From assembly GCA_045589295.1 (NCBI GenBank), contig JAZNOU010000020.1, positions 1 through 64,000 on the forward strand: DNA of 64,000 bases, read 5' to 3'. The translations under genes were made by a program, and so were the position numbers. The notes beneath the pieces were generated by a model. That model was not told the origin of the DNA. It saw only the letters and a list, made by a program, of their open reading frames with translations, and searched no databases. The stretch's first letter is position 1. Each line of letters begins with the position of its first letter. Below are positions 1 to 64,000 of this stretch, one piece after another. This DNA is from Clostridia bacterium (GTDB lineage: Bacteria > Bacillota > Clostridia > RGIG6154).

Positions 1-2
1 CC

Positions 3-278
3 ATCGGATACCGCAGAACGCAGGCGCAGATGGACGCCATCGTGCACACCACCAGCATTTCGGCCCTATACGATCTGCTGAGCGCTGCGGCGGGCGGTGA
101 CGCCGCGGAGCTGACGGTGCAGCTGTCCTATTTTGAAGAGCAGCAGCGGCAGGAGGTGCTCGGCATTGTTGCGCAGGTGCAACAGCAACAGCAGCTTCCT
201 GCGCAGACGCCCTGGGAGGTGTATTTCTACCCTGAAGGCGGCAATGTGGAGATCGTGGAAATTATCCTGAAAAAATAG
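3..278 (+). CDS. C-terminal part of a hypothetical protein (GC-rich, 5'-truncated by the window edge)
   Basis: Frame is open from base 3 (IGYRRTQAQMDAIV...) to TAG at 276-278; GC-rich codons (gcg, ctg, cag) unlike the rest of the window. Confidence 0.65.
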   Translation: MGYRRTQAQMDAIVHTTSISALYDLLSAAAGGDAAELTVQLSYFEEQQRQEVLGIVAQVQQQQQLPAQTPWEVYFYPEGGNVEIVEIILKK

Positions 279-290
279 GGAAAAACGGGG

Positions 291-319
291 TTGACAAATG
301 GAGAAACATCCATTATAAT
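291..319 (+). promoter_or_regulatory. Consensus sigma-A promoter for tRNA-Gly/tRNA-Cys
   Basis: TTGACA (291-296), 17 bp spacer, TATAAT (314-319), 12 bp before the tRNA. Confidence 0.9.
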
Positions 320-331
320 CAATCCTGTTCT

Positions 332-407
332 GCGGGCGTAGCTCATCTGGTAGAGCGCCACCTTGCCAAGGTGGAGGTAGCGAGTTCGAGCCTCGTCGCC
401 CGCTCCA
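332..407 (+). tRNA. tRNA-Gly(GCC)
   Basis: GCGGGCG acceptor stem, anticodon arm CCACC-TTGCCAA-GGTGG, GTTCGAG T-loop, encoded CCA. Confidence 0.97.
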
Positions 408-475
408 TAGTATTCAGAAGGCGCTTTTAAAGCGCCTTTTGTAAAAAAGTCGCCTTTGGCGACTCATATATGCAC

Positions 476-550
476 GGTGCCATTGCCAAGTGGTAAGGCC
501 AAGGTCTGCAAAACCTTTATTCCCCGGTTCAAATCCGGGTGGCACCTCCA
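476..550 (+). tRNA. tRNA-Cys(GCA)
   Basis: GGTGCCA/TGGCACC acceptor stem, anticodon arm AAGGT-CTGCAAA-ACCTT, GTTCAAA T-loop, encoded CCA. Confidence 0.97.
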
Positions 551-551
551 T

Positions 552-583
552 ATCGGAACAGGTTAACCTTGTTCCGATTTTTT
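552..583 (+). terminator. Intrinsic terminator after tRNA-Cys
   Basis: ATCGGAACA / TGTTCCGAT stem followed by a T tract. Confidence 0.8.
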
Positions 584-645
584 CTATTTAAAAATTTATA
601 ACTAACCACAAACCGTTTTTTCAAAAACACCAAGATATATACATA

Positions 646-674
646 TTGATTTTTTGCACAAAATATGGTATTAT
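646..674 (+). promoter_or_regulatory. Putative sigma-A promoter (extended -10) for the first NagB-like gene
   Basis: TTGATT, 17 bp spacer, TG-n-TATTAT. Confidence 0.55.
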
Positions 675-711
675 ATTTTTACAGAAAACCATTTAATAAT
701 TGGAGGTAAAA

Positions 712-1476
712 ATGAAAACATTTTACAAAGAAAAACTAAAGGTAAATATATTTCCTACAAGGAATGAAATGGGTGCAGCAGCCGCTTTAGATATCGGCAA
801 TAAAATTGTTGAACTTCAAAAAGAAAAAGACGAAATCAATATTATCTTTGCTGCCGCTCCATCACAGAATGAGGTTTTGGAAAACCTTATTAAATTTGAG
901 GGAATTGACTGGGCAAAAATCAATGCTTTTCACATGGATGAATACATAGGTTTAAGCATGGACGCCCCTCAGCGATTCGGAAACTTTTTGAAAGAACATA
1001 TTTTTGCTTTGGTTCCATTCAAAAATGTATATTACATAAACGGCGGTGCAGACGACATTGACGAAGAATGTGCACGCTATACAAAACTCTTAAATAACAA
1101 CCCTGTTGACATTGTATGCCTTGGCATCGGTGAAAACGGACATATTGCATTCAATGACCCACCGGTAGCAGATTTTGATGACACAAAAGCAATCAAGAGA
1201 GTTAAACTCGATGAAATCTGCAGACAACAGCAGGTTAATGACGGATGCTTCGCCACATTGTCTGACGTACCAACTGAAGCATTAACACTTACTATCCCTT
1301 CACTTATGAACGGAAAACATTTATTCTGCAGCGTTCCTGCAATTACAAAAGCTGATGCCGTAAAAGCTATGCTCGAAGATGCGATAAGCACAAAATGTCC
1401 TTGCACAATACTTAGAACCCATGGAAGTGCTACTCTTTATTGCGACGGCGATAGCAGCAGCAAAATAAACGACTGA
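712..1476 (+). CDS. nagB: Glucosamine-6-phosphate deaminase / sugar-phosphate isomerase family protein (NagB-like, copy 1)
   Basis: FHMDEY and LGIGENGHIAFNDP motifs; GGAGG ahead of ATG at 712 (track start 700 is probably too early). Confidence 0.8.
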   Translation: MKTFYKEKLKVNIFPTRNEMGAAAALDIGNKIVELQKEKDEINIIFAAAPSQNEVLENLIKFEGIDWAKINAFHMDEYIGLSMDAPQRFGNFLKEHIFALVPFKNVYYINGGADDIDEECARYTKLLNNNPVDIVCLGIGENGHIAFNDPPVADFDDTKAIKRVKLDEICRQQQVNDGCFATLSDVPTEALTLTIPSLMNGKHLFCSVPAITKADAVKAMLEDAISTKCPCTILRTHGSATLYCDGDSSSKIND

Positions 1477-1507
1477 TTGTTTGTTGGAAAATCTTAAATA
1501 CTAGAAT

Positions 1508-1542
1508 AAAAAAATAGAGTTTGCAAGCAAACTCTATTTTTT
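1508..1542. terminator. Bidirectional intrinsic terminator
   Basis: AAAAAATAGAGTTTGC-AA-GCAAACTCTATTTTTT between convergent genes. Confidence 0.85.
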
Positions 1543-1544
1543 GT

Positions 1545-2849
1545 TTATTTATTATTTGTAGGTTTTACCATTACCATACTTATAACAAACGCTACTACAT
1601 AAAGCGAAAGTGTAACAAGTAAAACAGTTTGATATCCGGCGGGGTTTACCATATATCCCCCAACATCAACCTTTTGACCAACATGATTTACAATCCATGT
1701 TGCAAGCTGATTACCTGAAAGCCCTGCAAACGCCCATGCAGAAAGTGTAATTCCGTGAATTGCACTTATATTACTCATTCCGTAGTGATCTGACAAAAGT
1801 GTTGCCACGTTTGAAAAACCTCCGCCATAACCTGCGTTTACCATCATAATAAGTACAATTACAAGAGAAGCAAGAATAATATTTCCTGCACCATTTTTAA
1901 TTCCGCCAGTAATAACTACTGTACCTACCAAAACTATAGAAATTATAAATATCAGTTTATAAATTGTATTTCTGTCCTTAAGCTTGTCCGCCCATGCAGA
2001 AAACCCTAATCTTCCTGCAGCATTGAAAATCGCTGACATTGTTGAAATAATACCTACTGCGCCTGCAAGTCCAAGACATTTTACGATGTCTTTTTCCTGA
2101 GAAATAACCGCTAGACCGCAGGTGATGTTTATGTAAAACATAAGCCATATTCCGATGTAATTTTTAACAGGCTTTGTTTTGATTACACTGATAATGCTCT
2201 TCTTTTCTTCACTTGCATCCGCCTCGTGCCAATCATCTGGTTTTTTAAGCAGAAGATGTCCTACAAACATCATTACAAAATAAACTGCCGCCAAAATAAA
2301 GAACATTTTATAAATTCCGCCATCACCAAGACTAACCAACATCCACTCCATTATAGGACTTGCAATAGCCTTTGCCGCACCAAATCCTGCAACTGCAAGA
2401 CCTGTCGCCAAACCTTTTTTATCCTTAAACCAAAGCATTAAAGTTTTTACAGGTGACAAATATCCTGTACCAAGACCTACACCCATAACAAATCCGTAGC
2501 TTATATAAATACCAATAAGTGAAACCAAGCTGCCTTTGTTAATTCCACCATAGTAGATAAAAGCACCTGCTCCAGCCATACCAAGTGTAAAGCAAATTGC
2601 AGAAATGAGTGATGATTTATGTATATCTTTTTCTACAATATTGCCCAAAAATGCTGCTGACATTCCGAGGAAGAAAATTGCAAGACTAAACGCCCATTCT
2701 GTTGCGCTTTTTGAAAAGCCTATGTGATTTGCAATTTCCTGGCTAAAAAGCGACCAACAATAAACTGTACCGATACTGCAGTGTAGCAAAAGCGCTGGAA
2801 TTGCTGCCCTGAACCACTTGTTTGTTCGCCATGATTTTGTTTTACTCAT
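1545..2849 (-). CDS. MFS transporter, oxalate/formate antiporter (OFA)-like
   Basis: About 12 hydrophobic segments; IGTVYCWS, WFKDKKGLATGLAVAGFG and YGGGFS motifs; likely start MSKTK at 2849. Confidence 0.85.
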   Translation of the reverse strand: MSKTKSWRTNKWFRAAIPALLLHCSIGTVYCWSLFSQEIANHIGFSKSATEWAFSLAIFFLGMSAAFLGNIVEKDIHKSSLISAICFTLGMAGAGAFIYYGGINKGSLVSLIGIYISYGFVMGVGLGTGYLSPVKTLMLWFKDKKGLATGLAVAGFGAAKAIASPIMEWMLVSLGDGGIYKMFFILAAVYFVMMFVGHLLLKKPDDWHEADASEEKKSIISVIKTKPVKNYIGIWLMFYINITCGLAVISQEKDIVKCLGLAGAVGIISTMSAIFNAAGRLGFSAWADKLKDRNTIYKLIFIISIVLVGTVVITGGIKNGAGNIILASLVIVLIMMVNAGYGGGFSNVATLLSDHYGMSNISAIHGITLSAWAFAGLSGNQLATWIVNHVGQKVDVGGYMVNPAGYQTVLLVTLSLYVVAFVISMVMVKPTNNK

Positions 2850-2931
2850 AAATTCCACGTCCCTTCTAAGATACATAGATTTTAACACATATTTTTGTCG
2901 AAATCAAGTAGAAAACAAAAAAACAGGTAAT

Positions 2932-3750
2932 CTACATTCCGTTTTTAAACGCATTTTTATACTCTGTAGGTGACACACCTACATACTTTTTGAAAACTCT
3001 TGAAAAATATGAAGCATCTGGAATCCCCACAATTTTGGCAATTTTCTCGATACTATACGTATCTATTGTGAGCATTCCCAACGCGGTATAAATCCTCATC
3101 CTGTTCAAGTAATTAAGCGGTGGCAGTCCAAAGTTATCCCTAAATCTTTTCACAAAATATGTGGGGTGCATATAAACAATACTCGCAAGTTCATCAAGCT
3201 TAATATCTTTACCCATATTTTGTGACATATAATTCAAAACGGGTTTGAAAAACAAACTACTACTCCCCTTTAATTTCTGTCGCTCTTTTGCATAAGCATA
3301 AATTATATTGACAATGTTCCCACACCACGCAACATCGTAAAGCGGGTCTTTAAAGAATTCGTCCCTGCTTGAACTTTCAAAAAGCTCTCTTATATAATCA
3401 CTGTTTGACATATCTACTACTAGGTCGTGTTCGGTAAGATTCAAAACCTCCATAAGTTCCATACCATTTATTTCAGCAGAAAAAATCATTTCATACATCC
3501 GAAAGTTTTTTGAAACAGATGTATACATTCTCTTTTTCCCTTTTGGGAGATATGCAAGCTGGCCTGCTTTTATAATGTAGTTTTGTGAGTCAACACTTAA
3601 AAAACATTCACCCTCCACTACCATAAAAAACACATCATTTTGACCAATATGGCCAACGCTGTCACCTTTCCACACAATTGGCGGAACATATAATTTCACA
3701 TTAATAGGCTTGATTTTCAAGTTTTCAAGTCTGATTATTTGATTTCCCAT
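2932..3750 (-). CDS. AraC family transcriptional regulator
   Basis: Cupin-like N-terminus; C-terminal double HTH ending YFSRVFKKYVGVSPTEYK. Confidence 0.92.
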   Translation of the reverse strand: MGNQIIRLENLKIKPINVKLYVPPIVWKGDSVGHIGQNDVFFMVVEGECFLSVDSQNYIIKAGQLAYLPKGKKRMYTSVSKNFRMYEMIFSAEINGMELMEVLNLTEHDLVVDMSNSDYIRELFESSSRDEFFKDPLYDVAWCGNIVNIIYAYAKERQKLKGSSSLFFKPVLNYMSQNMGKDIKLDELASIVYMHPTYFVKRFRDNFGLPPLNYLNRMRIYTALGMLTIDTYSIEKIAKIVGIPDASYFSRVFKKYVGVSPTEYKNAFKNGM

Positions 3751-3947
3751 TCAATTTCCCCCTAATTTTGTCCTACTATATACAAAATAATGCTACAATG
3801 AATATTTTTGTGTTTATTTTTAGCTATTTATCATTTGTGTGTTTTTATAATTTTATCCTAAAAAACATAATATTGTCACTTTACAAAGTAATAATATCAC
3901 AATATAATAAACTTGTCAATTACATATTAAAGTAAGGAGATAACAAA

Positions 3948-5189
3948 ATGAAAAGATACGTTCAGGTTGGTTGCGGTTCCAGGGGTGTTCAATCGTATTC
4001 TATGCCGTTGGTAAAAGAGTATAAAGATTGTGGAAAACTTTGCGGTGTTTACGACATTAACTACAAACGCGCCGAAGTTGTAAGTGACTTCGTTGAAGAA
4101 AAAATTCCCGTTTTTACCAATTTTGATCAAATGCTCGAAGAAGTAAAACCCGACACTGTTATTGTAACTTCTATTGATTCTACTCATGATGATTATGTTA
4201 TCCGCTCATTAAGAGCAGGTTGTGATGTAATTTGTGAAAAACCTCTTACAACTACTTTTGAAAAGGCTATGAACATAAAAAAAGTACAAGAAGAAACGGG
4301 AAAAGATGTTGTTGTTACTTTCAACCTTCGCTTCAACCCATCCCTCGTGCGTATTAAAGAAATTGTTAAGTCAGGTGTAATCGGAGATGTTTTGAGCGTT
4401 CACTTTCAGTGGATGTTAGATACCGTTCATGGAGCCGACTATTTTAGACGTTGGCACAGACAAAAAGAAAATTCAGGTTCTCTTTTAGTACATAAATCAA
4501 CTCACCACTTTGACCTTATGAACTGGATTTTAGAGCAAGATCCTGTAAGTGTTAACGCTTTTGGTACAAAGCGTTTCTATGGTCACACACGTGACAAGCG
4601 CTCAGAAAGATGTCTTACCTGTCCATATAAGAAAGAATGTGAATTCTACTTTGATATTGCAGACTACGACGTTAACAAAAAGCTTTATTTAGATTGTGAA
4701 GATGTTGATGGTTACTATCGCGACAGATGTGTATTTGCAGACGACATTGATATTGAAGACAGCATCAGTGTAAACGTAAAATACAACGGCGGTGCTGTAA
4801 TGAGTTACTCACTTACTGCCCACTCACCTATTGAAGGCTTTAACATTGTCTTAAATGGCACAAAAGGAAGACTTGAATTTACAAAGTATGCCAACCATGG
4901 TGATAACTTCTCAGAACTTGACAACCAGACAATGCTTAAAATATACAACAGACGAGGCGAGCAGATTGAAATTAAACTTGCTCCCGAAGAATCAGGCAAC
5001 CACGGTGGTTCTGACAACAAACTCCGTGACAATCTTTTCAGAGGTTACGAAACTGACGAACTCGACCAGATGGCTGACACAACCTCAGGTCTTATGTCAA
5101 TCGGTATTGGTATGGCAGCTAACATTTCAATGGCCGAAGAAAGACGTGTTGACCTTAAAGAATTTTATGGCGATTTAAGAAAATATTAA
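3948..5189 (+). CDS. Gfo/Idh/MocA family NAD(P)-dependent oxidoreductase
   Basis: VGCGSRG Rossmann motif, CEKP, HGADYFRRWHR, HKSTHHFD, HGGSD. Confidence 0.9.
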   Translation: MKRYVQVGCGSRGVQSYSMPLVKEYKDCGKLCGVYDINYKRAEVVSDFVEEKIPVFTNFDQMLEEVKPDTVIVTSIDSTHDDYVIRSLRAGCDVICEKPLTTTFEKAMNIKKVQEETGKDVVVTFNLRFNPSLVRIKEIVKSGVIGDVLSVHFQWMLDTVHGADYFRRWHRQKENSGSLLVHKSTHHFDLMNWILEQDPVSVNAFGTKRFYGHTRDKRSERCLTCPYKKECEFYFDIADYDVNKKLYLDCEDVDGYYRDRCVFADDIDIEDSISVNVKYNGGAVMSYSLTAHSPIEGFNIVLNGTKGRLEFTKYANHGDNFSELDNQTMLKIYNRRGEQIEIKLAPEESGNHGGSDNKLRDNLFRGYETDELDQMADTTSGLMSIGIGMAANISMAEERRVDLKEFYGDLRKY

Positions 5190-5210
5190 TATAAAAGGAG
5201 AATAATAATT

Positions 5211-5948
5211 ATGGAACTTAGAATTTGTAAAAACAGTGAAGAATTAGGCAAAAGTGCTGCGAAACACGTTGCACAGGTTTTAAAAGATGTTATTGCAGAA
5301 AAAGGTTATGCAAGACTTTGCCTTTCAACAGGGGCATCACAGTTTGATACATTAAAAGCATTGGTAGAAGAACCAGGCGTTGAATGGAACAAAGTTGAAA
5401 TGTTCCACTTGGACGAATACGTTGACCTTCCTATTACACATGTTGCAAGCTTCAGAAAATATTTACAGGAACGTTTTGTTGATAAAGTTGGTCCTTTAAA
5501 AGCGGTTAACTTTGTTGACGGAACTAAAGAATGCATTGCAAAACTTACTGAAGAAATAAGAAAAGAACCTATCGACATCGGTCTTATCGGTATTGGCGAA
5601 AATGCTCATATCGCATTTAACGACCCACCGGCAAACTTTGACACAAAAGAAGCTTACATAATTGTTGATTTAGACGAACGTTGCAAAAAACAGCAGATGG
5701 GCGAAGGTTGGTTTGCTACAATTGACGATGTTCCAAAACAGGCTGTTTCAATGACAACATATCAGATTATGCAGTGCAAACGCATTGTTTCTTGCGTACC
5801 TAACGCTGTTAAAGCTGAAGCTATTAAAAACACACTTTCAGCCAAAGAAGTTACTCCAATGGTTCCGGCTACACTTCTTTCAACACATCCGGACTGGTTA
5901 TTGTACGTTGATGAAAACAGTGCTTCAGGAATTTTAAACTTAAACTAA
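5211..5948 (+). CDS. nagB: Glucosamine-6-phosphate deaminase family protein (NagB-like, copy 2)
   Basis: LSTGASQ, FHLDEY, GIGENAHIAFNDP. Confidence 0.82.
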   Translation: MELRICKNSEELGKSAAKHVAQVLKDVIAEKGYARLCLSTGASQFDTLKALVEEPGVEWNKVEMFHLDEYVDLPITHVASFRKYLQERFVDKVGPLKAVNFVDGTKECIAKLTEEIRKEPIDIGLIGIGENAHIAFNDPPANFDTKEAYIIVDLDERCKKQQMGEGWFATIDDVPKQAVSMTTYQIMQCKRIVSCVPNAVKAEAIKNTLSAKEVTPMVPATLLSTHPDWLLYVDENSASGILNLN

Positions 5949-6103
5949 TTAAAAAGTAAAATAAGTTTTTATCAAACATTTGCTAAAACGTTCCTAAAGC
6001 ATTATTAAAACATTTAGGTAAATCCATGATAACTAAACCTCCCCCTTAACTCTAAAGTTACGGGGGTTATGGTTTTAGTAGGGATTAAAAAGGAGTAAAT
6101 ATT

Positions 6104-7294
6104 ATGAAAAAAAATCTCATTTATAATGCAAAAGTCATCACCCCTGCGCGCGTGATTGAAAACGGCTTTGTTGTTTATGAAGATGGAAAGATTACGCAGG
6201 TAGGACAAAACGTTGATTTAAGCGCATTTGATTGTGAAAAATTAGATGCTAAAGGAAACTATCTCTCCCCCGGATTTATCGACATTCACTGTCATGGTGG
6301 CGGAGATGCAGACTTTATGGATGGCACTTTCGATGCATACATCACAGCAGCAACTCTTCATTCAAAATATGGCACTACCGCTTTAATGCCTACCCTAACA
6401 ACAGGTCCCGATGAGGATATGATAAATTCATTTAAAATCTTCCATCAGGCAAAAAACTCAGAATACAATGGTGCAAAACTTTTAGGTATACATATGGAGG
6501 GTCCGTATTTTAATCCTGCTCAGGCAGGTGCTCAGGACCCAAGATATATTAAATCTCCTACAAAAGAGCACTACGAAATGCTCTTTAACGCCTCAAATGG
6601 AGCCATTGCAAGATGGAGTGTTGCCCCCGAACTTCCTGGTGCTGCTGAGTTTGGTAAATTTTTAACACAAAAAGGTGTCCTGGCATCAATCGGTCATACA
6701 AATGCAATTTATGATGATGTTTTGGTTGCATTTGAAAATGGGTTTAATCTTTTAACACATTTCTACAGTGGAATGTCTACCATCACAAGAGATTCGGAAG
6801 GATATAGACAACTTGGTGTTATCGAAAGCGGATATGTTATAGACGATATGTGTGTTGAACTTATTGCAGACGGTCATCACCTGCCAAAAGAAATACTTAA
6901 ATTAGTTTATAAATCAAAAGGAGCAGACAAAATTGCTCTTGTAACCGACTCAATGCGCGGTGCTGGTATGCCCGATGGTGAAACTGTTTTAGGAAATATT
7001 GATACAGGTCTTAAATGCATAATCGACCGCGGTGTTGCAAAACTTCCTGATAAAACTGCATTTGCCGGAAGTGTTTCAACTGCTGACAGACTGGTAAGAG
7101 TTATGCACAAAATCGCAGATGTTAATATTGTTGATTCAGTTAAAATGATGACTTTAACACCTGCAAAACTCATCAATATGGATTTGACAAAAGGTTCAAT
7201 TACAGTTGGGAAAGACGCCGATCTTGTTATATTTGATGACAATATTAATGTTTCACTTACAATAGTTGAAGGAAAAACTGTTTATAAAGCATAA
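6104..7294 (+). CDS. nagA: N-acetylglucosamine-6-phosphate deacetylase family amidohydrolase
   Basis: PGFIDIHCHG, HMEGP, APE, GHTNA, ADGHH, VTDSM, FAGS. Confidence 0.92.
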   Translation: MKKNLIYNAKVITPARVIENGFVVYEDGKITQVGQNVDLSAFDCEKLDAKGNYLSPGFIDIHCHGGGDADFMDGTFDAYITAATLHSKYGTTALMPTLTTGPDEDMINSFKIFHQAKNSEYNGAKLLGIHMEGPYFNPAQAGAQDPRYIKSPTKEHYEMLFNASNGAIARWSVAPELPGAAEFGKFLTQKGVLASIGHTNAIYDDVLVAFENGFNLLTHFYSGMSTITRDSEGYRQLGVIESGYVIDDMCVELIADGHHLPKEILKLVYKSKGADKIALVTDSMRGAGMPDGETVLGNIDTGLKCIIDRGVAKLPDKTAFAGSVSTADRLVRVMHKIADVNIVDSVKMMTLTPAKLINMDLTKGSITVGKDADLVIFDDNINVSLTIVEGKTVYKA

Positions 7295-7321
7295 AAAAGA
7301 GGGCATAAGCCCTCTTTTTTT
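7293..7321. terminator. Bidirectional intrinsic terminator
   Basis: AAAAAAGAGGGC-ATAA-GCCCTCTTTTTT. Confidence 0.85.
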
Positions 7322-7325
7322 ATGC

Positions 7326-8183
7326 TCAAAACACTATACTGTGAGTTTTTATCATTGTCTGCTTTGGCGGGATTTTCAAAATTCCCGCTTTTTTTGCTAT
7401 GTCTTTGTCCGTGTCAAAATAGTCGGGAATTCCGCACCAAGGTTCAAAGCAGATATATTCTGCATCTTTTGTAGTCCATATACCAAGGTAATCAAAGCCG
7501 TCATATTGTATTTCGATTTTCTCGCCTGTTTCATTGTTTTTAATCCACGCTTTTCTTGACTTTAAGTCAGAAAATACAAGTGTATCTATCTCGGGTACAA
7601 AATATTTATATGAAAGTTTGATTTCACTTGTGTTTTTGCCCACATTAAAAGTATTTCTTCCTAAAAGTGCACCTTTTAACATAATTGAATTAAAATCTTC
7701 GATATGTTCAAATATAATGCTGTACTTTTCAATTCCGCCGGGACAAGCATAAGCTTCGTGTGCACCAATGGAACAATACATATCATTTTCGGTCAAATTT
7801 TTAATGCTGTAATCAACCTTAAGTTTTTCTCCCTCTAGAGTATATATAAGTCTTAGTTCAAAATCAAACGGGAAACACTTTTTTGTTTCTTCAGTTGATT
7901 TTAACAAAAAAGTAGCTTCTACGTCTTGGACACTTTCAGCTAAAAACTCACTTTTACTTGCAAAGCCGTGCTTTGTAAGATTATATTTTTTACCTTCCAG
8001 AATATACTCGTTATCTTTAACCATTCCGCAGATGGGAAATAAAACAGGCGCGTGCTTGTTCCAGAAGCCTTCTGCTCCCTGCCAGATCATTTCTTTTTCA
8101 GCCTTTTTTACACTTTGAATTTCAGCACCCAGCGTTGAAATTGTAACATTTAAATACTCATTCTTAATAGTTATATTAGCCAT
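7326..8183 (-). CDS. Aldose 1-epimerase family protein (LacX-like)
   Basis: GAEIQS, WQG, APVLFP, HGFA, ICFEPWCG. Confidence 0.9.
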   Translation of the reverse strand: MANITIKNEYLNVTISTLGAEIQSVKKAEKEMIWQGAEGFWNKHAPVLFPICGMVKDNEYILEGKKYNLTKHGFASKSEFLAESVQDVEATFLLKSTEETKKCFPFDFELRLIYTLEGEKLKVDYSIKNLTENDMYCSIGAHEAYACPGGIEKYSIIFEHIEDFNSIMLKGALLGRNTFNVGKNTSEIKLSYKYFVPEIDTLVFSDLKSRKAWIKNNETGEKIEIQYDGFDYLGIWTTKDAEYICFEPWCGIPDYFDTDKDIAKKAGILKIPPKQTMIKTHSIVF

Positions 8184-8193
8184 AATACACCTC

Positions 8194-9462
8194 TTATTTT
8201 GAAATTAGCTCCTCGTTGCTTTTGCTTGTAATAAGCATTGAAATTACCTTTTCTGTTACCTCTGCAGTATTTTCATTTCCAAGTTGCTTTCTTATCTTCC
8301 ACACAAATTCAAGTTCCTTTTGCGAAAGCAACAAATCTTCACGTCTTGTCCCCGATTTTATTATATCAATAGCGGGGAAAATCCGTCTTTCTTGAAGCTT
8401 TCTGTCTAAGTGAATTTCCATATTGCCGGTACCTTTAAATTCTTCAAAAATAACGTCATCCATACGGCTTCCTGTTTCAATCAAAGCTGTTGCCAAAATT
8501 GTCACGCTTCCTCCACCCGAGAGATTTCTGGCAGCACCAAAGAATTTTTTAGGGAAATATAACGCCCCCGGATCAATACCACCTGAAAGTGTTCTTCCTG
8601 TTGGCGGTATTACAAGGTTGTACGCTCTTGTAAGTCTTGTGATTGAATCAAGCAATATCACAACATCTTTTCTTTGTTCCGCCAGACGTTTTGCACGCTC
8701 TAAAACCATTTCGGCAACCTTTATGTGATGCTCGGGTTGTTCATCAAATGTCGAATATATTATATCACCATTAATACTATCTTGCATATCCGAAACTTCT
8801 TCGGGACGCTCATCAATTAAAAGAACTATAAGCTCACTATCAGGATAGTTTTGAGTAATAGAATTTGCAATATTTTTTAAAAGTGTTGTTTTCCCCGCTT
8901 TAGGCTGTGCAACAATAAGCCCTCTTTGTCCTTTTCCCAGTGGAGCGATTAAATCTATAAGACGCATTGAAAAGCCATTCTGCACAGTTTCCAACACCAT
9001 TCGCTTGTCAGGATAAATTGGACGCATAGTTTCAAAATTTTTTCTTTTAAGTGAAATATAAGGCAAATCATCATTTACAGTCTTCACAAAAATTAGGGGT
9101 TTAAAACGCTCTCCTTCTTTTGTAGGACGTGTATTTCCCACTACCTTATCGCCAGTTTTTAAATTAAATCTTTTAACTTGTCCTGGGGAAACATAAATAT
9201 CCTTGCTTGTAGATAGATAGTTTTTGCCTCTAAGAAATCCATATCCATCAGGAAGAACCTCTAAAACACCTTCAACCTGCTCGTCCTTTATGTCTTCCTT
9301 TTCTTCAGGCTCGCTTTGCGGCAAATCTACATCTTCTACCAAAGTTTGCCTTAAAACATCTAAAAGCTCATTTTTTCTGTACTTTGAGTAACAAATTCCT
9401 TTTTCTTTTGCAATTTCCTGAAGTTCCATTAACGTTTTTTCGTTTAATTGCTCTATATTCAT
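8194..9462 (-). CDS. rho: Transcription termination factor Rho
   Basis: DGYGFLR, GKGQRGLIVAQPKAGKT, LIDERPEEV, EEFKGTGNME, SGTRRE. Confidence 0.98.
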   Translation of the reverse strand: MNIEQLNEKTLMELQEIAKEKGICYSKYRKNELLDVLRQTLVEDVDLPQSEPEEKEDIKDEQVEGVLEVLPDGYGFLRGKNYLSTSKDIYVSPGQVKRFNLKTGDKVVGNTRPTKEGERFKPLIFVKTVNDDLPYISLKRKNFETMRPIYPDKRMVLETVQNGFSMRLIDLIAPLGKGQRGLIVAQPKAGKTTLLKNIANSITQNYPDSELIVLLIDERPEEVSDMQDSINGDIIYSTFDEQPEHHIKVAEMVLERAKRLAEQRKDVVILLDSITRLTRAYNLVIPPTGRTLSGGIDPGALYFPKKFFGAARNLSGGGSVTILATALIETGSRMDDVIFEEFKGTGNMEIHLDRKLQERRIFPAIDIIKSGTRREDLLLSQKELEFVWKIRKQLGNENTAEVTEKVISMLITSKSNEELISK

Positions 9463-9472
9463 TTCATTCTCC

Positions 9473-10102
9473 CTATTTTATAATGAGTTTGATAAGTAAG
9501 TTGTTGTTATAGAAATATTTTAATATGTTTGTAGACTGAAGAACTTCGTTAATTGAAGTGAAAACAGGTGTTGCTGCAAACAATACTGCAACAGCCAACA
9601 CAAGCCATAGAACTATAACAGATGAAACAACACCGCAAACTGTGCCACCTGCGTGATTTAAAAGATTAAGCACAGGAAGTTTCATAATAATTTCCAAAAC
9701 GCCCTCAAACAATCGAAGAGCAAGCTTTACCAAGAGATAAACAATTACTATACATAAGACACTCACTAAAATATTTGTTACTGAACTGCTTAATGCCAGA
9801 TTTGTTTCATTTATTGTTTCCCCGGCAATCTCCAAGAGCCAATCAGGCAGCCTTGAAACACTGTCTTGTTGTGATGCGGCAATGAATTGAGTAATTTTTT
9901 CCTCTATTAAAACAATCTTGTCCTTTATAAAAGGAACACTTATTATGTACTCGCTTACAGGTTTGTATACAACTGCAGTAATTATCCCGGAAGCAACAAA
10001 AGAAACAAGCCCGAAAAGGCCTTTAACAATCCCCTTTTTATATCCTTTAGCAGCAAATATCCAGATTAGTATTATACACGCTAAGTCAAGTATTAAACTC
10101 AA
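9473..10102 (-). CDS. CvpA family membrane protein
   Basis: N-terminal LD...GYKKG motif, four TM segments, LNHAGG. Confidence 0.75.
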   Translation of the reverse strand: MSLILDLACIILIWIFAAKGYKKGIVKGLFGLVSFVASGIITAVVYKPVSEYIISVPFIKDKIVLIEEKITQFIAASQQDSVSRLPDWLLEIAGETINETNLALSSSVTNILVSVLCIVIVYLLVKLALRLFEGVLEIIMKLPVLNLLNHAGGTVCGVVSSVIVLWLVLAVAVLFAATPVFTSINEVLQSTNILKYFYNNNLLIKLIIK

Positions 10103-10116
10103 GCATTACACCGCCT

Positions 10117-11226
10117 TTAATTTCTACCGTATCCTAATTTATATACACCAAGCATACTTTCTGACAATGTAAAAATGTGTTTCCCATCATCTGCAAGCTT
10201 AATGCTTTTGGCATCTTTGAGCATATCACCTGATGCTTTTACGTTCCCCCACGAACTTATCAAATATAATTTGCTTAAATTTGAAACAATTACCTTTCCT
10301 TTATTTTCGTCAATCATTTTAGCAACGCCGTCAATTATGTCGCTGCCTTTTTCTTTTAGTGAAGAATTTAAAACTATAATTTTACTTCCTGCCCCCTCGG
10401 AATTGCTAATTGCAACTGTCGGCATATTGGTGTTTTTAATATCAAAGCACAAAAGGTCATGTCCTGCAAAATCATATTTTTTCTTCAATTTACCACTTTG
10501 TGAAAAAAGTCTTAAACCACTGTCTGTAATAACTAAAACATTTTTACCGCTATATTCTAATTGATATGCAAGTTCAGAATCCAATATAACTTCACATACA
10601 GGGTTGTCCTCACTTGTTTTGAAAAATTTCACTATTGACTTTAAGCTGTCTTCTGAGTTAATTCCAACTACTGCAAACCTTTTGTTATTATCCGATATTT
10701 TTACGTCTACTGCATACAAATCGCCGGAATACCAAGTGTAAATCTTACTGCCCATATTGTCATATATTACAACAGTGGATTTATACCCGCTTTCGTTTGT
10801 AAGTACTGCGGTATATCCATTTTTATTTACACTTATACTTTTAATTGGCTCTTTTTCACTGATTTTATAAAGTTGCTTGTTATTTTTAAGCACAATAGCA
10901 TTTGGTGCACCTATATCTGCCACCACTGCAAATCTTTCTCTAGTATAGATGTATGGCGAGTATAGTTTAAAGGCTATATCTGCCTCATAATCACCTTTAT
11001 TGTTATAAAACTCTACACCTTTTGAATTAACCACCGTCATATACCCATTATACTGTTCAAAATCATGTTCCGATATAACAGACGGAGTTATGGTTTTTTG
11101 TGTGTCCTTAATATTCATTCCTGCAATCAATGAAAACAAGAACTTGCCGACACTTATTAAAACTGCAAGCACCAGCACTATTACTATAATAACTGTTACA
11201 AGTTTTTTCACATTAACTTTTTTCAC
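10117..11226 (-). CDS. Membrane-anchored beta-rich protein (DUF5711-like)
   Basis: N-terminal TM anchor then propeller-like repeats (VNKNGYTAV...GYKSTVVIYD); position between truA and cvpA. Confidence 0.6.
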   Translation of the reverse strand: MKKVNVKKLVTVIIVIVLVLAVLISVGKFLFSLIAGMNIKDTQKTITPSVISEHDFEQYNGYMTVVNSKGVEFYNNKGDYEADIAFKLYSPYIYTRERFAVVADIGAPNAIVLKNNKQLYKISEKEPIKSISVNKNGYTAVLTNESGYKSTVVIYDNMGSKIYTWYSGDLYAVDVKISDNNKRFAVVGINSEDSLKSIVKFFKTSEDNPVCEVILDSELAYQLEYSGKNVLVITDSGLRLFSQSGKLKKKYDFAGHDLLCFDIKNTNMPTVAISNSEGAGSKIIVLNSSLKEKGSDIIDGVAKMIDENKGKVIVSNLSKLYLISSWGNVKASGDMLKDAKSIKLADDGKHIFTLSESMLGVYKLGYGRN

Positions 11227-11237
11227 TTGTTTTCTCC

Positions 11238-11972
11238 TTAATATTCAACACTCTTAAGATAAAGTCCCTGAGGCGGTGCCGTAATCCCTGCCAAACGTCT
11301 GTCCCCGCTTGAAACGATTTTTTCAACATCTGAAGGATTAAGTTTGCCTCCTCCAACATACATCAAAGTACCCGCTATAATTCTTACCATATTATATAAA
11401 AAGCCGTTAGATGTAATTGAAATTTCAATGTCATCACCATCTTGTGTCAGGGTTAGGTCATAAACTGTCCTTACAGTTGTTTTAACCTGCGCTCCTGACG
11501 CCATAAAACACCTAAAATCATGCTCACCAATAATATGTTTTGCAGACTCACGCATTTTTTCAATATCAAGCTTGTACTTGTAGTGGCAAGAATATTTTTT
11601 TAAAAACGGGTTTGGAATTTCACTGTTGTGGATTTTATAGATATAGGTTTTTCTCTTTACTGAAAATCTGCCATCAAAGCTATCTGACACATCTTTTGCC
11701 CCGATAACTGAAATATCTTTCGGCAATATACTGTTTAAAGCAACCGGATACTTTTCTGTTGGCATAGAAGAATTTGTTTTAAAAGACAAGACATAATTTA
11801 AGGCATGGACTCCCGAATCGGTTCTTCCGCATCCCGAAACGGTTATTTTTTCCTTGGTGATTTTACTTAAAGCGTCTTCAATTACCTGCTGGATTGTTAC
11901 AAATCCGCTCTGACGCTGGTATCCAAAATAATTTGAGCCATCATACATAAGGGTAAGTGCAATGTTTTTCAT
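11238..11972 (-). CDS. truA: tRNA pseudouridine(38-40) synthase
   Basis: YDGS, GRTDSGVHA, FLYNMVR, TAPPQGLYL. Confidence 0.97.
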   Translation of the reverse strand: MKNIALTLMYDGSNYFGYQRQSGFVTIQQVIEDALSKITKEKITVSGCGRTDSGVHALNYVLSFKTNSSMPTEKYPVALNSILPKDISVIGAKDVSDSFDGRFSVKRKTYIYKIHNSEIPNPFLKKYSCHYKYKLDIEKMRESAKHIIGEHDFRCFMASGAQVKTTVRTVYDLTLTQDGDDIEISITSNGFLYNMVRIIAGTLMYVGGGKLNPSDVEKIVSSGDRRLAGITAPPQGLYLKSVEY

Positions 11973-11978
11973 ATTTTT

Positions 11979-12782
11979 TCACCCCGTAAATATGTTCAAT
12001 ATGATAATCAATATAATAAGTGCAAAGGTGAGAAAAAGTGCAATATAATCACGATTTTTGCATTTGAGCACCTTTAATTTTGTTCTCCCATCTCCGCCTC
12101 TGTAACAACGACATTCCATTGCAGTTGCAAGCTCATCTGCTCTTCTAAACGAACTTATAAAAAGCGGAATAAGTATTGGTATCATAGCTTTTGCACGGCT
12201 TAACAGACTTCCTGATGTAAAATCTGCACCTCTTGCACTTTGTGCTTTTATAATTTTATCTGTTTCTTCAAGCAATGTAGGAATAAATCTTAAGGCAATT
12301 GTCATCATCATCGCAATTTCGTGAGATGGCACCTTAATTACTTTTAGGGGTTTTAAAAGCCTTTCAATTCCGTCTGTAAGCATAATAGGTGATGTTGTAA
12401 GTGTTAAGAGTGTTGTTGCCGTTACAAGCAAAAATAGTCTTAAAACCATTACAAACGCAAGTAATACTCCTTCATAAGTTACTCTTAAAAACCACCATTT
12501 AAAAAGCACACGCCCATCCGTTAAGAAAACATTTATGACAGCTGTAAAAATCATAATGAACAAAAGCGGTTTTAAGCCTTTAAAAATAAATCCTACAGGA
12601 ACTCTGCTTATTACAACACTAACTACAATAAAAGCAGTGCACAAAAGATACGAATAAAAAGATTGTGCAACAAACAGACCCACTATTATTGCCATAGCAA
12701 TAACAATTTTAATCCTTGGGTCTAATCTGTGTATTATTGAGTTTGCAGGATAAAACTGTCCCAATGTAATGTCGCCTAACAT
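11979..12782 (-). CDS. ecfT: ECF transporter transmembrane T component
   Basis: LDPRIK, IALRFIP, AQSARG, AMECR. Confidence 0.95.
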   Translation of the reverse strand: MLGDITLGQFYPANSIIHRLDPRIKIVIAMAIIVGLFVAQSFYSYLLCTAFIVVSVVISRVPVGFIFKGLKPLLFIMIFTAVINVFLTDGRVLFKWWFLRVTYEGVLLAFVMVLRLFLLVTATTLLTLTTSPIMLTDGIERLLKPLKVIKVPSHEIAMMMTIALRFIPTLLEETDKIIKAQSARGADFTSGSLLSRAKAMIPILIPLFISSFRRADELATAMECRCYRGGDGRTKLKVLKCKNRDYIALFLTFALIILIIILNIFTG

Positions 12783-13633
12783 TTCTCTCTCCTTAAAATT
12801 TCAGCTATAACTTTTGCCGCTTCAGCTGTATCAAATATACCCTCAGGAACAGGATAACCAAGTTTCCTTATTCTTTCTGCGAGTTTGCACATATTAGGAA
12901 CATCAAGTCCCATCTCAAAAAGCTTATCTTGTTTTGAAAATACTTCTTTGGGTGTTCCTGTGAGCACTGCTTTCCCTTTATGCATAACAACAAGACTGGA
13001 TGCATATTTTGCCATATCTTCCATGCTGTGTGATACCAAAATTACTGTAGTTTTTTCTCTTTCATGAAGACACTTAATACTCTCAAGCACAGCATTTCTT
13101 CCGGCAGGATCAAGCCCTGCTGCCGGCTCGTCCAATATCAAGACTTTTGGTTTCATTGCAATGACACCTGCTAGTGCCACTCTTCTTTTTTGTCCGCCAG
13201 AAAGTTCAAAAGGTGATTTTTGCAGTAAATCGTAATCAAGTCCCACCATTTTTGCAGCGTCATGAATTCTGATGTCCGCTTCATCACCCTTAATTCCGTA
13301 ATTATTTAGGCCAAATGCAATATCTTTATAAACAGTTTCTTCAAAGAGCTGAGATTCAGGATATTGGAAAACCAAACCTACTTCTGCACGAATTTTTTTA
13401 AGGTCAGTACCTTTTTCAAAAATATCAACCCCGTTATATATAACTGTACCCTCAGCAGGCTTTAATATGCCGTTCAAATGCTGGATTAAAGTTGATTTTC
13501 CTGAACCTGTGTGCCCGATCACTCCGATAAAATCGCCGTCATCAAAACTGACACTTACATTATCAAGTGCCACTTTTTCGTAAGGTCCTCCCTTACCATA
13601 AATATGTGTTAAATTTTTAACTTCAATGCTCAT
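12776..13633 (-). CDS. ecfA2: ECF transporter ATPase A'
   Basis: [35 protein letters not shown]. Confidence 0.95.
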
Positions 13634-14468
13634 TTTTAATCACAGCCTCAAATTTATCCATAAAATCATCAATAGTTAAAATACCATTAGCGAGATCAAA
13701 CCCTTCAAGCTTTAAAAGATAAGAAAGTTCTGTAACCTCAGGAACGCCAAGTTTTAACTTCTTTAATTCCTCAACACAGTCAAAAACTTTTTCAGGAATG
13801 TCATCCATTACAATTTTACCTTCGTCCAACACTACAACCCTGTCAGCCTGTGCCGCCTCTTCCATATAATGAGTTATTAAAACAACTGTCATACCAAGCT
13901 CTTTGTTAAGGTTTTTTATTGTATCCATAACTTCTTTTCTGCCCATTGGGTCAAGCATCGCGGTAGACTCATCCAAAATAATACATTCGGGTTCCATAGC
14001 CAAAATTCCTGCTATTGCAACCCTTTGCTTCTGCCCTCCCGAAAGCATATGCGGTGCATGTTTTATATACGCTGACATACCAACTGTTTTTAATGCATTA
14101 TCTACCCTTTTTCTTATTTCTGCAGACGGTACACCTAAATTTTCAGGACCAAATGCAATATCCTCTTCCACAATGGTTGCAACTAATTGATTGTCTGGAT
14201 TTTGGAAAACCATTCCTGCCTTTTTTCTTATTTCGTACAAAAGCTCTTCATTTGAAGTATCCATTGAATCAACATAAACTTTTCCGCCCTCAGGAATTAA
14301 AATGGCATTAAAAGTTCTTGCAAGTGTTGATTTTCCAGAACCATTATGTCCTAAAAGTGCAACAAACTGGCCCTTCGGAATTTCCAAAGAGACGTCTTTT
14401 AATACTAAATTCTTTTTCTCAGTTTCTTCATCCATATAGGAATAAAAAAGATTTTGCGCTTTAATCAT
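13623..14468 (-). CDS. ecfA1: ECF transporter ATPase A
   Basis: [35 protein letters not shown]. Confidence 0.95.
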
Positions 14469-14473
14469 TTATG

Positions 14474-15340
14474 TCATTCTCCAAAAATACATCTTGCAGT
14501 AGAGCCGCATGGCAAAACAATTCCGTCTTCTGTAACGGGTAGCCCTAATTCGTCTGCCTCAATGCTTTTTATTTTAAATTGTTTTCCTGCCGTTAGTTTT
14601 AAAATATCTGATAACACTGATGGTGCAAGCCCCGTTGTGTATGAATTAATTATAAAAAACAGCGGCTTGTCCTCTAAAACTTTAACGCACTCTGACACCA
14701 AGTTATAAAGCTCATTTTCAAGCTTCCATATTTCGCCGTTAGGACCTCTTCCGTACGAAGGTGGGTCCATAATAATTGCGTGGTACTTGTTGCCTCTTCT
14801 TTGTTCTCTTAAAACAAACTTTAAAACATCATCTACAATATATCTTATAGGTTTATCAGAAAGCCCTGATGCTTTCGCGTTATCCTTTGCCCACGCAACC
14901 ATTCCCTTTGATGCATCAACGTGGCAAACTTTAGCGCCTGCTGCCGCTGCTGCAACTGTGGCACCGCCTGTATAAGCAAACAAATTCAAAACTTTTATTT
15001 CCCTGTTGCTGTTACTGATAATTTGGTCTATAAAATCCCAGTTTGCCGCCTGCTCAGGAAACAATCCTGTATGTTTAAACCCTGTAGGTCTTACTATAAA
15101 ATTAAGATTTCTGTATGATACATTCCACTGCTCAGGAAGGGATTTTTTAAACTCCCAATGTCCTCCGCCTGAAGAACTTCTTTTGTATATTCCGTGGGCA
15201 AGATTTTTTTTGGTTATTTTTGTTTTCCATATAACCTGCGGGTCAGGTCTTAAAAGAACATAATCCTTCCAGCGCTCAAGTTTATCACCGCCGCCTGTTT
15301 CTATAACCTCATAATCTTTCCATTTGTCTGCTAAAATCAT
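14474..15340 (-). CDS. Class I SAM-dependent methyltransferase (RlmI/RlmK-like)
   Basis: KHTGLFPEQ, VLNLFAYTG, VDAS, MDPPSYG. Confidence 0.88.
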   Translation of the reverse strand: MILADKWKDYEVIETGGGDKLERWKDYVLLRPDPQVIWKTKITKKNLAHGIYKRSSSGGGHWEFKKSLPEQWNVSYRNLNFIVRPTGFKHTGLFPEQAANWDFIDQIISNSNREIKVLNLFAYTGGATVAAAAAGAKVCHVDASKGMVAWAKDNAKASGLSDKPIRYIVDDVLKFVLREQRRGNKYHAIIMDPPSYGRGPNGEIWKLENELYNLVSECVKVLEDKPLFFIINSYTTGLAPSVLSDILKLTAGKQFKIKSIEADELGLPVTEDGIVLPCGSTARCIFGE

Positions 15341-15351
15341 ATTTTTCTCCG

Positions 15352-16155
15352 TTAAATTCTATATATAATATCTGCTATTGCATGGTCGTTATTACTTTTA
15401 GTAATTCTGTCTGCAACTTTTTTCAAATTTTCTGTAGCATTTTGTGTTGCATAGCTCAATCCTGAAGCCTGTATAAGTTCAATATCATTATCGTTATCTC
15501 CTGCAGTAATAACATTTTTTAAATCAACATTTAAAATGCCGCAAAGTTCTTTTAAGGCATTTCCTTTATTTACGTCTTTTCTCAAAATTTCATAATACCA
15601 CTTATGTGACTTTAAAAGCTTGTACTCGCTTTGATAAACAGAATTTTCAAGTTCAGTATACATACGCTCGGTTTCATTTTCTTCTTGGGCAAATAAAATT
15701 TTTATTATAGGACCTTTAACATCTTCTATATTGCAATCAAGATGTGTTACACAAGAAATGTTTTCAAGTTTATGATGCCTGCTTGTTGCATTATTTTCTT
15801 TTACAAATGCAATATCATACAGCCTGTAAAACTCGATCCCTGAAAACGGAAACTTTTGAGAAATTTCTTTAGTAATTTCGATTGCGCGTCTGTCTATTGA
15901 TTTGTAACTGACATATTCTTTTTTGTTGACATCATAAATTGCACTTCCATTTTGGCAAACTACAGGAATCTTAATAAACTCATTTAACACGCTTGGAATT
16001 GTAAATGGTATTCTTCCTGTGGCAATGGTAAAAATGCCACCATGTTGTGTAAAATACCTAATCGCCTCAATATTTTCTTCCGACACATTGTTTTTGTCAT
16101 TTGTTAATGTTCCGTCAATGTCGGTACAAAGCATAACGCCTTCAAATTTTTTCAT
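15352..16155 (-). CDS. Cof-type HAD-IIB phosphatase
   Basis: DIDGT, ATGR, NKG, GDNDND. Confidence 0.93.
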   Translation of the reverse strand: MKKFEGVMLCTDIDGTLTNDKNNVSEENIEAIRYFTQHGGIFTIATGRIPFTIPSVLNEFIKIPVVCQNGSAIYDVNKKEYVSYKSIDRRAIEITKEISQKFPFSGIEFYRLYDIAFVKENNATSRHHKLENISCVTHLDCNIEDVKGPIIKILFAQEENETERMYTELENSVYQSEYKLLKSHKWYYEILRKDVNKGNALKELCGILNVDLKNVITAGDNDNDIELIQASGLSYATQNATENLKKVADRITKSNNDHAIADIIYRI

Positions 16156-16164
16156 TTTTGACTC

Positions 16165-17985
16165 CTAAATTCTGTTCAGAACTCTGTAGTTATTTACTTT
16201 TATAACAAGCTTAAATAAAAGTGATAAAATAATTGAAAGCCACACTGCCGATGAACCATTTAAAATCATTATAAAAAGTATAGTTTTTAAAATAAGTTCA
16301 AATATAAAATTAATTATCATCAAAGCTTTTGTGCTTGACAAAACGCCGATATACTGCGCTGCTGCTGATAAATCCTGCGTATTAAAGTTAGCATCAAATC
16401 GCAAATCCGGCTCATAATCGTAAGTGATAACAGGTGATGATGATAAAAGTTCTGCATCAATTCCATCAGCCAAAACAAGCCATTTTTTACCCAAATTATC
16501 TATATGCTCTTTAATTTCAGTCCTTGTAAGATCACCAAATGCCGCCGACATTCCGCAGCTTATTGCAGCAGAATCTGCTGTCCTTTGGCTTTCCTGTGAT
16601 AAAACAACCGTTTTCTTAATTCCGTGCAGTCTTAAAGCATCAATTGCCTGCTTTGCATTTTCTTTAACAAAATACTCAAACTCAACATAACCAATGTACT
16701 CGCCATTTACCGCAACACAAATTTTATTTATATCGTTTGGTATATCTGTGCGTATCCCTACTCTCAACAATGAATCAGCAGGACCCGACAGCACCTCAAT
16801 CCCTTCCATTTTTATAATTGCGGTGTTATCGTCAATCTTCATATAATTCTTTATAAGTCTTTTGTCAACTTTTTTACCGATTTCATTTACACACGCACCT
16901 AAAATTCCTTTGTTGATTTTATACTGAGAATACGCAGTAAAGAGCAAAAGTTCATCTTTTGTTGTTTTGGGACTTGGATATGCCGATCTGACAGAAGGAA
17001 ATCTGTTTGTAATTACACCTCTTGTAAAAAATGCAACATTTTTCACACTGAGTGTCTTTTCAATAAATTTGTTTTTTGCAACTATTATACCTTTTTGGGC
17101 ACTTTTTAAAACTGCAGTTTTGTATCCGTCAGGAATAATACTCTGAAGACCTGAAAACGATGAAAATATAAACACCATAGGGACAGTATAAACCAAATAT
17201 TCCCAGTTGCTTATATCTTTTATAAATTTAACTCCACAAAAAATCCAAAGTGCCACAACAAAAATCAGTGAAAGAACATTACATATAACATTCCCATAGT
17301 TTTCCATTGTTGTTTTTCCGCTGGATGCCCCTTTAACCTTTTCAACAGACTTTGCAAGTTTGCTATCTAAAACAGATGTTGCAGCTTCTACAATTATGTG
17401 ACCATTTAATAGTGTGTATCCTGCCAAAACTTCCGTGCCATTTGAAACAGTAATTGCCTTGCTGTCGCCGCTGATATTAACCGCATTTATTGTGCCTGTT
17501 CCTGCTTTAATAACACCATCAACAGGCATAACTTCACCTGAGAAAAGCTCAACAAAATCACCGTGATAAATATCAAGTGCATTTGTTATTTCAGAGTTTC
17601 TGTCAGCTACTGTATGATATTTTTTCTCCTTAATATCTTCAAAAAGTTCCAAAAGTTCCGAATCTAAGTTGAAAACCGAATCCATTGCAGATGCGGTGAA
17701 TGAATATAAAAGAGCGCACCAAAGAGCATTTGAATTCTTCTGACAAACCAAAAGATAAACAAATGCTGCAATACACATAAAATCCAGATTAAAATACTTC
17801 TTAGCCTTAAAATCCAAAACCATAGACTTAAGCCTTGGAAACATAACAAGCACTAAAGCAATAACATTAAATACGGTGTTTAAAAAATTGTCAAAACTAA
17901 AAGACAAAAAGAAAAATATAACACCAAGTGACATTATAAAGCTGTTGAAAACTTTAAAATCTATTTTTATTTTTTTTAAATTCAT
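16165..17985 (-). CDS. P1B-type (CadA/ZntA-like) ATPase homolog lacking its catalytic motifs
   Basis: Collinear by eye with the CadA at 62608-64000 (GEVMPVDG, KGIIV, IINFIF..K) but DKTGT, TGE, CPC, HP, TGD and GDGIND are altered; 606 aa uninterrupted. Confidence 0.85.
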   Translation of the reverse strand: MNLKKIKIDFKVFNSFIMSLGVIFFFLSFSFDNFLNTVFNVIALVLVMFPRLKSMVLDFKAKKYFNLDFMCIAAFVYLLVCQKNSNALWCALLYSFTASAMDSVFNLDSELLELFEDIKEKKYHTVADRNSEITNALDIYHGDFVELFSGEVMPVDGVIKAGTGTINAVNISGDSKAITVSNGTEVLAGYTLLNGHIIVEAATSVLDSKLAKSVEKVKGASSGKTTMENYGNVICNVLSLIFVVALWIFCGVKFIKDISNWEYLVYTVPMVFIFSSFSGLQSIIPDGYKTAVLKSAQKGIIVAKNKFIEKTLSVKNVAFFTRGVITNRFPSVRSAYPSPKTTKDELLLFTAYSQYKINKGILGACVNEIGKKVDKRLIKNYMKIDDNTAIIKMEGIEVLSGPADSLLRVGIRTDIPNDINKICVAVNGEYIGYVEFEYFVKENAKQAIDALRLHGIKKTVVLSQESQRTADSAAISCGMSAAFGDLTRTEIKEHIDNLGKKWLVLADGIDAELLSSSPVITYDYEPDLRFDANFNTQDLSAAAQYIGVLSSTKALMIINFIFELILKTILFIMILNGSSAVWLSIILSLLFKLVIKVNNYRVLNRI

Positions 17986-18010
17986 TAAATTTCACCATCA
18001 ATTCTAAGAT

Positions 18011-18046
18011 AAAAAAACAAGCCCCAAGAAAATGCTCTTGGGGCTT
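18011..18046 (-). terminator. Intrinsic terminator after tRNA-Gly
   Basis: AAGCCCCAAGA / TCTTGGGGCTT stem then GTTTTTTT on the minus strand. Confidence 0.8.
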
Positions 18047-18050
18047 TACA

Positions 18051-18125
18051 TGGAGCGGAAGACGAGATTCGAACTCGCGACGTTCACCTTGGCAAGGTGA
18101 CGCTCTACCACTGAGCCACTCCCGC
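18051..18125 (-). tRNA. tRNA-Gly(GCC)
   Basis: Reverse complement GCGGGAGTGGCTCAGTGGTAGAGCG-TCACC-TTGCCAA-GGTGA...GTTCGAA...TTCCGCTCCA. Confidence 0.97.
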
Positions 18126-18146
18126 ATGTTGTCTTGAACAACAAAT

Positions 18147-18175
18147 ATAATACCATATTTTTTGGCATTTGTAAA
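18147..18175 (-). promoter_or_regulatory. Putative sigma-A promoter for tRNA-Gly
   Basis: TTTACA, 17 bp spacer, TG-n-TATTAT on the minus strand; A/T tracts upstream. Confidence 0.7.
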
Positions 18176-18209
18176 GGGTTTTTTTAAAAAAAAACATTAT
18201 TTTTTTTAC

Positions 18210-18238
18210 AAAAAATGCGGTGCCTTGAAAGCACCGCA
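18210..18238 (-). terminator. Intrinsic terminator after PFOR
   Basis: TGCGGTGC / GCACCGCA stem with T tract on the minus strand. Confidence 0.8.
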
Positions 18239-18247
18239 CATTTTTAA

Positions 18248-21200
18248 TTATTCACCAGAGTAAAGATCCTTGAGTTTGAGCAAGTGGTTATACTTGTCTT
18301 TCGCAATCTTTTCAGCTTCTGTGAAGAGTTCTTCAGCACGTTCAGGGAACTTACGAGCAAGTGAGCTGTAACGAACCTCGTTCATGATAAAGTCTCTGTA
18401 TGATTCTGTTGGATCCTTTGAGTCAAGTGAGAACTTAACTTCAGCTTCAGGATTGAATCTGAATGTATGCCAGTAACCACACTTAACTGCGTTATCAATA
18501 ATCTTCTGAGTATCTGTCATACCGCCCTTGATACCATGGTTGATACAAGGAGCATAACCGATAATAATTGAAGGGCCATTGTAATCAACAGCTTCTTTGA
18601 TAGCTTTAACAGTCTGAGCATTGTCATAACCTAAAGCTACCTGAGCAACGTAAACATAACCATAGCTCATAGCAATTTCCGCTAAGTTTTTCTTTCTGAT
18701 TGGCTTACCGCCTGCAGCAAACTGAGCAACTGCACCTGTAGGTGTAGCTTTTGAAGCCTGACCACCTGTATTTGAGTAAACCTCTGTATCAAATACCATA
18801 ATGTTTACATCTTCGCCTGATGCGATAACATGATCAAGACCGCCAAAGCCAATATCGTATGCCCAACCGTCACCACCAAAGATCCAAACCGCTTTCTTAG
18901 CAAGATATTCTTTAAAGTCTAAAACTGCTTTAGCTTCGTCGCTACCACATTTTTCAAGAGCAGCGATTAAATCAAGTGTAGGCTGAACGTTAGCATCAAT
19001 ATCTTCGTATGTTTCAAGCCATGCAGGAAGCGCTTCTTTAACTGTAGCGCAGTCCATAGCCATAATCTGTTCCTTAAGTCTGGTTCTTATTCTCTTCTGA
19101 CCTACTGCCATACCAAGACCGTGTTCTGCGTTATCTTCAAACAATGAGTTTGCCCAAGCAGGACCATGACCTTTGTGGTTTACAGTATATGGTGTTGAAG
19201 GAGCACTACCACCCCAGATTGAAGAACAACCTGTTGCGTTGGAAATGTATGCTCTGTCACCGCAAATCTGAGTAATAAGTTTTGCATAAGGTGTTTCACC
19301 GCAGCCTGCGCAAGCACCTGAGAACTCTAAGAGTGGCTGACGGAACTGTGAGTTTTTAACATTTAATGGTGCTGTCAAAAGTTCAGGTTTAACTGAAACT
19401 TTAACGCCATAATCAAATGCTTCTTGTTTTTCCATCTGTGTATCAATTGGTTTCATTGTAAGTGCAGATTCTTTTGCAGGACAAACCTTAGCACAGTTTC
19501 CGCAACCTGAGCAGTCGAGAGTTGATACGATGATACCAAACTCATAGCTTTCCATGCCTTTACCAATCATCTTCTTATGAGCAAGTGATGCTGGAGCTTT
19601 CTTTACTTCTTCTTCATTTAATACAACAGGTCTGATTGCCGCATGAGGACAAACAAGAGCACACTTGTTACACTGGATACATTTTGTTACATCCCATTCA
19701 GGAACGTCAACAGCTATACCACGTTTTTCGTAAGCAGCCATACCTTGTTCTAAGTGACCGTCTACCATATTCATAAATGTTGAAACCGGAAGTTTGTCAC
19801 CAGCCTGAGCATTACATGGATCCAAGATATTCTTAACGTATGCAGGAACATCTTTTTCTGCTTTTTTATCTTCTGTAGCTGTCTTCCAGTCAGCAGGAAT
19901 TTCAATCTTGTTAATGCTTTCTGAACCCTTTGTAATAGCTTCGTGGTTCATATTAACAATCTTTTCACCTTTTTTGCTAAACTTTTTAACAACAGCAGCC
20001 TTCATATATTCAACTGCTTCTTCAAAAGGAATAACATTTGCAAGTTTAAAGAATGCTGACTGAAGAACGATTGAAGTTTTGTTTCCAAGTCCGATTTCTT
20101 TAGCAATACCGATAGCATCAATAGTGTAAAGGTTAATATCATTTTCAGCAATGTATTTCTTCATTTTGCCAGGAAGGTTAGCTGAAAGTTCGTTAACATC
20201 CCAAGCACAGTTGAGTAAGAATGTGCCGCCCGGAACCAAATCCTCTACCATATCGTATTTGTCAACATATGATGGGTTGTGGCATGCAACAAAGTTAGCT
20301 TTGTTAATCAAATATGTTGATTTGATTGGTTTCTTACCAAATCTCAAATGAGATACTGTAATACCGCCAGATTTTTTAGAGTCGTATGCAAAGTATGCCT
20401 GTGCAAAAAGGTCTGTGTGGTCACCAATAATTTTGATTGAATCTTTATTTGCACCAACAGTACCGTCTGAACCAAGGCCCCAGAACTTACAAGCTGAGTT
20501 ACCTTCTGCAGATGTAACAGGGTTTTCAGCTCTTGGGAGTGAAAGGTTTGTTACGTCGTCTGTGATTGAAAGTGTAAATCCCTTGATAGGTTCTGATGCA
20601 TCAAGGTTTTTGTATGTTGCGATAATATCAGCAGGGATTGTGTCTTTTGAACCAAGACCATATCTACCACCAACAATTACAGGTGCATTGTTGTTACCTG
20701 CATAGCAAGCGCAAACATCAAGATATAAAGGTTCACCGATAGAACCGGGTTCTTTTGTTCTGTCAAGTACAGCAATCTTCTTACATGTGCTTGGCACTGC
20801 TTTTAAGAATGCTTCAACAGGGAAAGGTCTGTAAAGACGAATCTTGATAAGACCAACTTTTTCGCCTTTTGCTGCGAGGTAATCGATTGTTTCTTCTATA
20901 GTTTCGCAAACTGAGCCCATTGCAACGATAACTTTTTCAGCATCAGGTGCACCATAGTAGTTAACTAAGCCGTAGTTTGTACCAATCTTAGCATTAACTT
21001 TATTCATATATTCTTCAACTACTGCAGGAACATTGTTGTAGTATTCATTACAAGCTTCTCTGTTCTGGAAGAAGATATCAGGGTTCTGTGCAGAACCACG
21101 AAGAACAGGACGTTCAGGATTGAGCGCGTTGTTTCTGAACGCTTTAACTGCGTCCATATCCACCATTTCTTTTAAGTCTTCATAATCCCAAACTTCAATT

Positions 21201-21745
21201 TTGTCGATTTCGTGTGACGTTCTGAAACCATCGAAAAAGTGAAGGAAAGGAACTTTGCCTTTAATAGCAGCCAAGTGTGCTACAGCACCAAGGTCCATAA
21301 CTTCCTGAGGGCTGTTTGAGCAAAGCATTGCATAACCAGTCTGACGGCAAGCCATAACATCTGAATGGTCTCCGAAAATATTAAGAGCATGCGATGCTAC
21401 ACATCTTGCACTAACGTGAATAACAGAAGGCAAAAGTTCACCTGCCATTTTATACATATTCGGAATCATAAGTAACAAACCCTGTGAAGCTGTGTATGTT
21501 GTTGTGAGAGCACCTGCAGCGAGTGAACCGTGAACTGCACCTGCGGCGCCGGCTTCTGACTGCATCTCTACAACCTGCACAGGTTGTCCGAAAATGTTGT
21601 TTCTTTTTTCTACTGCCCATTCATCAGTTACTTCCGCCATAACAGATGATGGTGTAATCGGGTAAATAGCTGCAACATCTGTAAACGCATAAGATGCCCA
21701 TGCGGCAGCATTATTACCATCCATGGTTTTCATTTTTCTTGCCAT
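18248..21745 (-). CDS. nifJ: Pyruvate:ferredoxin (flavodoxin) oxidoreductase, single chain
   Basis: YPITPS, MQSEAGAAG, two CxxCxxC ferredoxin motifs, FSGACAGCGE, GGDGWAYDIG. Confidence 0.98.
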   Translation of the reverse strand: MARKMKTMDGNNAAAWASYAFTDVAAIYPITPSSVMAEVTDEWAVEKRNNIFGQPVQVVEMQSEAGAAGAVHGSLAAGALTTTYTASQGLLLMIPNMYKMAGELLPSVIHVSARCVASHALNIFGDHSDVMACRQTGYAMLCSNSPQEVMDLGAVAHLAAIKGKVPFLHFFDGFRTSHEIDKIEVWDYEDLKEMVDMDAVKAFRNNALNPERPVLRGSAQNPDIFFQNREACNEYYNNVPAVVEEYMNKVNAKIGTNYGLVNYYGAPDAEKVIVAMGSVCETIEETIDYLAAKGEKVGLIKIRLYRPFPVEAFLKAVPSTCKKIAVLDRTKEPGSIGEPLYLDVCACYAGNNNAPVIVGGRYGLGSKDTIPADIIATYKNLDASEPIKGFTLSITDDVTNLSLPRAENPVTSAEGNSACKFWGLGSDGTVGANKDSIKIIGDHTDLFAQAYFAYDSKKSGGITVSHLRFGKKPIKSTYLINKANFVACHNPSYVDKYDMVEDLVPGGTFLLNCAWDVNELSANLPGKMKKYIAENDINLYTIDAIGIAKEIGLGNKTSIVLQSAFFKLANVIPFEEAVEYMKAAVVKKFSKKGEKIVNMNHEAITKGSESINKIEIPADWKTATEDKKAEKDVPAYVKNILDPCNAQAGDKLPVSTFMNMVDGHLEQGMAAYEKRGIAVDVPEWDVTKCIQCNKCALVCPHAAIRPVVLNEEEVKKAPASLAHKKMIGKGMESYEFGIIVSTLDCSGCGNCAKVCPAKESALTMKPIDTQMEKQEAFDYGVKVSVKPELLTAPLNVKNSQFRQPLLEFSGACAGCGETPYAKLITQICGDRAYISNATGCSSIWGGSAPSTPYTVNHKGHGPAWANSLFEDNAEHGLGMAVGQKRIRTRLKEQIMAMDCATVKEALPAWLETYEDIDANVQPTLDLIAALEKCGSDEAKAVLDFKEYLAKKAVWIFGGDGWAYDIGFGGLDHVIASGEDVNIMVFDTEVYSNTGGQASKATPTGAVAQFAAGGKPIRKKNLAEIAMSYGYVYVAQVALGYDNAQTVKAIKEAVDYNGPSIIIGYAPCINHGIKGGMTDTQKIIDNAVKCGYWHTFRFNPEAEVKFSLDSKDPTESYRDFIMNEVRYSSLARKFPERAEELFTEAEKIAKDKYNHLLKLKDLYSGE

Positions 21746-21907
21746 GAATAAGACTCCTTTCTATGTTATATGTGAATTTAATTTGTGTAATTTTAATGGT
21801 GCAAAGCAAATATAAGCAAAACTTTTACACTTAGTTGTATTATATCACAAAATGTTGCTATTTGTAAACACAATTTTTAAAATTGCCAATCTCTCAATAT
21901 TTTCAAC

Positions 21908-22897
21908 TTACATTTTAATTACTTTAAATCCATCTTGAATTTGTATAATCTTTTCCAAAATATTTTCACTTACATAAATTGTATTTTCTGATACAACAAT
22001 ATATTCAAACTCATTATTTTTTTGTTTAAGTTCTTTTGCAAGTTCAAGGCCAGAAACTGCAATAGCTGTAGAATATGCATCGCACATTGTTGCATCCTTT
22101 CCGATAATAGTAACTTGCGAAATGCCGCTTTGTGCAGGGTAACCGTTTTTAGGGTCTAAAATGTGATGATAAACTTTTCCGTCTATTTCAAAATTTCTCT
22201 CATAAACCCCCGATGACACCACTGCAGCATCATCGACTTGTAAAACACAAACAGTATCGCCCCGAGTGCTGTAAGGATTTTGTATTCCTATTTTCAAAGG
22301 TTTGTTTGTGCTGTAGGCATATATGTTCCCGCCAAAATCCAGCAGAAATTTTTTAACGCCTCTGTCTTTTAACGCATTTGCAACCACATCGGTCAAATAT
22401 CCTTTTGCAACTGCCCCAAAATCAAGTTGGATTCCATGTTTTAACGTTACATTATCATCATTTATTTCAAGATTTTCCATTCCTGATTTTGACAACGCAT
22501 CTTTTATCTTTTTATCATCCGGCACTCTGGGATTTTCAGAATTTATATCCCACAAGTCCTTTAGATTTTTTAACGTAATGTCAAAACTTCCGTTTGTTTC
22601 TTCAGAAAACTCAACAGATTTATTCAAAATCTGCACCATATCTTTTGACACTTTCTTCTTACCCAAAGTATTTAATTCATAAATCTCGCTATTTTTATCA
22701 TAGGCATTAAAAATCTTATCAAGCTTTTGAGTTTCATCTTTTACAAACTCAAGATTTGCGTTACTGCCAACCAAACTCACTTTCATCATTGTATCCATTG
22801 AAAAAAATGTAATGGTTTTAAGTTCTGACATATATTTTATCAAAACCCCTGTGCACACAACAACTATCAACATAACAGCCAAAAGCTTTTTTTTCAT
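21908..22897 (-). CDS. apbE: FAD:protein FMN transferase
   Basis: FSMDT, FDIT, LDFGAVAKGY, SSGVYER, HHILDP, DAYSTA; likely start MKKKLL at 22897. Confidence 0.93.
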   Translation of the reverse strand: MKKKLLAVMLIVVVCTGVLIKYMSELKTITFFSMDTMMKVSLVGSNANLEFVKDETQKLDKIFNAYDKNSEIYELNTLGKKKVSKDMVQILNKSVEFSEETNGSFDITLKNLKDLWDINSENPRVPDDKKIKDALSKSGMENLEINDDNVTLKHGIQLDFGAVAKGYLTDVVANALKDRGVKKFLLDFGGNIYAYSTNKPLKIGIQNPYSTRGDTVCVLQVDDAAVVSSGVYERNFEIDGKVYHHILDPKNGYPAQSGISQVTIIGKDATMCDAYSTAIAVSGLELAKELKQKNNEFEYIVVSENTIYVSENILEKIIQIQDGFKVIKM

Positions 22898-22963
22898 AAA
22901 AAAACCTCCGTAAAAGCGATTACATTTAAATTGTACCACATTCACGGAAATTTTTAAATAGTT

Positions 22964-23806
22964 TTATTCAATTTGCATAATTTTGAGTTTATCTTTATCA
23001 CAAGGAATTTTTATAAGATACTCTATAAAATTTTTATTTTCCTTCTTAGTGGTTTGCACCATTACACCCGCCTTTTGAACAACATCAACCGCCTTATTTA
23101 TAGTATTGATAAACATCCTCAGATGCACAACTCCCATCATTTTACCACTTTCTTTTGCTTTTTCCTCTTCTACTTTTTCAATTGCTTTTAACACAAGTTC
23201 TTCTGTTTTCGAAACATTATATTCATTTTCGCAAACTTGCTTTAAAATCTTAAGCTGAGTTTGTTCATCATGCACTTTTAAAAGCGCCCTTGCGTGACGC
23301 TCTGTAAGATTTTTTTCTCTTATGATTTCTCTTACACTTTCAGGCAGTTTTAAAATTCTCAGTCTGTTTGCGACCGAAGACTGACTTTTACCTAGTTTTT
23401 CTGCTACTTCTTCCTGCGTATACTTGTGGTCGCAAATAAGGTGTTGCATTGCTTCTGCTTCTTCCCAATAGGACAAATCGGCTCGTTGCAAGTTTTCCAA
23501 AAGTGCAATTACCGCCGAGTCGTTTTCAGTAACATCTATAACTATACAAGGCATATGCGTGCAGTTTATAAGCCTTGACGCTTTAAGTCTTCTTTCCCCT
23601 GACACAAGTTCATAACCGCCAATAAAATTTTTACGCACAGTAATAGGCTGAATAACGCCATACTGCTTTATACTTTTTGCAAGCTCTGCAATTTTATCAG
23701 AATCAAAATTTTTTCTCGGCTGATACGGATTTAAAGAAATTTTATCTATTGGTATTTCAACAACATTATTTACGATTTTCTCGCTTAAAACCACCGTGCT
23801 TCTCAT
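22964..23806 (-). CDS. noc: Nucleoid occlusion protein (ParB family, Noc-like)
   Basis: NPYQPR, GERR, ENLQR, HTH (GKSQSSVANRLR), Noc-type C-terminus (FINTINKAV...IKIP); follows rsmG; GGAGG before ATG 23806. Confidence 0.8.
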   Translation of the reverse strand: MRSTVVLSEKIVNNVVEIPIDKISLNPYQPRKNFDSDKIAELAKSIKQYGVIQPITVRKNFIGGYELVSGERRLKASRLINCTHMPCIVIDVTENDSAVIALLENLQRADLSYWEEAEAMQHLICDHKYTQEEVAEKLGKSQSSVANRLRILKLPESVREIIREKNLTERHARALLKVHDEQTQLKILKQVCENEYNVSKTEELVLKAIEKVEEEKAKESGKMMGVVHLRMFINTINKAVDVVQKAGVMVQTTKKENKNFIEYLIKIPCDKDKLKIMQIE

Positions 23807-23909
23807 CAAAACTCCTCCTTGGTATTTATGGATATATTTTATCATATTTACCATAATTTGGAAATAAAAACACATTGATAAAAATCCTTAAAAAACTACA
23901 AAAGAGCCT

Positions 23910-24617
23910 TTATTTCAAAGGCTCTTTTGACGGTTTACCCGCTTTGCGTGGGTATTTTGTCGGTGTTGCACGAACTTTTCTTATTTTAATCACTGTATGA
24001 TTTATGTCGGTTTCAGGAAGATTTTCGCACATTAAATCTTCCACTTTTCCTCCAAGTGTTCCTATTGCACTTCTTGCCAAGTCCAATTCTTCTTCTACAT
24101 CAGGCCCTTTCATAGAAACAAATAACCCGCCCTCTTTAACAAAAGGTAAGCAATACTCTGACAAGGTAGAAAGATTTGCAACAGCACGCGACACGCAAAA
24201 ATCAAATTTTTCTCTGTATTTTACATTTTGCGCGCCATCTTCTGCTCTTGAATGAACAGTTGTAACATTTTTGAGATTAAGTTTTCTTACAACCTCTTCT
24301 AAAAAGCTTATTCTTTTATTGAGTGAATCTAAAAGACAAATGTTGATTTCAGGCTTTAATATTTTAAGCACAAGCCCAGGAAATCCCGCTCCTGTTCCAA
24401 CATCAATTACGTCGCCTTTTAAGTCTATAAATTTAAGGCAAGTTGCACAATCAATAAAGTGCTTTATGGCAACATCTTCTTTAACTGTGATTGCCGTTAA
24501 ATTCATTTTTTCATTCCATTCAATTAAAAGCTCGTAATACAACTGAAACTGATTAAGCATATCATCTGTATAAGAAATTCCAAGTTCAGAAAATCCTTTT
24601 TTCAAAAGCTCAACCAT
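23910..24617 (-). CDS. rsmG: 16S rRNA m7G527 methyltransferase
   Basis: WNEKMNLTAI, DVGTGAGFPG, SRAVA, YPRKAG. Confidence 0.97.
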   Translation of the reverse strand: MVELLKKGFSELGISYTDDMLNQFQLYYELLIEWNEKMNLTAITVKEDVAIKHFIDCATCLKFIDLKGDVIDVGTGAGFPGLVLKILKPEINICLLDSLNKRISFLEEVVRKLNLKNVTTVHSRAEDGAQNVKYREKFDFCVSRAVANLSTLSEYCLPFVKEGGLFVSMKGPDVEEELDLARSAIGTLGGKVEDLMCENLPETDINHTVIKIRKVRATPTKYPRKAGKPSKEPLK

Positions 24618-24622
24618 AAAAT

Positions 24623-26506
24623 TTACTCCTTATTTTTTCTTGAATATTGCTCTAAAAATATCACTAAAACCGCAATATCAGCAGGTGAAACACCTGTAAT
24701 TCTTGATGCTTGTCCTAATGACACAGGACGTATTGCATTTAATTTTTGTCTTGCTTCAATTCTTAAGCCCTGGATTGTCATATAATCTATTTCTTCAGGA
24801 AGCTTTTTATTTTCAAGCTTTTTAAACGCCTCAACCTGAGCAAGTTGGCGCTTTATATACCCATCATATTTTGCAGTGATTTCAACCTGTTCTTTTACAC
24901 TATCAGGAAGGTTAGGTCTGTTTTTATCAACAATTTCAAGCATCTCATAAGTAACCTCAGGTCGCTTTAAAAGCTCCATAAGTTTAAAACCTGTTGAAAT
25001 TTTGGTTGTGTTTATGCTTTCAAGCAAGTTGTTGATCTCATCAGACGGCGGTACTGTTACACCTTCCAATCTTTCAATTTCAGCCTTAATAAGTTCTTGC
25101 TTTTTGAGCATATTTTCGTATCTTTCACTTGATACAAGACCTATTTGGTATCCTATCGGCATCATTCTCTGATCTGCATTATCCTGTCTTAAAAGTAGTC
25201 TGTATTCAGAACGTGATGTCATCATTCTGTACGGCTCTTTTGTCCCTTTTGTAACAAGGTCATCTATTAAAGTTCCAATATAGGATGTGTTTCTTCCTAA
25301 AACAAGAGGGTCTTTTCCTTTTATTTTAAGTGCCGCATTTATCCCTGCAACAAGTCCCTGACAAGCTGCCTCCTCATAACCTGAACTTCCGTTAAATTGA
25401 CCCGCTCCGTAGAGTCCCTGAATTTCTTTAAACTCCAAGGTTGGATAAAGCTGTGTTGCATCAACGCAATCGTATTCTATTGCATAAGCAGTTCTTGTTA
25501 CTACTACATTTTCCAATCCCTTAATAGTTTTAAGCATAGCAATCTGCACGTCTTCAGGAAGACTTGATGACATCCCCTGAACATACATTTCTTCTGTATT
25601 TAAACCCATAGGCTCAATGAAAATCTGGTGTCTTTCTTTATCTTTAAAACGCATAACTTTATCTTCAATTGAGGGACAATACCTTGGTCCTACCCCCTCA
25701 ATAACACCGCTGTAAAGAGGTGAACGATGAATGTTATCCATAATAACCTTATGAGTATCTAAATTTGTATATGTAACATAGCAATCTGCAACATTTTCAC
25801 CAGGATTTTCAGTATCAAATGAAAATGGTTGAATTTTATCATCACCCTTTTGCACTTCCATCTTGTCAAAATCAAGTGAAGATGCCAAAACCCTTGCAGG
25901 TGTACCTGTTTTGAAGCGCATCAATTTAACACCCTGTTCCAAAAGGCAACCTGAAAGTTCCCTTGCTGGAAAAAGTCCATCAGGACCGCTTTCATAACCT
26001 ACATCACCAATTATTATTTTGCCTTTTAAAAATGTTCCCGAAGCAATAATTGCTGCTTTCACATCATAAGTAGCTCCTATATGCGTGGTTACCGACTTAA
26101 CCTTTTTGTTTTCAAAACCGATATTTATAATTTCGGCCTGTTTAACATGCAGGTTTTCCTGAGTTTCAAGAACATGCTTCATATATTCCTGATACTTTCT
26201 TCTGTCGCTTTGTACCCTTATTGAGTAAACTGCAGGGCCTTTACCGCGGTTTAACATTTTTGACTGAATAAACGTACTATCTGCCGCCTTGCCCATTTCA
26301 CCACCTAATGCATCTATTTCACGCACTAAGTGTCCCTTGCCTGTTCCACCTATGCTAGGATTACATGGCATATTGCCGACTGTATCAAGATTTATTGCAA
26401 ATATTATAGTTTTTAATCCCATTCTTGCACAAGAAAGTGCGGCTTCAATCCCCGCATGACCTGCACCGATGACGGCAACATCATACTCTCCTGCTTTATA
26501 TGCCAT
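24623..26506 (-). CDS. mnmG: tRNA U34 carboxymethylaminomethyl modification enzyme MnmG (GidA)
   Basis: [39 protein letters not shown]. Confidence 0.98.
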
Positions 26507-26519
26507 TTTAATCCTCCTT

Positions 26520-27857
26520 TTATTTTCCTAAACAGAAATTATGAAATACTTTATCAACAATTTCTTCTGAAACTGTAAGTCCTACAATTTCACCAAGTGC
26601 TTCTATTGCAAGCTCTATATCAATACCAATCATATCGAGCATCATTCCACCTTGTGATGCATTAAGCGCATTTTTCAAGTTTTGCATACATTTAATTACA
26701 CACTCATAATGTCGCTCGTTTGTAATAACTTCACCTTCTGTAATTTCGCCTGATGAAATCATTTCTTTTATTTTTTCAGTAAGCTCTTCAAAACCCACTC
26801 CTGTCTTTGCTGACATTTTAATTCCCGAAAGAGTACTTACATCACCTATATCGCATTTATTTAAAACGACAAGTGTTTTTTTATTCTTAACATACTCCAA
26901 TATTTCTTTATCTTCATCGTCAAGCGGTTTTGAATTATCAAAAACAGCTAAAATAAAGCTTGCCTTTTCAGCCGCCTCCAGACTTCTTTTCACGCCGATA
27001 GCTTCAACTATATCGCTGGTTTGTCTTATTCCTGCCGTATCCATAAGCTTTATTGCAAAGCCATCTATATTTATATATTCTTCAACTATATCACGGGTTG
27101 TTCCTGCAACGGAAGTTACTATGGCTTTATCCTCGCCTGAAAGAAGGTTTAAAAGCGAAGATTTTCCAACGTTTGGCTTTCCTATTACCGCAACAGGAAT
27201 TCCATCTTTTAATATTCTGCCATACGAGGCGCTTTTTTCAAGTTTTTCACACTCTCTGATACACTCAGTCAAAGTTTCCGATATGTTATCATTGCTGAGT
27301 TCTTCAATTTCCTCTTCGGGGAAATCCACGTAAGCCTGAAGATGTGCTGCTAAATTCAAAAGCGTATTTCTCATTGAGTTTATTTTTTCAGAAAGCCTTC
27401 CCTCAAGCTGAAAAACTGCTTTCTCTGCCCCACGCTCTGAAACAGAGTTGATTAAATCAATAACGCCCTCTGCCTGAGACAAATCCATTTTCCCATTCAA
27501 AAATGCACGTTTTGTAAACTCCCCGCGCTGCGCTAAAACAGCACCATGATCTATCGCGCTTTTTAAAACTTTTTTCGCAATTAATATTCCACCATGGCAC
27601 GAAATTTCAACAGTATCTTCACCTGTATAAGAATGAGGTGCTTTAAAAACTGTAACAAGTACATTATCAATCAGTTTTTTCTCTTTATCGTAAACTTTCC
27701 CGTAATGTACGGTATTTGCATCAACTTCAAAAAGGCGCTTTGCCTTCTGACAAACAAAGAATTTGTCAGCAACACAAAACGCCTCATTTCCGCTTATTCT
27801 TATAACAGCAATACCACCGCTACCAAAAGGTGTTGAAATTGCAGCTATTGTACTCAA
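26520..27857 (-). CDS. mnmE: tRNA modification GTPase MnmE
   Basis: [34 protein letters not shown] terminus. Confidence 0.98.
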
Positions 27858-27869
27858 AGCAAAAACTCC

Positions 27870-28502
27870 TTACTTGTTCTTTTTATCAAGGCTAACTACA
27901 ACCTTGCGCTGCGGTTCTTCACCAACACTTACAGTAACAACGCTTGGGTTTGCCTGTAAGGTAGAATGAATAACACGTCTTTCAAAAGAATTCATAGGTT
28001 CTAATGTGACACTTCTGCCGTTTCTTACAACTTTATCCGCAACTTTATTCGCAAGTTTTTCAAGCGCTAAAGTTCTCTTTTGTCTGTAGTTTTCAGTGTC
28101 AAGAGTAACTCTTACATAATCATTACTTTCGTTATTAACAACAATGCTTGTGAGATACTGAAGTGCATCTAATGTTTCCCCGCGTTTCCCAATCACAACG
28201 CCCATATTCTCGCCTTCAACCTCAACTGCAAGCACATCATCTTTAAGTTGTGCCTTTGCCTCACCGCGAACATTCATAAGCGGAAGAATTTTATTTAAAA
28301 ACTCCACCGCAGTTTCAGGTGCACTTTTTCCTTCGCTCCACGCGGCAATTTTGCACTGCTTTGCACCGATGCCAAATATCCCGCTTGTAGCATTTTCAAT
28401 AATTTCATACTGTAATTCATCAATAGATATATCAAGAGCAGAAGCTGCATTTAACTTAGCTTCTTCTAATGTCTTACCCTGAATTTCAATTCTATCACTC
28501 AT
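27870..28502 (-). CDS. jag: RNA-binding protein Jag/KhpB/EloR
   Basis: Jag N-terminal domain, KH (VIGKRGETLDALQ), R3H (ERRVIH); likely start MSDR overlapping the yidC stop. Confidence 0.95.
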   Translation of the reverse strand: MSDRIEIQGKTLEEAKLNAASALDISIDELQYEIIENATSGIFGIGAKQCKIAAWSEGKSAPETAVEFLNKILPLMNVRGEAKAQLKDDVLAVEVEGENMGVVIGKRGETLDALQYLTSIVVNNESNDYVRVTLDTENYRQKRTLALEKLANKVADKVVRNGRSVTLEPMNSFERRVIHSTLQANPSVVTVSVGEEPQRKVVVSLDKKNK

Positions 28503-29322
28503 TATTTTCTTTTTCATCCTTTCTTTTGTAATACACTGTAAGCAAATACTGCTGTACTATCTGAATAACGTTACTTGCAATCCAGTAAATACCAACACCC
28601 GCAGGCATAATAAAGCAGAAATATCCCGACATCAAAGGCATAACTATATTCATTGTTTTCATCTGCTCATTTGCTGCGCTGGTGTTACCTGACAACTGTC
28701 TTGAAACAATAGATGTAATGTATGATGTAACAGCAGACAAAACAGGTATAATCCAAAGCCATGAAATAAATTTAAGGTCAGGTGTTGCTGACAAATTAAG
28801 ACCAAACAGGTCAAAATTTATAGCTTCAATAGCAACCCCAAGCTTGTCCTGAATTAAATCTATTTTATCACCAAGTGCATTTGCAATTACAATCTGTGAT
28901 GTTCTCGGATATTCAAAATTCAAAACTTCCGCAATCTTTTTAATTACATCCACGTCTAAATGCATAACATACTGAAGTGGCTTTGTAATAACCTGATAAA
29001 GACCTATAATAATAGGAAACTGTATCAAAAGTGGCAAGCAACCGCCTGCAGGATTAACTTTGTTATCCTGATAAATCTTCATTGTTTCCTGCTGAAGCTT
29101 GTTTTTATCATTTGCATACTTTTTCTGTATTTTATCAAGCTGCGGCTGGATTTTCTGGATTTGATACATTGACCTTTGTTGTTTTGCAACAAGTGGTAAC
29201 ATAATTAACTTTACAACAATAGTAAAAATAAGTATTGCAACACCATAGTTTTGTACCAAAGAATATATTGTACTTAAAATATATCCGAGTGGTGTTGTTA
29301 TTAAAAGTGAAAAAATATTCAA
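28495..29322 (-). CDS. yidC: Membrane protein insertase YidC
   Basis: NYGVAI, GGCLPLLIQFPI, GIYW. Confidence 0.96.
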   Translation of the reverse strand: MNIFSLLITTPLGYILSTIYSLVQNYGVAILIFTIVVKLIMLPLVAKQQRSMYQIQKIQPQLDKIQKKYANDKNKLQQETMKIYQDNKVNPAGGCLPLLIQFPIIIGLYQVITKPLQYVMHLDVDVIKKIAEVLNFEYPRTSQIVIANALGDKIDLIQDKLGVAIEAINFDLFGLNLSATPDLKFISWLWIIPVLSAVTSYITSIVSRQLSGNTSAANEQMKTMNIVMPLMSGYFCFIMPAGVGIYWIASNVIQIVQQYLLTVYYKRKDEKENNE

Positions 29323-29334
29323 CTTTTTTCCTCC

Positions 29335-29544
29335 TTATGGAAGAGGGTCGTACCCTCCTTTATGAAATGGGTGACATTTTAAAAGGCGCTTTACAACAAG
29401 GTAGGTTGCCTTTAAAAAGCCGTATTTTTTATATGCCAAAAGTGCATACTCCGAACACGTTGGACGAAATCTGCAACAAGATGGCTTGAGCGGTGATATA
29501 TATTTTCTATATAAACTAATTAAAAAAATGCACACTCTCGTCAC
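29335..29544 (-). CDS. yidD: Membrane protein insertion efficiency factor
   Basis: ISP..CRFRPTCSEYA, CHPFHKGGYDP. Confidence 0.96.
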   Translation of the reverse strand: MTRVCIFLISLYRKYISPLKPSCCRFRPTCSEYALLAYKKYGFLKATYLVVKRLLKCHPFHKGGYDPLP

Positions 29545-29861
29545 TGTAAAATCAGCTCCGACTTACAAAGGAGTTCATAAAGTGAACCTTTTATTGAGTG
29601 AAAATCATTTTTTGCCGCAACTGTTCTTGCAACAATCACAACATCATAACCTTCTCTAACACAAAAAGTGCGCCAGCTTTCACGCACTAAACGACGTATT
29701 CTGTTTCTTACTACTGCCTTGCCAATTTTCTTGCTGACAGTAATGCCGACTCTGGTTTTGTCCTTATTAGGAAGATAGTAAAGAACCAGATTCTGAGACA
29801 CTTCCTTTTTGCCTTTGTAGTATGCTTTTTTAAAAATTTTGTTCTCTTTGATAGTTATCAT
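29541..29861 (-). CDS. rnpA: Ribonuclease P protein component
   Basis: GITVSKKIGKAVVRNRIRR (RNR motif). Confidence 0.96.
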   Translation of the reverse strand: MITIKENKIFKKAYYKGKKEVSQNLVLYYLPNKDKTRVGITVSKKIGKAVVRNRIRRLVRESWRTFCVREGYDVVIVARTVAAKNDFHSIKGSLYELLCKSELILQ

Positions 29862-29934
29862 TGATAATCACGCAAAATTCCATGCCGCAACGGGATTGAT
29901 TCCCGCGCGGTCTGTTTTAAAATGAACCTCATTA

Positions 29935-29960
29935 CAAAAAGAACGTGTAAAAACACGTCC
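29935..29960 (-). terminator. Terminator-like hairpin after rpmH
   Basis: GGACGTGT-TTTT-ACACGTTC-TTTTT on the minus strand. Confidence 0.65.
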
Positions 29961-30095
29961 TTATGCTGATAATTTGTTTCTACCTTTAGCTCTGCGTCTT
30001 GAAAGAACCTTTCTTCCATTTCTAGTGCTCATTCTTTTTCTAAAGCCGTGTTCCTTAGCTCTATGTCTCTTTTTAGGCTGATATGTTCTAAGCAT
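29961..30095 (-). CDS. rpmH: 50S ribosomal protein L34 (not in the ORF track)
   Basis: Hand translation [44 protein letters not shown]; GGAGG SD. Confidence 0.98.
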
Positions 30096-30127
30096 AAATA
30101 CACCTCCCGCTTAAATGCAATATATAG

Positions 30128-30156
30128 ATGATAACATAATTTGTATAAAAAGTCAA
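30128..30156 (-). promoter_or_regulatory. Putative sigma-A promoter of rpmH
   Basis: TTGACT, 17 bp spacer, TG-n-TATCAT on the minus strand. Confidence 0.65.
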
Positions 30157-30185
30157 CACTTTTTAAAAGTTTTTCAGTTTAAAAC

Positions 30186-31355
30186 TTATTTTAAAAGTTC
30201 TGCTTTATCTGTCTTTTCCCAAGCAACATCCAAATCAACTCTTCCAATATGACCATACGCTGCAAGTTGCTTGTAAACAGGCTTTCTCAAATCAAGCTGT
30301 TTGATAATAGCAGCCGGACGCATATCAAACACCTTTTTCACTCTGCTTACTATTTCAGTTTCTGCAATTTTTCCTGTTCCAAAAGTATCCACCATTACAG
30401 AAACAGGATTTGCTACGCCAATTGCGTACGCAAGCTGAACTTCACATTTATCTGCAAGGCCTGCTGCAACAATGTTTTTTGCAATATATCTTGCATAATA
30501 CGCGCCGCTTCTGTCAACTTTTGTCGGGTCTTTTCCTGAAAAAGCTCCGCCGCCGTGACGTGAATAGCCTCCATATGTATCAACAATAATCTTTCTTCCT
30601 GTAAGGCCTGTATCACCCTGTGGTCCGCCAATTACAAATCTTCCTGTAGGATTGATGAAAAATTTAGTATTTTCATCCAAAAGATTTTTAGGAACAGTTG
30701 TTTCAATAACTTCTCTTTTGACATCATCAAAAATTGTTTCGAGTTCAACCTCAGGATCGTGCTGAGTTGAAACAACAACCGTATCAATTCTTACAGGCTT
30801 GTCCCCTTCATACTCAACTGTAACCTGAGTTTTTCCATCGGGTCTTAAATATTTCAATGTGCCGTCTTTTCTTACTTTTGTAAGTTTTTTAGCCAAGTTA
30901 TGTGCAAGAACAATCGGCAAAGGCATAAGCTCTTCTGTTTCGTTACAAGCATATCCAAACATCATACCCTGGTCGCCTGCACCAACTTCTGCTTCAGCAT
31001 CAAGATTTCCATCTTTTGCTTCCTTTGCTTTATCAACACCCAACGCAATATCTTCTGACTGCTTGTCTATTGCAACCATAATGCCACAAGAGTTCGCGTC
31101 AAAACCCATATCAGATGAAGTATAGCCTATTTCTTTTACCGCTTCTCTTGCAACTTTGGCATAGTCAACTGTTGCAGTTGTTGAGATTTCACCCATTATA
31201 ACAACCATACCTGTTGTTGTGAATGTTTCGCAGGCAACTCTTGCACAAGGGTCAGTTTCATAAATAGCATCTAAAATAGAATCTGAAATTATATCACAAA
31301 CTTTGTCAGGATGTCCTTCTGTAACAGATTCAGATGTAAAAAGTCTTTTTTCCAT
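30186..31355 (-). CDS. metK: S-adenosylmethionine synthetase
   Basis: [27 protein letters not shown]. Confidence 0.98.
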
Positions 31356-31373
31356 ATTAAAAAGCTCCTTTCT

Positions 31374-31835
31374 TTAAATCAAATGATAGCTCAAGAATGT
31401 AACAATCGCGCCCGCAACTGCAACACCTAATGCTATCCAAGGAACAGAATATTTCATTCTCATTCCAAGTATCGCAGCAATCATTGCACCTGTCCACGCT
31501 CCTGTACCTGGAGCAGGGATTGCGACAAAAACAAAAAGTGCAATTCCTGAATATTTGAGCACAGTTTCTGCTTTTTTCATTGTCCTTTTTTCCATCCAGT
31601 CAATGAACTTAACAAAAAACTTACTTCTCCTGATAAAACCAAAGATAGGTTTCATATATGCAATTATGAATGGTACGGGGAATATATTTCCAAGCACGCA
31701 TAATATATATGCAAGCTGCCATGGCACATCATAAGCAATTGCAATTGGAATTGCCCCTCTTAATTCAACAATGGGTACCATTGAAATGCCGAAAACAACT
31801 AAAAGTTCCTGCCACATCTCCATTATATAATTCAT
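31374..31835 (-). CDS. Putative small multi-drug export family membrane protein
   Basis: SMVPIVELRGAIP, FVAIPAPGTGAWTG; likely start MNYIM at 31835. Confidence 0.85.
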   Translation of the reverse strand: MNYIMEMWQELLVVFGISMVPIVELRGAIPIAIAYDVPWQLAYILCVLGNIFPVPFIIAYMKPIFGFIRRSKFFVKFIDWMEKRTMKKAETVLKYSGIALFVFVAIPAPGTGAWTGAMIAAILGMRMKYSVPWIALGVAVAGAIVTFLSYHLI

Positions 31836-31914
31836 AACATTATCTCCATATCCATCATTTATCTTTTCCAAATGGTTATTATACTATATTTTTTCATTTT
31901 TTGCAACTATTTTT

Positions 31915-33336
31915 CTAAAATTTACATCTTACCGTAACAATCTGCACTTTAGGTTCTTTATCAAAATCAGCTATTACTTTCAATATTGAAGGCGTACCAA
32001 TAAGCCTTAAAGTAATTTCAAGGTCTTTTTTTGTGTTCCATATTGCAGTTGCAACCGTATCTGAATTGTCTGATTTTTCAAGGACAGCAAAATTAGTTCC
32101 CACAGTTTTTCCGTAAACTGGTTTATTAAATCCTGCCGTAAACTGAAAATCCTTTTCATCTGAAATTAAAGTAACAAGCACCTCATCCTTATCAAAGTTG
32201 AATTTAGCGGCTTTATATATACATTTTTTAGGAATTTCATAAATATTTCCGTTTATGATATTAGCAATAGGCGACATTTCAGAAAACTTATAAGTTGTAC
32301 GTAGGTTTGCAAGAATATTCTCCAGTTTTTCAAAACTTTTGGCATCTTCCTCAAGTGATCCGGATTGCATATTAAACATAATGTTTTCGTAAAACGAATC
32401 TAATATATAGCTAAGCTGTTTGTTGTCGTATCCTGAATTTACAACAAACACTGCATCATAGTCAGGCATTATCACACACATTTGTCCAAAGGCACCACAC
32501 AAACGTGTGGTATTATATCTTCCTTTCCAGAGCTGGTAGCAATAACCTTGCTGCCAATCTACACCTGTGCCGCAATTTTCTGTTGAAATATGTTTTTGCA
32601 TAGCAGTTTCTATCCAATTCTTAGATATAAGCTGTTTTCCATTCCACACTCCGCCATTAAGATAAAAATGCCCAATCTTTGCCAAGTCACGTGCTTTCAT
32701 ACGCATACCTGTATAACCTATATTAATACCTATTTCATCCTTTATGTAATACGGCTTGTCTATATCTAATGGTTCGAATAATCTTGGCATAAGGTATTCA
32801 ACAACATTCATGCCTGTGAGTTTTTTTACAAGAGCTGCGAGCATATATGTACCATAAGCATCATAGCGAAACTCTTTACCGCACTCAATATCATTGTTTC
32901 TGTAAAAGAAGTCATAAAACATAATGTCGGACATATCGCCTCTGTTCTGACTTTCGTGAACAGCACCCCCTTGCTGTCCAAACGACATACAAAGCAAGTC
33001 GTGAATTTTTATTTTAAAGTTCTCTTTGTTTACATCTTCAGTAATCAATTCAGGGAAATATGTATACATGTAATCATCAATATTTATTTTGCCTTCTTCG
33101 ACTAAAAAACCTATAGCCATACTGGTAAAGGATTTGCTTACAGAAAAAAGCGAATGTTCTGTTTCACTATTGTAAGGGGCAAAATACCCCTCACAAACTA
33201 ATTTACCGTGCCTTAAAAGCACAAATGAATGTGTTTCAAGTGTATCAGGCACCTGACACAGTGCATCAATAAAATCAATAATATTTTTCGAGCTTATTCC
33301 ACAAGACTCGGGGGTGGCTTTTTCAAAAAAACTCAC
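31915..33336 (-). CDS. Serine hydrolase, beta-lactamase/AmpC superfamily
   Basis: SxxK (FSVSKS), FRYD in place of YxN, GYCYQLW, GAFGQ; no signal peptide. Confidence 0.85.
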   Translation of the reverse strand: MSFFEKATPESCGISSKNIIDFIDALCQVPDTLETHSFVLLRHGKLVCEGYFAPYNSETEHSLFSVSKSFTSMAIGFLVEEGKINIDDYMYTYFPELITEDVNKENFKIKIHDLLCMSFGQQGGAVHESQNRGDMSDIMFYDFFYRNNDIECGKEFRYDAYGTYMLAALVKKLTGMNVVEYLMPRLFEPLDIDKPYYIKDEIGINIGYTGMRMKARDLAKIGHFYLNGGVWNGKQLISKNWIETAMQKHISTENCGTGVDWQQGYCYQLWKGRYNTTRLCGAFGQMCVIMPDYDAVFVVNSGYDNKQLSYILDSFYENIMFNMQSGSLEEDAKSFEKLENILANLRTTYKFSEMSPIANIINGNIYEIPKKCIYKAAKFNFDKDEVLVTLISDEKDFQFTAGFNKPVYGKTVGTNFAVLEKSDNSDTVATAIWNTKKDLEITLRLIGTPSILKVIADFDKEPKVQIVTVRCKF

Positions 33337-33392
33337 GAATCATTCCTCCATTATTAATCTTTTGTAAAATTTCACACATATAGCGTTAATAA

Positions 33393-34382
33393 TTAAACAA
33401 CAATTGCATCAATTTCATCAAGTTCTTCTTTTGCAAATTTAATATTGTCAGTCATTTTAAGATTTTCTCTTATTTGCTCAGGTTTTGAAGCACCAATCAA
33501 AACGCTTGTTATACCTTCTTTACTGTAAACCCACGACAATGCCATTTGCGCAAGAGTTTGTCCTCTTCTTTCAGCAATCTTATTTAACTTTTCTATTTTT
33601 TCAATCTTTTCACCAGATATAGAGTTTTCGTTTAAAAATCTGCCGTCTGTTTTTACTCTGCTGTCACCTGGAATTCCATTTAAATATCTGTCAGAAAGCA
33701 GCCCCTGAGCAAGAGGACTGAAAATTATCATACCTTTTTTTAATTCAATTGCACTTTTAAGTATTCCGTTTTTCTCAACTGTTCTGTCAAAAATCGAATA
33801 TCTGTTTTGATTAATTACAAAAGGGCAATGAAGTTCATTCAGTATACTTGCCGCTTTTTTCATAGTTTCACCATCATAGTTTGACAATCCCACATAAAGT
33901 GCCTTGCCGCTTTTTACTATGCTGTCAAGTGCCCACATAGTTTCATAAAGCGGTGTGTCAAAATCCATTCTGTGATGGTAAAAAATATCAACATAGTCAA
34001 CATTCATTCTTTTCAGGCTTTGGTCAAGGCTTGCAGTTAAATATTTTTTACTTCCATTATCCCCATACGGACCGGGCCACATATAATATCCCGCTTTTGT
34101 GCTGATTATCATTTCATCACGATAATTTTTCAAATGATTTCCAAGTATCTTGCCAAAATTAATTTCTGCACTTCCTGGCTCAGGACCGTAGTTATTCGCT
34201 AAATCAAAATGTGTAATTCCATTATCAAACGCAGTAAAACACATTTTACACATATTGTCATAGTCAGCATTATCTCCGAAATTATGCCATAACCCCAATG
34301 ACACTGCCGGAAGCTTTAATCCACTTTCACCGCATTTCCTATACTCAGCAGTTTCGTATCTTTTTGAATTTGCAATATGCAT
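33393..34382 (-). CDS. Aldo/keto reductase (YghZ/Gpr-like)
   Basis: SLGLWHNFG, FDLANNYG, STKAGY, DIFYHHR, FSPLAQG. Confidence 0.92.
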   Translation of the reverse strand: MHIANSKRYETAEYRKCGESGLKLPAVSLGLWHNFGDNADYDNMCKMCFTAFDNGITHFDLANNYGPEPGSAEINFGKILGNHLKNYRDEMIISTKAGYYMWPGPYGDNGSKKYLTASLDQSLKRMNVDYVDIFYHHRMDFDTPLYETMWALDSIVKSGKALYVGLSNYDGETMKKAASILNELHCPFVINQNRYSIFDRTVEKNGILKSAIELKKGMIIFSPLAQGLLSDRYLNGIPGDSRVKTDGRFLNENSISGEKIEKIEKLNKIAERRGQTLAQMALSWVYSKEGITSVLIGASKPEQIRENLKMTDNIKFAKEELDEIDAIVV

Positions 34383-34540
34383 AATTACACCTCTTTTTTA
34401 TGCTCTGTATATTCTCCTTTTTATGCCAGATATATACATATTTATTTTATCACAACAGACGCCAAATTTCAATGTTAAAAGTGAAAATGATTGCAATTGT
34501 ACTTTGCGTGATATATAATTAAATAAAAGGAGGTATTACT

Positions 34541-35146
34541 ATGAACAGAATTGAACTTAAAGAAATGGCAAAAGCCCAGATAAGAGGCAACATTGGTATA
34601 CTTTTTGTATGCGTTTTAATTTGCACAATAATTACAAGTGCGGTTTCTGCAATACCCAGCATAGGGACCATTGCAACAATTGCGCTCTCTGCTCCACTTG
34701 ACATCGGACTTATATCCATTTTCTTAAAGCTAAGAAATGGCGAGTCACCTAGAATAGAAGAACTTTTTAATCACTTTGATTGTTTGGCTCACGCTATTTT
34801 GCTTTATATTTTAATTGCATTATTTTCAGCACTGTGGTCATTGCTTTTTATTATTCCCGGAATTGTTGCATATCTTTCATATTCAATGGCGCCTTATATT
34901 TTGGCAGAAAACAAAAGTCTTACCGCAATCCAGGCATTAAATGCGAGCAAGAAAATGATGGCAGGTCACAAAACTGATTTATTTGTGCTATATCTTTCTT
35001 TTATCGGCTGGGGATTTGTAGTAGCCGTTACTTTTGGCATTGCAGGAATTTACGTTTTTCCTTATATGCAGGCAACACTTGCTAATTTCTACTGCAGCAT
35101 CAAAGACGGCTTTTCCCACACATCTTTTGAAGTCTACGACGAATAA
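34541..35146 (+). CDS. DUF975 family membrane protein
   Basis: R.ELK.MAK, WSLLFIIPGI, YSMAPYIL, SKKMMAGHK.DLF. Confidence 0.85.
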   Translation: MNRIELKEMAKAQIRGNIGILFVCVLICTIITSAVSAIPSIGTIATIALSAPLDIGLISIFLKLRNGESPRIEELFNHFDCLAHAILLYILIALFSALWSLLFIIPGIVAYLSYSMAPYILAENKSLTAIQALNASKKMMAGHKTDLFVLYLSFIGWGFVVAVTFGIAGIYVFPYMQATLANFYCSIKDGFSHTSFEVYDE

Positions 35147-35161
35147 CTACTAACAAAAATC

Positions 35162-35189
35162 AAAGCCACCTTAAAGGTGGCTTATTTTT
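35162..35189. terminator. Terminator between convergent genes
   Basis: AAGCCACC-TTAAA-GGTGGCTT. Confidence 0.7.
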
Positions 35190-36015
35190 ATGCGTTTTCA
35201 ATTACTGAAATTGTTTCATCCAACAAGTTTGTTTCAATTTCTTCAATCTTACCTTGGTCGCATTTTGCTGCAAATTCGGGATTGATAGGAAGCTGAGCTA
35301 AAACTTTCAAGCTGTATTCCTTAGCTACTTCATCAATCTTACTCTTGCCGAAAACATCAATTTTTTTGCCACAATCAGGGCACTGTAAATAACTGTAGTT
35401 TTCAACAAGTCCCAAAACAGGGATATTCATAAGGTATGCCATTTTAACAGCTTTACCTACAATCATTGAAACCAAATCCTGAGGTGAGGTTACAATGATA
35501 ATCCCGTCTAACGGAAGGCTCTGGAAAACTGTAAGAGCAACATCACCTGTTCCCGGAGGCATATCAACAAACATATAATCAACATCATTCCACACAACAT
35601 CTGTCCAGAACTGTTTAACCGCACCTGCAATAACGGGTCCGCGCCACACAACCGGGTCTGTTTCTTCGGGAAGCAGAAGATTTGTTGACATAATCTGAAT
35701 TCCACCCTCACTTGTAACAGGAATAAGACCTGTATCATCACCTGTTGCTTTTTCTTTTATTCCAAATGCTTTGGGGATTGAGGGTCCTGTAATATCAGCA
35801 TCTAAAATAGCTGTCTGAAAACCTTTTTTATTCATTTTTGACGCAAGTAAAGATGTTACCAAAGATTTACCTACTCCACCTTTACCGCTTATAACACCAA
35901 TAACCTTTTTAACGCTTGATTTTTCGTTTAAAGGTTCAATTAAACTTGCAGGTTCTCTGCTTGAACAGTTTGAACTGCAAGTGCTGCAATCGTGTGTACA
36001 TTCACTCATTTCCAT
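35188..36015 (-). CDS. Mrp/NBP35 (ApbC) Fe-S cluster carrier ATPase
   Basis: Cys-rich N-terminus, SGKGGVGKS, DADITGPSIP, DMPPGTGD, CPDC. Confidence 0.93.
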   Translation of the reverse strand: MEMSECTHDCSTCSSNCSSREPASLIEPLNEKSSVKKVIGVISGKGGVGKSLVTSLLASKMNKKGFQTAILDADITGPSIPKAFGIKEKATGDDTGLIPVTSEGGIQIMSTNLLLPEETDPVVWRGPVIAGAVKQFWTDVVWNDVDYMFVDMPPGTGDVALTVFQSLPLDGIIIVTSPQDLVSMIVGKAVKMAYLMNIPVLGLVENYSYLQCPDCGKKIDVFGKSKIDEVAKEYSLKVLAQLPINPEFAAKCDQGKIEEIETNLLDETISVIENA

Positions 36016-36024
36016 CTTCCTTTC

Positions 36025-37236
36025 TTATCTTTTATAAGCTTCTTCAAAGAAATACTCAAAATACTGACCAAAATCAATTCCCGAAATCACTCTGTCTTTA
36101 TAAGCATCTCTTAAGTTTACCAATGCACGTTTTAAAGAATCGCCCTCAATACCATTTCTCATTGAAAGATACGCCTCTAAGTATGCTGATAAATGGTCGC
36201 ATGCTCTTATAATCTTGCCATCAATCGGATTAAAGATTTTTTCGTTATACTTTTCTGTAATTTCTTCTGATGAAACAGTTTGAATTTTTCCGTTTTTAGT
36301 AATTTTTGAAGAAAATTCATCATTGGTGTAATATTCAAGTTGCTCTGTCCAATTATTTGGAATAAGCGGATAAATAATATCCCTCATATGACTTTCTTCA
36401 ATTTCTTTTATGATTTCATCAAGACCCTCAACACCATTTTTAACCGGTGATATTATGTCTCTTGTTAAAACTTCGGGCAAATCATGAAAAAGTGCACCAA
36501 AGAAGTTGTTTTCTATTCGCTTGTTGCATCCGTTTGTTTCTAAAGTGAAAAAGTATGATAAAACCGCAACCACAAAAGTATGTGCCATAACAGAAGTCTG
36601 CGGAATTCTTGCCGTCGCTGTCCATCTTTGCTGAAACCTTAGCTGTCCAATCAAATTCAAAAAATTTGTAAGTTCAGGTGTCTGATAAAACAAGCGTTTG
36701 CCTTCAAACCATTTACATCTTGCAAGACCTTCATTAACTTCATTTTTAGTCTTCTCAATGTTATACATACTGATATTCAAAGGATAAATTATATCAAATT
36801 CCCACTTAGTAGCCAAATAGTGCGCAAATCTTATTATGTCACGCTCTACAGAGCTATAGTTAATATCAGTAAAATAAAGATGCATATTTCGCTTAAAATC
36901 GCCCTTTATTTCATCTAAATAGGGTGCGAGCTCTTTTTCGACATATTCGTCTATTTTATAGCCCATTTCTTTTTTAAGTTTATGATAAATGGGAGGCTTT
37001 ATATCTGTCAAAATTACCCTGTGCAAAAATTCAGCAATAATACCTTCAATAAGCTTGACATAATCTACCTTTCCGCCTGCATCTTCGTGGCATTTTGCAA
37101 GAACAAAGGCATAAAAAGTTTTATGCGCCTGCTTGTCCATTTCCACAAAGCCTGTTCCCGGTCTTATATGGTCGTTCCATCTCTGGATAACAGTAGCATC
37201 GTGTATTAAAGTTATAAGTTCAGGTTTAAACACCAA
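36025..37236 (-). CDS. HD-domain protein with two YfbR-like halves
   Basis: Two RW motifs; C-terminal half has SVMAHT, LFHDLPE..TRDI, CDHL. Confidence 0.8.
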   Translation of the reverse strand: MVFKPELITLIHDATVIQRWNDHIRPGTGFVEMDKQAHKTFYAFVLAKCHEDAGGKVDYVKLIEGIIAEFLHRVILTDIKPPIYHKLKKEMGYKIDEYVEKELAPYLDEIKGDFKRNMHLYFTDINYSSVERDIIRFAHYLATKWEFDIIYPLNISMYNIEKTKNEVNEGLARCKWFEGKRLFYQTPELTNFLNLIGQLRFQQRWTATARIPQTSVMAHTFVVAVLSYFFTLETNGCNKRIENNFFGALFHDLPEVLTRDIISPVKNGVEGLDEIIKEIEESHMRDIIYPLIPNNWTEQLEYYTNDEFSSKITKNGKIQTVSSEEITEKYNEKIFNPIDGKIIRACDHLSAYLEAYLSMRNGIEGDSLKRALVNLRDAYKDRVISGIDFGQYFEYFFEEAYKR

Positions 37237-37346
37237 AACACCACCCTTTCAACATCTTAAAAATTTTATCACATACTTAATTGTTTGTCAAACATAAAAA
37301 CATACTCATTTGCATATATTTTACTATATTGCAAAGGAGGATTTTT

Positions 37347-37613
37347 ATGAACAAAACATCAGATTTCAGACAAAAAGAAGTAATAAACATTTATGACGGA
37401 AAACGCCTTGGATATGTATGTGATGTTGATATTGATATATCAACAGGAAAACTAAACGCTATCATTATTCCTGGCAGAGCAAAATTTTTGGGTTTTTTAG
37501 GTGCTGTTGAGGATTATGTTATCCCCTGGAATAATATAAAGACAGTCGGCGAGGATATAATTTTAGTTGATTATATCATACCGTCCGAAGTTTCAACGTT
37601 AAAACATGCTTAG
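37347..37613 (+). CDS. YlmC/YmxH family PRC-barrel sporulation protein
   Basis: KEVINIYDGKRLG, IPWNNIKTVGEDIILVD; AAGGAGG before ATG 37347. Confidence 0.92.
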   Translation: MNKTSDFRQKEVINIYDGKRLGYVCDVDIDISTGKLNAIIIPGRAKFLGFLGAVEDYVIPWNNIKTVGEDIILVDYIIPSEVSTLKHA

Positions 37614-38368
37614 TTTTCTAAAATATTCAGATTTCTTATTAAAACTTGCTTACCGCGCCAAGAAAAAGCGCGGTTTTGATATTTTTCTTTAAATTCCCTA
37701 TTTGAAAGCCCTTCAAAATCACTTTTTTTAATGCTTGTAATTCTGTTGGTTTTAAAATCTTCAAGAGGTGTAATTTTAAAATCATTCATTGGGCAAACCA
37801 TCTGGCATACATCGCAACCAAATGCACATTTACTTTCTTTTATAAGACTTTTTTCAAATTCCGAAAGCTCACCTTTTTTCTGTGTTATGTGTGACACACA
37901 TTTTGTAAAATCCTTGTTTTCAAGCGCACCTGAAGGACATTTTTTTATACACTTGTTACAATTCATACACTCATTTTTTAAAGGCTTGTCTATCTTAAGC
38001 GGCATATCTGTCATAACATAACCTATGAAATGAAATGTGCCATATTTATCATTAATCAAAAGTCCATTTTTGCCTATAACACCCAGCCCTGCACTGTATG
38101 CAAGCATAATATCATTATTAGGACTTACGTCAACATAAATTTCTGTTTTAAAATCGCCTTGGGTTTTAATAAACTGTGCAACCTTTTCTAAATATTTCTT
38201 TACGATAATATGATAATCTTCAGAATATGCGTAAACAGATATGTTCGAGTTACATTCTTTACCTGTGTAGTACGGAAAAAGCATTACCACGGCATAAAAA
38301 TCACCCGCTTTGCAAAAACCAAAGCGGTCAATTCCCATATTTAAGATATGTTCACTCAAACTCTTCAT
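37610..38368 (-). CDS. queG: Epoxyqueuosine reductase-like Fe-S protein
   Basis: YA..EDYH, AGLG.IGKN, CxxCxxCxxxCP, GCDVCQMVCP. Confidence 0.82.
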   Translation of the reverse strand: MKSLSEHILNMGIDRFGFCKAGDFYAVVMLFPYYTGKECNSNISVYAYSEDYHIIVKKYLEKVAQFIKTQGDFKTEIYVDVSPNNDIMLAYSAGLGVIGKNGLLINDKYGTFHFIGYVMTDMPLKIDKPLKNECMNCNKCIKKCPSGALENKDFTKCVSHITQKKGELSEFEKSLIKESKCAFGCDVCQMVCPMNDFKITPLEDFKTNRITSIKKSDFEGLSNREFKEKYQNRAFSWRGKQVLIRNLNILEN

Positions 38369-39074
38369 TTATATTCACCGTAATAATTCCTACGTATATT
38401 TGCTTACATCCTGCTTTTTTGAGCATTTTAGCACTTTCATCTATGGTTGCACCCGTTGTATAAACATCATCTATCAACAAAACTTTGTCATACTTTCCGC
38501 CCTTATAAATAATTTTATCTTTAAGATTTGTTTTTCTTAATTTTGCACTTAGTTTATTTTGCGAGACCGTGCCTTCCTTTTTAAACAAAAGTTCTTTATA
38601 AGGAATGCCTGAAAGTTTGCTTACAACTTTGCACAAATCTTTGGTATGCTCTGTCCTTAGATTTATCCCATTGGTTTTCCCCGACGGTGCAGGAATAATT
38701 ATATCAAATTTAGTTTCCAAATTATATTCTTTTATTCTGTCCCAGAGCATTCTTCCTAAACTGTTTGCTATCTCTGTCCTTTGCCCAAACTTGTACTTTT
38801 TTATTATTTCAGAACACACATCATCATATATAAGCGGAGAAATAATATACTCAAATCTGACATTTTCACCCGCGCAATATTTACAGTGAGGTATGTAAGC
38901 ATTTATATCCATAGGTTTTTTGCAAACAGGGCAGACTCTTAAAGGACTTATTTTTATAATTTTCTTACACTTTTGACATATATGAGGATAGTCTTTGTCT
39001 ACATCAACAAGCTCATCGCAACACATACATTTGGGTGGAAAGAAAATTCTGGTGATTTTTTCTAAAATTGTCAT
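38352..39074 (-). CDS. comF: ComF family protein (Zn ribbons plus PRTase fold)
   Basis: Four CxxC pairs; LIDDVYTTGAT. Confidence 0.88.
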   Translation of the reverse strand: MTILEKITRIFFPPKCMCCDELVDVDKDYPHICQKCKKIIKISPLRVCPVCKKPMDINAYIPHCKYCAGENVRFEYIISPLIYDDVCSEIIKKYKFGQRTEIANSLGRMLWDRIKEYNLETKFDIIIPAPSGKTNGINLRTEHTKDLCKVVSKLSGIPYKELLFKKEGTVSQNKLSAKLRKTNLKDKIIYKGGKYDKVLLIDDVYTTGATIDESAKMLKKAGCKQIYVGIITVNINEEFE

Positions 39075-41269
39075 CAGTATTTAAGCCTTTCTTTAAGCCC
39101 TGAAAATCTGTTGATTTCCGAATTGTTTTTCACCATCTGCTCTAACACAGATATCTGACCTACCAGTACAACAAGTTTTTTTGCCCTTGTAACTGCGGTA
39201 TACAAAAGGTTCCTGTTAGTAAGAGTTATTGCACCGGGGTACATTGGTATAACAACCACGGGAAATTCACTTCCCTGACTTTTATGAATTGTGGTTGCAT
39301 ACGCTTGTTCCAAATCTGATGCATACGAAAACGGATACATAACCTCTTTATCACCATCAAAAGTTATATCCATAAATTCATATTCTTTGTCTATTTTTTC
39401 AACAATCCCAATATCTCCGTTAAAAAGTCCAAAACCAACATCTTTTTGGGTTTCACTTTCCCACTCGATATCATAATTATTCTTAACCTGCATTACTTTA
39501 TCAAGTTCACGAAACAAAATGTTTCCTATTTCCTTTTCGTTTTTTACGGATGTTTTAGGATTTAATGCTTCCTGAAGTGCACTATTTAGTGCATTTACGC
39601 CAACCGCACCTTTTCTCATTGGGGTCAAAACCTGAATATCGCAAAACGGATCTAAATCATAAGTTTTTGGAAGTCTTGTTTTAACAAGTTCTACTATTGT
39701 TGAAATAATCTGCTCTGGGCTATTTCTTTGCATAAAGAAAAAGTCTTTATCTTTTTCATTCAAAAGTGGCATTTGCCCCTTGTTTATTCTGTGAGCGTTT
39801 ACCACAATCATACTCTCGCTTGCCTGCCTGAAAATCTCAGTCAGCTGAACTGTTTCAATCCCATCGCTTGCAATAATATCTCTTAAAACGTTTCCTGCAC
39901 CTACTGATGGGAGCTGATCTGCATCACCCACCATAATAAGTGTTGCGTTTTCAGGAATTGCTTTTAAAAGGCTGTTAAAAAGTGACAGATCTACCATAGA
40001 CATCTCATCAATTATAACCACTTTTGCATCCAATGGGTTTGTTTCATTTTTGAAAAATACTGTTTTGTCTTCATCTGACGAAAAATTTGATTCCAACAGT
40101 CTGTGAATTGTCTTTGCCTCGCGATTTGAAAGCTCTGACACCCTTTTGGCGGCTCTGCCAGTAGGGGCTGTTAAAGTTACGGTTTTCCCGCTTAATTCCA
40201 TAGCATTGATAATTGCATTGATTACAGTTGTTTTACCTGTACCAGGTCCACCCGTTACCACTAAAACAGGCATTGTTAGTGCACTTATCACTGCCCTTCT
40301 TTGTGCATCATTTAGCGTTATGTTTGTATGCTTTTCAACTTTTTCCACCAATTTATAATGTTGTTCAGTTTCTTTTTCAGGAAATCTTGCATTAAGTTGT
40401 TTTAAAATATATGCAACATTTTTCTCTGCTACATGCATTGTCGGAAGATATATTGCCTCGCCGTCACTGGTTTTTTCAGAAACTATTCCTCTTTCAATCA
40501 AAAGCTCTGTTATCATATTTGAAACAACACTTTCATCGCACCCAAGAGCAGAGGCGCTTTTTCTTTCCAGTAAAAATCTTGGACAAAATGTATGGCCACC
40601 AAGTGACAATTCCTGCAACACATATTTTATTCCTGATTTTATTCTTTCCTCACTGTTTAAGCTTCCGCCAAGTTTTAAAGCAATTTTATCTGCAGTCTTA
40701 AATCCTATGCCTTGAATTTGCTCACAAAGAATATATGGATTTGCCTTTATTTTCTCAATTGAATTATAACCTAACTTTTTAAATATTTTACCTGAAAAAC
40801 CTATCGAAATATCATATTCCTGCAAAAACATAACTATATTTCTTACACCGAACTGCATCAAATAGGAATTTCCTATTTCATATGCTTTTTTTATGCTTAT
40901 TCCTTTGATGTCAGCAAGTTTTTCAGGTGCGTTTTCAATTACATTTAAGGTGTCTTCCCCAAATACATCTACTATTTTTTTTGCAGTTGCACTGCGTATG
41001 CCTTTAATCATTCCCGAACTTAAATATTTATAAATACTGTCAATTGAATTTGGCGGTGTTTTGGAAAATGCGCACACAGAAAACTGGTGACCGTAAACGG
41101 GATGAGTTTTGTACTCACCTTCAACCGTTATACTTTCACCCGGGGAAATTCCCATAATATTTCCTACAATTGTTATAAGTACACCGCCCGAGTCAATGTC
41201 TGCAACACAGTAGCCGTTATCTTCATTGTAGAAAATTATCTCTTCAATTGTTCCTGTGATTTTTTCCAT
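39074..41269 (-). CDS. recD2: ATP-dependent RecD2-like DNA helicase
   Basis: HhH N-terminus, TGGPGTGKT, APTGRAA, DEMSM, YATTIHKSQGSE, YTAVTRA. Confidence 0.95.
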   Translation of the reverse strand: MEKITGTIEEIIFYNEDNGYCVADIDSGGVLITIVGNIMGISPGESITVEGEYKTHPVYGHQFSVCAFSKTPPNSIDSIYKYLSSGMIKGIRSATAKKIVDVFGEDTLNVIENAPEKLADIKGISIKKAYEIGNSYLMQFGVRNIVMFLQEYDISIGFSGKIFKKLGYNSIEKIKANPYILCEQIQGIGFKTADKIALKLGGSLNSEERIKSGIKYVLQELSLGGHTFCPRFLLERKSASALGCDESVVSNMITELLIERGIVSEKTSDGEAIYLPTMHVAEKNVAYILKQLNARFPEKETEQHYKLVEKVEKHTNITLNDAQRRAVISALTMPVLVVTGGPGTGKTTVINAIINAMELSGKTVTLTAPTGRAAKRVSELSNREAKTIHRLLESNFSSDEDKTVFFKNETNPLDAKVVIIDEMSMVDLSLFNSLLKAIPENATLIMVGDADQLPSVGAGNVLRDIIASDGIETVQLTEIFRQASESMIVVNAHRINKGQMPLLNEKDKDFFFMQRNSPEQIISTIVELVKTRLPKTYDLDPFCDIQVLTPMRKGAVGVNALNSALQEALNPKTSVKNEKEIGNILFRELDKVMQVKNNYDIEWESETQKDVGFGLFNGDIGIVEKIDKEYEFMDITFDGDKEVMYPFSYASDLEQAYATTIHKSQGSEFPVVVIPMYPGAITLTNRNLLYTAVTRAKKLVVLVGQISVLEQMVKNNSEINRFSGLKERLKY

Positions 41270-41281
41270 ATTTTTCTCCGT

Positions 41282-41587
41282 CTATATAAAATCCAAAAGT
41301 TCCTCCGCCGAATTTTCCTTTGAAACAAATCCCGCAAACTCAAAATGATTTCTTAATATTTCAAGTTTTTCCTCACTGATATTCTCATGAAGAAAAACAA
41401 TGCTTGCCTTTTGTTTTTTTAATCTTAAGCAAAGCATTTTAAGATCTGTCTCCTCGTCAATTTTAACTACAAGTGTTGCATTTTGCGGATCAGCATAAAA
41501 CACAATATCCCACAAAAGCGCCAAAACCTGTAAGATACCAAAAACAGTAAAAAAGCAAAGCACTATTTCAAAAAACATAAATTTCAC
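41282..41587 (-). CDS. Hypothetical protein with N-terminal TM helix
   Basis: 101 aa ORF with GGAG SD, co-oriented between rsmI and recD2. Confidence 0.6.
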   Translation of the reverse strand: MKFMFFEIVLCFFTVFGILQVLALLWDIVFYADPQNATLVVKIDEETDLKMLCLRLKKQKASIVFLHENISEEKLEILRNHFEFAGFVSKENSAEELLDFI

Positions 41588-41623
41588 TCCCTCAGTTTAT
41601 AATACTGAAGAAATTTTAATTTG

Positions 41624-42460
41624 TTACTCAATGTTTTCAAGCACAAGCTGATAAACCTCTCTTTTTTGAATTCCCAGTTTTTGAGCTGTTTCTTTTATTG
41701 CACTTTTTTTATCCGTTCCGCCGTCAATTAGTCTTTTAACTTCGTTTAATATGTCCTGTTGGGTAATTTCTGATTTTTCAGGTTCTTTATACCCTTCAAC
41801 TACTAATACAAATTCGCCCTTAGGTTCTTTTTCTTCAAAATATTCAATTGCACCTTTTATTGTTGTCCTTATTACTTGCTCATACATTTTTGTAAGCTCG
41901 CGGCACAGAGAAATTTTTCTGTCGCCCAAAGCCCCGTACAAATCTGAAAGTGTTTTTCTGAGCTTATGCGGTGCTTCATAAAAAATAAGAGTATGAGGCT
42001 GAAGTTTTATTTCTTCCAAATGCTTGTTTCTTTGTGGTTTGTTTACAGACAAAAACCCCTCAAAAGAAAACCTGCCCGTATCAAGTCCTGAAATTATAAG
42101 TGCCTGAACAAACGCACATGCACCGGGTATCGGCACAACATCAATGTCTTTTTCAGCACAAAGTTTAACAATGTCTTCACCTGGGTCTGAAATTGCCGGC
42201 GTCCCCGCATCTGTAACCAATGCGCAGTTTTCCCCATTTTTAATCCTTGAAACAATATACTCTCCGCGCTCTCTTTTGTTATGTTCAAAATAACTTACCA
42301 TAGGTTTTTTAATGCCAAATTTATTAAAAAGCTTTAAAGTGTTTCTTGTATCCTCTGCTGCAACAAAGTCAACATTTTCTAATACCTCTATTGCTCTTTG
42401 TGACATGTCGGAAAGATTACCTATCGGCGTTGCAACCAGATACAACTTATGCTCGCTCAT
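41624..42460 (-). CDS. rsmI: 16S rRNA C1402 2'-O-methyltransferase
   Basis: VATPIGNL, AEDTR, DAGTPAISDPG, YEAPH, RELTK. Confidence 0.97.
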   Translation of the reverse strand: MSEHKLYLVATPIGNLSDMSQRAIEVLENVDFVAAEDTRNTLKLFNKFGIKKPMVSYFEHNKRERGEYIVSRIKNGENCALVTDAGTPAISDPGEDIVKLCAEKDIDVVPIPGACAFVQALIISGLDTGRFSFEGFLSVNKPQRNKHLEEIKLQPHTLIFYEAPHKLRKTLSDLYGALGDRKISLCRELTKMYEQVIRTTIKGAIEYFEEKEPKGEFVLVVEGYKEPEKSEITQQDILNEVKRLIDGGTDKKSAIKETAQKLGIQKREVYQLVLENIE

Positions 42461-43191
42461 TTTTTATCCTCCTTTAAAGCCTTGCTATATAAATTATTGA
42501 TATTTGCAGTATAGTTTCCGTCTTCATCATAAACATAAAGGTTTTCTTCATACCTTAATCCCTTGCCGCCATCTTTTGCACCTTCCACAAGTATAAGTGA
42601 TGGTTCTTTTGCCTGTGCGTTTGAATACACAAACTGAACTCGCTTAGGTTCAATTTTATACTTTTTCATAGTGTAAAATATTTCGGCCAATCTCTCGGGC
42701 TTATGTACCATTGCAATTTTCCCCTTAGAAACCAAAAGCTTTGATGCCCTCATAAACACGTCATCTAAGGTAAGGGTAATTTCGTGACGCGCTATTGCAA
42801 GAGGTGACTCAGGATTTTTAAGACCGCTTCCTGTTTCTTTATATGGCGGATTGCACGTTATATAGTTAAACTGTTCATTTAGGCAAGTTTCTCTCACATC
42901 ACCCAACACTACTGTAATAAGGTTTTGTAAATTGTTTATTTCAACATTTTTTTGTGCAAGCAAAAAGCTTTGCTTTTGAATTTCAATCCCCGTAATATGC
43001 TTTGCCTTTACTTTTGCGGAAAGCAAAACCGGAATTATTCCGTTACCTGTCCCGATGTCTAAAATATTTGCACACTTTGAAGGGTTTGCAAAATTGGCAA
43101 GCAAAACAGCATCTGTCCCGAAACAGAACAGATTTTTATCCTGAACAAGTTTTAAATTATTAATCTGCAAATCATCAATTCTTAAACTCAA
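42457..43191 (-). CDS. tRNA1(Val) A37 N6-methyltransferase-like (YabB-like)
   Basis: DAVLLA, LDIGTGNG, NPPY, ARHE. Confidence 0.9.
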   Translation of the reverse strand: MSLRIDDLQINNLKLVQDKNLFCFGTDAVLLANFANPSKCANILDIGTGNGIIPVLLSAKVKAKHITGIEIQKQSFLLAQKNVEINNLQNLITVVLGDVRETCLNEQFNYITCNPPYKETGSGLKNPESPLAIARHEITLTLDDVFMRASKLLVSKGKIAMVHKPERLAEIFYTMKKYKIEPKRVQFVYSNAQAKEPSLILVEGAKDGGKGLRYEENLYVYDEDGNYTANINNLYSKALKEDKK

Positions 43192-43213
43192 ATCAAATAC
43201 TCCTTAATAAAAC

Positions 43214-43250
43214 AAAAAAGCGATGACTTTTCTGCCATCGCTCTTTTTTT
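43214..43250 (-). terminator. Intrinsic terminator after ferredoxin
   Basis: AGCGATG / CATCGCT stem with flanking T tracts. Confidence 0.7.
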
Positions 43251-43258
43251 GCGTAATA

Positions 43259-43429
43259 TTATTCAGCAACAGGAGCGCCAACAGGGCAAACACTTGCGCA
43301 TGAACCGCATTCGATACATTCATCTGCGTTGATTTCGTATTTACCATCGCCTGCAGCAATGCAAGATACAGGGCATTCGCCTTCACAAGCGCCGCAGCTG
43401 ATGCATTCATCATTAATTACATATGCCAT
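43259..43429 (-). CDS. 2x[4Fe-4S] clostridial ferredoxin (not in the ORF track)
   Basis: Hand translation MAYVINDECISCGACEGECPVSCIAAGDGKYEINADECIECGSCASVCPVGAPVAE; AAGGAGGT SD. Confidence 0.96.
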   Translation of the reverse strand: MAYVINDECISCGACEGECPVSCIAAGDGKYEINADECIECGSCASVCPVGAPVAE

Positions 43430-43503
43430 CGTAGAACACCTCCTTAAACACTATATACATTTTATCACAAATTTTAAATTTTGCAAGTATTTTTTGCAAA
43501 TAG

Positions 43504-44364
43504 TTATTCCAAGTCCTTTAAAAGCTTAAGTTCTTCATCACTTACTTTGATTTTTGCCGATTTTAATACCTTGATTTCACTTACATGGTAAGTCTGAATA
43601 TTGTTTTCGCTTTCGGCAAGTTTAACTTTAAGCATTCCTCTTAAAAGATTCACATCAACAACCGTGCCCTTACCTGACGGTGTCTGCACCTCTGAACCCA
43701 CATTAGGTGTTGATCTGTTAAGGTCCTCATAAGCTTCTTGCTCATACTTTAAGCAACACATAAGTCTTGAACAAGTACCCGAAATTTTTGTAGGATTCAA
43801 CGACAAATTTTGTTCTTTTGCCATTTTGATTGAAACAGGCTCAAAGCCACCAAGGTGCGATGCACAACAAAGTTTTCTTCCGCACACACCAAGACCGCCT
43901 ACAATTTTTGCCTCATCACGAACACCTATTTGGCGAAGCTCAATACGTGTTTTGAAAACAGAAGCCAAATCTTTAACAAGTTCTCTGAAGTCAACACGTC
44001 CATCAGAAGTAAAGTAAAATAAAATCTTGTTCTGGTCAAATGTATATTCAACGTCAACCAGTTTCATGTCAAGATTATGCTTTTGAATTTTTTCATTGCA
44101 TATTTTATATGCTTCTTTTTCCTTTTGCGCATTTTCCTCTGCCTGCTTTAAATCTTTTTCGGTTGCAACTCTTAAAACAGGCTTTAAAGGTGATACAATA
44201 TTCTTATCATCAGACATTTTGTTTGCTATTGCAACAGTGCCCATTTCAACACCTCTTGCAGTTTCTACAATAACGTTTTGCTCTTTATTGTACTTTTTGC
44301 CCTGAGGGTCAAAATAATAAACCTTGCCTGAATTTTTAAATCTTATTCCAACTATTTCAGTCAT
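43504..44364 (-). CDS. ricT: PSP1/YaaT (RicT) family protein
   Basis: YYFDP, RVDFRELV, RQIGVRDEA, CGRKLCC, CSRLMCCL; likely start MTEIV overlapping the holB end. Confidence 0.92.
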   Translation of the reverse strand: MTEIVGIRFKNSGKVYYFDPQGKKYNKEQNVIVETARGVEMGTVAIANKMSDDKNIVSPLKPVLRVATEKDLKQAEENAQKEKEAYKICNEKIQKHNLDMKLVDVEYTFDQNKILFYFTSDGRVDFRELVKDLASVFKTRIELRQIGVRDEAKIVGGLGVCGRKLCCASHLGGFEPVSIKMAKEQNLSLNPTKISGTCSRLMCCLKYEQEAYEDLNRSTPNVGSEVQTPSGKGTVVDVNLLRGMLKVKLAESENNIQTYHVSEIKVLKSAKIKVSDEELKLLKDLE

Positions 44365-45343
44365 GTATTTCCTCCCATACGCCAAGAAGCGTATTTGTAA
44401 CTGTTAACGCAAACGAAGCATTCTTTTTTATATTTTCGTTTGCAACAGAAATTTTTTCAATTATATGATAAATTTTTGAATTGTTAATTCTTGTTGCAAG
44501 TGCAGAAAGTTCTTTGTATAAATCGCTGTTTATAACCGATGTTTCGCACATGTTTGCATTTAAAACCGCACAATCCCTTAAAATTGCAAATATAAAGCTT
44601 AAATTTTCTTCAAAGTTTTCCTTATCATCAGCAAGATAATTTGAAAAATCAAACACCGCTGACTTTTCACTCTTTGTAAGCTTGCCCATGAAAATCAACA
44701 AACGTTTTCTCTTATCAAAAAAACCGTCTTCTTTTAAAAGCTTTTCTGCCCCTACAGGATTTCCGTCGCAAAATTTAGCACAAAAATCCGCCATATCTTT
44801 TTTTTCAGGATATTTTCCTTTAAGGTACTCTGTAACCTGATGCCACGAGGGAAGCCTTAAAGTATACTTTATAAGTCTTGAAAGAACCGTAGGCAAAAGC
44901 TGTTCTTCTTTTGATGCAATCATAATTATAAGCGCATATTCAGGCGGTGCTTCTAAAAGTTTCAAAAGAGCATTCTGAGCCTGGATTGTCATTTTATCCG
45001 CCTCAGGGAAAATGTAAATTTTTTTCCCTTTGAAATATGGCTTTATATAAACTCCCGAAGAAAACTCTCTTATTTCATCAACGCCCATACTTGACTTTTT
45101 AGGTAAAACAACAATTTTATCAGGATGTGTGCCTGCGTTTAATTTAATACAAGAAGGACACACTCCGCAAAAGTTAGCCGATTGTGTTTCACACAACAGC
45201 GCATCTGCTACTGCATGAGCCAAGGTAAGACATTCTTCCTTTTGTCCGCAAAGAAGCATAGCATGACCCAATCGGTTATTTAAGATACTTTGTCTTATTC
45301 CTGATATTATATCATCCTGCCACTTTACAGCTTCAAATCTCAA
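44357..45343 (-). CDS. holB: DNA polymerase III delta' subunit
   Basis: CGVCPSC, HPD, AQNALLKLLE.PP, LLPTVLSR. Confidence 0.92.
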   Translation of the reverse strand: MRFEAVKWQDDIISGIRQSILNNRLGHAMLLCGQKEECLTLAHAVADALLCETQSANFCGVCPSCIKLNAGTHPDKIVVLPKKSSMGVDEIREFSSGVYIKPYFKGKKIYIFPEADKMTIQAQNALLKLLEAPPEYALIIMIASKEEQLLPTVLSRLIKYTLRLPSWHQVTEYLKGKYPEKKDMADFCAKFCDGNPVGAEKLLKEDGFFDKRKRLLIFMGKLTKSEKSAVFDFSNYLADDKENFEENLSFIFAILRDCAVLNANMCETSVINSDLYKELSALATRINNSKIYHIIEKISVANENIKKNASFALTVTNTLLGVWEEIHD

Positions 45344-45376
45344 CTTTAACTCAACCTTTCAAAAATCACACCTTTT

Positions 45377-45405
45377 ATTATACAAAAAAAGCTTAGGTTT
45401 GTCAA
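45377..45405 (-). promoter_or_regulatory. Consensus sigma-A promoter for holB
   Basis: TTGACA, 17 bp spacer, TATAAT on the minus strand. Confidence 0.8.
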
Positions 45406-45416
45406 TAATATGCTGA

Positions 45417-45445
45417 TTGACTTTACAGGCATATAGTGGTAAAAT
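45417..45445 (+). promoter_or_regulatory. Putative sigma-A promoter for the glycosyltransferase
   Basis: TTGACT, 17 bp spacer, TG-n-TAAAAT. Confidence 0.65.
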
Positions 45446-45467
45446 ACTTTACAGAAAGGATGATTGT

Positions 45468-46382
45468 GTGATTGATATTCTTGTTGCAGTTTATAATGGT
45501 GAAAAATACTTAAAGGAACAGTTAAATTCCCTTATAAACCAAACATACAAAGACATTAACATAATAATCCGTGATGACGGTTCAACCGACAACTCTTTGG
45601 ACATAATCAAAGAGTTTAAATTTGAGCACCCTGAAAAAACAACCTTGATTAAGGGTAATCCTACCAAAAGCGCAAAAAACAATTATTTTGAACTTTTAAA
45701 CCACGCAAAATCCGACTACATTATGTTTTGCGACCAGGATGACATCTGGCTTGAAAACAAAGTTGAACTTACTTTAGCCAAAATGCAAGAAACTGAAGAA
45801 ACATACGGCAATAGCATCCCCGTACTTTGTCACGCAGATTTAAAAGTTGTCGACAAAAACTTAAACGAATTACACAAGTCATTTTTTAAAATGCAAAAAT
45901 TTGACATAACAAAAACCTCTTTAAATAGAGCTTTGGTACAAAACATTGTAACAGGGTGTACTATGATGATTAACAAACCTCTTATTGATTTGGCAAAAAA
46001 TACAAATTCTGAAAATGTAATAATGCATGACTGGTGGCTGTTTTTAATTGCCTCCGCTTTCGGCAGGGTTGAAGTTGTAAACTCCCCTACCATTTTGTAT
46101 CGCCAGCACGAAAGTAATCAATTAGGTGCAGGCGATTTAAACAAATTCACATATTACAGCAAAAAGTTTAAAACCGGAAATCGTTTACAACTTACATACA
46201 ATCAGGCAGATGCTTTCTTAAACACTTTTAATGATTTACTTGATGAAAGCCACAAATCAATTATTAAAGAGTATATAAATCTTCAAAATTACAGCAAACT
46301 TAAAAAGATTTTATCTATTGCAAAAAATGATTTCTGGAAACATTCAGCAATAAAAAAAGCAGGGCAGATAATGCTTGTTTAA
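45468..46382 (+). CDS. Family 2 glycosyltransferase (rhamnosyltransferase-like)
   Basis: YNGEKY, DDGSTD, CDQDDIW, MHDWW, YRQH; GTG start after AAGGA. Confidence 0.9.
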   Translation: MIDILVAVYNGEKYLKEQLNSLINQTYKDINIIIRDDGSTDNSLDIIKEFKFEHPEKTTLIKGNPTKSAKNNYFELLNHAKSDYIMFCDQDDIWLENKVELTLAKMQETEETYGNSIPVLCHADLKVVDKNLNELHKSFFKMQKFDITKTSLNRALVQNIVTGCTMMINKPLIDLAKNTNSENVIMHDWWLFLIASAFGRVEVVNSPTILYRQHESNQLGAGDLNKFTYYSKKFKTGNRLQLTYNQADAFLNTFNDLLDESHKSIIKEYINLQNYSKLKKILSIAKNDFWKHSAIKKAGQIMLV

Positions 46383-47314
46383 AAGCATTTATCTCCCTGA
46401 TAAAAGTTATTTTCTGCCATAAATTTATCTATTCCGCCAAGTACTGCAATCTTGTTTGTGCTCCAGCGGGGCGCAATCAGATTTTCTTTTGAACCATCAC
46501 CGGTAATTCTTTCGATTACACACCCAGGCTTAAGATATCTTAACTGATTGCACACTGTTTCAATATAATCACTCATTGACATAGTACCAAGTACGCCTCT
46601 TATAAGCTGACTTTCGCAAACTGTATCTTTCATAACGTGAAGAAGATGAATTTTAACTGCGTCGGGCTCTAATTGTCCGATTTTTTTTGCAGTTTGCAAC
46701 ATCATCTCAGGTGTTTCATCAATAAGTCCGTTAATAAGATGAACGCATGTTCTGATTTTGTTTTGCTTTAATTTATCAAAAGTTTTTTCAAAAGTCTCAA
46801 ACAGATATCCCCTGTTTATTTTTTTTGCGGTTTCATCAAAAATTGTCTGAAGTCCCAATTCAATTGTAAGATACGTTTCTTTTGAAAGCTCTTTTAAATA
46901 CGCTATCTTTTCATCATCCAGGCAATCGGGCCTTGTTGCAACACTTATACCTATAACACCTTCAACCGAAAGTGCCTCTTCATAAAGCTCTTTTAACTTT
47001 TGTATATCCGCATAGGTATTTGTATGCGCCTGAAAATACGCTATAACAGGAACTTTTCCCCACTTTTTATAAATTCGTTCCTGTTCAAGTTTAATTTGTT
47101 GTCGAACGGAAAGTAAAGATGAATTTGTAAATTCTGCCGCCCCGCTTGTGCAATAAGTACATCCGCCCTTGCCACAAGTACCATCAATATTAGGACAAGT
47201 AAAACCCGCATCAATTACAGCCTTAAATACTCTTGTACCAAACTTTTGTAATATATGATAATTGAGCGTATGGTATCTTTTATTATCGCTTGAATATAAA
47301 AATCCACTCTTCAT
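46379..47314 (-). CDS. Radical SAM protein (YhcC/YtqA, TIGR01212-like)
   Basis: FTCPNIDG...GGCTYC, YFQAHTNTY, TRPDC, ELGLQT. Confidence 0.9.
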   Translation of the reverse strand: MKSGFLYSSDNKRYHTLNYHILQKFGTRVFKAVIDAGFTCPNIDGTCGKGGCTYCTSGAAEFTNSSLLSVRQQIKLEQERIYKKWGKVPVIAYFQAHTNTYADIQKLKELYEEALSVEGVIGISVATRPDCLDDEKIAYLKELSKETYLTIELGLQTIFDETAKKINRGYLFETFEKTFDKLKQNKIRTCVHLINGLIDETPEMMLQTAKKIGQLEPDAVKIHLLHVMKDTVCESQLIRGVLGTMSMSDYIETVCNQLRYLKPGCVIERITGDGSKENLIAPRWSTNKIAVLGGIDKFMAENNFYQGDKCF

Positions 47315-48195
47315 AGCAAAAGTTCTGCCGCAACTCCTTCTCTTACACTACCCGTACAAAAACAAATTTCCTCCGAGCCTGAAAGTGTGCACAATGTCAT
47401 AATCGGGCAAAGTCCAGAAACGATTGTATCTGCTCTTTTTTCATCAAATCCTTTAACTTTTTTTCTTTCATCACATGTCATTGTTTTTAGGTTATTATAT
47501 ACCGCAAATACACTCTTAGCGCTCATTTTGTATCCATCTATATTATCCGACCAGATTTTCATATCAATTTTTGCAAGCTCCTTATTGGACCCGCCCAAAG
47601 CAACTATCGGAAACTTGTTGTTTTTAATAATATCAGCTTTTTCAAGCTCGCTTTTTATGAAACTTTCAAGTTTTTGTGTCCCATTTTCGTCAGGCTTGAA
47701 GCTTTCAGTCATCACCACACTGCCTAGTGGCAAACAAACCGCTTTTTCAATCTTGCCGCCTGAAACTAATGCAATTTCAACACTTCCGCCGCCGGTATCT
47801 ATCATATAAAAATCATTATATTTTGCTGTGATTTGAGCGACAAAAACATCGTAATGAGCCTCTTTTAACCCGTCTATAATTTCAACATCAATGTCAAAAA
47901 GGCTTTTAACCTCATCTGTAAAGACAGCGCTGTTTTTGGCACGTCTTAGCGCCTCTGTAGCAACCATTTTTACATTTGAAATACCTTTTTTGTCCAAAAT
48001 GTCTTTAAACTCTTTTATTGCTTCAAAGGTTCTTTTAACCGGTTCTTCTTTTAAAAGATTATCTTTTGTAATTCCTTCTGAAATTCTTACCTGTTTTCGA
48101 AATCTTTCTGTCTGAACAAGCTTGGAATTTTGTTTTTCAAAAATGCCCATTCTTACAGAATTTGAACCAAGGTCAATAACCGCACATTTTGTCAT
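47311..48195 (-). CDS. Ppx/GppA phosphatase family protein (short form)
   Basis: IDLGSNSVR, ATEALR, DTGGGSVE, RADTI, VREG. Confidence 0.9.
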   Translation of the reverse strand: MTKCAVIDLGSNSVRMGIFEKQNSKLVQTERFRKQVRISEGITKDNLLKEEPVKRTFEAIKEFKDILDKKGISNVKMVATEALRRAKNSAVFTDEVKSLFDIDVEIIDGLKEAHYDVFVAQITAKYNDFYMIDTGGGSVEIALVSGGKIEKAVCLPLGSVVMTESFKPDENGTQKLESFIKSELEKADIIKNNKFPIVALGGSNKELAKIDMKIWSDNIDGYKMSAKSVFAVYNNLKTMTCDERKKVKGFDEKRADTIVSGLCPIMTLCTLSGSEEICFCTGSVREGVAAELLL

Positions 48196-48251
48196 ATTTT
48201 TTTAAGCTCCTTTAAGACACCTTAAATTTCATGTAGTGCTGTTACCCTATC

Positions 48252-48662
48252 TTACTTACTACTTACAAGTTTATCAAGTTCCGACTGATATTTTGCAACT
48301 GAAGCATTAAGTCCTGCTTTTAATTCATTAATTTCTTCGTTAAGATGATTTAAAACTTGTTTTGACTTTTCAACTTCAGCATCGGCCTCAGCTTTAACTT
48401 TCTCTGCTTCTTTTTTTGCATCCTCGATGATTTCTTTAGCTTTCTTTTCTGCAGCAAGAATAGCCTCACCTACAAGATTGTTTTTTTCAGTCAAAACATT
48501 CACTTTTTCTTCCAGTTGTTCTTTCTCTTTTTTAATGTCATAAATTTCATCTTCAAGTTCAGTTAACATATTCTGAGTTTTTAAATTAAACTCTGCAATA
48601 TATTCATTTATTATGCTTTTTTTGTAACCGAACAATGCCTTTTTGAATTTGATATTTTCCAT
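48252..48662 (-). CDS. DivIVA-like coiled-coil protein
   Basis: FKKALFGYKK...EYI N-terminus followed by an A/E/K-rich coiled coil. Confidence 0.6.
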   Translation of the reverse strand: MENIKFKKALFGYKKSIINEYIAEFNLKTQNMLTELEDEIYDIKKEKEQLEEKVNVLTEKNNLVGEAILAAEKKAKEIIEDAKKEAEKVKAEADAEVEKSKQVLNHLNEEINELKAGLNASVAKYQSELDKLVSSK

Positions 48663-48664
48663 AA

Positions 48665-50461
48665 TTATTCCCCTTTACATTCCTTTAAATTAATCGGCAG
48701 ATTAACCGTAACGGTTGTACCTTTACCGTACTCACTGTCAATTGAAATCGTTCCTTTATGTGCCTCGATAATTTCTTTTGCAATCGCAAGACCTAATCCT
48801 GTTCCGCCTTGCTTTCTGCTTCTTGCCTTATCAACCCTGTAAAATCTGTCAAAAATCATAGGCAAATCTTTTTCAGGTATTCCTATTCCTGTATCGGACA
48901 CACTGATATAAATAATATCTTCTCTGCCACCGCACAAAACTGAAACAGTTCCGCCTTCTTGCGTATACTTTATAGCATTTGAAATAATGTTTACTACAAC
49001 CTGATTGATTTTATCTTTATCGACAAATATTCTGTCAACGTCCGTACCTTTTACATAGGTAAGTGTAATCTTGCTTTTTTTTGCAGTTATACTCATTGTT
49101 GACACAATCTGTTCAACAAGCCCCTGAACATCGCAAAAAGAAAGTTTAAGTGCATCTTCGGTATGTTCAAGTCTTGATAAAACCAAAAGATCTGTTACAA
49201 GTCTTGTCATTCTGTCCGCTTCGTTATTAATAACAGTTAAAAAATTTCTGCTGACTTCTTTATCATCAATATCATTATCCAGAAGAGTTTCTGAATAAGA
49301 TTTTATATTTGTAAGCGGAGTTCTTAACTCGTGTGAAACATCTGCAACAAACGCTCTTCGTGATTTGTCAAGTTTTTGTTGTTTTGTAATATCCTGAAGT
49401 GCAACAACAACACCTTCTGTTTTATTGAACTCTGTTTTGTAAGGAGCAAAATGAGCACTTATAATCATATCTTCAAATTCAAATTCCCACTCTTTTTTTA
49501 CATCCTCTTTATTTTCAATGATATCCTGCATTGAAATTTCAACATTTAATTTTTCACAAAGTAATGCAAAATCAGAAAGCATACTCTTATCTGCCTTAAG
49601 CATTTTTTCTGCAGACGGATTTATATGAATTAGCTTTCCCCTTAAATCAAAGGCGACTATACCATCATCAAGGTTTTTGATAATAACCTCAATTTTGTCT
49701 TTCTCAGATGAAATCTCATCCAATGTATTTTTTAATTTTGCCGCCATTATATTAAATGTCGTAGTAAGCACACCGAGCTCATCATCGCCCCTTACTTCAA
49801 TAACGCTGTCAAAATTACCCTCTGCCATTCTGCTGGCTTTACCTGTTAAGTTTCTTATAGGTACAGTAATTGTTTTGCTCATAAAAAATCCAATAACAGC
49901 CGCAATAAGGGCACCATAGAGAATAGCCTGCATTACAACCATAAACATATTATGGCTGATTTCCTTTACTTCGGTTTTGTTGTCCATTACATAAATTATG
50001 TAACTTGATTTTTCACTTTTTATGGGATAGGCATAGTCCATAAAGCTTGATTTTACCGATATCTCATCTCCGATATTTCCCGCTATTGCAGATACGATGT
50101 TATTTGTCAGAACTATATCTGTTGCTTCGCCGCTTCCAGTTATATATTTACCCGATGCACCATCTAAAATATAGTAGTTTCGGTTTGTTCCCACGCCAAG
50201 TCTTACTGGAGCAAACGCATCCATAATTTGTTTAAGGCTTCCGACAGGGTCCTGCTCGCTTACTGCCACAGTCAAACTTTTGTTCAAAGATTCGTTAAAT
50301 TCCAAATTCATTTTTTCCTTAAACTGATTGTGATAAAAGCCAGAAACACTGCTTAAAAGAAATGTTCCTGCTATTATCATAACTGACAAAATAAGCAAAA
50401 TGAATATAAAAATCAATTTCCACTGAATTTTATGGAAATTTCTTCTCGCTTTTTTAAACAA
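48665..50461 (-). CDS. WalK-like sensor histidine kinase (TM-TM-HAMP-PAS-HisKA-HATPase)
   Basis: DVSHELRTPLT, NAIKYT, DTGIGIP, FYRVDKARSR, GGTGLGL; TTG at 50461 after GGAGG. Confidence 0.9.
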   Translation of the reverse strand: MFKKARRNFHKIQWKLIFIFILLILSVMIIAGTFLLSSVSGFYHNQFKEKMNLEFNESLNKSLTVAVSEQDPVGSLKQIMDAFAPVRLGVGTNRNYYILDGASGKYITGSGEATDIVLTNNIVSAIAGNIGDEISVKSSFMDYAYPIKSEKSSYIIYVMDNKTEVKEISHNMFMVVMQAILYGALIAAVIGFFMSKTITVPIRNLTGKASRMAEGNFDSVIEVRGDDELGVLTTTFNIMAAKLKNTLDEISSEKDKIEVIIKNLDDGIVAFDLRGKLIHINPSAEKMLKADKSMLSDFALLCEKLNVEISMQDIIENKEDVKKEWEFEFEDMIISAHFAPYKTEFNKTEGVVVALQDITKQQKLDKSRRAFVADVSHELRTPLTNIKSYSETLLDNDIDDKEVSRNFLTVINNEADRMTRLVTDLLVLSRLEHTEDALKLSFCDVQGLVEQIVSTMSITAKKSKITLTYVKGTDVDRIFVDKDKINQVVVNIISNAIKYTQEGGTVSVLCGGREDIIYISVSDTGIGIPEKDLPMIFDRFYRVDKARSRKQGGTGLGLAIAKEIIEAHKGTISIDSEYGKGTTVTVNLPINLKECKGE

Positions 50462-50518
50462 ACAAGCGTTCCTCCCTCTCATCAAATAGGTATACAAGTT
50501 TACACAATACCATTAAAT

Positions 50519-50603
50519 AGTATATCATAAAATCGGATTTTGTCAATAAAGAGTAACTTTAACCTTTTTTTGAGTTGACTTTTGTTTTAGCTGGTGGTAT
50601 AAT
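50519..50603. promoter_or_regulatory. Divergent sigma-A promoters (kinase on -, guaB on +)
   Basis: Minus strand TTGACA-16-TATACT (50546-50519); plus strand TTGACT-17-TATAAT (50575-50603). Confidence 0.7.
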
Positions 50604-50616
50604 AAATAAAATATAA

Positions 50617-52122
<1,506 letters not shown>

Positions 52123-52139
52123 TTATCGGAGTAATTTCA

Positions 52140-53360
52140 ATGTACAGTGTAATCCTTGTATCTTCTGCAAAGCACGTTACAGAAAGTTTTAATTCTATGC
52201 ATCTTTGGGAAAACCAAAGTTTTAACTTAGAGCTCGTAACAAGCGACTTGCAGGAAGCATTACAAAAGACACCTGATGTTTTGATTTGTCCTTTTAACAA
52301 TCCTGATTTTTCCGGGTGCGAACTCGCAAGAAAATTGTTTGTTGATAAAAGCAAAACAAAGGTGGTACTATACGGAAGAAAATCATACGACTCAGTTAAA
52401 TCAGCCATCAATGCAAGGGCGTGGGGATATCTCTCCATGCCTCTTGAACTTGATGACTTTTTTTCTCTGTTTATAAATTTAAGACAATATCTTGATACAG
52501 AATCAAAAGATTCTCTCCCTCACTTTGACCTGACTCAATTAAGATGTGAATTCTTTCAAAAACTTTTATCTCAGACAATCAGTGAAAAATCAGAGGTTGA
52601 AAAAGAGTTTTCAATGCTGCGACTTCCCGTTAGCTACACTGAAGATTCGTGTACAATTATACATTTTACAATCAATAATTTTTCAGGATATTTAACAAAT
52701 AAGTGGAAATACGGTAAAGATGCTCTTTATGTTGCAGTAAATAACTTTATTGCAATAAACAGGTCCGACATTATATCTCTTCCAGTTAACACATCTGATA
52801 ACAATGTCTATATTGCTGTGTTTGGTCTTTCTGATGATGAAATATGTTCTAAATATGCAGAAACCACAAAAAATTTATATGACATTATGGGCATTGAGCT
52901 TTCGTATGCAATCATCCGAAAATACCACTCACTTTATGATATTTTTGACAAAAAAGACATTCAGCTACTTTCTCAAAGTGTATCTTTGGTCATATCAGAT
53001 ACCACTGGAATTAACTACGATACTGATGCAGACAACGATGCTGTTGTTCTTGCTAAAAAATATATTGCCAAAAGCTATCAAAAAGAAATCTGTCTTGATG
53101 ATGTGGCAAGATATGTAGATTTGAGTTCTGCGTATTTCAGCAGATTGTTTAAGCAACAAACCGGAGAAAATTTTATTGACTACCTTATTAAAATCAGAAT
53201 GGAAAAAGGTAAGTCGCTCCTTGCTGAAACCAACTTAAAAACCTACCAAATAGGTGAACGCGTAGGATATAACAACAGCAAATATTTCTGTAAGCTTTTT
53301 AAAAACTACACAGGTTACACACCTACAGAATATCGTACTAAAATCAAAAGAATGCATTAA
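52140..53360 (+). CDS. YesN-like AraC regulator with degenerate (pseudo) receiver domain
   Basis: Receiver-like N-terminus without the conserved Asp/Lys; C-terminal AraC HTH (YFSRLFKQQTG...YFCKLFK..TGYTPTEYR). Confidence 0.85.
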   Translation: MYSVILVSSAKHVTESFNSMHLWENQSFNLELVTSDLQEALQKTPDVLICPFNNPDFSGCELARKLFVDKSKTKVVLYGRKSYDSVKSAINARAWGYLSMPLELDDFFSLFINLRQYLDTESKDSLPHFDLTQLRCEFFQKLLSQTISEKSEVEKEFSMLRLPVSYTEDSCTIIHFTINNFSGYLTNKWKYGKDALYVAVNNFIAINRSDIISLPVNTSDNNVYIAVFGLSDDEICSKYAETTKNLYDIMGIELSYAIIRKYHSLYDIFDKKDIQLLSQSVSLVISDTTGINYDTDADNDAVVLAKKYIAKSYQKEICLDDVARYVDLSSAYFSRLFKQQTGENFIDYLIKIRMEKGKSLLAETNLKTYQIGERVGYNNSKYFCKLFKNYTGYTPTEYRTKIKRMH

Positions 53361-53392
53361 AAAAACGGATGTGAATTTCACATCCGTTTTTT
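53359..53392. terminator. Bidirectional intrinsic terminator
   Basis: AAAAAACGGATGTGA-ATT-TCACATCCGTTTTTT. Confidence 0.88.
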
Positions 53393-53393
53393 A

Positions 53394-54296
53394 TTATTCT
53401 ATTATACTTTCATCTCTTACAAACGGCTCATTTATTAGCATATGAATAAACGATTCATTTTTCTGTCCTTCGATTAAGAACTGAACCTTTTCAACCCCGT
53501 CAAGTTCTGTTAAAGTGTTTACAATTGAATAAATTGTAAGCTGTTCGCTGGCTGTTCCGCCTGTATGTCTTGATACAAATTCCTGCGAAAGATTTACAAA
53601 GCAAACTTCATCTTTTGTCTCTACCGACAAAATTTTTGTTTCTGACGGAATAGTTTTACTGTTGTTCTTAAACTTAGGTCCTTTCATCAATTCTTTGAGT
53701 GCCTGAATTTCAAGAGACTCTTTTTCATTAACGGTTATTTTTCTAGATTCGCTTACCAAATATGAACCATCACCATTGGCAAAATAAAGTGTTATATATT
53801 GCTGAGTCTTTATTTCAGGTGTGGTATCATACACAATGTCGTTTTTGTTCATAATTCCAAACACATTGCCCATGGAATTAACAAAATCTCCTCCGTCTAC
53901 CGTAATTAAAACTCTGCTTATTCCCTCAATTTCTGAAACTGTCCTTAAAACCGATGTGCTTAAAAGCAAAGTATCTGCATCATTTTCAAGACAAACATCA
54001 TCAGAAAAATCAATTATTGCAAGGTCACCTGTAACACTAACGTCATTAACCTGAGTTTCTTTTGGTATAATAGCGTTATATTCAGCATTTTTAGGTCCTT
54101 TGACCAACTCTTTTACAACATGCATCGCAATGCTCTGGTCATCTTTTATTAATATATCTCTTGTTTCACTCACAAGTTCTGTGCTGTTAGAATTGGCAAA
54201 ATATAGCTTCGCAGTGTACTGCAGTGTCTTATTTTTACAAGATGTACCCCCAAGCACAAGTACACACGCCAATAGCACACATATTATTTTTTTCAT
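53394..54296 (-). CDS. Lipoprotein with two GerMN domains
   Basis: Signal peptide ending GGTS-C; two repeats of LYFAN...LVSE.R...EL.KGP...IP.ET; IVNTLTEL..V.KVQFLIEG. Confidence 0.85.
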   Translation of the reverse strand: MKKIICVLLACVLVLGGTSCKNKTLQYTAKLYFANSNSTELVSETRDILIKDDQSIAMHVVKELVKGPKNAEYNAIIPKETQVNDVSVTGDLAIIDFSDDVCLENDADTLLLSTSVLRTVSEIEGISRVLITVDGGDFVNSMGNVFGIMNKNDIVYDTTPEIKTQQYITLYFANGDGSYLVSESRKITVNEKESLEIQALKELMKGPKFKNNSKTIPSETKILSVETKDEVCFVNLSQEFVSRHTGGTASEQLTIYSIVNTLTELDGVEKVQFLIEGQKNESFIHMLINEPFVRDESIIE

Positions 54297-55744
54297 AGCC
54301 CTACCTCCTGAACCTTTTGGTCATCAAGCTGTAATTTTTTCGGTACTATTATTATAAACTTTGTTCCCACACCTTCGGTGCTGTCAACTAAAATTTTTCC
54401 TTCGTGCATCATAACTACGTCATTTGCAATAGAAAGCCCCAGTCCTGTACCGCCACTTTCTCTTGCACGTGCTTTATCCACACGGTAAAATCTGTCAAAG
54501 ATTTTGTTGATATCATCTTCGGGAATTCCTATTCCTGTATCAACAATTTCAATACGGCAAAATTCGCCATCATTAAACACGTAAACAGTTACTATACCAC
54601 CTGAAGGTGTATATTTTATTGCATTATCGGTAATGTTATACACCACCTGCCAGAATTTTTCTCTGTCTACCATTGCAAGTGCTTCTTTATTAGTTGCATT
54701 GGAAAGGGTTACATTCTTATCCTCGGAAACAGGGAGCAAACTTTTTACAATTCTGTCTGCCATTTCGTTAAGGTCAGTAACTTTTAAATCCAGCTGGTCA
54801 TCACCCACATCAAGTTTTGTCAAAGATAAAAGCCTGTCAATAATTTTTGTGAGTCTGTCAATTTCTCCGTTGATATCTCCCATAAACTCACGCACGCTTT
54901 CTTCATCCAGCTCATTCATTGACAGAATTGAGTCCGACAGAAGCTTTATTGAACTTAGAGGAGTTTTTAATTCGTGTGAAGCATTTGAAACAAAAAGTCT
55001 TCTCTTTTCTTCCATCTCTTCAAGTTTGTCAATAAGAGAGTTAAATGCAACTCCGAGTTCAGCTACCTCGTCTTTTCCCATAACAGGAACGTGTTTATCG
55101 GGGGTATCCCCTTCCATCCCTCTTATTATCCTTGTAAATCTTTCAATTGGTCCTATGATAACATCGGACATAACCGAGCTTAATACGCCAATCAACAAGC
55201 AAACTATAAGCGAAATAACAATTAAAATCCATCTTACATTAGCAACGAACTCATCAATTGAAGATGCAACCTCAGAGACATATACAACACCAACAGTTTC
55301 AGACTCGCGTATAACAGAAACCGCACCCTGAATTACCGTACCTATATCTTTTTCCTTGTTGGCACTTACAACATCATTGCCTTTTAAAGCTGACATAATT
55401 TCCTGCTTAATCAAAACTTTGCCGAATATGCTGTTATTATTTGACGAGTCATAAATAACAGTCGCTGTTGCGTCTGTGATGATAATTCTGGCTGAAGTAC
55501 TTGCATTTGTTCTTTCTACAATATACGAAACAGCTGCAGGATCGTCCATATACTCTGCAACTACATTTGCAATTACATTTGCATTTGCAAGTGTTTCTAC
55601 TTTTTGCTGATTATTCAGATACTGACTCATTGATACTAAGACGTAAGTTGAAATAAACAAAAGTGTAAGCACGATAATACTTATGTACGTAACAACAAGT
55701 CTAATTCTCGTAACACCAATTTTTTTCTTATGCGTTCTTAAAAT
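54293..55744 (-). CDS. HAMP-domain sensor histidine kinase (start uncertain)
   Basis: NASHELKTPL, NAIKYT, FYRVDKARAR, GGTGLGL; frame stays open upstream of the track start (55672) to 55750. Confidence 0.88.
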   Translation of the reverse strand: MLRTHKKKIGVTRIRLVVTYISIIVLTLLFISTYVLVSMSQYLNNQQKVETLANANVIANVVAEYMDDPAAVSYIVERTNASTSARIIITDATATVIYDSSNNNSIFGKVLIKQEIMSALKGNDVVSANKEKDIGTVIQGAVSVIRESETVGVVYVSEVASSIDEFVANVRWILIVISLIVCLLIGVLSSVMSDVIIGPIERFTRIIRGMEGDTPDKHVPVMGKDEVAELGVAFNSLIDKLEEMEEKRRLFVSNASHELKTPLSSIKLLSDSILSMNELDEESVREFMGDINGEIDRLTKIIDRLLSLTKLDVGDDQLDLKVTDLNEMADRIVKSLLPVSEDKNVTLSNATNKEALAMVDREKFWQVVYNITDNAIKYTPSGGIVTVYVFNDGEFCRIEIVDTGIGIPEDDINKIFDRFYRVDKARARESGGTGLGLSIANDVVMMHEGKILVDSTEGVGTKFIIIVPKKLQLDDQKVQEVGL

Positions 55745-56411
55745 AGTATCCTACCCCCCATTTGGTAAGTATATATTTCGGCTGAGCAGGGTCTGTTTCA
55801 ATTTTTTCTCTAAGGCGTCTTACATGAACATCAACTGTCCTTGCATCGCCCGGATAATCATATCCCCATATAAGATTCAAAAGGTCATCTCTTGAATAAA
55901 CTCTGCCAGGGTTTGACAAAAGCAAATCCATAATATCATACTCTTTAACAGTAAGTTCTATTTTTTTGCCTTCAATATCTACACGTCTGGTCATTCTGTC
56001 AAGAACTACACCAAAAGCAGAAAGGTTATTTTCCTGTCCGCTTTCCACGTCGCGTGATTTTCTTCTTAAAATAGCTTTAACTCTTGCTTTAAGTTCTAAA
56101 ATATTAAAAGGCTTTGTCATATAATCATCTGCGCCGTAGTCAAGCCCCATAATTTTATCAATATCATCGCTTTTGGCAGTGAGCATAATAATTGGCACGT
56201 TTGAGGTTTCCCTTACTTTCTGGCAAACTTCCAATCCATCCATTTTAGGGAGCATCAAATCTAATATTATAAGGTCAATACTCTTGTCCTTTGCAGCTTT
56301 TACAGCTTCTTCACCGTCAAATGCAGTGACAACCTCATAGTTATCCTGCTCAAAGTTGAATTTTAGACCTTTTACAAGCAGTTTTTCGTCATCAACAATC
56401 AAGAGTTTCAA
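55728..56411 (-). CDS. OmpR/PhoB family response regulator
   Basis: VDDE, LDLMLP, LTAK, KPF, RTVDVHVRRLR, WGVGYYF. Confidence 0.95.
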   Translation of the reverse strand: MKLLIVDDEKLLVKGLKFNFEQDNYEVVTAFDGEEAVKAAKDKSIDLIILDLMLPKMDGLEVCQKVRETSNVPIIMLTAKSDDIDKIMGLDYGADDYMTKPFNILELKARVKAILRRKSRDVESGQENNLSAFGVVLDRMTRRVDIEGKKIELTVKEYDIMDLLLSNPGRVYSRDDLLNLIWGYDYPGDARTVDVHVRRLREKIETDPAQPKYILTKWGVGYYFKNA

Positions 56412-56441
56412 TTTGTATTCTTCCTTTCTTCCGTGTTAAAA

Positions 56442-57626
56442 CTATCTATATCTCCTATTAAGATTTCTTCTTCTCTTCTTTTTTTTGTTATGCCTTATTA
56501 TAAGCACAATATACATAAATATAATCCATGCAACAAAAATGATTATTGCCCACAATATAATATAAAGCATTATTTTCCAAAGTGGCATTCTTACATCAAC
56601 CTCAACATCCAAAGTTGCCATAATTGCGCCTGTTTCTGATATAACATCTACACCTTCATTACTGAATGAATATGTGAACTCCTTAGACTTGTCCTTGTCA
56701 ACCCAGAAGGTAACTTCTCCTTTTGGTGTGTATGTAGTATATTTTTGAGTTTTAGGTGCTACATCCTTGTGTGTTATTGTAACACTGTCAAGTGAATTAT
56801 AGGCATATTTTAACAATTTTTCAGTATCGTCATAAACTGTATTGAAGTCAGGTGCTTTAAGCACAACCGCTATAACAGATATACCATTTTTCTCACCGTA
56901 AGTAACCAGAGTATGCTTTGATTCTGTTGTATATCCTGCCTTACCTCCAATTACACCAAGTCCTTCATATTTTGGCCAGTGCATCATTCTGTGCTGAGCC
57001 ACCATATTGCGCATTTCGTCTTTCTTGTTTGTATAAGGAATAGAATACTCAACCTCTGAAAAAACCTTCATAAACTCTTTGTTCTTAATAGCATTCTGCG
57101 TTATAAGTGCAAAATCAAAGGCAGATGTATAGTGGTCTTCATCCATAAGTCCGTTAGCATTTGCAAAATTAGTATTTCTTGTTCCCATTTGTCTTGCAGT
57201 TTTATTCATCAAACTCACAAATTCTTCTATGGAACCAGAAATATGCTCCGCAATAACATTGCAGGCATCATTTGCAGACATAAGCTGGGCTGCATACATA
57301 AGTTGTTCAAGCGAAAACTCCTCGCCGTAATCAATAGCTATATTTGAAGTATCTCTCGGAACCGCTTGAATAGCCGCTTCCGACGCTTTTGCAATATCAG
57401 TATTTTCGCTTTGTGCCGCCAAATACAACGTCATTATTTTGGTAATGCTTGCAGGGTAGAGTTTTTGGTCTTTGTTCTTTTCATACAAAATCTGACCTGT
57501 TTGTGCATCAATCAAAACCGCCGCATCACTCTTAATTTTTGGAATTTCGGCACTTACATTTTCTATACATGTCATGCAAATCACAAATGTCAAAATAACC
57601 GCCGTTAATCGTTTTAACATTTTCAT
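56442..57626 (-). CDS. D-alanyl-D-alanine carboxypeptidase (peptidase S11), C-terminal TM anchor
   Basis: PASITK (SxxK), SAN (SxN), NANGL, KAG at the KTG position. Confidence 0.9.
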   Translation of the reverse strand: MKMLKRLTAVILTFVICMTCIENVSAEIPKIKSDAAVLIDAQTGQILYEKNKDQKLYPASITKIMTLYLAAQSENTDIAKASEAAIQAVPRDTSNIAIDYGEEFSLEQLMYAAQLMSANDACNVIAEHISGSIEEFVSLMNKTARQMGTRNTNFANANGLMDEDHYTSAFDFALITQNAIKNKEFMKVFSEVEYSIPYTNKKDEMRNMVAQHRMMHWPKYEGLGVIGGKAGYTTESKHTLVTYGEKNGISVIAVVLKAPDFNTVYDDTEKLLKYAYNSLDSVTITHKDVAPKTQKYTTYTPKGEVTFWVDKDKSKEFTYSFSNEGVDVISETGAIMATLDVEVDVRMPLWKIMLYIILWAIIIFVAWIIFMYIVLIIRHNKKKKRRRNLNRRYR

Positions 57627-57639
57627 CTTTTTCCCACCA

Positions 57640-58422
57640 CTATCTGATTTTAATTATTTTCTTTGGACATTTTTCTGCACAAAATCCGCAGCCTGTGCAT
57701 TTTTCAGTATTAATAACTGCAAGATTATCAACAACCGAAATTGCCTCTGCCTCACAGTTTTTCTCACAAATTCTGCATCCGATACATCCTGTTTTACAGT
57801 TATCCTTAACTACAATCCCTTTATCCAAAGACGAACATTTAACGTAGACTTTTGTTTTCTTTGGCATAATTTTAATCACCTTTTTAGGACACACCGAGGC
57901 GCAAACCCCGCAACCTGTGCATTTTTCGTAGTCAACACTAACTATACTATCTTTGATTTCAAGTGCTCCAAAAGCACATTTTTTTACGCAATCACCATAT
58001 CCTAAGCAAGCGTATTTACAAAGTTTGTCGCCATCTTTTAACTTATTAATATCATAACAACTTATGCTTCCGTCAAAATCATATTTTTTTATGGCAATAT
58101 CAGTTTTACCAGAACACATAACAAACGCTGCCTTTGGCTCGTTTTTTTCTGCTTTAATCCCCATTATTTCAGCAATTTTATCAACATTTAAACATCCGGG
58201 ACAAATATTAACATTCGCTTTGCCCTCAACTATTGCCGCCGCACATGCACTGCAACCTGCATAACCGCATCCTCCGCAGTTTGCTCCCGGGAGAAGTTCA
58301 CATATCAGTCCTATTCTTTCATCTGTTTTTACTTCAAACAACTTAGATGCAATACTTAAAATAATCCCAACTGCTAAACCTATTGCACCGAAAAGCAGAA
58401 CAGGAACGATAATTTCATTCAT
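57640..58422 (-). CDS. rnfB: Rnf complex subunit B
   Basis: LPGANCGGCGYAGC and several ferredoxin motifs. Confidence 0.93.
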   Translation of the reverse strand: MNEIIVPVLLFGAIGLAVGIILSIASKLFEVKTDERIGLICELLPGANCGGCGYAGCSACAAAIVEGKANVNICPGCLNVDKIAEIMGIKAEKNEPKAAFVMCSGKTDIAIKKYDFDGSISCYDINKLKDGDKLCKYACLGYGDCVKKCAFGALEIKDSIVSVDYEKCTGCGVCASVCPKKVIKIMPKKTKVYVKCSSLDKGIVVKDNCKTGCIGCRICEKNCEAEAISVVDNLAVINTEKCTGCGFCAEKCPKKIIKIR

Positions 58423-58434
58423 TTAATCCACCCC

Positions 58435-59013
58435 TTACATTCCTGCAAATCCTAAAAAGGCTATTGAAATAAGCGCTGCTGAAACCAAAACAATCGGAAA
58501 ACCCTGCATAAATTTTGGAATTCTTGCAGTTTCAAGTCTTTCTCTTACACCTGAAAGTAACACAATTGCAACAGTAAACCCTATCGCAGCAAAGAAATTA
58601 AACACAATGGTTTCCAAAAGTCCATAGTTAAATGTATCAACAGCAAGTAAAACTGCGCCTAAAACTGCGCAATTAGTTGTAATAAGCGGCAAATATATTC
58701 CAAGTGCCGAGTATAGCGAAGGTGAATATTTTTGGAGTGCCATCTCAACAAACTGAACCAGTGCAGCTATAACAAATATGAACACAATAGTTTTCATATA
58801 CTGCATATTAAATGCTACAAGAATGTATTTGTTAATAAGCCAGGTTATAGTTCCTGCCATGGTCATTACAAAAGTAACTGCCATACCCATACCAACGGCG
58901 GTTGATGTTTTTTTAGAAACGCCTAAAAAAGCACATATTCCCATAAATCTTGACAAAACAAAGTTGTTAATCAAAATTGCAGCAATAGCAATTTTGAAGA
59001 TGTTTTCAAACAT
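58435..59013 (-). CDS. rnfA: Rnf complex subunit A
   Basis: NNFVL..FMGIC, LPLITTNCAVLG. Confidence 0.95.
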   Translation of the reverse strand: MFENIFKIAIAAILINNFVLSRFMGICAFLGVSKKTSTAVGMGMAVTFVMTMAGTITWLINKYILVAFNMQYMKTIVFIFVIAALVQFVEMALQKYSPSLYSALGIYLPLITTNCAVLGAVLLAVDTFNYGLLETIVFNFFAAIGFTVAIVLLSGVRERLETARIPKFMQGFPIVLVSAALISIAFLGFAGM

Positions 59014-59596
59014 TCTTTTTGCCCTCCTTTATGAGATTTATAGCTCCCAATATCATTCCAAGTGTCAAAAACCCACCCGCAGGTAAAATAAACATTGTTG
59101 CAGGCTGATAACCGCTTGTAAATACCGGAAGTCCGCACCACGTACCTGTACCTAAGATTTCTCTTATGGTTGCGATTATAATAAGTGCAAACGTAAACCC
59201 AAGCCCCATTGAAAGTCCATCAACTATTGATGGTAAAATTTTATTTTTAGAAGCAAATGCTTCTGCGCGTGCTAAAATTATGCAATTTACTACAATTAGA
59301 GGAATAAACACGCCAAGCGCTTCTGAAAGTTCAGGTAAATAAGCATTTAACAGCATTTCAACTATTGTAACAAACGCTGCAATAATTGCAATATATGCCG
59401 CAATTCTTACCTTTTTAGGAATAAGTTTTCTAAGTGCTGATATAACCGCATTTGAACAAATCAAAACTACTGTTGCAGAAAGTCCCATACCAATTGCATT
59501 AATAACCGATGTAGTTGTGGCAAGCGACGGGCACATACCAAGCAAAAGTACCAAAACGGGATTTTCTTTAACGAAACCTTTTGTAAAATTGTTCAT
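59006..59596 (-). CDS. rnfE: Rnf complex subunit E
   Basis: ENPV...LGMCP, IPLIVVNCIILARAEAFA. Confidence 0.95.
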   Translation of the reverse strand: MNNFTKGFVKENPVLVLLLGMCPSLATTTSVINAIGMGLSATVVLICSNAVISALRKLIPKKVRIAAYIAIIAAFVTIVEMLLNAYLPELSEALGVFIPLIVVNCIILARAEAFASKNKILPSIVDGLSMGLGFTFALIIIATIREILGTGTWCGLPVFTSGYQPATMFILPAGGFLTLGMILGAINLIKEGKKNV

Positions 59597-60141
59597 TACT
59601 TACCCCTCCACTGCTTTGCCACTTCCAACGCATGGTTAACTGCCTGTGTGACTGCCTTTGATGTTACTGTTGCACCTGATATTGCAAGAATATCACTGCT
59701 TGTTTTTGAAGTTTTACTTACACCAATGTTGCCGCTTCTTCCCTCATACTGAGATTTAAAGCTTTCCTTTGATGCATTTGCTCCAAGTCCTGGTGTTTCA
59801 CTCATTTCCAAAATGTCAATTTTGCTAATTGTCCCGTCATTTAAAATCCCGCTCATAACTTTAATGTCACCACCGTAGCCTTTGGCAGAATTAACAACTA
59901 AGACACCTGCTCTTTCTCCGTCCTTTACCGCTTCATAAACGGTGGCTGTTTCATCTTCGTGAAGCACATTATAGTTATCAGCAGGTATAATTTCAGCTAA
60001 AGCAGCATTCAACCTATCTTTAGCATTTTGCTCAATTACAGGAGCGGTAAGCTTATTTACATAGCTCATTGCAAAAGCAATAACTACAGCAATTACCACT
60101 AAAGTTACAATCATTTTCAAAGAAGAATTTTCTTTAGCCAT
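59596..60141 (-). CDS. rnfG: Rnf complex subunit G
   Basis: GYGG, ETPGLG, FMN-attachment motif ISGATVTS. Confidence 0.93.
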   Translation of the reverse strand: MAKENSSLKMIVTLVVIAVVIAFAMSYVNKLTAPVIEQNAKDRLNAALAEIIPADNYNVLHEDETATVYEAVKDGERAGVLVVNSAKGYGGDIKVMSGILNDGTISKIDILEMSETPGLGANASKESFKSQYEGRSGNIGVSKTSKTSSDILAISGATVTSKAVTQAVNHALEVAKQWRGK

Positions 60142-61093
60142 TTACCTTACCCCCTGTCTTGGGTTTTCCGTATATTCTGTTTTTTGTGTATGTATCAATA
60201 AGCGGAGTTACAATATTCATTAAAAGTATCGAGTAACTCACTCCCTCAGGAAGTGCACCAAACATTCTGATAACAACCGTTAATATACCAAGACCTAATG
60301 CATAAATAATATGTCCCGTACCTGACATAGGACTTGTAACATAATCTGTTGCCATAAACACCGCACCAAGCATAAGTCCGCCTGACAAAATATAATAAAG
60401 TCCATCACCGCCCAAAAGTTCAGTAAGTATAAATACAGTTAAAACATATATTGTAGGAATTCTCCATGTAATTACTTTTCGTACAAGAAGATAGATAAAT
60501 CCTATCAAAATTGCAAGGCTACTTACTTCGCCGATACAACCGCCTATATTCCCCAAAAACAGTGTGGTATACGAATAAGGCATTTGACCGCTTTCAGCTA
60601 AAACTCCTAGAGGGGTTGCAGTAGAAACCGCATCTGTAAAAAAGGACATTGTAAATTCAGGTGCTGTCCACTCTGTCATTAATACAGGCCAGCACAAAAG
60701 CATAAACGCCCTTCCTGCTAAAGCTGGATTAACAAAGTTATTACCAAGACCACCAAAAAACATTTTAACTACTATTATTGCAAAAGCACTTCCTGTAATT
60801 CCAAGCCAGTAAGGTGCAGAAACAGGCATATTAAAAGCTACCAGCATACCTGTAATAACCGCTGATAAATCGCCTATTGTGCTTGGTATTTTAAAAACTT
60901 TTTCCCAAGTCCATTCAAAAAACACACAAGACAAAACACAAATCAAAGTGTGCATAAGTGCGGGCAATCCAAAAAAATAAACAGATGCCAAAAGTGCAGG
61001 GATAAGTGCTATTATAACGTCTGCCATAAGTCCTTTTGTTGACTTCGCACTTCTTATGTGAGGTGCATAAGAAACAATTAAATTACTCATCAT
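60134..61093 (-). CDS. rnfD: Rnf complex subunit D
   Basis: FGGLGNNFVNPA, DAVSTATPL, GCIGE, FMATD. Confidence 0.95.
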   Translation of the reverse strand: MMSNLIVSYAPHIRSAKSTKGLMADVIIALIPALLASVYFFGLPALMHTLICVLSCVFFEWTWEKVFKIPSTIGDLSAVITGMLVAFNMPVSAPYWLGITGSAFAIIVVKMFFGGLGNNFVNPALAGRAFMLLCWPVLMTEWTAPEFTMSFFTDAVSTATPLGVLAESGQMPYSYTTLFLGNIGGCIGEVSSLAILIGFIYLLVRKVITWRIPTIYVLTVFILTELLGGDGLYYILSGGLMLGAVFMATDYVTSPMSGTGHIIYALGLGILTVVIRMFGALPEGVSYSILLMNIVTPLIDTYTKNRIYGKPKTGGKVNG

Positions 61094-61112
61094 TACTCTC
61101 CGTTTCTCAAAA

Positions 61113-62453
61113 TCAGCTGTTTTTTACCAAAGCCTTAGCCTTTTTTATATGCTGTACCATAAATCTTCTCTGTGGACAGATAAACGAACAAGAGCCGCAT
61201 TCCATACAATCTAAAACGTGATAGCTTTTGAGTTTTTCAACATCCTCATTTTCGGAAAACATGCTAAGTGCATTAGGCATAAGCCTCATAGGACATACAT
61301 CAACACATTTTCCGCATTTAATGCAAATTCCCTCTTCTTTTCCAAACGTTTCGGGCTGAGAAAATGCCAAAACTCCCGAAACACCTTTTATAACAGGCAT
61401 GCTTAAAGATGTCTGCGGAATACCCATCATAGGTCCGCCCATAATAATTTTCCTAGGTTCTACTTTAAATCCGCCTGCCGCTTCAAAAAGGCTTTCAAAG
61501 GTAACGCCCATTCTTACCAAAAAGTTTGATGGTCGGCTTACTGCATCGCCTGAAACAGTTATGTTTCTTTGAATGAGCGGCATATTCATAACAACAGCCT
61601 TAGAAACCGAACACGCCGTATCAACATTGGATACTAAAACCCCAACCGCAGACGGAAGTGCACCTGACGGAACCTGTCGGTTAGTAACAGCATTTATAAT
61701 CTGCTTTTCACTACCCTGAGGATATTTGGTCTTTAAAACACCTATTTCAACTAAGTTATAATCTGCAGCTACCTGTTCAAGCACTGCAATCGCATCAGGT
61801 TTGTTGTTTTCAATTGCTATAACAACTCTTTTTGCACCAACTGCTTTTTTTATAAGGAGTGCACCAATTACGATCTGGCGAGGATTTTCAAGCATTGCTC
61901 TGTGATCGGACGTGAGATAAGGCTCGCACTCTGCTCCATTTAAAATAACTGTATCAATCGGAGTTTCCTTTGGCGGCATCAATTTAACATGAAGTGGAAA
62001 TGCCGCGCCTCCCATACCTACAATACCGGCTTCTCTTACTTTAGCCACAATTTCTTCAGGTTTTATATCATCAATAAATTTATGTACACTCTGAGGACTT
62101 ACATCTAAATTCCATGGTTTTATCGAAGGATGAAGTGTATCTTTAAAATCATTTTGAATAACAACACAGTTTGCTTCCCCTCCACCTGGATGAGGATAAG
62201 TTTTTATGTCAATTACGGTGCCTGAAACCGAGCTGTGCACAGGTGCGCATACAAGCACATCGCTATCACCCACTTTTTGTCCCATTAAAACATCATCACC
62301 GACACTCACAACAGGTTCACATGGTGTTCCAATATGCTGACGCATAGGAATTATGATGGTTTCTGTTGGAATATGAGGAACGACAGGAACACTCTTTGTC
62401 AGTTCTTTGTTGTCATTAGGATGTATTCCACCCTTAAAGGTTTTTAATTTCAC
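61113..62453 (-). CDS. rnfC: Rnf complex subunit C
   Basis: GGIHP, QHIG, GMGGAAFP, NGAECEPY, YPQGSE, two 4Fe-4S motifs. Confidence 0.96.
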   Translation of the reverse strand: MKLKTFKGGIHPNDNKELTKSVPVVPHIPTETIIIPMRQHIGTPCEPVVSVGDDVLMGQKVGDSDVLVCAPVHSSVSGTVIDIKTYPHPGGGEANCVVIQNDFKDTLHPSIKPWNLDVSPQSVHKFIDDIKPEEIVAKVREAGIVGMGGAAFPLHVKLMPPKETPIDTVILNGAECEPYLTSDHRAMLENPRQIVIGALLIKKAVGAKRVVIAIENNKPDAIAVLEQVAADYNLVEIGVLKTKYPQGSEKQIINAVTNRQVPSGALPSAVGVLVSNVDTACSVSKAVVMNMPLIQRNITVSGDAVSRPSNFLVRMGVTFESLFEAAGGFKVEPRKIIMGGPMMGIPQTSLSMPVIKGVSGVLAFSQPETFGKEEGICIKCGKCVDVCPMRLMPNALSMFSENEDVEKLKSYHVLDCMECGSCSFICPQRRFMVQHIKKAKALVKNS

Positions 62454-62570
62454 GCTACCACTCCGTTCTTAACTTGCGTAAAAGTTAAAACATTCTTATT
62501 TATATATATTCCTACTGTTTTATTATACCATATAAATATCACTAATACAATAACTATTATAAAAAAAGAT

Positions 62571-62601
62571 AAAAGATGCATCTATATTAAAATGCATCTT
62601 T
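62571..62601 (-). terminator. Putative terminator after the heavy-metal ATPase
   Basis: AAAGATGCAT / ATGCATCTTT inverted repeat. Confidence 0.6.
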
Positions 62602-62607
62602 ACACTG

Positions 62608-64000
62608 CTATTTAAGTGTTCTTATTGAGTTGAAAATTGCAACAACAGATACACCGACATCAGCAAACACCGCCGCCCACATTCCCGCAAGCCCTGATGC
62701 ACCCAAAATCATAACCATAAATTTTACTGAAAGCGCAAAAATAATGTTGATTATCACAATTTTTATAGTTTTTCTTGAAAGTTTAATTGCTTCGGCAATT
62801 TTTAAAGGGTTATCCTCCATAAGCACAACATCTGCCGCTTCCATTGCCGCATCAGTTCCGTTTAATCCCATACCTACACCAACATCAGCCCTCATTAAAA
62901 CAGGGGCATCGTTTATCCCATCGCCTGCATAAAGGGTACAGCCTTTCGACATAATTTCTTCGAGTTTTTTTATCTTATCTTCGGGAAGTAAACCAAAATG
63001 CACTTCATCTACCCCAACATCGCGTGCAACTTTAATTGCTGATTTTTCTCTGTCTCCTGTAAGCATAGCTGTCTTTGTTATGCCAATACTTTTAAGTCTG
63101 TCCAGAGCACCTCTCGCATCTTTTTTAATTACATCCGAAATTACAATATACCCTAAGTATTTATCGTCAAATGATATGTGCACCACTGTACCAAAATCCT
63201 GGGCATCATCAACGTCTATTCCTGCCATTTTCATAAGCTTTGAATTGCCCGCATATATCTTACCGTCGCTTGTGCTTGAAATCACCCCAAGACCTGCAAT
63301 TTCATCACACTTTTTCACAAAAGATATATCTATTTCCTTGTTGTATGCTTTTTTTAATGAAACCGCTATAGGATGACCTGAAAAGCTTTCAGCAACCGCA
63401 GCATATTCCAAAAGCTTATTACTATCTGTACCAACAGCATTAATCTGGATTATTTTGAAAACTCCTTCGGTAAGGGTACCAGTCTTGTCAAAAACTGCAT
63501 TTTTAACTTTTGCAAGAGTTTCTATAACGCCGCCACCTTTAATAAGTATACCTTTTTTTGACGCCCCACCTACTGCGCTAAAAAACGCAAGTGGAACGGA
63601 TATGGCAAGTGCACACGGGCACGAAACCACCAAAAACAAAAGCCCTCTTTTAACCCATACATAAACAGACTGCCCTAAAAGCACAGGAATTACTGCAATC
63701 AAAATTGCACAAAGCACCACCAAAGGCGTGTAGTATTTTGCAAACTTTGTTATAAACTTTTCATGCACCGCCTTTTTACTTGCAGCAATTTCAACAAGCT
63801 CTAAAATTTTAGCAGCCGTCGATTGACCAAAACTTTTTGTTGTTCTTACTTTTATAACACCACTTAAATTAATACACCCGCTCAAAACATCGTCGCCCTC
63901 GCACAAAGCAACAGGAGCAGGTTCACCTGTTATGGCTTTTGTATCGACAGTTGTCTTGCCTGACACAACCACTCCATCAAGCGGAATTTTCTCACCTGGT
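62608..64000 (-). CDS. cadA: Zn/Cd-type heavy-metal P1B ATPase, 5' part beyond the window
   Basis: PGEKIPLDG, TGE, SCPC, DKTGTLT, HP, TGD, GDGINDAP, FADVG all intact. Confidence 0.93.
   Translation of the reverse strand, partial: PGEKIPLDGVVVSGKTTVDTKAITGEPAPVALCEGDDVLSGCINLSGVIKVRTTKSFGQSTAAKILELVEIAASKKAVHEKFITKFAKYYTPLVVLCAILIAVIPVLLGQSVYVWVKRGLLFLVVSCPCALAISVPLAFFSAVGGASKKGILIKGGGVIETLAKVKNAVFDKTGTLTEGVFKIIQINAVGTDSNKLLEYAAVAESFSGHPIAVSLKKAYNKEIDISFVKKCDEIAGLGVISSTSDGKIYAGNSKLMKMAGIDVDDAQDFGTVVHISFDDKYLGYIVISDVIKKDARGALDRLKSIGITKTAMLTGDREKSAIKVARDVGVDEVHFGLLPEDKIKKLEEIMSKGCTLYAGDGINDAPVLMRADVGVGMGLNGTDAAMEAADVVLMEDNPLKIAEAIKLSRKTIKIVIINIIFALSVKFMVMILGASGLAGMWAAVFADVGVSVVAIFNSIRTLK

Follow-up and report, generated by a model that had tools for sequence, protein, structure and literature searches.

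P-type ATPases are defined by the aspartate that is phosphorylated in them. In a 64,000-nucleotide stretch of the genome of an uncultured Clostridia bacterium from the gut (contig JAZNOU010000020.1, positions 1 to 64,000; hereafter, the window), one ORF resembles such a pump along its length and carries no aspartate at this site. The question it raises is whether a dead pump of this kind is a gene on its way to being lost, a pump that works by other means, or a protein retained for some other use. A preliminary description of the locus had favored the last of these, reading the ORF as a retained, non-catalytic membrane protein more than a decaying pseudogene.

Architecture and replaced motifs

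The ORF occupies 16165..17985 on the minus strand, stop codon included, starts with ATG, and encodes 606 aa with 0 internal stops—exactly the full-length, uninterrupted frame that had been described. Its base composition (GC 0.334, GC3 0.270) resembles that of the neighboring genes. At the far end of the window lies an intact CadA-type P1B-2 paralogue of 607 aa (62608..64000, minus strand, continuing to 64380 in the contig; TIGR01525, 453 bits), which carries every catalytic motif. The two proteins fall in the same length class and align co-linearly by BLASTP at 25% identity (120/489 columns, E 2e-23, query residues 150-604, against the portion of the paralogue gene at 62608-63999), a similarity far beyond chance that upholds the homology first proposed by eye. 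Among the curated HMM cut-offs tested, the ORF exceeded that of the A-domain model alone: E1-E2_ATPase (PF00122) passed with 69.6 bits over a cut-off of 28.1 (residues 121-271), whereas Hydrolase (PF00702) reached 23.1 bits and fell short of 26.4. The best NCBIfam model was TIGR01525, at 126.7 bits under a cut-off of 346.25; the Zn/Cd model TIGR01512 scored 113.7 bits, not reaching 313.5, and the Cu model 86.9. The best solved relative was ZntA (4umv; E 1.3e-15, query residues 42-605 aligned), and a search of the ESM Atlas with the protein returned ordinary P-type ATPase clusters and nothing else.

Structure prediction recovered the P1B fold with confidence. AlphaFold models built from a mixed alignment of 55 sequences (pLDDT 87.3, pTM 0.82) and from a clade-only alignment of 20 sequences (pLDDT 85.7, pTM 0.81) both displayed the canonical arrangement of eight helices with A, P, and N domains. 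The top Foldseek matches of both were ZntA (4umw/4umv; E 1.6e-31 to 4umw for the mixed-alignment model), CopA (7r0g; TM 0.76 for that model, 0.74 for the other), and CadA (7qbz). Four N-terminal membrane helices—MA, MB, M1, and M2 by position—span residues 10-104 (17674..17958, minus strand, as for all features of the ORF; model helices H10-28, H34-60, H67-80, and H84-104), and residues 1-118 show a mean between-genera identity of 0.24. The actuator (A) domain (residues 119-222; 17320..17631), matched by Pfam E1-E2_ATPase and holding the SGDS loop, is the most conserved part of the protein, with a between-genera identity of 0.38, closely followed by the P-domain start at 0.37; its clade-invariant residues include Y123, G150, E151, P154, D156, and G173. 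The M4 kink is kept in M3-M4 (residues 226-297; 17095..17310; helices H226-256 and H261-274, a break, then H278-297), and this former ion path is the least conserved region, at 0.22 between genera versus 0.61 in a canonical pair. The P and N domains (residues 298-538; 16372..17094) keep their fold in the model with HP, GxG, TGD, and GDGxND lost, and M5-M6 follows (residues 540-603; 16177..16368; helices H540-576 and H581-603), including an asparagine of M5, N559, that is invariant across the clade.

All seven motif replacements listed in the preliminary description were borne out by alignment and by inspection of the codons. In the window copy, TGE of the A domain has become SGD (the TGES loop reads SGDS), SCPC of M4 has become SSFS (with SSF at 17155-17163 in place of CPC), and the FDKTGT phosphorylation loop has become FFTRGV, with no Asp (17014..17031, minus strand). 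HP of the N domain now reads KG, TGD and GDGINDA of the P domain read SQE and ADGIDAE, and ADVG of M6 reads LSLL, its Asp gone. Beyond these, GxG of the N domain reads DDNTA, and N559 and K567 are kept in the M5-M6 region. The losses extend to all genome copies of the clade—DKTGT, CPC, TGD, and GDGxND are each found in 0/17, and the M6 Asp in 0/16 copies that reach M6—and the M5 Lys, present in the window copy, is not clade-wide. Replacements of the phosphorylation loop vary by genus (FFTRGV, FEP[AS]GV, FDVAGV, FSV[KR]GV, FRKQGV, FST[IF]GV); the sole fixed part is the backbone-shaping G-V, as expected after loss of the chemistry. Scattered remnants persist, namely the phosphorylation-loop Asp alone in 2/17 copies (genus g6, FDVAGV), TGES in 4/17 (genus g4, which also has a Glu adjoining the former Asp position), and HP in 2/17 (both genus g3), and to judge from these motifs some clade members may have residual chemistry.

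Distribution and selection in the host order

Single-copy orthologues occur in 17 of the 18 species genomes of the host's order, a one-family order of Clostridia, where they span six genera at 26-81% identity; they form a conserved Asp-less clade of the kind that the preliminary description had proposed to look for. The reading frame of ~600 codons is uninterrupted in 16/17 copies, even though genera share only 26-31% identity. One orthologue (G004) has an in-frame TGA, and the gene was not found in a near-complete genome (G005, 96%), where the clade profile was also negative, so it is evidently dispensable or lost in some lineages. In a FastTree phylogeny, these proteins form a clade of their own on a long stem (0.74) with a support of 100. 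The best match of the clade profile outside the clade in the host genome is the window's CadA, at 215 bits. Among 1.84 billion representative proteins, 10 rows were recovered at E 6e-50 or better, followed by a gap and then by ordinary pumps from 3e-36, and a locus search with P0001 alone returned one locus, on the same contig as that of G003. The 8 clade clusters that were checked are all unnamed, no curated family was found for the clade, and open-access papers and bioRxiv yielded no description of a bacterial homologue of P-type ATPases that lacks the catalytic Asp.

Within genera, the gene is under marked constraint. Nei-Gojobori estimates of dN/dS across 13 within-genus pairs range from 0.065 to 0.129—below 1, as a retained protein would require—although these values are rough because dS (0.9-2.1) is near saturation. 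In the same three genomes, dN of the ORF (0.116-0.159) is lower than that of the intact CadA paralogue (0.202-0.248) and of the neighboring HAD phosphatase gene (0.185-0.207), such that the protein without catalytic motifs changes more slowly within the genus than the pump that has them all. Order-wide spread, dN/dS, and predicted fold therefore argue against both a gene in decay and an active pump, and we consider it probable that the ORF codes for a functional, non-catalytic protein descended from a Zn/Cd-type (P1B-2) ATPase, a "pseudo-pump". The preference for a retained protein expressed in the preliminary description gains support from the Asp-less clade, the selection estimates, the comparison with CadA, and the fold alike.

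The upstream tRNA-Gly gene and expression

Directly upstream of the ORF is a tRNA-Gly(GCC) gene (18051..18125, minus strand; Rfam tRNA, 68.5 bits, E 5.2e-15; also ARAGORN). It is preceded by a promoter-like site (18147..18175, minus strand; TTTACA-17-TATTAT, 10/12 matches, with TG before the -10 hexamer) and separated from the ORF by a terminator-like hairpin of 12 pairs followed by a T run (18019..18046, minus strand), from which only ~25 nt remain to the ATG at 17985. The same order—promoter, tRNA-Gly, hairpin and T run, SD, ATG—is found in 10/15 assessable loci from four of the six genera; in the nine besides that of the window, the tRNA is likewise preceded by a CTTTACAAA...TATAAT-like stretch. 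Moreover, tRNA-Gly(GCC) is the sole neighbor of the pseudo-pump conserved beyond genus level. The tRNA gene and its terminator had gone unmentioned in the preliminary description. A riboswitch or attenuator was rejected as an explanation of the promoter-like site and hairpin, since Rfam shows that both flank the tRNA-Gly gene; so too was a special cell-wall tRNA-Gly, an idea prompted by a nearby amidase gene in genera g2 and g5, as the tRNA looks ordinary and is identical to a second tRNA-Gly(GCC) copy on contig C2.

This arrangement suggests, from its spacing, that the pseudo-pump is expressed by read-through of the tRNA-Gly terminator, though a weak promoter overlapping the terminator may drive it instead. 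With read-through, the gene would probably have no promoter of its own, and its transcription would be low-level and coupled to growth rate. One metatranscriptome library contains a 211-nt contig identical to 16739-16949 inside the ORF, for which DNA carry-over is possible and which, as a contig, cannot show transcription; in the same run, 10% of sampled words were found, together with tRNA pieces from many organisms, and stretches that it leaves uncovered carry no information.

Possible uses of the retained fold

What might a pump fold be retained for? If the gene were instead a dead CadA-type duplicate that had not yet acquired stops, the disappearance of all catalytic motifs, the in-frame TGA of G004, and the lack of the gene in G005 would follow naturally, but such decay is hard to reconcile with a frame kept intact across six genera that have diverged so far in sequence, with the low dN/dS, with a dN under that of the active paralogue, and with a fold predicted confidently from clade-only covariation; we accord it almost no probability. 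An energized transporter that relies on non-canonical chemistry, such as phosphorylation of another acidic residue or binding of its substrate at a different membrane site, strikes us as very unlikely. The complete pump architecture with its M4 kink, the invariance of N559, the Asp kept in g6, and the Glu found one position later in g4 would all suit such a protein, yet all four HAD-type motifs were lost together with HP/GxG, the replacements differ between genera, the M3-M4 ion path is what changes fastest, and Pfam Hydrolase remains under its cut-off.

The pseudo-pump could also act through a specific catalytic protein. Among pseudoenzymes, the regulation of active paralogues by dead ones is a common pattern, and the active CadA-type Zn/Cd pump of the same genome would be the obvious counterpart, as a heteromer or as a target of regulation: the Zn/Cd subgroup is the nearest by HMM score, ZntA is the best solved relative, the host encodes an intact CadA, and in G008 (locus L016) the pseudo-pump gene comes directly after cadA-arsR. 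Nevertheless, we regard this pairing as quite unlikely. The window's CadA lies 45 kb from the pseudo-pump, and adjacency to cadA, seen in 1/9 clade loci checked with the window counted, was rejected as a conserved feature, being confined to G008, not found in 8 further loci, and absent even in G013 of the same genus. With P0001 as query, no CadA-type match of 590-660 aa was found in G003, G004, or G012, a weak objection given that these genomes are 91-94% complete. Closer at hand is the gene 9 bp downstream of the ORF, a gap that had been given correctly, which encodes a Cof-type HAD phosphatase (15352..16155, minus strand; Pfam Hydrolase_3, 1e-55) whose intact DxD motif could supply HAD chemistry in trans. 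The linkage to a HAD-MTase-ecf block put forward earlier stands within the genus, where the HAD gene adjoins the ORF on the same strand in 4/4 g1 genomes, but not beyond it: the HAD is adjacent in 0/4 examined genomes from three other genera (G015, G011, G008, and G007), whereas the pseudo-pump is order-wide. Since the HAD also evolves faster than its neighbor, and Cof-type HADs are commonly soluble sugar-phosphate phosphatases, a joint function of the two appears highly improbable.

By elimination, the most likely role of the pseudo-pump is that of a non-catalytic membrane scaffold or regulator. The whole architecture, with its eight membrane helices and A, P, and N domains, is retained, and the phosphorylated Asp, TGD/GDGxND, HP/GxG, and the membrane metal site (CPC of M4, Asp of M6) have been lost. 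An E1/E2 phosphoenzyme cycle and the occlusion of metal at the canonical site would then be impossible, and selection would therefore be preserving the shape of the protein. Conservation is highest in the A domain and at the start of the P domain, and lowest in M3-M4, the former ion path. Most likely, the protein would sit anchored in the membrane as a scaffold or regulatory subunit, with a partner bound to its cytoplasmic headpiece.

A bolder extension of this proposal, which we hold to be doubtful, would cast the clade as a bacterial pseudo-pump that serves as the ATP-independent scaffold or regulatory subunit of one specific partner—a CadA-type pump or a cell-envelope enzyme—with its dosage hard-wired to growth rate because read-through of the tRNA-Gly terminator would be its only route of transcription, and as one case of a recurrent class of dead P-type ATPases. 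Of 137 non-clade rows examined, each at least 560 aa long, 9 likewise lack the Asp; these belong to other P1B-like lineages. One other Asp-less protein carries the source label "Cd2+/Zn2+-exporting ATPase"; in the genome contigs searched, the Asp-less P1B-like protein P0086 had no relative and P0113 had matches at 23-34% identity only. If the extension is true, the clade and these lineages together would make dead P-type ATPases a class of membrane pseudoenzymes that recurs in bacteria and has not been described to date.

That selection is tighter on the pseudo-pump than on its working paralogue, in a protein with no catalytic Asp, metal site, or nucleotide site, implies that the fold has a second, non-pumping use. 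Were that use identified, membrane pumps would join the enzyme families known to have given rise to regulatory pseudoenzymes. It would also correct the automatic annotation of Asp-less pump homologues, and dead copies may inflate the counts of metal-resistance genes made from gut metagenomes. The arrangement of tRNA, terminator, and ORF offers, in addition, a compact example from nature of a protein-coding gene seemingly dependent on terminator read-through.

The closest known systems are the P1B-2 Zn(II)/Cd(II)/Pb(II) ATPases (Shigella ZntA, 4umv/4umw; CadA-type, 7qbz), with which the pseudo-pump shares co-linear, full-length homology and the predicted fold; an N-terminal HMA domain is absent from it, as it is from the window's CadA. 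It differs from these pumps in being without DKTGT, CPC, TGD, GDGxND, HP, and the M6 Asp, and in scoring far under the curated family cut-offs. KdpB of the KdpFABC complex, which is among the structural matches of our models, offers a functional parallel, as a P-type ATPase subunit that acts on a partner membrane protein instead of conveying the ion by way of its own canonical site. KdpB is, however, catalytically active and encoded in an operon with a defined partner, whereas the pseudo-pump appears to have neither catalysis nor a conserved partner gene, as judged from its gene neighborhoods and motifs. In alveolates, P4-ATPase-like modules are fused to guanylate cyclases, which places the fold in a signaling or regulatory setting (PMC6592433, PMC13466520, 10.1101/2020.09.07.285734). 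As reported, such fusions resemble the pseudo-pump in using a P-type ATPase fold outside stand-alone pumping, but they are eukaryotic, of the P4 type, and joined to a cyclase, and the title of one paper presents the activity of the ATPase module as essential, so that, unlike the pseudo-pump, the module there would not be dead.

Fold and motifs of the pseudo-pump

The pseudo-pump, encoded by a 606-codon open reading frame with an ATG start (16165..17985, minus strand) and a Shine-Dalgarno-like GGTGA 8 nt before it, is homologous to P1B-2 pumps: it is co-linear with CadA, the catalytically intact P1B-2 paralogue in the window (62608-64000, minus strand), with 25% identity in a 489-column alignment (E = 2e-23), and among relatives of solved structure ZntA, a zinc pump, matches it best (4umv; E = 1.3e-15, residues 42-605). 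Pfam detected the A domain (E1-E2_ATPase, 69.6 bits), and the HAD-type Hydrolase model scored 23.1 bits, under its cut-off of 26.4. The nearest NCBIfam models were those of the heavy-metal subfamilies: TIGR01525 (126.7 bits), TIGR01512 for Cd/Zn pumps (113.7), and the Cu model (86.9). These scores fall far short of the cut-offs (313-397), and none of the curated models captures the protein. The GC content of the gene (0.334) and its GC3 (0.270) are like the values of adjacent genes, giving no sign of recent import. The seven motif replacements listed in the preliminary description were all borne out by the alignment, with codons checked: TGE to SGD, SCPC to SSFS, FDKTGT to FFTRGV, HP to KG, TGD to SQE, GDGINDA to ADGIDAE, and ADVG to LSLL.

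As modelled, the pseudo-pump keeps the P-type fold. From a mixed alignment of 55 rows, of which 35 were ordinary pumps, AlphaFold2 gave a pLDDT of 87.3 and pTM of 0.82; a clade-only alignment of 20 rows, run as a control for ordinary pumps imposing their own fold, gave 85.7 and 0.81 with unchanged secondary structure. Both models have four N-terminal membrane helices followed by a beta-rich A domain and M3, an M4 broken at residues 275-277—the exact CPC position—then the P and N domains, and finally M5 and M6. Foldseek ranked P1B pumps first for both, with ZntA 4umw (E = 1.6e-31 for the mixed-alignment model and 7.2e-32 for the clade-only one), CopA 7r0g (TM 0.76 and 0.74, respectively), and CadA 7qbz among the top matches.

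Spread of the clade and loss of its motifs

A word-indexed search returned ten full-length relatives at 67-75% identity and one 414-aa fragment, followed by a tier of ordinary pumps with DKTGT at 24%. When 1.84 billion representatives were scanned exhaustively with HMMER, 10 rows reached E ≤ 6e-50, seven full-length (607-621 aa) and three shorter (148-428 aa), and then a gap, with E values resuming at 3e-36. Among the 18 species genomes that make up the whole order, a single family, in the collection used, 17 carried exactly one copy (those of G009 and G017 being clipped by contig ends), and none was found in G005 (96% complete), where a clade profile search was also negative. Same-genus copies shared 70-81% identity; the orthologues of the five other genera, each about 600 aa long, shared 26-31% (E = 1e-60 to 1e-86), and the CadA paralogue gave a much weaker match than these in the same search (about 1e-29). 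In a FastTree phylogeny of 147 rows, rooted at the midpoint and exposed to long-branch effects, the pseudo-pumps grouped on a single long branch with a support of 100 and a stem of 0.74. The pseudo-pump is a clade, not an accident. In some gene calls (P0007, L011, L024) the N-terminus is placed beyond the upstream tRNA-Gly gene, so that the protein includes a stretch like 'REWLSGRASPCQGERREFES'; these extended forms, of at least 656 aa, were rejected as annotation artefacts.

Across the 17 genome copies, the catalytic, nucleotide-binding, and metal-site motifs have all been lost. DKTGT, CPC, TGD, and GDGxND (mostly deleted) occur in 0/17, and the M6 Asp in none of the 16 copies that reach this helix; HP persists in two copies (genus g3) and TGES in four (genus g4), and the phosphorylation-site Asp alone remains in two g6 genomes (FDVAGV). 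Replacements in the phosphorylation loop vary by genus save for F...GV, the sole fixed part, a pattern expected where the chemistry is gone and local backbone alone matters. The DKTGT Asp, the Mg/phosphate ligands of TGD and GDGxND, and the CPx site are needed for the E1/E2 cycle and metal occlusion; with these lost, the pseudo-pump should be unable to pump the way P1B ATPases do.

The upstream tRNA-Gly gene and expression

The conserved neighbour of the pseudo-pump gene is a tRNA. In the window, a tRNA-Gly(GCC) gene (18051-18125, minus strand; Rfam 68.5 bits) lies between PFOR and the pseudo-pump, with a promoter-like site of its own (18175-18147, minus strand) and, before the ORF, a 12-pair hairpin with a T run after it (18046-18019, minus strand); the stretch between T run and ATG is only about 25 nt long and includes the Shine-Dalgarno sequence. 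This arrangement—promoter, tRNA-Gly(GCC), a hairpin rich in GC with its T run, Shine-Dalgarno sequence, ATG—recurs in 10 genomes of g1 (the window's genus), g2, g3, and g5, ending 20-35 nt before the start codon (window 18019-18175, minus strand; L002, L003, L004, L011, L012/L018, L020, L021, L023, and L024). This corresponds to 10 of 15 assessable loci, two having been excluded by contig ends, and the cassette is kept across four genera although the proteins are only 26-31% identical. Four loci (three in g4, and G013) had no tRNA in the available stretch. In G008, an ASCH-domain gene, an intact cadA, and an arsR-family regulator lie between tRNA-Gly and pseudo-pump (L016, G008:C47, 5225-10367), as if inserted into an ancestral tRNA-ORF junction.

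This gap leaves too little space for a normal promoter, and the pseudo-pump is therefore probably transcribed by polymerases that read through the terminator of the tRNA gene. A precedent is E. coli tufB, transcribed together with upstream tRNA genes. Expression would then be low and coupled to tRNA-Gly. One metatranscriptome library contained a 211-nt contig matching 16739-16949 exactly at a depth of 3.6, a kind of record that cannot prove transcription, and a second run, of unknown kind, contained four fragments (137-312 nt, none with more than one mismatch). The tRNA beside the pseudo-pump is an ordinary one, with an identical copy on contig C2. Among the 42 tRNA genes found in the 1.54-Mb window genome, tRNA-Gly(GCC) alone has three copies (C2 670-744, C20 332-407, C20 18051-18125), the remaining one differing from the identical pair at several positions.

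Protein-coding neighbours, constraint, and competing readings

The pseudo-pump heads a tight minus-strand run, followed after a 9-bp gap by a Cof-type HAD phosphatase gene (15352-16155, minus strand) and then by a SAM methyltransferase, ecfA, ecfA', ecfT, truA, a DUF5711 protein of unknown function (10120-11226, minus strand; Pfam 3.1e-32), CvpA, and rho. The linkage to HAD noted in the preliminary description was kept in all four genomes of the window's genus and in none of four examined from three other genera; a partnership with the adjacent HAD is very unlikely. In the sister genome G002 (L014, G002:C21, about 6226-7025), a crude ORF listing showed an 800-bp space between HAD and ecfA with a 109-aa plus-strand ORF in place of the 288-aa methyltransferase, which may have been lost or degraded there. 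Elsewhere, genus g4 has a 769-839-aa protein without Pfam match upstream, and a 148-aa protein likewise unmatched plus an ABC exporter (ABC_membrane and ABC_tran) downstream (flanking genes at L015 5548-8064 and 10287-12364; L017 5537-7614 and 10035-12341), and g5 has an amidase upstream and uvrBA downstream. With neighbours differing in this way among genera, no protein-coding neighbour is conserved order-wide. A role as partner of CadA would fit G008 (genus g6), where the pseudo-pump follows cadA-arsR; this pair was not found beside it in G013, the second g6 genome, or at seven other loci, and we regard the partnership as unlikely.

Retention as a single copy across the order goes together with strong purifying selection. 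Values of dN/dS were 0.065-0.129 (Nei-Gojobori, 13 within-genus pairs), which are rough because dS, at 0.9-2.1, is close to saturation. Comparison of dN for three genes in the same three genomes avoids this problem: the pseudo-pump had the lowest values (0.116-0.159; 75-82% amino-acid identity), against 0.202-0.248 (66-71%) for CadA and 0.185-0.207 (70-72%) for HAD, making the dead copy the most constrained of the three. That the gene is a decaying pseudogene is thus scarcely tenable; the G004 orthologue (L011, G004:C101) does carry a single in-frame TGA at about 2587, beyond which homology resumes; the gene may have become a pseudogene there, or the TGA may be a sequencing error. Representative P0032, with 428 aa, equals the TGA-shortened G004 frame in length. 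Between genera, identity peaks in the A domain (0.38) and first part of P (0.37) and is lowest in M3-M4, at 0.22 versus 0.61 in a pair of working pumps, where this region is among the best conserved. Judging from these alignments, selection appears to target the headpiece and overall fold, not the former ion path. A non-canonical active transporter, compatible with the predicted fold, is accordingly quite improbable. Most likely, the pseudo-pump would be a non-catalytic membrane protein, a scaffold or regulatory subunit working through its cytoplasmic headpiece.

All eight clade clusters that were looked up were nameless, and the full texts of open-access papers and bioRxiv preprints yielded no account of any bacterial homologue of P-type ATPases that lacks the catalytic Asp. 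The Asp was missing, with N, S, or A instead, in 9 of 137 non-clade rows of at least 560 aa from the representative search, a set in which such rows may be over-represented, since it was ranked by similarity to a degenerate query. These nine metagenome proteins (P0046, P0056, P0086, P0108, P0113, P0134, P0143, P0146, and P0160; P0056 is labelled 'Cd2+/Zn2+-exporting ATPase' at source) have variously degraded CPC, TGD, and GDGxND, and lie near the base of the tree on long branches, a placement open to long-branch attraction. Dead P-type pumps thus seem to recur. Of the defining features of the P1B ATPase family that were tested, the pseudo-pump lacks five and is therefore not a P1B ATPase in the functional sense; it resembles a pseudoenzyme derived from P1B-2 pumps, and its clade offers a clean example of such a dead pump spanning an order.
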